A DNA stretch of 53,927 bases, counting the filler, from Jimgerdemannia flammicorona (lineage: Eukaryota), in NCBI GenBank assembly GCA_003990765.1. It is 2 parts of 2 records of this genome, joined end to end, with 100 filler letters (N's around TTAATTAATTAA, not from the genome) between each part and the next. Parts side by side here need not be neighbours in the genome. Positions count along the whole stretch, not along the records: positions 27,015 to 53,927 come from RBNJ01000683.1; 1 more part is not named here. One strand, written 5' to 3'. Below the pieces are notes generated by a model that saw only the letters and a program-made list of their open reading frames with translations, was not told the DNA's origin and did no database searches. Positions 1 through 53,927 of this stretch are shown here, one piece after another. The position numbers and the translations under genes are program-made. Each line of letters starts with the position of its first letter. Within the stretch, counting starts at the first letter, position 1.

Positions 1-2474
1 CACTTGGACTCTGCCATTTATTACCAGTCTATTGTTAAATATACATTTTTCCACCTACTATCCAATCCCCATAGGAGGGCCTCACCCTATCCCACTCCAA
101 GTAAAGACCACCTTCTCCCCAACTACTCCCACCCTTCCCCCACTCTGCCTACAAATATTCTCCACCAGATTGCGCCTCCGACCCTGCTGTATCTCCTAAC
201 TGAGCCACCAGCCAGTCAAGGTATCCTCCATAAGGTTCTGCCACTGCCGCAGCCAGACCTCCAAGCCCAGTCTCCTCCTCTCCTCGAAAACAAATAACCA
301 GTGACCGGCCAACCCGACCCAAATGGCCAGTGCCCAGCCAAGCATGAGCCAGTCCTTTCACACCCCCCCCACCAGTCTGTCGCTCAAGTCCTCCCACCAC
401 CTCCACATGCCAGAAACCCTGCCCCTCACCCCCAGATGATTCCCAACAGATTGCCAAAAGTCACAAAGAACCTCACACTCCCCTAGCCAATGTTCCAGTA
501 TCTGTACATAACTCCCTTCCTGACCCACATTATAGCACTCCTTGCAGTCAAAACAGCTCCCCTCAACAAGGTGACCTGAGTGATAATTGAGCATGACATT
601 CCTCCTCAACATGTGCCACCAAGTCACTCAATACATTGGTGGCATCCATCTTTTCACCTCAGCACTCCATGTCCAGATACTCTGCCAGTCCCACTCCTCG
701 CCAATTCCTATACCTTGTCAACCACTGGGTCACAGATCCTGGCCTAGTCCCCTCTGGCAGTCTATTCCATCACTAATGTCAAACTTGAGCAATGGGACCC
801 CACCCAGTAGTACCCGGTCCCATCTCCACATCTCCAGGTCCCAATCTTCCTCCCCTTCATTTCCTTGCCAATGGATCCCAATGCGGTGTGCCCCCTGTGC
901 TATCCCCCACCAGAAGCCTTTAAATCGCAATTGAGCAGTGTTCTGAAGTCTAACCAAGGACAGGAGATCACCAGTTGAGCCCCAAGGCATGGACCTCCTC
1001 TCCCAAACCTTCTGCAATAGGGGAACCCAACCACCCCCTCTCAATTCTATGGCTCTCCTCAGTCACCAAGCCCTCAAGCAGTATAGCCTCTTTGGAAAGT
1101 CAACCAGTCCCAGTCTGCCACTCACCACTAGTAGAGACAAGACCTCCCAACTTATCTGACTCCTCCTTCCAGCCCAGATCCAACCCTTGGCAAGCTTCAA
1201 CAGCCTCTTTACCACTCATGATGGGAAGTCCAGATGGTACACCAGATATCATAACTTCAGCAGCCAGTAGATGTTCAAAATTGTAACACACCCTGCCAGG
1301 GACAGTTGACGGCCCCCCCAACTCTGCAGGGCCTCCCCCCAGATGCCAACCCGCTGCTCCCACCAAAGCCTGGGTAGTACTGACCCATATACCAAAAGAT
1401 AAATCCCCAAGTACTGCATGGCCTCACCAGCAGGGACAATTGTTCCAATAATCTCCCCTCCCACCAGACCATTGCTAAGTACTATTGTTTCATACTTATG
1501 CCAATTAAGTCACACCCCAGAATTCTTCTCATACCACTCCACTGTCTCCTTAAGCTCCTCAACATCCACGATTGATCCCAATCCGACCACCATATCATCT
1601 GCAAATGCCCCCACCTTCCACTCAACGCCAAAGATGGAAAGCCCCACTATCTTCCGCCTTATTCTATCCAAAAGTGGTTCCAGAGAGAGGGTATACAGAA
1701 TGGGGGACAGCGGGTCCCCCTGGGGTACCCCCCTGCCCAGGGGAAAAGCCACCCCTCGATGTCCATTACACATGAGTACTGCTCTACTCCCTTCCAGTAG
1801 ACTGACCATTGCTGACCGGAACTGGTGCAGAACCCCAGCCCTATACAAAACTTTCACTAGCCAACCATGCCTCACTCAGTCATAAGCCTTCTCCTGGTCC
1901 AAGAAGACCAGACACCCATCCAATCCACAAGCCCATGCCCCTTCAATTACTCTATGTACCCAGGCTGTGCCATCCCTAATGAGCCGTCCCCCTACAAAGC
2001 CCCTCTGCTTAATGCCTAAGATTTGCTGTGCCACTTTTTGTAGTCTCGCAACCACTACCTTAGTAACCAACTTCCTGTCCATATTCAGGAGCATTATCGG
2101 CCTCCAATTCTTCAAGTCCTCTCGCCTTCCTTTGTTCTTGTAGAGCAATGTCACCAACCCCAGATCCTGCTCCCCCACCCATTTCCCTGTCTGTAGAATA
2201 AGATCACACAATGCCGTCATCTCCCCCAGTACTCCTGGAATCCTGACCATCTTCTTCCAAAAGTTCCAGGGCAAACCATCTTTGCCAGGGGCTGTACCCA
2301 AGGTTGTCGCGGCAAGAACCTGGTGGATCTCCTCCTCTTGGACTAGCAATACCAAGTCACCCATCCCATCTACCCATGGGGGTTGCCAATTTTCTAATGC
2401 ATGGCCAATCATATCGGCATCCACACCTCCCTCCTCCTCACTCCACAGTCCACTCCAGTGCTCCTTTAAAGATC
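1..2474 (-). mobile_element. 5'-truncated L1/Tx1-like non-LTR retrotransposon (copy A), RT and C-terminal part of ORF2, decayed
   Basis: Minus-strand ORF pieces carry non-LTR RT motifs APGKDGLPWNFW, KNWRPIMLLNMDRKL, QRGFVGGRLI, FLDQEKAYD, GVPQGDPLSP and AFADD, with in-frame stops. The sequence is collinear with 2493-4965. Confidence 0.93.
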
Positions 2475-2491
2475 TTTTTTTTTTTTTATAG

Positions 2492-5400
2492 TCACTTGGA
2501 CTCTGTCATTTATTACCAGTCTATTGTTAAATATACAGCCTTCCACCTACTATCCAATCCCCATAGGAGGGCCTCGCCCCGCCCCAACCCAAGTAAAGAC
2601 CACCTTCTCCCCAACTACTCCCACCCTTCCCCCACTCTGCCTACAAATATTCTCCACCAGATTGCACCTCTGACCCTGCTGTATCCCCCAACTAAGCCAC
2701 CAGCCAGTCAAGGTATCCTCCATAAGGTTCTGCCACTGCTGCAGCCTGACCTCCAAGCCTAGTCTCCTCCCTTCCTTGAAAATAAATAACCAGTGTCTGG
2801 CCAACTCTACCCAAATGACCAGTACCTAGCCAAGCATGAGCTATTTCTTTCTCACCCCCCCTACCAGTCTGTCACTCAAGTCCTCCCACTGCCCCCACAA
2901 GCCAGAAACCCTGCCCCTCACCCCCAAACGATCCCCAACAGAATGCCAAAAGTCACAAAGTACCTCACACTCCCCTAGCCAATGTTCTGGCATCTGTATA
3001 TAATCCCCTTTCTGACCCACATTATAGCACTCCTCGCAATCAAAACAACCCCCCTCAACAAGGTGATCCAAGTGGTAATTGAGCATGACATTCCTCCTCA
3101 ACATGCGCTACCAAATCACCCAATACTTTGGTGGCATCCATCTTTTCACCTCAGCACTCTATGCCCAGATACTCTGCCAGTCCCACTCCTCGCCAATTCC
3201 TACACCTTACCAACCACTGGACCACAGATCCTGGTCTAGTCCCCTCTGGCAGTCTATTCCATCACTAATGTCAAACTCAAGCAATGGGACCCCGCCCAGT
3301 AGCACCTGGTCCCATCTCCACATCTTCGGGTCTCAATCTTCCTCCCCTTCATTTCTCTGCCAACAGATCCCGATGCAGTGTGCCCCCTCTGCTATCCCCT
3401 ACCAGAAGCCTTTAAATTGCAATTGAGCAGTGTTCTGAAGTCCAACCAAAGACAGGAGATCGCCAGTTGAACCCCAAGGCACAGACCTCCTCTCTCAAAC
3501 CTTCTGCAATAGGGGAACCCAACCACCCCCTCTCAGTTCTATGACTCTCCTCAACCACCAAGCCCTCAAGCAGTGAAGCCTCTTCGGAAAGTCAACCAGT
3601 CTCAGTCTGCCACTCGCCACTGGTAGGGACAAGACCTCCCAGCTTATCTGACTCCTCCTTCCAGCCCAGATCTATCCCTTGACAAGCTTCAACAGCCTCT
3701 TTACTATCCAGGATGGGAAGTCCAGATGGTATGCCAGATATCATAACTTTGGCAGCCAGTAGATGTTCAAAATTGTAATACACCCTGCCAGGGATAGTTG
3801 ATGGCCCCCCCAACTCCGCAGAGCCTCCCCCCAGATGCCAACCCGCTGCTCCTACCAAAGCCTGGGTAGTACTGACCCATATACTGAAAGATAAATCCCC
3901 AAGTACTGCACTGTCTCACCAGCAGGAACAATTGTTCCAATAATCTCCCCTCCCACCAGACTATTGCCAAGCACCATTGTTTCACACTTATACCAATTAA
4001 GTCACACCCCAGAATTCTTCTCATATCACTCCACTGTCTCCTTAAGCTTCTCAATATCCATGATTGATCCCAATCTGACCACCATGTCATCTGCAAAGGT
4101 CCCCACCTTCCACTCAATGCCAAAGATGGAAAGCCCCACTATCTTCTGCCTTATTCTATCCAATAGTGGTTCCAGAGAGAGGGCATACAGAATGGGGGAC
4201 AGTGGGTCTCCCTGGAGTACCCCCCTGCCCAGGGGAAAGGCCACCCCTCGATGTCCATTATACATAAGTACCACTCTACTCCCTTCCAGTAGACTGACCA
4301 TTGTTGACTGGAACTGGTGCAGAACCCCAGCCCTATCCAAAACTTTCACCAGCCAACCTTGCCTCACCCGGTCATAAGCCTTCTCCTGGTCCAAGAAGAC
4401 CAGATGCTCATCCAATCCACAAGCCCATATCCCTTCAATTATGCCATGTACTCAGGCTGTGCTATTCCTAATGAGCCATTCCCCTACAAAGCCCCTCTGC
4501 TCAATGCCTAAGATTTGCTGTGCCACTTTTTGTAGTCTTGCAACCACCACCTTAGTAACCAACTTCCTGTCCATATCTAGGAGCATTATCAGCCTCCAAT
4601 TCTTCCAGTCCTCTTGCCTTTCTTTGTTCTTATAGAGCAATGTCACCAACCCCAGATCCTGTTCCCCCACCCATTTTCCCATCTGTAGAATAAGATCACA
4701 CAATGCTGTCATCTCCCCCAGTACTCCTGGAATCCCAACCATCTTCTTCCAAAAATCCCAGGGCAAACCATCTTCACCAGGTACTGTATCTGAGGTTGTT
4801 GCGACAAGAACCTGATGGATCTCCTCCTCTTGGACTGGCAATACCAAGTCACCCATCCCATCTACCTGTGGGGGTCGCCAATCTTCTAACGCATAGCCAA
4901 TTGCATTGGCATCCACACCACCCTCCTCCTCACTCCACAGTCCACTCCAGTGCTCCTTTAAAGATCCAAGAATGTCTTGAATATCATAGACCAGGACTCC
5001 ATCTGAATTGAGTACCTCCTCCCACCTTTGTTGTACTCTTCTTACCCACAGGACCCTTGTGAGGAACTTAGAGGGCCTCTCTCCTTCCTCCAAACCCTGC
5101 CACTATAACCTAGCCACCAAGCCCTTCACCCTTGCTTCTTCCTCCTCTCGCAGCACCTGTTGTAGTTCACCAACCTCCTTTTTTACTCATATGGACCTCT
5201 AATTCTCCTCTCCCTCCAATGTCACCAGTCTTGCCCAATCTTCGAAGAGCCTAGCCAGTCTACTAGAGGCCCATCTCACTTTTCACCTCCTCTGTTTCCC
5301 AGCCTCCTTGCCAGCCTCACTCCAGTACGTCTTGGCCAATGCCTTCATTCGCATCCACCAAATATCAACTGGAGTACCTTTCTGCCTCCAACTTGCTACC

Positions 5401-6206
5401 TATAGCTGAATGTCTGCAGCCCACCCATCCCACCAGATTCTATCATCTAATAAGGAGGAATTGAGGTGCCAATGTCCAGGCCCATCCCCACTTCCCCCAA
5501 ACTGACCCTGTCCAAAAATCCCCTAGTGATCCGACCAAGGACACCACTCCACCTCCAGTGATCACCAAACATCCAAACCCCAGCAGCTGGCCATCAGAAT
5601 CCAATCAATTCTTGTCCCCAAGCCTCCTGCCCAATGCGTATATACTCTCCTATCCCCCCAGCACTTCCTACCTGCATCTACCAGAGCACTCAGTCTTTCC
5701 ACTTCCTCCCATACTGCCAGTCCTCCACTCTGACCCTCAACTCCTTATCTGCCATCAGTTCTGTCTAACAGTGCCTCCCGAACCATATTGAAATCTCCAC
5801 CCAGTATATCCATCCCACTCTCCGCAAGTGTCCCACTCTCTTAAAGACCCTTCACCCAGTCCACATGCTCACTCCATACAGCAGGGCAGTAACAAGATCT
5901 CACTGTAATTGGCCCCCATCCAGTATGTATCCACTCGCTCCAGACCAGTCTATTTTCCCAGCTCTGCATATTTCTTATCTCCCCTTTGCCTTTTCATATC
6001 AGAATCCCAACCTTGCTCATCCAAACTGCCTCACCTCCCCATTCCTTCATCCATTCCAGTTTATCCAAGTCCTTGTCACACCTGACATCCTGCAAGAGGA
6101 AGAGATCAGCCTCCAATCCCTTCAGCCAAGTAAAAATATTCCTCCATTGAGAAGCACCCTGTAACCCATTTACATTTAATGAAAAAATGTTAGTTGTACT
6201 ATTCAT
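2492..6206 (-). pseudogene. LINE ORF2: apurinic-like endonuclease plus reverse transcriptase, with stops and frameshifts
   Basis: MNSTTNIFSLNVNGLQG...ADLFLLQD (APE N-terminus); EGERPSKFL; VPGEDGLPWDFW; FLDQEKAYDRV; QGDPLSP; TFADD. Confidence 0.9.
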
Positions 6207-6227
6207 ATTGATGTATAGTGTTTTTAT

Positions 6228-8263
6228 CTAGTCCATCTCTACTGCTCTAAGTTCATCTCTTCCTACACCATGTCCAGATTATGCTCCGCAGTCACTGCCT
6301 CTTCTTCAGCCCTCTGAGCCTCCAATCCAGCCAACAGCTCATTTATCTCTCTATCTGCCTTCTCTTCAAACTCCTCTCAGTATTCCTGGCAGGCCTCCTG
6401 TCAGAGCTGCAATCCATATCACTTAGCCCAACAATACCTGGCCCTCTCACCAGCAACCCCTGCTAATTCAGTCTCTCACTCCTTATCTACCTCATACTCT
6501 TCCTCCTTCAGATATACTGCAAGGATCTCCGCCTTCAATGCTAACTCCACACCATCATCCTGCAGTACCCATGCCCAATGCTCATCACTCATTACCCTCA
6601 AGTCCACCTCCCCAAGCTCTTCAGCCGCTAGATTATTCATCATCCTACACATCCAAAGTAAATTTCCAACCTCCTTCCCTTTCAGGGTCACCAGTCTTCT
6701 ACCATCCAACATCGTGATATCTGCCCCGGCACTCGCTGCCTCATCCCACACCTCTGGGACATCCACCAATTCCTCCTCCCCAACCTCTACCACCTGTCCC
6801 CCCTTTGCTACCTCAGGCATGCCAAATTGCACTCACTGGGCCCCCTTCATTGGCACATCTTCTCCTGCCCTGCTCCAGTAGGCTGGCCCTCACCTGATGA
6901 GAGGGGTAGGGGTGGGCGATCCCACCCAGTCCTCCTCCCAGACCTCGAACATACCATCAGCAAATGAGTCACCACCAGCCACCTTTCTGTCCTCCACTGT
7001 TTCTTTCCCTGCACTCCTATCCTTCTTGCTAGCCCAGATACTCACCTTGGCTCCCCCTGGTTCCGCCCTTCCACCAGCCTCCTCCAATGGTCGACTCTCC
7101 ATCTTAGCCAGTAGCTCCTTCTGATGTTTACGGCCCTGAGCTATTTCCCATTGCCTCTTATCTACTCTGATCCTTTTCCCATCCACCACCTCCAAGTGCA
7201 TTGACTCCTCATAGGACTTCCAAGCCTTTGTCTGCCACTTTACCACTCCACTCATCTCTTCCAGTACCTCTAGCAAATCCTCTTCCTCCTTCTCACTCCC
7301 CTTCACCCTCATCACCTTGCACGAGATCACCCCCCAGACCATCACTGAAGGCCAGTCCCTTGTCTTCCCTGTAGCTTCTTTCCCTACCAGCTGAATCCAC
7401 ACATCCATGTCCCCAGTCCTGAGCAAGGTCTCTTCCCAGACCCTGAACCCAATATTCACTACCTCACCATACTCCACCATGACCTCCTCGACTCTCTTTC
7501 TCATCTCCATCACCATCACCATGGGCACTCCTTTCACCAGAAGTTGGACCACCCTGGGGTCTCATTTCAGACAACGCACCATTGGGACACACACCTCTCT
7601 AATGACCAATCCAACTTTCAGTGCCTCCTCCAGGGGCTCCACCTCCTCAAAACCCATCTCTACTCTCTTCAATCCTTTAAGGAACTTCATGGACGCCACT
7701 CCAGCCACCTGCTTAGCGATAAGCCCCAGCACCATTTTCGCTGTCACTGCCAGACCCTGGAAGTACAGTATCACCACAAATGCTGAGATTAATTTCTTGA
7801 GTAACGGTGCCACTGCCAGGTCCATCACACTATCCGCCAAGTCTCTCTGCCTTCTAAGCCTCATCTGCTCAGCCATACCATCAGCCATCACATCTGGATT
7901 TTTTTCCAGATTGGCAGTCCTGTCACCATCAGCCATCACACCCCCCCCCAGCCACTACTCCCCCAGCTCTGCCGCTCTCACCCCCAAGTACTACTCCCCT
8001 ATGAATTGTCGTCATCTCCATCTTCTTGCCCTTCCTCAGCCAACCCTCCAGCCCTGTTGTCTGTTGCCTCCCCTTTACCATCTCTGCGAAGCTTGCCCTC
8101 CCAGATCCCTATCCTCTCCTGCCTCCTCCACTCCTCCTCGTCCTCCTGCCAACAGCCCTCTCATATCACCCCCCAGACCAGGACCTCTCCCCACCTGCTG
8201 CCAGTCAAATGTGCTAGGGCCGCCCTGCCCAGTATGCACCCTAGAGTACTTGTTGTTTGCCAT
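6228..8263 (-). pseudogene. LINE ORF1 (gag-like), interrupted; 3' boundary approximate
   Basis: ATG at 8263 (MANNKYSRVH...). Pieces 7562-7939, 6890-7552 (VQLLVKGVP...EYGEVVNIGFRVWEETLLRTGDMDVWIQL, resembling L1/Tx1 ORF1) and 6476-6832 lie on the same strand, upstream of ORF2. Confidence 0.7.
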
Positions 8264-8345
8264 TTCCTTATCACCTTTCTCCAATAAATGACTTGTGAGT
8301 GTATTGTAAAGTGTGTGTAACATGAATGTTAGCTAAGAAAGGTGT

Positions 8346-9180
8346 TAGTATAGATTACTTGTAGGTCCTCAGTACTTGTGGTAGAGCTCTTTAGACTTTG
8401 GTGAGCTTCTTAGTAAGTACAATACTAGTATAGATAACTGTTTTTTAGATAGAGTTAGGATGGGAGAAAAGATGGCCATCATAGATAAAAAAAAAAGAAC
8501 AATTATAGTAAACCAGTAGAGTATTAGGCTAGAGCTAGTATTAGAGCTAAGATAGATACTATATCAGTGGGGTCTTCTGATTGATATAGAGTAGTTAGAT
8601 AATAGATATTACTCTTAACTATTTTTAGTAATATATAGAGTTAGGTCCTAATTGTTAGGGAGAAGTTGGGAGGCCTAAGGCTATCTGAATCAAGTATCTT
8701 AGCTATACTTAACTAGAACTAGAAGCTGATATAGTAATATAATTAAGGTCTGTAGACTTAAGTAGTAGAGTATTGAGGGTCTCTTCTCATCTTATATATA
8801 AGTTATCTTATCAGAGAGAACTAGATCATACCTATTATTTTGTACTTTGAGAGAGATTTTTTTTTACCTATTACTCTCCTTAAGATAGCAGAGACTATAT
8901 AAATTAGCTTAGATATAGCCTTATATATATTGAGATTTTAGATATATATCTTCAGTTATAGATACATATATAGTTATTTACTTTCTGATGATAGGAAGAG
9001 TATAGTATATAGAATAAAATATAGACAACTTTACTCTATTGTACCTAGTATGGTCAAGCTGCTAGACAATAACTAGTCTAGGTTAATAAAAGTATAGTAC
9101 TCAGTGGGTAGTGGAGAAGAGTTTTGACCTATATAGTTTAGATTTTCTTTTAATAAAAATTCACAAGACTTTAAGTCTAT

Positions 9181-9211
<31 letters not shown>
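8346..9211 (+). mobile_element. ~1.2-kb retroposon family, copy 1 (5' ~320 nt missing, heavily mutated), ending in (TA)n
   Basis: Matches the reverse complement of ~12702-13545, e.g. gttttgacctatatagtttagattttcttttaataaaaattc vs gttttggcctatatagtctaggttcccttccaataaaaatcc. Confidence 0.85.
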
Positions 9212-12200
9212 CTTATATACTCTATAACTGAAAATATAACTAAGCAGATAATTTTTATTTTGAAAAAAACATTTTTTTTTCAAAATATATTTTTTATTAT
9301 GATTTTTTCAAAAATAAAAATTTATTTTTTTATAAAAATTTGACTATATAATGGTTCTAGTTTCTTTAAGAGGAAGCAGCTAAATCTGGAAGTTCTAATA
9401 AGCCTAAAGTAGCTTGAAGAGATACTTAAAGGTTTAAGTATTCTTAAAGAATTTTTGAGAGAAAAATATTCTGAGCTTTATTTAGACAGAGAACAAGGAT
9501 ATTTATATATGATCTGAAAGAAAGATCCAGAAAGATCTTGGAAAGAAAGAGAAATACCAAGAAATAGATTTTCAGCAAAGTTGACTAATATGATTCTACA
9601 ATATTTTAAAAGGTTTTATAACTAGTTAAGATAAGATACTTGGTACTAAGAAAAGACAAGAATATTCTAATAGTGTCTGAGTACTGAGAGAAGGTTTCTA
9701 AGTAAGTAAAAGATAGCAGAATATAGTAGAATATTCAAGAAATAATAAGAAAAGACTAACTAAAAGATGTGAAAATATGTATGCTAAAACTAAGTATGAC
9801 TTTGAAATTATTATACTATAAATATAAAAAAATTATAAAAACTATTAGTAAAAGAAATTTTTAAAAGTTATTATAATATAATAAATTATATATATTATCT
9901 ATTTATCAAATTTAACTATTATAAAATAAGATATATGTATATCATATTAATATTAATAGATCAGTTATTAATATTTTATAGTACTAATAATACTTTAAGT
10001 TAGAATTCTTTAAATAATATTCTATATTATATTTCTCATTTTAAAGTTTAGTAATATTATACTAAGACTGGTAAAAATAAAGTTACTTATATAAGTATTA
10101 TAAGTAATTTTTTTTTTTTTTTTAAAAAAAAAGGTAAAACTTATAATACTTTAAATATTTTTATAGTTTATTTAATATATATAATTTTAAAATACAGATA
10201 GAAGTACAAAATACATAGTAACTCTATTTTAAATATAATAAAATATATAAAATCTCAGTATTTAGATAAAATAAAATTAAATAGTATCAAGTAAAATTGA
10301 TATTCTAGTTATAGTAAGTAAAAAATTTCTCATATTTTAACTTAGATTTAAAAATATATCTTTTATACTTTTTAAGTTTTTTTTTTTTTTTTTTTTCTAA
10401 AAAAATAATTTAGCTATATTCTATATTATAGTTTTGAAATTAATATATTTATTAGATTATATAAATATTAATTATTTATAGCTATTGAGAGTTCTTTATT
10501 ATAAAGTCTTTTTAGTTTTATTAAGCTTAATTTATATACTTTAAATATTAAAAAAGAATATAATAATCTATTAAAAACTTTAAGTAGAAGTATTTAGATT
10601 ATTATTAGTAATATTAGAGATATTATTAAATTAAGTATAGTTACTACTATATTTCAAATTTTATTATAGAGTATATAATTGATAAAATTTTATTTATAAT
10701 TAATATCTAAATATCTTTCAATGTCATTTTATTTTAGTATTATTAAATATTAAATTGATATCAATTAGTAGTTTTAAACTTCTACTCTTAACTTTGTAAA
10801 ACTTAAGAATTTATATTCTAGAGAAAATATTATAGAAATATATAAACTATATTTATAAACTTAGAATTATAACTAAAGTATGAGAGTTTTTATTTTTAAA
10901 CTAATATTAAAAGTTTTTTACTTTTAATTATTTATATTTTATATATTATAATATAGTATACACAAAACTTAGTAAGTTGGTAAGATTTTGAAATAGAGAG
11001 GAAGGGTATATAAAGAAGACTTTTTGAATTAAACTGGTTCAATCTGACTAAGGTTTATTTACTCTAAAATACTGAGTTATTTATACAGATTTGTATACTA
11101 ATTCTGCTACTAAATATACAGCTAAGTATTAAGTCTTTTTATGTGAAATTCTCAGATAGAATCTTATGTGAAATCCTATCTGAAATTTATAAAAGTAATA
11201 AGAGTTTCACTAATAATATTTTAGATATAGTATTATAGTAAAGGTAATTTTCTATACTATACTATATTAAATTGAAAATCAGATTTAGGTACTATGATCA
11301 AATATCTATTTCTTGTTTCTATTTCATACTATATGTCATATCTTTTCTCTGAATAGGTTATTTTTGACACAAAAATACCTATTTGAATTCTTATATTATA
11401 ATGTTAATACATTTGTTTCCCCTATATAGACATATTTATAATATATCCAGACAATTATTAAAATGTTATTTGAGGTTCCAAAAGTTTTCAAATAATTAAT
11501 TCAGGTAGTAGTTTGAGTGACAGGATCTTCAAAAATCAGATAGTGGTTTGGATAGCAGTTTAGGTAACAGAGTCTCCAAAAATCAGATAGTGGTTTGAGT
11601 GGTGGTTCAGGTGACAGAGTCTTCAAAAATCAGGTGGCAGCTCATCTTCAAATTCTCTAGGGTAGTCTATTCTGTTTATATATCATCAAAAGTTAGACAA
11701 TGGTTTGTATAGCATCTTTTAATTCTTCATTACAGTCTATTCATATATTATGTAGTAGTCTATTCATATATTGTCTTGGGTAGTTTGTTTGTGGCAAGCA
11801 GTATTCTTTAAATAATTAACTCAGACAACATCTTTTAATTCTCTAGAGCTATCTATTCCATTTATATATCATTAAAAGTTAGATGATGGTATCTTCAAAG
11901 GTTAGGTGGTATTCTTCACTTAGGTAGTTTATTTATAATAAGTGATATTTATATATATATATCTTTTAACTTATTTTTATTTTTATTTTTATTTTTATTT
12001 TTATTTTTAATATTCAAGCTACAAGTCACTATAAGCTATATTATATGATATCTTAATTATGATATCATTTAAAGATTATAATTGACTATTATATTATCTA
12101 GTAGCTTACTTTATTAATATCTTATCTTACTATATCTTATCACTTATTCTAATATATCTCAGAAAAAGATTTGGAGTTTTATTTAGAATTCTTATTACAT

Positions 12201-12494
12201 TAGCTCTTTATTGACTAGATAAGTGTGAGATACTTAGTAACTTGAGAGGAGATTGAGGAATATCTGGAGAGTAAGATAGTATATTAATGAGAGAAGAGGT
12301 GAAATTTGAAGAAAAGGTTAGTAGAGTGTAATAAGTGACTTACTATTAAATAAGTATTAATAATATGGATGGAGTTGACTAGACACTAACTATATGTATT
12401 TGAGATGAAAGGTGGATAGTATTAGAGAAAAAGATAGTAAGATAGGAGGAGCTAATAGTAGATATTCTATCTAGTTGATAGAGAGAATAGAGCC
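9212..12494. repeat. AT-rich decayed transposon remnants, including ~45-bp tandem units at ~11500-11640
   Basis: Very low GC, almost no CpG and no long ORFs. Three copies of a unit containing (g)tct(t/c)caaaaatcag(a/g)t occur at ~11500-11640. Confidence 0.55.
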
Positions 12495-12502
12495 CTCAGA
12501 AC

Positions 12503-14260
12503 TAGTACTCTAAATGAGCTGATCCAGATCAGATTTGAATCTCATTCAGATCAACTCAGATGGAATTCAAATCCCATTTAGATCAATTTGAATCAACTAT
12601 TGTTTTGATTTCCAAATTAGACAATTAAATATTTATATCAATAACTTGATAAATAATAATCTAATTTTGATGATCTTAGTGTTATTTTTTTTTTTTTTTT
12701 TGTTTAACGGACTCTATGTCCCACGGATTTTTATTGGAAGGGAACCTAGACTATATAGGCCAAAACCCTCCCCCACCACCCATCAAGCACTGCTCCCCCA
12801 TTAACCTAGGCTAGCTATTGTCCAGCAGCTCGACCATGCCAGGCGCAGCAGGGCAAAGTAGCCCGCACCTCATTCTGCGCACCATGCTCTCCCTACCACC
12901 AGGGGAAACCCAGCCATACGCCAATGACCGAAAGCGTATGCCCGAGAACCCAACGTATGTACAAGGCCACATCCGAGCTGAATAGAATAGCCCTTGCCAC
13001 CCCAAAGAGAATGACAGGCAAAGAAAAAACCCTCATCAAAGCACAACATGGTGGGTAGGGCCTGGTTCTCCCAGTCGAGGTGAGTAGAGGACTTACACAT
13101 GAGGTGGGAGGAAACCCCCAATACCCCACTACTCAAGCCTGTGGGCCTCGATCATGTTGCCATGTCAGCTCCCAGTTCCAGTTGAGTGCAGCCAAGATGC
13201 CTGAAATGGGTAGCCTCGGGCCCCCTGACCCCCCCAGATGACTGGGGCCCAACCCTACAAATCGCCCAAAGAAGCCGAGAGTGACACCTATCATCTAACC
13301 ATGCTGCACCAATCAAAAGACCCCACCGAAGCAGCACCCGCCCCAGCCCCGACGACCGCCCCCAGCCTGGCACCCTACTGGTTCACCATAAACGCCCTTC
13401 CTCCTATCTGTGATGGCCATCTCCCCTCCCATCCCGACAACACCCGAAAAACAGTCACCTACGCCAGAACCGTGCTCACCGGGAAGCTCACCAAAGTCAG
13501 AGGGCCCCACCATAGGCACCGAGGACCTACAGGTAACCTATACTGAGCACTTGACGCCCAAGGTCGGCTGACTCTCTACGTAGCCCGAGACACACCAAGA
13601 CAACTCCTCATTGGCGACGGCAAAAGAAAGAAGGTGCCGCACCAAAACGGGTACACTCCAGACACAGCCGAAGGCACTAGAATCCGCAAAAAAGTGGAGG
13701 AAGTACCGATCCTACACCGATAAAGGGGCAACTCATCACCATTGCCCTCCTTCCACCATGCCCCTGCAGGCACAGCAAATCAACCTGAGGTAGAGGGGGT
13801 AATAATAGGGGAAAGGAGACTCGGAAGGTTGCCTACCAAACTTTGTGACCAGTAAGGTAGCGGAGAAAGGGGCGTGATCTTAGTGTTATTTGAAAGCTCT
13901 TAATAAGGTCTTTCTAATGATACTAAGAATATTGAAATTAGATCATATGTTGCTGAATTATTAAGGAAAATATCTGACTTACCAATTTTGGAAATTTCTT
14001 TAAAAGAATGTTTTCCTTAATAACTTAGCAATGTATAATCTGATTTAATATTCTTGGTATCATTAGAAAGGTCTTATTAAGAGCTTATAAATGATACTAA
14101 GATCATCAAAATTAGATAATTATTTATCAAGTTATTGATATAAATATTTAATTATCTAATTTGGAAATCAATATAATGATTAATTTGAAGATCCAGATGT
14201 GATTAAATCTAAATCTAATCTGAATCCAATCTGGATTAAATTGACTTGTTTGGAGCACTA
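12503..14260. mobile_element. Palindromic (foldback) hAT-type MITE, interrupted by retroposon copy 2
   Basis: Termini tagtactc...gagcacta; 8-bp TSD ctcagaac (12495-12502) / cttaggac (14261-14268). After removing the insert, the arms are long inverted repeats centred near 13990. Confidence 0.8.
12688..13874 (-). mobile_element. ~1.2-kb poly(A)-tailed non-autonomous retroposon, copy 2 (best preserved)
   Basis: Poly(T) to 12701; AATAAA ~30 nt before the tail; 17-bp TSD TGATCTTAGTGTTATTT at 12671-12687 and 13875-13891; no credible ORF. Confidence 0.9.
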
Positions 14261-14268
14261 CTTAGGAC

Positions 14269-14659
14269 TAATACTCCCAATAAATCAAATTAAATCAAAT
14301 TTGACCTAAATTTAATTCAATTTGATCAAATCAAAGGACTAATTTAATTTGAGATTTAATTTGAACCCCATTTTTCAAAATGTAATAACTCAATAAAAAC
14401 ATATTCAAATTTAATACTTTTTAGCTTATTAGATCCCTTTATATAAGAGAAATTTAACAAGCTAAATATTGTTAATTTTGGATATATTTTTATCAAGTTA
14501 TTATATTTCAAAAAATAGTATTCAAATTAGACCCTCAATTCAATTTAAATTTGATTTGATTTGAACTTGATTTGAATTGAAAAAACCCCAATTTGATTTA
14601 ATTTGAATGACTCTCAATTCAATTCAATTCAAATTAATTTGATTTATTTGAAAGTACTA
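14269..14659. mobile_element. hAT-type MITE, 391 bp
   Basis: Termini taatactccc...aaagtacta, flanked by cttaggac / cttagaat; (a/g)aatt(c/t)-type subterminal repeats; similar to 33840-34184. Confidence 0.8.
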
Positions 14660-14939
14660 CTTAGAATAGTTGCTATTAATATTTAATAGAAAGGATTTAT
14701 GAGAAGAGTTATGGACAGATTATAGTAATTAATAGTATAGTTATATTTGAGAGAGTAGGGATAGAGAGAAGAGAGTATATTAGGATAGAGTAAAGTGGGG
14801 TAGATTGAGTTGAACTACTGGTATAGTATAAGAACTGTGTATTTATTATAGACTAGTTAATAAAGTGAGTTTGAGTGATTATAAAAAAAAAAATAAAAAA
14901 ATAAGTATTTACAAGATCTCTCAACTTTTCAATCTCTAG

Positions 14940-15310
14940 CTTAATGCTTTTCAGCTTACTATCCTAAAGCTTGCTATCTCTCTATTCTAGACTCTACAGA
15001 TTCTAGCTCTTTAGTATCTATCTATCAGCTCACTACTCTCTAGCTCACTGCTTTCTAGTTTACTACTTCACAGTTTACTACTTCTCAGTTCACCACTTCT
15101 CAGCTTACTAATCTACAGCTTACTAATCTACAGCTTACTACTTTCTAGCTCACTGATCTGTAGTTTACCAATCTATAACTTATTAATCTATAGCTCACTA
15201 ATTTATAGCTTACTAATCTACAGCTTACTACTCTATAGCTTGCTGATCTATAACTTACTAATCTGCAGCTTGCTATCCTATAGCTTACCATTCTATAGCC
15301 TACTGCTTCT
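14940..15310. repeat. Degenerate 15-bp tandem repeat (consensus ~cagcttactaatcta)
   Basis: Repeated (c/t)agct(t/c)act..tcta units at a 15-nt period. Confidence 0.75.
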
Positions 15311-15387
15311 TCTAGTCTCTAAGTCTCTCTTCTTCATCTAGATCTCAGTAATTTAGTTAGTTTTTTTTTTTTTTTTTTTTTTTTTTT

Positions 15388-15424
<37 letters not shown>

Positions 15425-16479
15425 CAATGTTTAATTTATTTATTTTTTAATAATATTTGAAATATATATCCTTCAGCCTTTAAGAAGTCTGAGTTATTAT
15501 ATAAATTCTGTAATAACTACTCTTTTTACCATTAAGTTTACTTAAGTAACTAAAAGTATTATTAAATTACTTATCTAAATATCTCAAAACTTATAAAAAA
15601 AAGACCCTATAAATTGAATATTTAGATATACTATCTCTGTGATCACTAAATATATAAAAAAAGTATATAACAATAAACTGAGATAATAAATTATAAAAGT
15701 GATAGACAACTATATGATAACTATAGAATATTTATTATACCACACCAGCTTTATTATAAATAACAAAGTATAAGATATATAAGATTATCTAGATAGAATT
15801 ATTATTATAGATGAATACTATCAACTATAGACTATATATGAATAAGTAATAGTGAGTAATAGTAATAGTATAATTTATATATGACTAATAGATAGTAAAC
15901 TTATATATTTGATTAATATCGAGAAAGAAAGATATGATAGAGAAGATATCAATAGAGAGATAGATAAGGAGGTCAGTAGAGGGGGGAGAGAGTATTAGTA
16001 GGGGGGAAGGTATCAGTGAGGGGAAGAAGGGTAAGAAGATTAATATAGAGAAAAATAGAGAGACTAGTGTAGAGGAAAATAGAGAGATTAGTATAAAAGA
16101 TGAGAAGATTATAAAGGAAGATAAGAAGACTGATATGAAGATAGAGACTGATATAAAAGAAGATAAGAAAACTAGTATAAAGAAAGATATAAAGGTTGGT
16201 ATAGAAGATAGAGAGGTTATAAAGAAAGATTAGGAGATCAGTATAGAGAAAAATAAAGAAATTGGTTTAGAATATAAGAAAGAAGAGGATTAGTTGATTT
16301 ATAATAATAAAGAGTGATATTACACTGGTAAGTTCTTTATTTCTGATCTGATTTACTTTTTATTTATTTTCAATTTCAATTTTCTAACTATATTTCTATT
16401 TATTTATTCCAAATATCTTAAATATATAATATTTTAGATACTTTGTAGCTTTTTTTTTAGTCTAATAAAAGATTATATA

Positions 16480-16556
16480 TTAGGTTGGATTAAAGACAGA
16501 TTATGGATCAGATTAAAGATAAGTCATATTTTTTCTTGGATCAGATTAAAGATGGG

Positions 16557-16587
<31 letters not shown>

Positions 16588-16735
16588 AAGTCATATTAAT
16601 GATTTGTTTCATATTTTTTTTAGGTCAGATTAAAGATGAATTATATTTTTTCTTAAGTTGGGATAATGATGAGTGATGTATAATTTCAGGTCAGATTAAA
16701 GGTATACACAAGTCAGCTCAGATTGCAGAGCACTA
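16480..16735. mobile_element. Probable right end of a hAT-type element with subterminal repeats
   Basis: About five g(a/g)tcagattaaagat-like motifs ending in gcagagcacta, the same GAGCACTA terminus as the MITEs. The other end was not identified. Confidence 0.5.
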
Positions 16736-17091
16736 GTAATGATCTCTCATATATAATGATTTCTCATCTGTACAGATTTCACAGATATACTAATCTCTCA
16801 ACTATACAAAATGACTTACAGAAAAAGATGTCTTAACTTAGTTGCCATATAGTTAGCAAACTTGTATAAATATCTCTAGTATCTAGAGTGAATAAACCTC
16901 AGATCAAAATAGTTTAAGCAAAAAAATAAAGAACTAGTAAGCCTATAGGCAAATATACTTTGAACTCACCCACCCCTATATCTGAGAACTCCAAAGAGTC
17001 AAAGAAGATCAAGTATTCAAGATAAAGAAATCTGCCACACTTCTACCAGTACATGTCCACTACATTACACTATTCAAAGAAGGCTATAACA
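16736..17091 (+). mobile_element. Possible solo LTR remnant
   Basis: Contains tagcaaacttgtataaata...tagagtgaataaacctcag, shared with 53858-53912 (minus strand); ends in tataaca. Confidence 0.4.
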
Positions 17092-17832
17092 TGTTCACTT
17101 TCTTTATAACAATTTCTAAAAAAATAAATAAAAATAAAAATCTCACCAGCTCAGTATGGACACATCATATGCGATGTACAAGGTTTGCATCCACCGCCTG
17201 CCATTCGCGAACTTCTGTGTTGATCTCGGAGAAAGACTTGGCCAACCGATGTAAAACATCCGTCAACGAGCATGTCATTTTGTGGGACCAATAGGACGAC
17301 TTGAACCCGACGTGAGGTCAGTGTACATGTGTCGGGTGAAGGGTATCAGCGATGAGTAGCAATAATATTCTATTTCGGGACTTGGGGCTGTAGGTTCGAA
17401 CTTTCTATGGCAATCCGGTGAATGTCGGACGCTTCATTTGCAGAATTTGAAGGCACCTCGTTTCATTGAATGTTGTACATGCAATTGATCGACGCTGGTG
17501 CCGCAACCCCCGGAGAGAAACAGATATCGGAGCACTCAGTCCTGTATGCGCCGATGACTTGGTTCATAATATACTTGAAGGTGTCGTTGCCACCCTCTGG
17601 CCAGTGGTGCTCTCCTCCTGCTTGTCGAAAATGCTTCATCTTCCTCAAATAGCTCATACTAGACTACTGAATATATAGCCCCGTCTTGGAAAGCGCTACC
17701 TATTGGGACCGGTTGCTTGACGGCTGAAATAACTACATTTATTCAACGTCCCTACTAGATACAATCAATGAGAAGAGACATGGCAACAGCCTCCAAACAT
17801 CATTAAGTTGGGCCAGTTTTACCCTTAACCAT

Positions 17833-20800
17833 CTACTGTTCATCCACTTCCTGAGCCACGAACAACGGGTATTTCTCGAGGACCGATGTCCAGGTAATGG
17901 TTTCGTCCGACAGATCACGCAGTAACTGCAGCACGACCTCGACGCTCTGACGGATCTGCTTAGTGGTATCGCGCTCGCGCAGAGTCACCGTGCCATCCTG
18001 CACCGTCTGGAAGTCAATAGTCAGTGCGAAGGGGATACCGAGCTCATCGTTTCGAGAATATCGCCGGCCAATGGCGGCTTTGCTATCGTCTGTGCGCGAC
18101 GAGATGTTAAGGCGACGAAGCTTATAGGCTGTGTAGGGAAAGTCAAATAAAGCTGTAGTCATTCTGAACACCCGACAACATGTGACGAAACGCCATATCT
18201 CCTACATGACCTCAATCACAATACACTATCCTATCAATTGTTTCTCCCTCCCCCCCAATGCATCGCATCGTTTAAAACATCAACTTACAGAGGTCCCTCA
18301 CAATAGGTACAAAGGAAGTATGGCCCGACAAAGGCAGTAAGGCGCACTTGAACGGCGCGACGATGGCCGGGAACGAGAGGACGTTCCGGTTCTCATCATC
18401 TTCGCGGGCCCACCAGACGTGCTCGATGAGCGAGTAGAGAATGCGACCGATACCAAACGAGGGCTCAATCACGTTAGGGGTGTATTCGCGAACTGCACAA
18501 CAAGGAGAGATAGGATGATGAGCCAAATTGTACGAAAGATTGCAGACGAAGAGCTGCTAACAAACCCCTCAAATACACAAGGGCGTATTCGTTACCGTGC
18601 TCTGTGACTGTCACCTTCTGAACGGTCACCTCGTTCCTGGTAATCTCCACTTGCTCGCCATCGACTGTGACGACGAACTTGTCATTTTGCTCCAACTCCC
18701 TCGCGTGACGTTCCAGGTCCTGTTCGGAAAACGCGAGCAGCTGCTCTTCGAGGACTTTGGCTTGCTTCTTGTATTTGGGGCCGAACACCTTCTTATTAAT
18801 CTCGAGCTGCCATCGTTCTACCACCTTAGGCTCGGGAAGTTGCTCGCGGACCACAAGCTTCTCTTTTGTGCGATTGGAGTGCACTGTCAGATCATAAGCA
18901 GAGCGGTCGGCGCAGCCGACGCACTCGATCCAGCCCTGTAGAATTGTGGCGATGAAAAGAACATTTTATGAGGGGTTGGAGATAATAGAGATAACTAGTG
19001 AGGCAAAGAAGAAATCGCGACAGATGAGTAAAAAGCGGCGACGTACATAGCTGCTTTGGATCTCGGCATCCCAACAATCACACGCGTAGTGAGCCATCTC
19101 GTTCGGCATGTGCTGACGGAATCGCAAGCGATCCTTCTTGATACCAAGCTTGGTAAGGAAGAGGTAGATGCGTGCGAGGAAGTAGCCAAGAGTCTTATTG
19201 TCGACGATACCCTGAGCAATTTAGGAGTATGATATTCATCAGTCTTGAGACTACATTCAATCTGGGCCCCTCAAGAATGTATGATGCATGTCGAGAAGAG
19301 CGATGTGAAAACATGAGGGCTGTGAAACCAACCTTTGCAACGGCCTCGTCGATGGTCATGGGCGTGATGTCTGTTTTACCGGCCTGCTGTACAGAAGCTG
19401 GAAGCAAGTTGAGGACGACGTCCTTGACGTCGTCGAAGCGCACGTGATCTTTATTTAGCGGATCGACGAAATGCTCGATCTCGGCCATGGTGAATTCGCT
19501 ATTGGAATGCGAGGCAAATGAATGTGCGAATAGAATCGTGAGGCAAATTACAAGCTCGTTCGGAATGCACGTATTAAAGGCAATAGACACGTACCGCACG
19601 CGTAGTAAACCAGAGCGGGGCGAGATCTCGTTACGGAAAGAACGACCAATCGATGCAGACGCAAAGGGCATTTTGTCGTTGTTGAACTCAAGGAGTTTTT
19701 TAAAGTTGAGGAATTGACCCTGTGCGGTCTCGGGGCGGAGATAACTTAAAAATGATATCACCATGTAAGATGGCAGTATTGATCAATAAAAACGAGTCCA
19801 ACCCTCGATGCAGTCACCATTGAGCCCGAAATTCGTAATCGCCTGCAAGAAAACGCCCAAGAAGGTTGTGCGGTAATACCTACCCCTTGAGCTGACCTGT
19901 CGGACCGATCGAGCTTTGGAACATGAGGTTGAACTCTTCGGGTTCCGACAGGTCGTTGCCGGTCTCGGGAGACTTGATAGTGTATTTGTGCATAATAGCG
20001 CCGAGCTCGGGACCGGTGTAGTTGTCGATCTTCAATAGGAATAGAGAATAAGTAGAATAAGTGAAGGCACGTTTGTGTGATGTTTGGATGGTTTACTTCG
20101 CCAAAATTTGCTCAAAAACAATGTGTCCAGAATGACGACAATAGTTATAATTTCCTTTCACCACATCCAGCACGTGCGCGAAATACAACTTTACCTTAGC
20201 AAGAATCTCCTCATACTCCTGTTTCACCTCGGCGTCCAATGCCACCGCCACGACCCTAACCTTTTTTTTGTTAGTCTTCTTCGCCACCGGCTCTTTTGTA
20301 TCATCTTTATCCACCTCCTTCTCAATCACATGGCCTTGGGCAAAACGTGCGTCCTTGTCGCCCTGTAACCTAGCCTCGAGCACCGCCTCAACTAGGTGAT
20401 CAGCGCGGAAGATCTCTCCATTCTTAAGGTCCTTACACATCCAATCGGCGAACTTGTCCACGTGGCCCGAGGTTTTGAGGACGTCGTGCGGCGTCATGAT
20501 GGTTGTGTCCAACTCCAGCATTTCCTCTTCGAGGACGAAGTGGTTACGCCAAAGGGCGAGGATATTAGCTTGCAGCGCGCAGCCGGTGGGACCGTAATCG
20601 TAGAGACCAGCGACACCTGACGGTAATAATAAAGCGAGTAAACCAAAGCGCATATGGTGGAGGTGGTGAGCTTACGGTGAAAGACTACCAAAATGCACTC
20701 AATAAACACAATATTCGCTTTTTTCACACGACAAGACGTGCTCTATGAGGAACGAAGCATACCGCCATAAATGCCGAAAGCGGGCGCGTAGAAGAACCTC

Positions 20801-20929
20801 TTGTTGATCAGTTGCTACGAGGTGCAAGATATGGTGAGCTTGAGGGCTGTTGCTCGGCACACATTACAAATGACCGCAGAGATTCAATACCTCCAGAGCA
20901 TTCCTATCGAATGGTTTATCTGTGGCCAT
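17833..20929 (-). CDS. GRS1: Glycyl-tRNA synthetase (eukaryotic homodimeric class IIa), ~10 exons
   Basis: Spliced model [40 protein letters not shown]...[69 protein letters not shown]; anticodon-binding domain [12 protein letters not shown]. Introns are GT-AG. Confidence 0.98.
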
Positions 20930-21335
20930 TTTTGCGAGTCTGGGTTCAAGCGCGTGTGAGAAGCACACGAGAGGCGAAAGGCGAGATAAAATTTATAGGA
21001 GGGGCACGTGACATGGCAAAGGACTCACCGCTTGCTCATTATCCAACACATGTAAGCATTGGTTGTTATGTGTCATTTTGCAATCCACCACGGAAACGGA
21101 CCAGCAACTGAGGCAACTGAGCCAATTGAACCGCTAACCACACACACATACCAATTGAACCGCTAACCACACACACACATATATACATCCATCCATCCAT
21201 GGTTAATTTTTTTAGTATGATTTCGTGCCCCCACTCCAGCCAATCACAAAAATCCACGGAAATTCCCACAATTTTCCGCGTAATCCGCCACTTCACTCTC
21301 CGCCCTTCTCCCCCCCTTTCGTAGCTCCTCCAAGA
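20930..21335. promoter_or_regulatory. Bidirectional promoter region between GRS1 and GOT1
   Basis: 406 bp between divergent ATGs. TATAAA at ~20992-20997 (minus strand), GTCACGTG at 21005-21012, and a duplicated ccaattgaaccgctaaccacacacaca unit at ~21122-21180. Confidence 0.6.
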
Positions 21336-22248
21336 ATGTGGCTGTCAGATAGTCAGAGTATGTTATTGAGCGATCCTAGATAACCCGTAGGCTCCTCCCG
21401 AGCATGGCTACACCCCTGATCGCCACATAATAATAATAGCTCCTGAACTTGTAGAGATCGGCGTTGGCCTGACGGCTACTGGCTTCTTTTTCATGTTCAT
21501 CGGCGTACTCTTGTTTTTTGACCGCGGTCTATTAGCAATTGGCAACGTCTGTACTCTTTGTTTCTAGCGCTGTACCTTGATCACATTCTCTCTGTCCCCT
21601 TGGTAACATACTCAAACCTGTTCAAACCCCACAGATCCTCTTCCTCGCCGGCATCACCGGTGTCATCGGACCTCAAAAGACCTTTGCCTTCTTTGCGCGA
21701 AAAAAGAAAGTTCTTGGCACTCTTCTATTTCTTGGCGGCATTATGCTTGTTTTCCTCAAGTGGCCATTTATTGGGATATGTGTAGAGGCTTTTGGGTTTG
21801 TCAACCTATTTGGGTAAGTCAGAGGCCTCCTGCAACCTCTCCACATTATTTTTCTGAGTTCTTCTTGACGCCAGTGAAAGTTCTACGGCCTTAGATAAAT
21901 CTCCGAAAGCTGACCTGCAGTCCTCTTGGATCAATCGGCTACGCTTTTCTTTCCCTCTAGCGACTTTTTCCCCGTAATTTTCAGCTTCCTTCGTCGCGTC
22001 CCTGTCATCGGGCCAATCCTCAGCAATCCTGTCCTCTCAAAGGTATGCATTTGTCTCTTGCACATCCAGCGCCGTTTAAGAAAATTGCTGCATCCCTCTT
22101 TTTTTCTTCAACATAAATTCTTCGTTTGTCCATCCGACACCGCACATCCGTTTTCCCCTTCTCTCAACACCAGTTCCTACCCCGTGAATCTAAAACGACT
22201 GTTTAGGTGGTGGACCGGATCGGTGGCGCCGAGAGCTCGCCTGTTTAA
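21336..22248 (+). CDS. GOT1: Got1/Sft2-family Golgi vesicle transport membrane protein, 5 exons
   Basis: Spliced model MWLSDSQK|IGVGLTATGFFFMFIGVLLFFDRGLLAIGN|ILFLAGI...IGPQKTFAFFARKKK...EAFGFVNLFG|DFFPVIFSFLRRVPVIGPILSNP...|VVDRIGGAESSPV*. Confidence 0.95.
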
Positions 22249-22504
22249 GGTGTAAGGGTTGATCACTTTAGCATTTTGGGGAGTTTCCTGGACGAAGTGC
22301 AATGGTATATGCGGACGGTGCTAGTGGCGTGGAGAGTACTGGAGTTGCTTCCGGAGGTGGACGTGGGTTGCTGGGATTCCCGCGGGAAGGAAGACCGACG
22401 ATTGGTGAATAGTTTCCGCCTGTTAGGTTTGTGGTCCTTTCGAATTGCTCAAGGCCAAGGTCCGTTCCCGCTCGCCCCACATATATATATATATATATTC
22501 GTTA

Positions 22505-22760
22505 ATGTACACGCGTTGGAATGATCTCTGGTGGGCTCGTTTGGCATGCGAACAGCGCGAGCTACGGTGCCATACTGGGTGGGAAGCACGGGAATCTCTC
22601 GCCGAACACTTTTCTTTTCTTTGCCATTTCTATCGATGTCTGCATCATTCATTGTACAAATAATACAGCACGTGAGATTTATGGTGACGTCATTAGCAAT
22701 TAGACCCAGTCACGTCACGTTCGCGTTCCTTTGGTCCTTGGTATTCTCATTTTCGCCGAA
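22505..22760 (+). promoter_or_regulatory. Candidate TDP1 promoter motifs
   Basis: ACGCGT (MCB-like) at 22511, CACGTG at ~22669, TGACGTCA (CRE) at 22685, cacgtcacgttcgcgt at 22711. These short motifs could arise by chance. Confidence 0.35.
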
Positions 22761-25675
22761 ATGGACCAAAGACCCAGTAGAAAACGTGCAAAGCACGACC
22801 ACCAGACCCCGTACGTATTTAGCCAAGCTGGGTTACATTCGAGAACTACGTGCTATCAATATCTGATAAGCCTTTACTCTTTTATAGCATCATCATTGAG
22901 GTAACAATCCATACCAGCTATCTTTAGCGCGTTCTGGCAATCCATGCTTATGCGTCTTTCATTCTATCTCCGTAGTCTGACGAAGAAGTCTCTCATTCAC
23001 CCCCCGCTTTATCTGCCAATTTGCGCACTGGTATCACATCTTCCGCTACCTTGGGAACTTCACCGAATTATAAATATGCGGACTCCAACATCAAGCTGAC
23101 CGGTATCCAGGACCTCCCAACGTCGGAGAACGTCGACACCGTCACAATAACATCCATCCTTGGTTATGTAGGTATTGGTTCTGCCATCGAACGCCATTGT
23201 ATCAGTACATTGGTGTGGGCCAGTTTTTTAAAGCTCCATGTCTGCAAATAGGGTGATTTGAAGGAGATGGTCCAGCTCAATTACCATGTCGACTTGGATT
23301 GGCTTATGTCTAAATTACCTCCGGAAAAAGCAAATTCGTTACCGACAACCGTAGTCCACGGGTGGCGCCAAGATGAGGCGCACATCATTAAGGTACCGCA
23401 ATGTCAAAGATTTTATATAAAATGATGCAAAGGAGGAGGAGGGGGGAGAAGTTGGTTCGAATTTTTTGTGTCGGATGTTGTACCTAGTATTCGTCCTTTT
23501 ACATATTTTCCCTCAAATTATCTCACAGGAACAAGTAAAGGCTTTTCAAAATGTGAAACTCGTCTTTCCGAGCCTGCCAATACAGTATGGTGAATACCGT
23601 CTTCACTTAATTTCCCTGATCGACCATTTTCATTCTCATCCTCATTTTCATTTTTTTTTTTTTCTTTTTCCCTTCTTTGCTTTTAATTTTCTCGATTTGA
23701 CGGGCGACGATGGGAATCAACCATAGGTACACATCATACCAAGGTAATATGACAGCTATCCCCAAAGGCGCAACGAGTGTGCTGTTCGATTGTGTAATAT
23801 TTGAATGAAGCCCAACTTGTATGCCGCTATTTGCTTATGACTGTGTCTGACAGGCGATGCTTCTCTTCTACAATGATGATACAATGCGCGTAGTCATTCA
23901 TACGGCGAACCTGGTATCGAGTGATTGGAGGTATATCGAGAAATATTATATGAGGTCTTATTGTGGGTGTGTCGCAACTCGCAAATTCATGGCCTCTGCA
24001 ACCCTATTGACTTGAATCTACTTGTTTCTAGGAATAAAACACAAGCTGTCTACACTTCTCCTGTTTTACATAAGAAACGAAGCCCCCAGTTGTCATCATC
24101 GCCAGCAGAAATGAGCATGTTTGAAAAAGACCTGACCGACTACTTTAAGGCTTATGGGCATCAACTGAGTAGATTCTGCGAGCTGTTTAAGGATTATGAC
24201 TTCTCCGAGTGCAAAGTATGCGTGTAGCAGCTGTACCAGCTGCGGCGTTGTTCACAGTTCATCAATAGCACTGTATCAAATGGATCGTTGTCACTTGATC
24301 GATTGTCGCTGTGTTGTTGGTGGTATCACATGCTGCTTGCTAAGTTCCATGTTTTATATCGTTTATTCAATCATCTTGCTGTCCCATCACCACAGGCCAT
24401 CATCGTCGCTTCTGTTCCGGGTTATCACACTGGTGTGAACAAGAAGAAATGGGGCCATTTACGGTTGCGATCAGTGTTGGAACAGCACGTTGTCATTCCT
24501 GATGAGTGCCGAGACAGATCGACAGTTGTTTGTCAGGTATTTACGACACCGGTTTCACACCATGCTTCCCCATATTTGCATATCATGCTACCAACTTCAA
24601 ATATTAAACTACGTCAGTTTTCGAGCATCGGTTCGCTAACCACGTCGGATACCTGGTTTCGGGAAGTATTTGGCGCAAGTTTGTCTAGCGCCAAAAATCG
24701 GAGGCAATGCCGTGACCCAACGTTGAAGATGGTGTTTCCTACTGTTGAAGATGTGAAAGATAGGTAATGTGCGACCGATACAACATGGTTACCTGAACAA
24801 TTTCAATTCTTGTAGTTCCTGGTAGCGCAAAATTTATCGTTAGAATTTGTTGCTACATTTTATAGCCTGGAAGGATGGAACTCGGGGGGAAGTATTCCGT
24901 TTGATCATAGTAAGTTCTGCAGGTAGAATGTGGTATGAAATTGATGATTGTAACTTGCATCATATCCTAATCCACCTTTCTTGGCATCGTTACTGCTGGC
25001 GTTTCACAGATAACTACATGAAACAAAAGGCCTGGATGCGGAATTATCTTTGTAAATGGCGGGGGATTCGATCGGGCCGCCACCGCGCCGCGCCGCATAT
25101 CAAAACATATGCACGATTTACGGTGAATTCCGCCATCAACAATGCTGATTCAGAAGGTAGCTCTGTTGAAATAGTAGACGGATCGGAATCGGACGCAATA
25201 TTGGCGTGGTTCCTGGTTACCAGCAGTAATCTATCTAAAGCGGCTTGGGGAGATCTGCAGAAGAAGGGCGAGCAATTGATGGTACGCAGCTACGAACTGG
25301 GCGTGCTGATTTGGCCAGAAATGTTTAAGGTGAGTGGTGTGTCTCGGTAATTGTCAGTGATGTAATGCTTAACCGATTACGTGGCATGCCGAACTTGATG
25401 TCGAATCCGCATTTGTCATAATCTCTTAGACACCAGAAGGTGAAAACGCTTATATGCTAAACGCAACAAAAACGAATTTGAGACCTATACCGCCTTCAGC
25501 TCTCGTCCCTCAAATCTCCCCTCCCTTGTCAAGCGTAACCAATGTCGTACCCGTACGTCTTCCGTATGATCTTCCGCTCACATCATATGACTTCGACGCA
25601 GGTGACGAGTGCTGGACTTGGAATGTGCCCAGATCAGAGCCAGATTGGTTGGGAAACTTTTGGAGTGGTTCGTAG
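22761..25675 (+). CDS. TDP1: Tyrosyl-DNA phosphodiesterase 1, multi-exon
   Basis: Both catalytic HxK motifs are present: YGTHHTK...IHTANL and AAPHIKTY...TSSNLSKAAWG. Also QLNYHVDLDWLM, NKTQAVY, ASVPGYH, QFSSIGSL, RSYELGVL and LPYDLPL. Introns are GT-AG. Confidence 0.96.
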
Positions 25676-26092
25676 TATGTCTTGGGCCTGTATCATTAAA
25701 ATTCGTTTGTTTCAATTATGTACACTGTCGAAATGCGCCTCATTCGATTCAGTAAATTATAGCCGCCTCTCAACGTATGCGCATACTCGTAATTTTGACT
25801 AATATACCACTTGAGTCAATCTATGTATACATTTGAACACCAAGGCATCATCGGATGTCGAGCTCAAAAGGGATCGAATGCCGAAATTAACCATTTTATA
25901 GTAATGATAAGTTGATGCTGCCACGCGCATACAAAAATACAAAATTTGAGTTTATGGAATATATATCACAACCACAAAGCAACTATTCCTCTCAAGAAAA
26001 GGAAGATTCGGTCACGGTCAAAGCGAGCATTCAAGATCACATCGTTGATTCGGAGACACGTGATCACAACGTAACGAGAAGGCATCGTTTAT

Positions 26093-26914
26093 CTACTCAT
26101 CGTCATCCCACTCGTCATCGTCTTCGTCATCATCGTCTTCGTCGTCAGATTGGATGCGAGTGGCGCGCGCCTTAAGCACAGCAGCCAGAGAGGTGGCTAG
26201 ATCTCCGCCACCAGCATCTGCAGGAGCGGCAGAGCTTGCGGGCTCATCGTAAGTTTGTTGGCGATCGACCTGGCAATATCAAAGTTCAAAAATTGATAAG
26301 TTAATGCCAAGCGTCAATAACAATGTCAAGGTACGATGCAATTTTCAACACCAGAAGATCATGTGTGAAATAAACATTTACCTTTTTCAATGCATTGATA
26401 CCATTGGCGGAACGAATACTGGCGAGCAAGTCGTCGCGACCGACTGGAGCGGGATGTATTGCAAGAGACCGGGGTGGAGGGGGTACAGCGCTGTTGCTGG
26501 ACATGGGCGGCGGCGGCGGCGGCGGCGGTGGCGGTGGCGGTGGGCCACCAGAGGTCGACATGGGCGGTGGCGGAGGAGGAGGAGGAGGAGGGGGAGGGGG
26601 TGCACCACCGGAAGTCAACATGAGCGGCGGCGGCGGCGGAGGCGGAGGGGCAGGAGAATGCGATTTTTGCTCTTTGGGTTGCTCCCTAGACGGAGGAGGC
26701 GGGGCAGGACCACGCGAAGGTGGAGGTGGGGCAGGACCGCGAGCAGGCGGAGGTGGTGGGGCAGGGCCTCTAAAGGAGCTGGCGGGAGGTGGGGGTGGGG
26801 CATTGTAAGAGGTGACTGGAGGTGGGGGCGGAGCATTGTAAGAGGTTTGGGTGGTGACTGGAGGCGGGGGCGGAGGCGGAGGCGGGGGTGGAGTGTATTG
26901 TTGAACTTGGCGGG
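26093..26914 (-). CDS. WASP/Las17-family actin nucleation-promoting factor, 3' part (5' end cut off at the gap)
   Basis: Polyproline with RGPAPPPP repeats, WH2 GRDDLLASIRSANGINALKK|V, central GGGDLATSLAAVLKAR, and acidic tail DDEDDDEWDDDE*; one intron at ~26270-26381. Confidence 0.9.
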
Positions 26915-27014
26915 NNNNNNNNNNNNNNNNNNNNNNNNNNNNNNNNNNNNNNNNNNNNTTAATTAATTAANNNNNNNNNNNNNNNNNNNNNNNNNNNNNN
27001 NNNNNNNNNNNNNN
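26915..27014. other. Assembly gap / contig-joining linker (artificial)
   Basis: N-run containing TTAATTAATTAA, a six-frame stop linker commonly used when concatenating contigs. Confidence 0.92.
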
Positions 27015-28204
27015 TTTTAATGGACTCATAGTCCCATGGATTTTTATTGGAAGGGAACCTAGACTATATAGGCCAAAACCCTCCCCCACCACCCACTGAA
27101 CAATATCCCTCTATTAATCTAGGCTACTAAATTGTCCAGCAGTCTCACTGCTCCAGCCATGCCTGTTGAACACTGGCTATGTTGACCCTCATGATATAGA
27201 CTAGACTTGTCTGCTCACCAGGACTAGATCATCATTTACATGAGAGAGCACACCTATATATCAGATCTAGCAGTGCTGGGACTAAATAAAGAATAGCCCC
27301 CCAAACCCCAAAAGAAAGCCTGAGGCAAAGAAAAAACCCCCCAACTAACCAATAGAGAGCAAAGTAGATTTAAAGCAGGTGAGTAAAGGACTTATATGCA
27401 GCACCTTCCTCAAAGAACTTACATATGGGCTAGGGCCTGAAAAGACCCCACTCCCACTCTCCAAGCCTGTGGGCCTCGATCACATTATCATGTCAGCTCC
27501 CAGTTCCAGTCAGGTACTGCCAAATAAAGAAGGCCCCACTCCCCAAGCCTGCAGGCCTTGATCATATTGCTGCATCAGCTCCCAGTTCCAGTTGGGTACA
27601 GCCAGAATGCCGGCCCTTGTACCACCCCACCCCCCACTAGCCAATCAAAAGGCCCCACCAAGATATCATCTGCCCCAGCCCTGATGACTGCCCCCAGCCT
27701 GGCACTCCACTGGTTCACTGTAATCACCCTTCCTCCTATCTGTGACAGCCATCTCCCCTCCCATCCTAACATCACCCAAAAAACAGTCACCTATGCCAGA
27801 ACCACACTCACCAGGAAGCTTGCCAAAGCCAGAGGGCCCCACTACAGGCACCAAGGACCTGCAGGTAACCTACACTGAGCACTTGATGCCCAAGGTTGCT
27901 GACTCCCTATATAGTCTGAGACACACCAAGACAGCACCTTGTTGGCGACAGCAAAAGGAAGAAGGCACTACACCAAAACAGATGCACTCCAAATGCAGCT
28001 GAAGACACCAGAAACCACGAAAAAGTGGAGAAGACACTGATCCGACACCAATAAAGGGGCAACTCATCACCATTGCCCTCCTCCCACCATGCCCATGCAG
28101 GCACAGCAAACCAACCCGAGGTAGAGGGGTAATAATAGGGGAAAGGGGACTCAGAAGGTTGCCTACCAAACCTTGTGACTGGTAAGGTAGTGGAGAAAGG
28201 AGCA
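27015..28204 (-). mobile_element. ~1.2-kb retroposon copy 3 (variant with an internal ~80-bp duplication)
   Basis: Collinear with 12702-13874 at both ends. The unit aagcctg..ggcc..gatca...tcagctcccagttccagt occurs twice (~27463, ~27545); the segment at ~27140-27300 is divergent. Confidence 0.9.
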
Positions 28205-28205
28205 T

Positions 28206-28668
28206 TGCACAAAACTCATCATGCTCGACATCTACAACCTATTGGACGAACCGAGTGCTGCGTACTTCCGCGAGTCGAGAGAGAAGTATCTCGGTGCAAC
28301 GCTGGAGAAGTTTTGCGAAGATAAGGAGTCGGCGCGCTCTCAGCTTAAGGTCACCTTGAGCCCGATTCATGATGCGTTAAAGTTCACTGGATGGATTTCC
28401 GGCGAGAATGGTGAGTATCGCGGAAAGTTTGCTGAATACATACTTGGATCATGAGCATACGCGATGTTCATCCCTGATCATTTTCCCGCGCGGTTTTCAC
28501 TTCACGACAGTCGGTTACTCCGATTTCATCCTTGCCGGAGGTTTCATGCTCATGAAAATGGGCAACCCAATCGAATTCGAGAATTCATTGCTGAACGCGT
28601 TCGAAGATGATGTCTTCAGAAGCTGGTGGACAAAAGTCGAGCCGTACGTGTCCGGTAATGGTAATTAG
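28206..28668 (+). pseudogene. Glutathione S-transferase (fungal GSTFuA/LigE-like), C-terminal part, abutting the retroposon
   Basis: KLIMLDIYNLLDEPSAAYFRESREKYLGATLEKF, intron 28411-28510, then WISGEN|VGYSDFILAGGF...RSWWTKVEPY*. The N-terminal thioredoxin-like domain is absent from this contig. Confidence 0.8.
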
Positions 28669-29059
28669 TCTGTACTACGAGTATATACATAATAGCGCGG
28701 GTTGTAAATGGACACCATAAACTTGGTGATTTGGCAATTCATCTTGTAAATCGAATAGCATTAAAGATCTCCTAAAGCCAGCAACAAATTTCTCATTCGA
28801 GGGACGAGGTCGATTCTTGTGAGCAGCCATTTACGGTTTGGCTTCTGCTTTAGACATGATACTTTAATAACGACAACAGACTTCAAGTTGGTCAGGAAAT
28901 GGGGCGGGCGCCAACCATATAAATTTCCAAACCCAACATACACGACTATCGGTTGGCATGTTTATTGATATTCTCAAACTTTGGTAAAATCAACACAATC
29001 ACGCACGCACACATATCCAGGCTACATTTGCACAAACTTTAACCATGTACATGTTTCCC

Positions 29060-29925
29060 TGTGGTTATCGCTTGACCTCGACTCACTATCTTAGGGTTTA
29101 CTCAATGTTAACGTGGTGGCCTCCTGGGAACCTGCGCATACGGAAACTGATCAAATCGAGCGTGCAAAAGCAAGCCGCAGTAAGATATCCATCCCAAAAT
29201 GTGATAACGTGCCACCTCTATTACAAACAAGTGTTGTGTCTCGAAATTCCTGTATTACCAGCCTTTTTTTGATTAGTGATTTTGTAGGTGGCTGGCCTGC
29301 GGTTTCCTAGGACTGGAAACATTTGTGCAACTGGCCTTTCCAGATTTGTGGGCAGAACAGCAGGGCGCTCCGAAGCCGACGGAGCAGCCCAGTCACGACG
29401 TACAGCAACAGGTAGGTAGTCCTCGGGAGTGACAAGGGTTGCTCCATTGTGAGAAAATGTTCGAGGTCCTCTTCGGAAAGATTGGACAGTTCGCCGACAA
29501 CAAGCTTTTGAGCGCGGAAGGGATTGAGGAGCACGTCGTAGAAATCCTTGTTGGCTCGCTCCAAGGGATGGCGACGACGGTTTCATGAGAAGCGATGAGG
29601 CAACACCAAAATCAGCGAGGTCGTGCGCGCGTTCCAGCGCCATCTCCATGAGCTTGGGAAGGAGAAGAAAGCTTGTTGCGCCGTATATTCCTACAGCGAT
29701 GGAAATGTTGACAGTGTTTTCGATGGTCTCGGTATGAATGAAGGCGAGGACAACGTTGAGCACCGCGGAGGTGATATCGTTGAGGACAACGCGATGAGAG
29801 GAACCCTCTCGCATGTTTCCGTACAGCATCGCCTTGAAGCCTAGACATCTTTTTAAGAGATCATATGAAATCAGATTTGTCACGTTATGGCGATGGGCAG
29901 TTCGATGTTGCAGCAACTTCTCCAT
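29060..29925 (-). pseudogene. BTB/POZ (BACK-like) domain gene, frameshifted
   Basis: FKAMLYGNMREGSSHRVVLNDITSAVLNVVLAFIHT...ATSFLLLPKL is a BTB signature. The continuation (ELSNLSEEDLEHFL) is in another frame and the N-terminal BTB strands appear lost. Confidence 0.7.
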
Positions 29926-30230
29926 GAGTCTTTTTGTACATTAGAGTGGCTGGGGAATCTCGGCACATTTTCATTTGGTCCGGTCGTTGCAGCGAGATCT
30001 AAAGGCGTGTTTTCGAGCCTTTAGAGTGGTCGCAGTGGAAGGAATCTCGGCGGAATGACTTTGGCGTTCCGCCATTAGACATGCAAAGAGATTGTGTGGG
30101 AATGGAAAGAAGTTTCGGTGATGGAGAATCAATTTTATATACTTAATCACCCCTTATATATATGCATGCTCACCATGCGCCGAACAATCTCTTTTTACGT
30201 TCCCCTTTTCGCTTATAGAACCTGCAACAG

Positions 30231-30280
<50 letters not shown>

Positions 30281-30699
30281 CATTTATTTAATTTTGATTT
30301 TGAGGAATTTTCTGCGTTGGTTGGATCTATCCTATGGTTGGGGCTAAGAAACCGGCACCTGCGTAGCACATTATACTCTAGATGGCAATATTCCTTTTAC
30401 CAAAATCGATCTCAAGGCTAACGGTAAGTTCTGCTGACCGCACAGTTCGTGGTGATTCGCGTCTTTATATTTATTGCGATGGCGCGAACAGTGAAAGTAG
30501 TATGAAAAGGGTGGCCAAAATGAGAATGACATCGGTATGAGCAAGCCTCTTCTACTTCGGTGGAGATGTATTATCCCCTGCAGATCATGATTAGCGAAAA
30601 GGAGATAATATTTCATAATTACATTCAGGATACCTATACACTTGGGGGGGGGGGGGGGGGAGGAAAAAAAACAAAAAACACCGGCGCGTATACGCCGCT

Positions 30700-31250
30700 C
30701 CCTTTATCGCCTGCACCTTTCATTACGACCATTTCCATCGCCTGTCGTACAGTCATCGGAGTTAATATGTGGGATATCGACTTGCACGCAATCGTGGACG
30801 TCCCCTGTTGAGTCGGGAGCGTGATGGTAGTTCGACGCAAAATGGTGAGTTCGCAGAAATATTTGGGATGGACACGTGGGTTATTATTGGAGATGGAGGG
30901 AGTGGCGTGGCACATGACTGTGAAATGAACAGTGCGACTGCTACGCAATATCGTTAGCACAGTTCCACCTATTCGCTGACGTGCTCGGATCCCGCGTGCG
31001 CAGCGGATACGTCAAGACCTGCATCGTATACGGGCGGAATCTGCACAAGCACCGCATGAAGGAGATCGAGGAGCTTAACCCTGGCCTCATAATCACGGCG
31101 GGTTGCGAGGGGTTTGTTCTCGATGAAATCATCGGGTCCATCGTCGGTTCGGTTGTGTGGCCAATGGTTGGGCGGTTGTGTGCACCAGTCTCTGTGAGGG
31201 CGCGGTAGGGGTACCGAAAGGTGCGTCGAGGTGGGTTATGCATATATTGA
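30700..31250 (-). other. GC-rich gene-like fragment of unknown function
   Basis: One frame reads DDGPDDFIENKPLATRRDYEARVKLLDLLHAVLVQIPPVY. I could not build a coherent gene model or recognise a family. Confidence 0.3.
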
Positions 31251-31780
31251 GGGGGTGGTGGTGAGAGGACATCAGCATACATTGCGGTGGGAGGCATATG
31301 TGCTATTAATTGCATTACAATTCGTTCATTCCACTTTGAAAACAAAAAGAAAGGTATTGAAAGACTCGTGTATCCGTAATTAGGTAGCTTAGTTTTCTTT
31401 CTTCAAAATTGTCATCAGCACTCTTCCTTCTTTCCCTTTGCATGGTCGTGATTCGCCTTAAGGATCTGAGTTCAGCGGTTATGGGCGGCGGTGTTTGCTG
31501 TCACATGCATGCCACAACATTTCTGGTAACAAAAACAATCATCATTCAATCGAAAGTTTTCCAAATTCGCGGGCACCCTGATACCAGGTCTCGTATACAT
31601 AGAAGAGTACGTAAGTAACAGTTCCATTGTTCCATTAACCGAAAGTGCGCCGTGTGGAAAAAGAGCCAGTCCATCCGGCATTGTCAACCTGGAACTTACC
31701 TTGAGGAGTCTTTGGAGCACTTGTGCATTCTAAACCCACAATCTGGTAAGGAGTGTGTAATGAGATTGCATAGTTGTTAT

Positions 31781-32948
31781 GCCCCTTTCTCCGCTACCAT
31801 ACCAGTTACAAGGTTTTGGTAGGCAATCTTCCAAGTCCCCTTTTCCCTACTTTTACCTCCTCTACCTTGGGTTGGTTTGCTGTGTCTACAATGGTACAGT
31901 GAGAGGAAGGCAATAGTGATGAGCTGCCTCTTTATCAGTATCAGATCAGTGTCTTCTTTACTTTTTTATAGTTTCTGGTATCTCTGGCTACATCTGGTTT
32001 TGATATAGTGTCTGCTTTCTTTTACCATCATCAATAAGATATCATTATAATATATCATAGGCTGCATAGAGAGTTGGCTGACCTTGGGTGTCAAGTACCA
32101 GTATAGGTCACCTACAAGTTATTAGTATCTGTGGTAGAGCCTCTGAGCTTTGGTGAGCTTTCTGGTGAGTATGGTTCTAATATAGATGATTGTTTTTTGA
32201 GTGGAGTTGGGATGAGAGAGAGAGGAGATAGCTATTACAGATAAGAGGATGGATAATAATGGTAGACCAGTTGGGTGCCAGACTGGTAGTAGTCATTGGA
32301 ACTGGGGTAGGTACTGTATCAGTGGGGCCTTCTGATTGATACAGAGTGATTAGATAATAGATATCACTCTTGACTACTTTTGGCAATATAAGAGATTGGG
32401 CCTCAGTTATTGAGAGTGGTTGAGGGGTCTAAGGTTACTTGGGTCAGATATCTTAACTATACTTAACTAGAATCAGAAGCTGATGTAGCAATATGATTGA
32501 GGTTTATAAATTTAAGTAGTAGGGTATTAGGAGTCTCCTCCTGCCTTACATATAAGTTCTCTACTTATCTCATCAGAAAGAACTAGGTCCTACCCATCAT
32601 TCTGTGCTTTGAGGGGGGTTTTTCTTTATCTGTTGTTCTATTTAAAGTAGTAGAGGCTATTTTATTCAGCTTGGGCAAAGCCTTATACATACATTGGGGT
32701 TTTGAGTATGTATCTTCAGTTATTGACATATGGTTGTTTTCTATCTAATAATAAGGAGAGCATGGTATACAGAATGAGGTGTGGGCTAATATAAGCCCTA
32801 CTGTATCTAATATGGTTGAGCTGCTAGATAATAGCTAGCCTAGGTTTAATGAGAGTACAGTGCTCAGAGGGTAGTGGAGGAGGGTTTTGACCTATATAGT
32901 CTAGGTTCCCTTCTAATAAAAATCTGTAGAACTTTAAGTCTATTAAAA
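31781..32948 (+). mobile_element. ~1.2-kb retroposon copy 4 (full length, mutated)
   Basis: Starts gcccctttctccgctacc and ends ttcccttctaataaaaatctgtagaactttaagtctattaaaa; possible degenerate TSD agattg(c/at)atagttgt. Confidence 0.88.
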
Positions 32949-33839
32949 GCATTAAAGATATAGTAGATTGATATAGTTGTATATATCTGGGGGGTTTTTT
33001 TTTAAAAAATAACTCCTTATACCAAATAGTTGTATATATACAAAGCTTTAGTTTAGGTGGTACTTTTAATTAATTCACATTAATGAACTAAAGTCCTAGT
33101 TAGAAGTACTAGTTGTTATTCCATTTATGTCCTTAGTCTATATCTCTATATAATTAAACTTAGTTGGGAATATTATATTAAAAAGAGCAATATCTACATA
33201 AATGGACTATGGGTATTTCTGCGACTATTTTCTCAGGATTGCCTCAATATTTGTAGCAATATATCATGTTATTCCAAATCAATCTACTTGGTTGAAAATT
33301 TGGTTTCAAAGTTATTATCCTTATATACAACTCTATCTGGACATCAAATACTATAGAGCTCACAATCTAGATGTGCTGGTCAAGGACAATAGATGAAATT
33401 TTGGTTACAGACATCTTTGTGAACCAGAACTTCAGCTGGTAACATACAACCTTAGAGAGATAGATGTTGTGACTCTGAGAATAAGTTACATATACATATC
33501 AAAGGTTAGATATTTAGATAGAATATTCAATCTTCTCTAATAAATCTCATCTCTAGTCATTTTCAATATATAGAGTATTTACCATACAGAGTATTTCTTA
33601 TAAGGTCTATAGAGAGAGTTTGTATCAATGCAGCCAAAATAGATCTTGAAAATGTGACTATCTACCAATACTGATACCAGATGAAAAAAAATTCACATGG
33701 TTAACTTCTCACATTTGGTAATATGGAAAGAAAGGCAGAAACCTCTGGCTCATAAGCAAGAGAAAATAAACATATAAAGGACCATGTATTGATAGCCATC
33801 ATTCTGTAATAGGCCCACCATCCTGATCATATCCACTCT

Positions 33840-34184
33840 TAGTGCTTGGAATAAATCAAATTGAATTGAATTCAACCCCAATTTGATTCAATTTGAAATA
33901 TTTAAGTTTCAATTTGAACCTTAATTTTGAAATTCAATAACTTGATGAAAACATGTCTAAATTCAAAAAAAGATTTAGCTTGTTAGATTTGCCCTATCCA
34001 GGAGAATCTAATATAACAAAGATCATCAAATTTAGATGTATTTTGGTCAAGTTATTGCATTTCAAAGTTTGACTCGGACCTCAATTCAATTTGAATCCAA
34101 TTTGATTCAAATCCAATTCGATTTGAATCCAATTTAAATTGAAAAATTCTCAATTCATTTGATTCGATTCGTTTGGGAGCACTA
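33840..34184. mobile_element. hAT-type MITE, 345 bp
   Basis: Termini tagtgctt...gggagcacta; 8-bp TSD tccactct (33832-33839) / tccaccct (34185-34192); related to 14269-14659. Confidence 0.85.
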
Positions 34185-35345
34185 TCCACCCTAGTGGCCC
34201 CTCTGTAGTAAAAATTCCAATAACATCACTAAATAAAATAATATACCAATCTCATCCTTCTCAAAACAATCTTCCCTTGCGATTAGTGTTTTGTCCTGGT
34301 CTCATCCCGGTATTGACGAGACGTCTCGCGAGACAGCTATGTCATCAACGAATGACCATCGTGATGTTATCGACGAGACTATGACTGAACGAGCGAACGT
34401 GGACTGGGCGAGCGAGCAAGTAAACGTTGACTAAACGAGAGAACATGAACGTGAACAGAATCATCGAAAGTGGACTGGGTAGACTGGACGCCCGAACCTG
34501 ATTTCTCTCTCCTGTCGGACGTCCGAGCAGAGATAGGCTGCAACTGTTTCATTTCCGGGGACAAGGCATCCTCAGCGCAATTGAGGATATGCACAGGGTC
34601 AAGTGGGGTTTGGTGTTAAGGTGCGGAGTTTTTGGGACCTGTTTCAGGGGCAGCCTGTGTCTTACATGAGAGTATGGAGCATGTGCCGAAAAAGAATAGG
34701 TAAAGAAGACGCATACAATTTCAAAGTTCTCGAGGATCAACACCTTAGTTGACAAAATGGTCAATCAAGGCAACACGAATTGTGCAACTCCCGACGTCCG
34801 TTATTTCAACATGGTTCTGTTTGTAATTGTATGACAAATGACAAATGAATAATATATTAACTATATTGGTAGCATTAGTAAAATGTGATTAGCATACCCT
34901 CTCCGTTACAACCAGAAATGCGGATATCATATTAGGGGTGTGAAAATGTGAAGAACAAGAGTATTAGTAAGAATTTTCAGTTGCTGTGAAAGCAAGATAT
35001 GTAAATCTGCCACATTAGTCCCATGATTATTCAATTGCAGACTTTCCTATAGCTATTTTGGATCTTCAGACGCAATTGATCTTCAGTTGCTCTCTGGTAA
35101 AAACCCTTTTCTGCCCCCCTCTTTTGGCAAACCGGCATTCCTGGAGAACGTGATTGCCGCTTAAATCATCTTGTTGCATTTCAACATGATTCTGTACAAA
35201 TTAAATATCACCCGTGAAATGCGCAGATTGATCTAATGTTTGATTTAACATACCGTCTCTTAACTGAATTTCCAATGGGATGTTGGACCTACGAACACCG
35301 AAAATCTTGAATAACCTGAACAGGGTATACCCATTCGCTGCCATC

Positions 35346-35380
<35 letters not shown>

Positions 35381-38300
35381 TAGCACAAGGTAAGAAAAAG
35401 AATTTGTTGCCTTTACGCTTGTTAGAGAGTTGTCGGCCAAGAATCTACGATGCCATTTGACGACATCATCCACCAGGTAGCTTTGCTCATTCGAAATTTA
35501 CATCTATTGCTTTGGCATAGATACATCCATAAATCCCACAAATAAGAATACCCTGCAAGTGAGGTCCGTATAGCCATCTTAATAAGTCGTTCAGACAGTG
35601 AAATTTTCCGGATTCATCTTTTGTAATGAGACATTATAACTACATTTTGAAGGAGTATAAAATTTTGTCATCTGCCCCAGTCTCTGGATTCCACATGCGA
35701 GAAGACTTCCAAAAAGCATGGCTTACATATAGCTGCACATATTTACCTACGGTAATTTAATAGAAAATATCCGGTTCTATCATTTTCGGTCACCTAGTAG
35801 AACAATACCACGTTTGCCACCTACGTCTGTCCAGAAGGGAAACAGTGATAGAAAAAGAGGCATTGTAATTCGGTCATTATTTATTTTCATAACCTATTTC
35901 GTTTCTTATTTCAATGTCCTCCTCGTAATTTCGCTGTGTAGCTATATACTAGTACAAATAAATATATTTAATATATATATGCGTTTCTTATATACTGCAA
36001 TGGGAGAGAGGCAAAAGGTGTTTTGACATATCGGCTTTACCACATTTAATTTTGAGTCATTGAAGCCTACTTTTATACCGCACCCAGGTGAAATTTGGGT
36101 TTACATCACCATCTGCCAGATATATTTATCTATTTTATCCTAACACACGGAGAATAAAACCCTTTCCGCAAATGCAAAGGCTCTACGCTATGCGACTGTG
36201 ATATATATATTCCTTTACAAATAATGAGCATAGTGCTGTCTTCCTACCATCTTATATAAATAGATAACACCTCTGTCTGAATGAAATATATTTATGTAAA
36301 CAAATGCACGATGTATTTTCGGAAAAAAAAAAAAAAGTTTTTTAGAAAAAAAAAAAAAAAAAAAAAAAAAAAAGTGACTTGTATAGTGGCATGAAAATGG
36401 GATGAAATGATTCCATAATATGTTAATTACCACGTCAAGTTGCTCAATATAGTGTACCATTTACCTCAAGTTTCCAAGAACACCTTGAGATTCAGAGCTG
36501 CGAGTTTATTTCTTTTTTCATAGGATTCTACCAAACTGTGCATTCGTCAACGACCAAGAATTTTAATCTGCAACTATTTGCACTCTGTACTTTAACATCT
36601 CTAGGCTGCTGTCAACTGCCTATCTGCAACAAAGGGTGCATCCAAACACATGTGGAGTATGGTGTTGCACAGGGCAGGGTACGGATGTTCTTTAGGTCGT
36701 AAATTGTGATATGCACAGTATACAAAAGCCATACCCCTTTCTAAATACCACCAGACCTACACCCTCCACCGCTCACCACAATCATTCACCACAGGGCCGC
36801 CCCACCAATCCATACAACATCCACGCGCCCCGCCAGTGCCTATATGAACTTGTCATCCTCTTCCACGACCTCCACGCTCGAGACACCGTTGTCCTCGACC
36901 TCATTCAGGTTGATCTCTAATTACAGCCGTATGCGGATGTGACAATTTTAGTGAAGTAGTTGCGCCGAATGGCGATTCGCCGGATCTCCTATAAGAATTA
37001 ATTATAAAGATGAGACGTGGGGTCGTGCATTTCAGTATCGACCCTGCTTACCCCAGGTTAAGAATCATCCACAACACCCAAAATTCAAAGCACCTATGCT
37101 GACCTCTCTTGTTACATATTGACTCTTTGTGTGCTGGTATTTAGTATCACCGAGAGAATTATGAGGTTTGTGGATACCGTACCATACTGTTGTGCTAGAG
37201 ACGTCGTCGCGCTTACCAATAATACCGTCTAAGCACTAGAGAGGAATGAAAGAGGCACGTCAAAAACACTAACAGGGTTGGTTTGCTTCCCTCCTTTGTG
37301 CGTGCATGCACTCACAGCTCTAGCCATTCTAATCATCCATCAGTCCAACTACCACATCACCGCACCTTAACACGCTTAACGATGAATTCTCCACCCTCTT
37401 GTGGTAACTGAATATGATTCTGCGTCAGCAGCTCCGGCAGCAGCCTCCTACGCTCCTCACTAGTTTCCTTGCGGCATATCTCCGTCGTCGTACTCGAGTC
37501 AGTCAATCATGTCTCCCGACGCTGAGCGGGCATGTTCAAGGTTGCCTATTGTTTAGTGGAGTAAAATAAGCAGATGGAGGGGTGTTTTATGCATTAACGT
37601 CATCTTTAGGGTGTTAAATGGAAAGTATAGTTTATCTTGATTCATCCCCTTCAATTCGCACCTGATATTCCTGTACTCCTTTTTTCCAATGTCGATTGCC
37701 ATTTTGCATATCCGCCATATTAACTTCAAACATAACGTTTAAGCACAAACATACCAGGGGCGATGACGTCCATCACGAAAAATTTCGGCAATCTGATCCG
37801 CATTCGTAGAATGCACAGGATCAGAATGCAGCCAGAATCAGATTGCACCTGGGAATGCGAGCCCAGATTGCGAGAATGCGCGTATCAGAATGCGTCGTTA
37901 TCGGAATAAAAGCAAAAGTCTGTAGAATGCACAATACATCACTGCTATTCGTATATGCATTCCCTCAATTGCCACATACTGATTGCAATTATTGTAAGCC
38001 ATGCACAGCAAAGACAATAGTGTATGATGATGATGTTATGAAATTGCAAATATTTACGATTGTGAAAAGGAAAAGATATATATGCAAAGGGGAGGAATGC
38101 TCCATCTACTCATCGTGAAAAGGGGCCTCATCTGGAAGCTCTTCGAACTCGCTGTCTAAGGAATTTTTATTTGTACTAAAGTCGTTATCGTCTTGCATAC
38201 TGAGGTGAGATGAAGAAGTCGATCCCATGAGCGTCGGCTACATTGATTTGGCGAACCCATTCCTTGTATTTCAGCGTCCATTTGCTCTCAGTGCATTTCC

Positions 38301-38889
38301 TGAGCCCACCCATGTATAGTGAATTGCTATAAATCCTTAAATTGCATAACACATCCTGGTTTATCCTTAAGTATATTAAATTCAGCATGACATTGATTAC
38401 TACTGGTATCTCACCCTGTTATCACCCTCACATCCAGCTCGAATAACTAATAACGACACATGTATCTACCAAAGTGCAAATTACAGCTACCAATGGAACA
38501 TTGAGCTGGTCTTACATACTCATCATGAAGAGACTCAAGCATTGGGGTCAATGAATAGGATATTGATAGCATTAATGATATACATGCTATAGAATTTATA
38601 TATATACTTTCTTGTGTGTTCATCACATTCATAAATATCAGGTCAAGTTCAAAGTGCTTGATTGCATCATGTTGCCATATGCAATTGTATTTTTAATTAC
38701 TTTTGTTGCTTCCCTACACTGTTTTCTGCTCATTTGTGGCAATGGCTAATTGGCAATATCGAAATCTATGTCAGAAAACAACGAGTTGACCTTCTTGATG
38801 AGCTACTCCTCCAGGTGTGCATAATTTAAAAGCAAGACTTAACGAAACTGCAAAAATAAAAATAAAAATGAAATAATAATTTGTGGGTC

Positions 38890-39825
38890 AATATCTACTC
38901 TATTTGGGGGTACCTCGTTTCGGCTACTTCGCTACAACAAGGTGATAAAAACAACCCTCGCAACGGAAGCCGCTTACGGAGAAGGAACCCCTAAATTCGC
39001 TATGCAGGTCACGGACGAGAATGTCCTGATGGGTTTCGCGTTTCAGGAAATCGATGAGGCGAGGCAGCAAGGACACCGCTCGGGAATAAGGCCGTCCTGC
39101 TGGGAAAGAGATGCAAGTGTACGTCAACGGCAATGACGAGCAAGAGGAAGGATATCGTTCCCAACACCAGCAAGCCCCATCCTCCTCCGCCGCCCGAGAC
39201 GTTAGGTCGTTCGACGTCTATCGTGACGGATTCGAGCGCAAGGCCGTCATGCAATCCGCACCACATAACCGGTTCACCACTCCTTCCTCCTCCGCATATG
39301 ACGATGGTGACGACAATGACGATTCCATGAGTCCCTCCCCCCTGGTAGGGTCTACCGGCAGCAATAACAGCGCGCGCACTACGCATTCGACCCCCTCACG
39401 CATATCACCGAGCGAAGCGCCGAATTTACGACTTCCACAATCGTTCGCAGTATGATTTCCGGATACAATACTTTCCATGGAACCTCGCTTGGAATCGCGG
39501 AGGGGTATACCATTTCAGGGAACGATACTGCCGCGGTCAATGTCTCCGTCTTTATCTCGGGTGGTGCGACGACGAGTTCGCACGGCACCCACTAGCCAAG
39601 GCATGTGGGGAAAGAGATGGGTCGCGTTCGTCGATTGCAACCAGCGACTATGCTCACGACAACCAACTCTTGTAAGCCGATAGACCCACGGTTCATTAAT
39701 ACGACGCTCGCGGAACTCGATCCGCCTCTGCGCGGTTCCACGATTATGGGGGGGGGGGGAGACTGTCGCCGCCGAGAGAGCGCCGGCGAAGAAGGGAGAT
39801 GCGGAAGAGTTTGTGCTTTGGCTTA
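38890..39825 (+). pseudogene. Disrupted gene with an EVH1/WH1-like segment followed by a low-complexity Ser/Pro/Asp region
   Basis: FRLLRYNKVIKTTLATEAAYGEGTPKFAMQVTDENVLMGFAFQEIDEAR, a frame change near 39070-39110, a stop at 39455, and further pieces to 39826. Confidence 0.45.
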
Positions 39826-40367
39826 AGAGGGAGTCGTATGGAGATTGGAGAGGGTGGGTTTGTGAAAGCTTTATTTGATTTGCTTGTCTCGTTTTCTCTC
39901 CTTTTGTTCTTCGAAAATAGCAATTGGGTTTCGTTCCCTTTTTATTTAGTTTCGGGGCTGTGCGATTGTGGATTCAAAATTAATGTCATTCTAGAGTCCA
40001 TAATATGACATCCAAAAATAAACATTTTCCCCCCTGCCCTGGGCACACGTGTCGCAGAGGATATTATTAACATCCCTTGCAAATAGTACACAGGCTGCTT
40101 CTCGTGCTGCTGATCCGTGATCATGGCGGCCAAACGCGGTGGATGGTGTGATGAAAACTCCCAACTTCGTCCAATCACGTCAAATTCGACTGCACAAATT
40201 TTGCGCGCCCTCCACACTTCGAACATGTCGATGGAAGCCACACAAATGGATATTGTGTATTTTATTGGGTGACGATTTGGGTGTGGAAAACACTCAGGAG
40301 TACCTTGCCGTTATCCCAAGCGCGTCGCGTCCCGATATGCGATGTGGTGGGATTTCGGTAGGTCGAT

Positions 40368-40665
40368 ATTGCAGCAACATTTCCATGGGTTTTTTTGTAC
40401 GTTAGAGTGGGCGTGGGGTGCAAGGAAATCTCAGCGCAATTTCATCTAGTCTGGTCGTTGCAACGGGTGTTTTTGAGTGGTTGTGGGCGTAGCGACTTGG
40501 CGTTCCGCCATTACGGATGGAAAGAAGAAAGTTTTGGAGATGGAGAATTTATTTTAAAGCTATGTGGAATACTCAATCCCTTTTGTACGCATGCCCACCA
40601 AATGCCGAGCTATGAGTTATATTTTTTTATATTTCCCTTTCCACCTATGGAATCTGCTGGCCGTG

Positions 40666-40705
<40 letters not shown>

Positions 40706-40790
40706 CGTTATTTAATTTTGTCCATTCCGGAGACATTTTGCTGTGGTTGGATATATCCTATGATTGGGGCCTTCTCCCCTAAGAAGCCAG
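40368..40790. repeat. Diverged duplicate of 29905-30356 (5' region of the BTB pseudogene)
   Basis: Shared blocks in the same order and orientation: tccatg.gt.tttttgtac.ttagagtgg, ggtcgttgca.cg, ttggcgttccgccatta, gatggagaat, a long poly(T), and tggttggat.tatcctatg.ttggggc. Confidence 0.8.
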
Positions 40791-41663
40791 AAATGTTCAA
40801 GACAAAAAAAATATCCCGGTAGCTATAAATAAGTTTCGGTTGTTTGCTTTTTAAGAACATGTATTTGTTTTTTTTTTAATTTCCAATTGTGCGAGTTTCG
40901 TTCGTTGTTTTGCGCAATTGATCGTATTTGATTTCAAAGCATAAAGTACCAACAACAGGCAAAATTTCTGACATTTTAACCAATCGTTTGTGAATTCATG
41001 TTAGGCTGAGGAACTGAACTCTGCCCACACAATTGCCTCGTGGCGTTCTTTGAACATCACATGTCAGTGTACATTTGCACTAGCTGAGGAATTGTGAAGC
41101 TGTAAAGTTGTCTTATTACCCGGGCCTAGATGGATTCTTATACAGATGATATTCGCGGAAAACACAGAAAGCTAAATAAGCTACCATGAGCTGTGGGTGC
41201 TAGTAGAGGTTGACGACACACTATGGAAACGTCACGCGAATTTCAAAATTCTAATAACAGTCATGGGTTACTGCAAATGCTCCGTTGGCGCAACCCGCAA
41301 TTCTCACCCTACTAGACATGCCCATCTTTATAAAATGCTTTGTGGATTTGGCAAATAACATAAAAATGGAAAATGTAACTATTCATGTGTATAAGTCGCT
41401 CCTAAAATGAAAGTAATGCCGCTGTATTAAGAATACCATAAACACGTCAACGGATGTGAAAAATGTTTTACGACGTAAGGTCGGAGGTTGTTGATGTTAC
41501 ATTTTATATAGTTTACGTTCAGTGACTTAGAATCTCAATCGTCATGTGCTCTAGAGTCAGTGCCTGAGGGATCTTTTAATGGTATGATTGAAGCACTCCA
41601 CAAGAGGTCGTGAGCTTGCGCTTGATCACAAATAGTGCGGTTGATCTACTAACATTTCGTATG

Positions 41664-41694
<31 letters not shown>

Positions 41695-41862
41695 CTTTTC
41701 TATGGCTTTGTAGGATGACACGGTTACTACAGACGCCTTGTTTTTGATGTAAAAGGTAGCAATTTTGTTTTTATTTAATCCATTTTACGTTTTTCGAAAC
41801 ATTTAACTCGAGTATGAAGATTAGAACACAGCGTTGATTTGCTGGCAATGACGTTCCGCCGG

Positions 41863-42733
41863 TCAATACCCTTGGCCGTAGTCCCCCGGGTGGCCATGCG
41901 AATATTTGTAAGAATAGTAATTATAAGTGTCCTTCTTGTAATAGTCGTCCTTCTTGTAATAATCGTCCTTCTTGTAATAATCGTCCTTCTTGTAGTAATC
42001 GTCCTTCTTGTAGTAATCGTCCTTCTTGTAGTAATCGTCCTTCTTGTAGTAATCGTCCTTCTTGTAGTAATCGTCCTTCTTGTAGTAATCGTCCTTCTTG
42101 TAGTAATCGTCCTTCTTGTAGTAATCGTCCTTCTTGTAATAATCGTCCTTCTTGTAGTAATCGTCCTTCATGTAATAATCGTCCTTCATGTAATAATCGT
42201 CCTTCATGTAATAATCGTCCTTCATGTAATAATCGTCCTTCATGTAATAATCGTCCTTCATGTAATAATCGTCCTTCTTGTAATAATCGCTCTTCTTGTA
42301 ATAATCGTCCTTCTTGTAATAATCGTCCTTCTTGTAATAATCGTCCTTCTTGTAATAATCGTCCTTCTTGTAATAATCGTCCTTCATGTAATAATCCTCT
42401 TCCTTGTAATCGTCCTCTTTCTTGTATTCGTACTCCTTTTTGTAATTGTCCTTCTTGTAGTCGTCTTTGTATTTGTAGTCCTCGTCCTTCTGGCCGTGTG
42501 GGAGAGTGATAATGAATATCATATGCAATCTAGGTAATATCGGCCCAAGACACGTATGCAAAAGATTGCATTTACAATACCTTGTACTCCTTCGACGGGT
42601 ACCGATAGTAATCCGGAGAGTAATAGGCCTCACTGCCCGAGCGCTTGTCGAGCCCGCGGTGCACTTGGGGAGCGGCGGAGACGGCCTGGATAGCGGCGCC
42701 GGCGACCAGGATGGTGAGGAGAAGTTTGGTCAT
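41863..42733 (-). CDS. Secreted Tyr/Lys/Asp-rich repeat protein (~259 aa): signal peptide, Kex2 KR site, ~25 (K/M)KDDYY repeats
   Basis: Exon 1 (42733-42581) reads MTKLLLTILVAGAAIQAVSAAPQVHRGLDKRSGSEAYYSPDYYRYPSKEYK. A phase-0 GT-AG intron spans 42580-42490, and exon 2 (42489-41863) is open through the repeats to ...SHGHPGDYGQGY*. Confidence 0.88.
41938..42387 (-). repeat. Coding 18-bp minisatellite, 25 units
   Basis: The unit A(A/T)GAAGGACGATTA(T/C)TAC is repeated over 450 nt. Confidence 0.95.
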
Positions 42734-44113
42734 TTTCTGTTAATGTTGTGTTTTTTTTTTTTTGGTAAGTTGGTTGGTTGGTCGGGAAGTTTTGGAGGAT
42801 TGTTTTGGAGGCTAGCTTTGGTTTTTGTTGGATCGATGTGTGCTTGATGAGGGTTCAGATGAATGTACTTTGGGTTGTCTTTTATACGAACGAGGGGAAT
42901 TCACATGTTTCCATCTCCATATTTCCAGCACTTACGTTTGCGACTCGCATCACATGGATGAGCAGAAAAGGGCGCACCTACAATGTGGCAGTCGTTTAAC
43001 TCTGGCATCTGTTACACTCCATCTACATCAACTCGTTTATTTCTGTGTGAAATCACAAAAATTAAAGGGATGGGGCCAGCGTACCTCATCTGGGAACATT
43101 TGATTTATATGCGTTCGTATACGAGCACGCAAATCCTCTTCACTAATAGGTGAAATACAAATAGTTTCCATTTTATTAAAGGTTGGACACTTTGACAGCT
43201 ATCTACAGCCTTTCCTATTGTAGGATTATAAGGAGTGTCACAATTTTCCTCTAGATATTACATTGCATGCAAACTCTCTTTTTTGCATATCCGTTTATAC
43301 CCACATACAACTTCACACAAACCTGTTGGCTTTACCCTTTGGTTGAGCAATACTAATATATTCTGAACTAAGACCCGTGTGCGCAGTCATTGTCCCTGTA
43401 TTCCAGCGAAAACTAGTCGCCGGCCGATACACTCCGCTGCGGAGTTCTCAGCCACCCAGATATAGTAATAGTTATTAAAACTACAAACTAAGAGCCCGTG
43501 ATTCTAATTTTTGGTTTCACATGGTGCACTTTCTGTGTAACTAAAGATGTGCACTCGTCACGGGTCAGATTCTGCGATAGGAAATTTGTACGTGGACTTT
43601 CCAACACAATTCGCGATTTGTGTAGACAGACTGACTAGGGGGTTAACACAAAGTTCGTCGTCTCGTAATCAACGCCTCTTACCATTCCGTGTGTGTGCTT
43701 CTTTGTTGTTGACGGCAGTTGTCGAGCCAACTGGTAAGCCCTTGAGCTTTGCGTGGGTCTGTGTCTTCCAGGGATTCGCCCCCCCCCCCGTTTGTTTTGT
43801 GATATATATTATTAGTTACATATCAATGGATTAAGGTCAAGAGAATTAAATACAAATGACAAATGATATAGTTTATCTATTCACACTTCGTCCATCCATT
43901 TCGAATTTTCGACTCATTCACTTTCTCACCCGGCCCCTCCACATCACAATCAGTCCAACCTCAAATCCGCCGCTCCGCCCATTTGCATCTCCGTCACGTT
44001 CCCAACCTACTGCCGCGTTCCGTTGCGAAGGCAACAATCTCGACAGCAACAATCTCGACGGCAACTTCGCCTCCGTCGACGTCGGTTCTCCCCTCACTCC
44101 TCGATCTCCCACC

Positions 44114-46238
44114 TCACGTATCCGATTTATGTAAGGCCTTCTCGCCGTCCTCGATCTCGGCGGGTTTGAAAGCCTCTCTCACCTCCGTCAGAACGATGGT
44201 CCCATCAGATGTCCTAGGCAGCGGCGACGGCAGCACAGGGTGTGTGAGCAACAGCAGTCCGCTGTATGATGGCGGCGAGTTGGGTTGGTGGTATTTGTCG
44301 TCGGCCTTCGTGTCTGAAGACGGGTTAATGACGGCGGGACGTTGACCTCTTTCGCGGTTACGTCGGTGGCGAAGGAAAAGGACTGCGGCGAGGCCAGCGA
44401 GGACGCAGACAGCGATGCCACCAAGCACGCCACCGATGATGGGGCCAAGAGCGGGTTGTTCGGAAGAGGCGTTTGTAGGTTGGTTTGTAGGTTGGGTTGT
44501 GGGCTCGGTTGTTGCCGGGGCGGTAGACATGGAGGATGGTCTGACGAAGGGAGTTGCGGTCGCCTTAAGGGCCCTATTGAGAAATATGAATATTAGTTCA
44601 TTCTCCCTATTCTGGGTCAGATCATTCGCCAGAGTGGAACAAAATATTTTCCACTTACCACTGCATCTTCTCCATGTCATATATGTAGAACTAAAAGAGA
44701 AGAAAAAAAATGGATGGCTCCTTTTAGAAAACCATAATTCTTGAAACAAATAATCAAACGCAACACACGCGCGGTATCTTACCTTGTCTGTATTCCCGGT
44801 ACCATTCCATCCCCCGTAAACGACAAACTATTTCACACGTCAGGTAAGAATCCAAAATACAATTATCTCGACTCCGCCATCCCCCAAGCACATCCGCTCC
44901 ACCCTTCACAATCCCCGTTCCCCACGACATTTGCCCACCTCCCCCCTTCCCTGCGTACCCCCTCAAACCATTCTCTTCCAAAAGCAATACTCACCGAATT
45001 CCCCTGCTGTACGGTGCATGAGTCATAGAGCGCCCCCGGTTGCCCCTGCCCTCCTGTCTGATTCGACACGGTGATGCCAATTCCGAGCGGCATGGAGGAA
45101 TCAGCCTTGAGGTCAAGTAGCTGCAGGGTATTGCTGCGAACTAAACTCACGTGACTGTTGTTAATAAGATCCGCTTTGCCACCTGCAAATTTCATCGGAA
45201 AGGATTGCGAGAAGGCGGCGGTTAGGACGTACATACGTGGCGTGGGCTCAAAAACGAAGCGGATCGGTTGGTGTATACAATAGCTGACCTGGATAGATAA
45301 TAAGACGGTTTGCAGGCGGGTAGAAGAAAACATTACAGTCCTCGAGCGGTTCGGTGAGGTTCGCCGGGTGGAGAAACCATAAACTTGAGGCGATGTCAAA
45401 TATCCATATGGTATTGGTGGAGATGGCATCGGTTATGTTGACGGGGGCATCGCCGCCGACGACGAAAATGACGCCGGCACTGGCGGTGTTTGTGATGTTT
45501 GCGAGGTGCGCCGCGGAGACGTAGATGAGCGTAGGGCGAAACAATTGCGGCGGAAGTACCGGTGCGCTGGCTGCGGCGTTTACGAGTGCGGTACGGCTCG
45601 ACCACGTGAAGGTCGTGAGGTTCAGGACGTAGATTTCCGTTGGGGCTGCGGTGAGCGCTGGGGTCGACGAGTTGAAGTCCTGGAAGATCCACAGTGAGTC
45701 TTCGACGGTGACGATGCGCTGGGAGCATGTTGAGCCCCAAGAGCATCCAAGTATTGCGGGCGGAGTCGGGTAAGTGCCTGAGAGGGCGAGGGTGCCGATC
45801 CAGCGATCATTGTAAATATCGTAACCGATATACTCGTTACCGCCAACAATGAGGGTACCGTTTGGGGTGACAACGCAGGGGCGGATATAGAGCCCACTAG
45901 TGGCGGAATCCTGAGATCCAATGTTGGCAAAGAGATAGTTGATGGATTGATCGGCCCAGACGGGCTGCGAGGAGGTCAGATCGATGGGAAAGGGGGTGGA
46001 CACGAAGAGGCTGGAAGTACTACTTTGGTCCTTGCCGGCGAGGATGTAGAAGCGATTGTTATAAGTGAAGGTGCAGCCCTGAGAGCGCGGGCCTGTGTAC
46101 GATAATTGATGATCAGGTTTAGGAATGTGCGTCAGGGGGCGTTCAGTGTATGGCAGGTTGGGCATATGTACCTGCAAGGTCGGTCATAATGAATGGGACG
46201 AACAGTAACAGCAACAGGACAAGTTGCAAGGCATGCAT
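44114..46238 (-). CDS. Type I membrane protein: signal peptide, Kelch/galactose-oxidase-like beta-propeller, Thr/Pro stalk, one TM helix, cytoplasmic tail
   Basis: Exon 1 MHALQLVLLLLLFVPFIMTDLA splices to GPRSQGCTFTYNNRFYILAG. Kelch-like LIVGG, IFVVGG, IIYPGG and FVVYGG motifs with YDI/FDI...W. TM GPIIGGVLGGIAVCVLAGLAAVLFL followed by RHRR. The 3' end could extend by splicing. Confidence 0.85.
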
Positions 46239-46509
46239 GGCTTTCGAGGGGCAGCGGCAGAAGAGGAAGGAGTAGTAGTAATAGTGTTAACACCATTTGA
46301 AATCTGAACATGTGGCCGAGTGCCAGGATTGGAAATTTATGTGACAGCACCACAGCTGATTATCGAGAAACTGTACTAGCTCCCACACTTAAATTTCCGA
46401 CCGTCCCGAGTTATAAATTTGGAAGTACAGAAAAAAAAAGCAGTATGCTGACCACCTGACTGGTATCCCAAACTGGTACCCTGCAGCATGATAATCAATT
46501 GGTTTTGCT

Positions 46510-47350
46510 CTAGGGTATCAGTTTGTAGACTTAAATATTCTAATATATAATAAAACTACTTTAATTAATATAAAACACTAATATTTAACCAGTAAAAAAA
46601 TTCTTTTCTTTATATATATTATATAAGATAGTTACTTTTAAAATATTACTTCTAATGACTCAGTATAATTAAAAAATAAAATATTATATATTTTATTCTA
46701 TTAATATAAAAATATATAATATATAATAATAAAAGAAATAATATAATAAATTAAAACTATATAAAATATATTTTATTAATAATAAGTTAAATTTTAAGTT
46801 ATCTTTTAAACTAAAATTAAATTAAAATAATTTTAAATTTAATAGTTATAATCAATTCATAATATTTATAACTTATTTAAAATATTTTAAAATATAACTT
46901 ATAATTTATAATTTATTATATTTAAATTTACCTGCTATTTTACTAAACATTTTGAAGCTTTCAACTTGCGGCCTTCGACTTTGTGACATGTGACATGTGA
47001 CAGGTAACATGCGATTGTGACATGTAACATGCGGTTGTGACATATAACGTGTGATCGATTCGTGACATAGCTTGTAACATTACAATAAATATTATTGATA
47101 ATTTACAACATATAAACAATAATTTATAACTATGATTTGTAAATTAAAATTAAATAAAGTTTGTTAATATTTATATGTAAAAAGTAATAAATAAGTTAAT
47201 TTTGAGTTAAAATTTAAAATTAATAATTATATTATTAATTTTATAAATTAAATAATATATAAAGTATATAATAAATTATATTATTATATTAAACTTTTTA
47301 ATTAAGTATATAATATTATGACTCAAATATTTTTGCAGCCAATTTTGGCT
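46510..47350. repeat. AT-rich non-coding element with tgtgaca(t) short repeats and a terminal hairpin
   Basis: tgtgaca motif cluster at ~46982-47070; inverted repeat ttttgcagccaa-tt-ttggctgcaaaa at ~47331-47356; family unresolved. Confidence 0.4.
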
Positions 47351-47859
47351 GCAAAACCATCTAAGAGATAAGACTAGAGATCCTCCTAAATACTATAGAA
47401 GTAGAATATAGCTAATGAGAACAAACTATAAATAGAATTTAAGCTGCCTACTTCTTCAATACCATCTCTGGATGGTTATTAGAAAAAATTTATAAATAAA
47501 GATAACTCTATAATTACCTATATGAGTAATAGTACTTAGAATAAACTATTACTAGAATATGTACTATTCTTATAATCTAAAGATCAAGAGATAATAAAAA
47601 CAACAAAGAAGACAAATAACATTAATTCAAAAAGAAGTATAAATCTCAAAATAAGTCCTCAAGATCATAAGGTAGATTTAAGAAACTATCCAACAAGAAA
47701 ATAAAAACTTATAAAGAAAGGAGCATATTTCTACTATAAAAAGAGAGGACATACATTTGTCCTATGAATGTCCTGACAAAAAGATCAATATAAACAAAAG
47801 ACTATCCTCCTTATATACTATTATTATAATAGAAGATAATCTCAAAAAAATCTCTAAAA

Positions 47860-48276
47860 AAAATCAAGACCAAGAGATTCTATATTATTGTAAAAATTCC
47901 AAACAAAGTATATAAATCTGATACTGGCTACAATCTCTACTCTAATATAGAAGTAACTATTAAACCAGACAGTAAGCAACTATTAGCATAGATATTGGAA
48001 TAGAAGTCTCTAAAAAAAACCTATATCTGTCTTATAAAAAGGAGTAGTCTGGTCAAGAAAGAAAAACTCTATATAGCTAGAGAAGTTATAGATCAAGAAT
48101 TCAAAGGCAAAATCAAGATCCTCCTATATAACATAGAATAGAAGACAGTTGAAATCACATATAGAAAATGAATTATATAAATCATTATTAAGATAATATA
48201 TAATAATCTTGAAGTTAAAGAAATAAATCAACTGTCATTCTTTAATAGAGGAGAAAAAGCCTTCAGATCAATAGAA
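47860..48276 (+). pseudogene. Retroelement-encoded trimeric dUTPase, decayed
   Basis: All five motifs are recognisable in order: SDTGYNLY (I), KRSSL (II), EVIDQEFKGKIKILLYN (III), *II*II (IV, from RIAQ) and NRGEKAFRS (V). Confidence 0.88.
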
Positions 48277-51200
48277 AAGCACTCTGATAAGAAAAGACCA
48301 AGATACAGAAGATTATCTGCATTGAAGAACCTCAAGACTGAGATCAGAAATAGTACTAATATATTACTGATAGATATATCTCTATAGGATGATATCCTTA
48401 TAGAATCAAGATATACTGTTTTGAGTATATAGGAAAATATATTACATATGTCCTTAAATCTAAAATGTACAAGCCAACTATCTCAGAATGATGAGATGAA
48501 GAAATTAAGAACATTAATAATAAAGATAGAAAAATACAAGATTGGGGAAAAGAGACTACTATAGAAATAATTATTATCTAACAAAAAGACAATATAGAAT
48601 ATATCTATCTCTAAGGAAAAATTGAAGGAAACTTTATTGAAGTTCTTATTGATAATAGAGTAAGTAAGTACTATCTTAATAAAAAAAACTACTAACAAAT
48701 TTCACCTTAAAATATAGAGGAACTCAGAAGGAAATATTGCTATATATATTTAGAAATAGAATAATATAAAAGCTTTTCAAAATATACAAAAATATACTTC
48801 TATAACTTAGAAATTATATCACAAGGCAAATCTTCCACATTGTACATCTCTCTGAATATAATCTCATCTTTGGAAAATTCTGGCTCACTCAGGAAAATCC
48901 CTATATCAATTGAAAAACCAATATAATCTCTTTAAGAGATATCAAGTTACAACCTAAGTCTATCAAAAAGAAACCCAAGCCAAGATGTGATATTATCTCT
49001 ACTATTTAGATGAAAAAGCTGATTCAAAAACCAGCTCAGTATATCTATATATATATAGTCAAAAAAACCTTAGAAGAAGAAGATAAAGAACTCTCTAAAC
49101 TCTTGAAGAATAATGATGATGTGAAAGATAACCTCTAAGAACTACTCAAGAAATACAAAGACATCTTTCAAGAATTCCAAGAACTGCTATTTACTCAAGC
49201 AGTAGAATATAGTATTGAAACTATTTCTAGTTTAGACTCTCTCTATTGTGGAATCTATTAACTAGCCCAATCTGAGCTAGAGATCCTCAAGGAATAATTA
49301 GTAGAATTAGCAAGTAAAGGTCTCATCTATTAATCACAATTATTATATAGTATACTAATTCTCTTTGCAAGAAAGAGAGAAATCTCTATATATATATTGA
49401 TTACTGAGCACTTAATAAGATCTCTATTAAGAACTAATATATACTTCTATAAATTGATAAACTACTTGACTAAGTATATAAGACCAAGATCTTCTCTTAT
49501 ATCTAGATATTACCAAATTTACATCAAAGAGAAAGATATCTCTAAGATAGCTTTTTAAACAAAATTTAGATACTATAAATTCTATATAATGCTATTTAGC
49601 CTCACTAATATATCAGTAATCTTTCAAATACTGATGAATGATATTTTTCATAAATATATCAGAGTATTCATTCTGGTCTACCTGGATGATATCTTGGTAT
49701 ATAATATAAGTAGTATTATCTATTAATAATACCTATAAATAGTTTTTGACATACTATATAAATATAAGCTCTTAGCAAAAAGGAAGAAATACTACTTTTT
49801 TAAAAAGAATATCAAATATCTAGGATATATTATTTCAGAAAATAATATTGCTGTTAATCTTAAAAAGATCTAAGCAATCTATAATTAGTCTATTCTGAAG
49901 ACTCTCAAGTCTTTATAAGGATCCAATAGACTAGTAGAATATTATAAAAAATTTATTTAAGGATTCTCTACAATTGTCTCTCTATCTTCAAGCCTTATCA
50001 AAAAGAGAGACCAATGTTAAAAGAGAATAGACAGAAGGATTTTCCACAGCTATAAATACTCTTAAGAGAAACCTGACTGATATACTAATTTTGATCAGTT
50101 CTGATCTAATAGGACTCTTTGTAGTTACTAATACTTCAAATATTACTATTAAAGCTATTCTGACTTAATATAAATACCCTGTTATCTACTTATCTCAGAA
50201 ACTCAATAAATATGAAATGAACTATACTACACAAGACAATCAACTTCTCACTATCATCTGATCTCTATAAGTATAAAGATATTTTCTCCTTAGTAAAATA
50301 TTTACCTTATGAATAGATCATCAAGCTCTCTGATATATTCAGATATAGCTAATTCTTACAAAAAGACAGGCCCAATAGATGCAGATCCTTATACTTTTTG
50401 ATATTGAAATTAAGCATATTGCTGAAATCAAGAATGAAGTAGCTGATATACTCTCCCAAAGTACTCAGAAAGATGACCTTACTATAATTAGCAATATTGT
50501 TACCAGTCTATTTAAAGAAGTCCAGAATGAGTATATTAATACTAATATATAAAAGAAGATAGTAATATTATAAAGAAGATCTATAAAAGTATATCTATCT
50601 AAAATAGATATATATATCTTAATAATATAAGAATCTGGATTCCTAATACTCCTATCTGCTTATATGTAAATCCTACAAGAACTATATGATACACCTATTA
50701 CTAAATATATAAAATTTGACAAGATATACCAGTTCTACTAAAGACTTTTACTAATTCAAAATGATATCTGATATTAAGAATTATATTATATCCTATAATA
50801 TCTACCAAAGATATAAGTCTAGTAATTAGGTACTAGCTGACACACTATAGCTACTACTAATTCTCACCTAAAATTAAAACTATATTAGAATGAACTTTAT
50901 TGTCTGGTTGTTAAAAACTAAGAAAAAAAGAGATGCAATTATTATCTTCATTGATTATCTCAGTAAGCAGGCTAACTTCATTACAATAACTACTACTACA
51001 ATAGAATCAGAAACAGTATAGCTGTTTATTGATAATGTATTCTATCTTCACAAACTACCATTAGTAATTATTTTAGACTAAGATGTAAAATTTATAAGCT
51101 ACTTTTGACAAGTACTCTTCAAGAGTCTAGAAGTGTAACTGAAAATATCTACAGCATACTATCTGCTAACAGATGGTTAGATAGAAAGAACTAATTAAAC

Positions 51201-52556
51201 TCTGAAATAGATACTTAGTTCCATTGTAGCTATAAGCAAAATAATTGGGATAAAAAGCTAACTCAAGCTAAATTTACATATAACAATAGCTTAAGTATAA
51301 ATATTAATATAATGATCTTCTATCTTAACTATAGATAACACTTATGAACTTTTATAGTTATCATCCAAACTACAGTACTAGTAGTATAAAGAATCACTAA
51401 TATTATATAAGGTGATATATATCTAATAAGTATGGGATACTCTTATAGAGGCTCAAAAAATATAAGTAATATATACTAATAAAAATAGAAGAGAAGTCAT
51501 ATATAAAAAAGAAGAATAAGTATTACTCAGTACTTAGTATCTAATTCTGAGTAATATAAACTCTAAAAAGAAGCTTAGACCTTACTATATTGAACTATTT
51601 AAGATTCTTAAAAAATATAAATCTATTATATACAAGTTGGACCTCTCAGTAATACTAGAGAGAATTTACTCAGTATTTCATATATCTAAACTTCAGCTAT
51701 ATACTTTAAACACCTTTGAAGAAAGAACTGTACTATCTCTAGATCTAGTAATTATTGATCAATAACTAGAATGTAAAGTAGACTATATTCTAAATTATAA
51801 GAATTACTGATTTGGATGAACTGTCAAGTCTATCTGATATATACTATCTTGTGAAAGAAAAAGTATATATACCCTGAGTACATATGTAATACTACTTGAG
51901 AAAAAAAAGATAATCTTTTACCAAATACAGAAGAAGTAGTAATCTGATACAGATATTTAGTATAATGAAAATTCTGATGAAATTTTTAAAAGATAGTCAA
52001 TAAATATCTTGAAACAATTCTATATAGATAACTTACCCCCAATATAAGTACTCAGCAATAACACTGGAAACAAACTAAGAATAAGATTACTACTACTACT
52101 CTTATAATTATTGAATACCACTAGAATTTTACTGAATAACCCTCTGTCAACATATGAATCTCTGAAGACTTAGATTCAAATGAAGCCCAACATTATCTTA
52201 GAAGAATTTAATATTTTCAGACTTTCTACTATATACTAATAAGAATTAAAATATACTATAAGATAAGATATCTTATCTATTAATAAGCTACTCCCAGTAC
52301 TACCAAATATTAAGTCTGTCTTTTCATTGATAACTATATCTATATAGTTGTCAAAAGACTTTATATCTTTTCTGTATCTGATCTCAAATTCTTGACCATC
52401 TCTATAGAGTATTTTCTGAGAACATTATTAATCTAAGTAATAAACAATAAAGTAATATTATCTTTCAAATAGTCTAGTATATTACTCTTTAGTTTAATAA
52501 GTATCTAGAGTTTGGTATTGAGTCCAATAAGTAGACTCAGGTAAAGAAGAGAAGAA

Positions 52557-52790
52557 TGTAATGAATTATTACATATCCTTATAAGCTATTGGAAATTCTG
52601 ATAGAAATTTCTATAAAATTTCTATCTAATAGTTATAGTTACTCAGAATAATATAAATATATATAGATATATCCAGTATACTATATTTAGTTATAGCCTC
52701 AAATATATATAAATACTCTCTATACTAAGTATATTATAATCTCAGCTCTACTTTCCTCAAATATAAAAATAAAGTAATATTCTTATCACA
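52557..52790 (+). repeat. 3' LTR (~234 bp) of the Gypsy element
   Basis: Polypurine tract aaagaagagaagaa lies immediately before TGTAATG; the unit ends TTATCACA with AATAAA near 52768. Confidence 0.75.
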
Positions 52791-53153
52791 GAATCCTTAG
52801 ATCTGACTTATTAATAATTCTGAGTCTAATTAACTTGAGATATAAGTATGGTACTTCTAAGAAGTATAAGAACTCAAAAGCAATATCTAGACTCTACTGT
52901 AATAATAATCAGAACTCAGCTCTTTCTCACAAGACTCAAAACTTTGAGCTAATAGTCAGTTTGATTATCTATAATACATTAATTCTATTAGAATATAGTT
53001 TTATTATAAAAAGAATAATCAGTTTAATCAGACTATGTTTTTTAAGTTAAAAATATAAACTTAATTATAAAATTAATAAATAATAAATATTGAAGAGTAT
53101 AAAAAATAAAATAAAATAAAATAAAATAAATAAAAAATATAGTATATACATAT

Positions 53154-53927
53154 TGTGACTTTGGTTATGTATAATGAACTTCGACTACATGGCTCAATAT
53201 GTGCCACTGGTGAAGCACATGATGGATAACTGAATGGGTTGGTGACATTCGTGGGTCATGGATCACGTGATCGGCTCGTTCAATTCATGTGGTAATTGAT
53301 AACAGGTCATTCAGTTGTTCAACAATAGTGGCTCAATTGTTTAGTGGATAAGGGCAGCGAATAACTTGTAATGCTGGCGGAATATGTGGTTGACTGGTGG
53401 TCGATTACAGATATCCATGACAGATGATTAACTGGGAGACAATTTGGTGGGTCGATTCGAAGCAGCGACGGTCTTGGCTTTTAAACAGTTTGTGGCACAG
53501 TAGGTCGGAAATCAGAGAAGCGGAGGTTGACGGCTTGCTCATCCATCTAACTTGTTAACTTGAGGGAGGGGTTTACTGGGGTCCTTGGCAGTTGTTCTTG
53601 CTAGCTGGCGGGTCTTATACTGGTATCCTTGAGTTTCTTGGCTTTTTGGGGTCTTGAATCTCGAATGGCGGTTGAATGGCAGTCTCGAATGGCGGCGGTT
53701 CTTGAATGGCGGCAGTCAGGTAACGTTTTCTTTCCATGGCAAGAGAAAATTCTTTAACTCAAACTTCCGAGTGATCTGTTGCTCTAGGTTGTTATCTTGT
53801 TCTCAGAATTTATCCAGTCTCTTGGGGGCAGTGTGTTTTCTCTGTAAAACTATCTGGCTGAGGCTTTATTCACTCTAAGAATATGGGTTATTTATACAAG
53901 TTTGCTAGCTATGGGGGGGGGGGGGGG
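53154..53927 (-). mobile_element. Possible LTR of another, less-mutated element, running off the window
   Basis: The minus strand has tgtataaata then gagtgaataaa, short gccattc repeats, and ends ...gtcaca; it shares a ~55-nt block with 16849-16902. Confidence 0.45.

Follow-up and report, generated by a model that had tools for sequence, protein, structure and literature searches.

The known proteins that come closest to the one described here, as compared by eye, are the SP7-family proteins of Rhizophagus, and especially SP5. The founding effector among arbuscular mycorrhizal (AM) fungi, SP7, is described as specific to Glomeromycotina, a claim based on BLASTp of predicted proteins together with island and intron criteria (Betz 2024, PMC11333574). 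The SP7-like family is defined there by a Y[KR]Rx[AP]x[AP] island and a conserved intron; its proteins draw 75–80% of their residues from D, Y, K, S, and G, and the family is reported as absent from Mucoromycotina, with Jimgerdemannia flammicorona on the surveyed list and without a match (PMC11333574). The SP7 relatives RiSP752, RiSP769, and RiSP867 (Kamel 2017, PMC5293756), named SP5 by Betz et al. (PMC11333574), are described as having a leader that ends in A with AP after the cleavage point, a short propeptide ending in KR, a Ser/Tyr linker, and KDDYYKKDD-like units in modules split by RR-x-ALASP (PMC5293756). Induction in the extraradical mycelium was 324-fold for SP7, 543-fold for RiSP752, and 149-fold for RiSP769, in each case above any root tested (Kamel 2017, Table S1, PMC5293756). 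In yeast two-hybrid assays and with 35S-driven expression lacking the signal peptide, all tested SP7-like proteins bound SR45 with or without a nuclear localization signal (NLS), and binding grew with repeat number; Betz et al. suggest the KR of the island as a nuclear signal (PMC11333574).

Secreted repeat proteins have also been described from an ectomycorrhizal fungus, Laccaria, in which MiSSP8 and DW[KR]R proteins are linked to hyphal aggregation in the mantle and fruiting body, and MiSSP8 is cut by Kex2 in vitro to give DSDWRR-type peptides (bioRxiv 10.1101/218131). J. flammicorona (Endogonales), the subject of this analysis, is itself putatively ectomycorrhizal (PMC12574304). A single-exon multicopper oxidase encoded in the genome analyzed is identical to a protein recorded under this species name, and a GH151-like marker for Endogonales had two matches, both below the cut-off.

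A two-exon gene for a tyrosine-rich repeat protein

The window (the whole stretch of J. flammicorona DNA analyzed, 53,927 nt) consists of two contigs, C682 (1–26914) and C683 (from 27015), joined by a run of N at 26915–27014. The repeat gene lies on C683 and, because the two contigs are separate, genes to the left of 26914 are not shown to be its neighbors; these include ORFs at 1876–7522, 17833–20653, 24330–25350, and 26301–26621 that, by their motifs, look like non-LTR retrotransposon pieces, a glycyl-tRNA synthetase, Tdp1, and a WASP-like protein. C683 also carries a BTB-domain ORF (29221–29940, minus strand) and a Kelch-repeat gene with a Thr/Pro-rich, transmembrane-like exon after it (44114–46183, minus strand). 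The features of the gene, all on the minus strand, are as follows.

42880–42886 (minus): TATA box, TATAAAA, ∼150 nt upstream of the ATG, by sequence match
42674–42733 (minus): predicted signal peptide, residues 1–20 (cleavage between VSA and AP, set by eye), from hydropathy; conserved in 24 aligned copies, dN/dS 0.23 over residues 2–21
42641–42673 (minus): propeptide APQVHRGLDKR, ending in a single Kex2-type KR (42646–42641); KR in 21 of 23 copies, KH in one, RR in one
42581–42640 (minus): Tyr-rich linker, residues 32–51, end of exon 1, from translation and alignment of copies
42490–42580 (minus): putative phase-0 intron, 91 nt, GTATTG...CAG (alternative acceptor 42487); donor position common to 23 of 23 copies
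42388–42489 (minus): irregular acidic D/E/K/Y block, residues 52–85
41938–42387 (minus): 25 tandem hexapeptides
41863–41937 (minus): Tyr/His/Gly/Pro tail ending in GQGY, and stop codon; related tail in all 16 complete copies
41770–41775 (minus): AATAAA, candidate polyadenylation signal, by sequence match only

The preliminary description treated 41863–42733 as a single gene in which the array directly followed LDKR. That observation holds, on the minus strand, but the 871-nt span needs an intron that the description did not mention, and 54 residues, comprising the Tyr-rich linker and irregular D/E/K/Y units, intervene between KR and the first hexapeptide. Read without splicing, the frame of the ATG at 42733 meets a stop after 53 codons and the array sits in another frame; the leader and the array appear to be united only by removal of the 91-nt intron, to give a predicted protein of 259 amino acids. 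Exon 1 (42733–42581, 51 codons) would then supply the hydrophobic leader, propeptide, and linker. The donor falls at an identical codon boundary in every one of the 23 copies analyzed (see below), and the second acceptor, 3 nt downstream, may offer an alternative splice choice.

Other elements of that description stand: the signal peptide and the propeptide ending in LDKR are borne out by hydropathy (1.8–2.7 across the first ten 9-residue windows) and by conservation across copies, and its estimate of about 25 repeats agrees with the 25 consecutive hexapeptides counted here. These comprise 17 KKDDYY, seven MKDDYY, and one KKSDYY, so that most units start with KK as described, and six of the seven MKDDYY units form one block. 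Tandem Repeats Finder reported the array at a period of 18 (29.7 copies, 93% matches), with a score of 817 that was the best of 58 rows for the window. A tail of 24 residues rich in Tyr, His, and Gly follows. The predicted mature chain has 228 residues, of which 56% are charged and 32% are Tyr, with a net charge of only −0.04 per residue; the charge of exon 2 is distributed unevenly, at −9 for the N-terminal half and 0 for the C-terminal half, which is the richer in Tyr. AlphaFold2 gave no fold (pLDDT 49.5, from single-sequence input, for which low confidence is expected regardless), and no GPI-like hydrophobic C-terminus was seen by eye in the window protein. On the opposite strand (41838–42537, plus), two long antisense frames, of VIIVLL and RPSCNN type, are shadows of the array.

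A multi-copy family under purifying selection

The 5′ part of the gene has matches at 34 places on 23 contigs of the J. flammicorona genome. Within the loci examined there are at least 36 copies of exon 1, the window gene included, which group into 27 clusters at 95% identity. Alleles or assembly duplicates may account for some of the close pairs, while other copies lie in tandem on one contig. One further array occurs in L037, where the contig is without the corresponding exon 1, and another in L045. An ATG, an open exon 1, and a GT donor were recognized by the parser in 24 of the 36 copies (a further copy, L015:3371, was overlooked by the parser and looks intact), and family statistics refer to 23 of these, one having been dropped because its contig ends inside the intron. 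The family tail and a stop codon are present in 16 of the 23, five run off their contigs, and two are broken in exon 2. The remaining 11 copies have stops or frameshifts, or have lost the ATG or donor. In 32 of the 34 copies with an ATG, the 200 nt upstream contain a TATA-like box.

Substitution patterns indicate that these are protein genes under purifying selection. For exon 1 the pooled pairwise dN/dS is 0.28, a value from non-independent pairs of copies chosen for open frames. Within the arrays there are 86 distinct synonymous variants against 39 non-synonymous transitions, where 144 and 288, respectively, are possible; a further 72 variants are also non-synonymous, and 5-residue units account for some of these as artefacts. 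Across the family, array residues are 32% D, 28% K, and 25% Y, and the N-terminal half is the more negative in 17 of the 18 stop-terminated copies. What is kept is composition, the acidic-to-neutral polarity, and a tail of one of two kinds that finishes near GQGY, while the sequence and number of the units drift.

Several copies show decay or rearrangement. A block of two family genes and an aldo-keto reductase fragment is repeated four times (L013, L014, L017, and L019/L049), with the second gene broken every time. In five broken copies (L013:3467, L014:3127, L017:3089, L019:2873, and L028:956), exon 1 retains 0–1 CpG compared with 6–17 in intact copies, as C-to-T decay predicts; four other broken copies retain 12–15 CpG. 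At L024:976, an exon 1 without a donor has no array behind it, and other sequence begins ∼30 bases into the former intron. An Extensin_1 match in L018 was rejected as spurious, as it comes from an antisense shadow frame.

Likeness to SP7-like and other secreted repeat proteins

By eye, the J. flammicorona proteins share with SP7-like proteins a signal peptide ending in A before AP, a short G[LI]-containing propeptide ending in KR, and a Ser-containing Tyr-Tyr linker. They further share D/Y/K repeats with the literal KKDDYY unit, a compositional bias (D+Y+K+S+G amounts to 69–87% across the 23 copies and 80% in the window gene), predicted disorder, multiple gene copies, and a single intron before the repeats. 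By eye, the 11-residue AP...G[LI]xKR segment resembles the ‘U’ stretch of 10–12 residues that follows the signal peptide in some SP7-like members, although AP...KR is likewise found in the unrelated protein P0002 (below).

There are also differences. Where SP7-like proteins have 6–11 modules, the protein here has one uninterrupted array without an island: Y[KR]Rx[AP]x[AP] occurs in none of the 23 copies, and the narrower pattern Y[KR]RxALASP has no match in the J. flammicorona genome. The intron here follows codon 51, in phase 0; SP7-like genes, among those examined, have theirs within the signal peptide or directly behind it, and in phase 1 where counted. The family here lacks a bipartite NLS, has the conserved GQGY tail, belongs to a different subphylum, and numbers at least 36 copies compared with 13 listed R. 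irregularis genes. Because the published island and signal-peptide intron criteria do not describe it, we term the family SP7-like in character, and not a member of the SP7 family. The likeness was judged by eye, without an alignment score, and is compatible with either common descent or convergence.

Searches for homologs returned little. The preliminary description had proposed finding them through the non-repeat N-terminus, and this yielded a single weak match: in a search of representative proteins, exon 1 matched P0002 (E 8.8e-4). This 103-residue secreted protein has four KR-delimited repeats that start with TGGEAY, which resembles the SGSEAY after KR in exon 1. None of 28 longer candidate proteins matched exon 1, nor did any of 8000 entries scored by exon-1 alignment, and neither exon had a Pfam match. 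Exact look-ups of 10 window ORFs likewise matched nothing. Exon 2 matched one of 4458 proteins, P0001 (E 4.6e-4; 133 residues, source ‘merc’), which has a signal-like stretch and KKDDHY-type repeats, and suggests that the KKDDYY-type unit arose elsewhere too. Metagenome scans gave 594 and 595 pattern matches, none of which was confirmed, and an atlas search gave no usable match. These protein searches are insensitive to low-complexity sequence, and the exon 2 search also missed SP5-type proteins, some of them within its length range. An island-less, single-array D/Y/K family in Mucoromycotina was found neither by the protein searches nor in the open literature searched, whereas SP7-like D/Y/K repeat proteins as a kind are known. 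The preliminary description noted neither the intron nor the gene family, nor the likeness to SP7/SP5.

Two further systems are analogues in kind. MiSSP8, like the protein here, is a secreted protein of short acidic/aromatic/basic repeats from an ectomycorrhizal fungus; its units each carry RR, with Trp instead of Tyr (bioRxiv 10.1101/218131), and no sequence relationship was seen. The AGL proteins of Glomeromycotina are secreted, disordered, zwitterionic tandem repeats that are encoded by clustered genes, poorly annotated, and proposed to self-assemble (Schultz 2022, PMC8786786). In contrast to the protein here, AGLs are rich in Pro, Gly, and Ala and often GPI-anchored, and the text of PMC8786786 does not use the word tyrosine.

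Proposed processing and role of the repeat protein

The preliminary description offered two options, a precursor of short peptides or a charge-balanced extracellular material, and the second agrees best with the sequences. We put at roughly 0.5 the probability that the family encodes a secreted, disordered, Tyr-rich polyampholyte that is cut once and acts whole as an extracellular material. The signal peptide and propeptide would be removed, with kexin cutting once, at KR31, and leaving most KK pairs of the array uncut. Disordered, charged, Tyr-rich chains associate by charge pairing together with cation-pi or pi-pi contacts, and the chains here may likewise associate through Lys-Asp, Lys-Tyr, and Tyr-Tyr contacts. 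The result could be a coat, glue, or matrix on hyphae, mantle, zygospores, or sporocarp, and the whole protein would be an expanded counterpart of the D/Y/K interior of an SP7/SP5 module. With no GPI-like C-terminus seen by eye, the protein would depend on cross-linking or binding to be held in the wall. Dityrosine bonds made by secreted peroxinectin-like peroxidases may fix the chains: the genome has 23 PF03098 matches, along with three multicopper-oxidase matches, and the protein at L052 (peroxidase-DOMON-b561-b5) has a hydrophobic N-terminus and best PDB matches that include peroxinectin A. The loci L053, L057, and L058 resemble L052 by eye, and the four constitute a peroxinectin-like heme peroxidase family. 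Of the cross-links suggested earlier, DOPA or dityrosine, the genome has peroxidases that could make the latter, and tyrosinase was undetected. No peroxidase or oxidase gene occurs among the 119 flanking ORFs scanned (see below), so that the tie to cross-linking is at the level of the genome only.

One argument for a whole chain comes from the contrast between the pro-site and the array. KR at the pro-site is kept in 21 of 23 copies, and a kexin gene is present in the genome, which supports the earlier claim of a secreted precursor with a Kex2 site, at one such site, while KK in the array varies and composition, polarity, and tail are kept. Kex2 prefers KR or RR and cleaves KK less (Le Marquer 2019, PMC6339444), in agreement with the preliminary description. 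The 23 arrays hold 692 KK, 22 KR, and no RR, and 602 of 898 parsed units begin with KK (67%, against 2% with KR), the share ranging from 14 to 96% per gene. Stretches free of dibasic pairs are up to 42 residues long in the window gene, and in L021 up to 84. Where the second K of a unit is replaced, it becomes V (57), E (52), or D (50) more often than R (19). This pattern suits a whole chain more than a peptide precursor. In SP5, too, KK is not the delimiter, since the KKDDYY units sit inside modules bounded by RR-x-ALASP. That SP7 and two SP5-type genes are most induced in extraradical mycelium is consistent, by analogy, with a role at the hyphal surface. Weighing against a whole chain, two thirds of the units start with KK, which Kex2 can cleave to a lesser degree, and the closest known proteins have been reported to act in the plant nucleus and not as structural material.

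The same data bear on the possibility that unmodified short peptides (DDYY, DDDY, DDY, and longer) are freed by Kex2/Kex1 at KK, as proposed for MiSSP8, a reading that we think rather unlikely. It draws on the abundance of KK, on the in vitro cleavage of MiSSP8 by Kex2 (bioRxiv 10.1101/218131), and on the weak match of exon 1 to the KR-delimited P0002, which hints at an ancestry among Kex2-processed repeat proteins. In silico cutting at all dibasic pairs of the 18 copies ending in a stop gave DDDY (105 times), DDYY (95), and DDY (72), but 184 different fragments in all, and MiSSP8 and SP7 use [KR]R instead. Because KK varies across the family, a third of the units lacking it, the release of linear DDYY-type peptides, as first envisaged, is disfavored; partial cleavage within the array may still occur, since two thirds of the units have KK.

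Of similarly limited likelihood is an SP7-type symbiosis effector, whose mature D/Y/K chain would enter root cells, join nuclear condensates, and bind Arg/Ser-rich domains (SR45 RS2) by many weak contacts. The overlap in five-residue bias with SP7-like proteins, the literal unit shared with SP5, the reported binding of SR45 even without an NLS, and the occurrence of a multi-copy family in a putative ectomycorrhizal fungus all speak for it. Against it, the island whose KR Betz et al. suggest as nuclear signal is missing from all 23 copies, and the 23 arrays together contain a single run of at least three K/R, and so no NLS-like stretch. Moreover, the published SR45 assays used yeast two-hybrid and 35S expression without a signal peptide (PMC11333574).

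Extracellular ion binding or mineral templating (Asp for Ca/Fe, Lys for polyphosphate), or a nitrogen store, without a role for cross-linking, appears improbable: the Asp and Lys contents of the array and the net negative N-terminal blocks would suit it, but the 25% Tyr and the conserved Tyr/His tail are unnecessary for such a role.

Less probable still, and largely refuted, is the proposal that the protein is a dikaritin-type RiPP precursor with Tyr cores cyclised by DUF3328 oxidases. With the dikaritin precursors UstA, PhomA, and AprA it shares a signal peptide, dibasic pairs, Tyr, and acidic residues; unlike them, it has no DUF3328 neighbor, no fixed core, 6-residue units, and unconserved KK. 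Known repeat units are reported as 8–14 residues (PMC7329392), and no core between Kex2 sites is conserved from copy to copy. Neither PF11807 (DUF3328) nor PF00264 (tyrosinase) had a match in the J. flammicorona genome, a weak result since both controls were blank. DUF3328 was absent from the 18 window ORFs of the gene's contig, as the preliminary description had reported for DUF3328 and tyrosinase (the contigs are short and the flanks partial). Around the other copies, 119 of 241 ORFs of at least 95 codons were scanned (the longest, with other frames of family genes excluded) and contained no tailoring oxidase; their domains were retroelement, RNase PH, aldo-keto reductase, SDA1, and BTB, with one antisense artefact. 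A survey that had 39 Mucoromycota strains found no DUF3328 proteins outside Ascomycota and Basidiomycota (Umemura 2020, PMC7329392); it does list Kex2-processed repeat proteins from Jimgerdemannia. On C683, 13.4 kb from the repeat gene, is a fragment of a glutathione S-transferase (GST) C-terminal domain (GST_C_7, PF22041, E 4e-10; 28191–28668, plus strand) that continues in another frame. The GST_C_7 family is linked to the ustiloxin cluster, and the fragment is to that extent a point in favor; no N-terminal domain was seen, and the fragment does not recur beside other family copies.

A non-coding minisatellite, or an antisense gene in the VIIVLL or RPSCNN frame of the plus strand, can practically be dismissed: each frame stays open beyond 220 codons, but on the minus strand the copies conserve the TATA box, ATG, signal peptide, donor, and tail, and the purifying selection on exon 1 and on the array, where twice as many non-synonymous transitions as synonymous variants were possible, disposes of the open antisense frames.

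By descent or by convergence, then, J. flammicorona has a large family with the repeat chemistry of SP7, which no protein search here returned. Since the family carries D/Y/K repeats without the island, it provides a natural control that can show if SR45 binding and nuclear condensation depend on the island or arise through composition alone. It is conceivable, though we think it unlikely, that the family shares a true but ancient ancestry with SP7. D/Y/K proteins would then predate the split of Glomeromycotina and Mucoromycotina as secreted, self-condensing hyphal surface material, which AM fungi chopped into Kex2 modules and partly recruited as nuclear effectors, and which an Endogonales symbiont expanded in an uncut form to dozens of copies, cross-linked by its own peroxinectin-like enzymes. 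If so, SP7-type proteins would not be specific to Glomeromycotina, and their ancestral job would be structural. If the J. flammicorona protein is structural, it is a simple polymer of two basic, two acidic, and two Tyr residues, and may explain how hyphae are glued into mantles and sporocarps.
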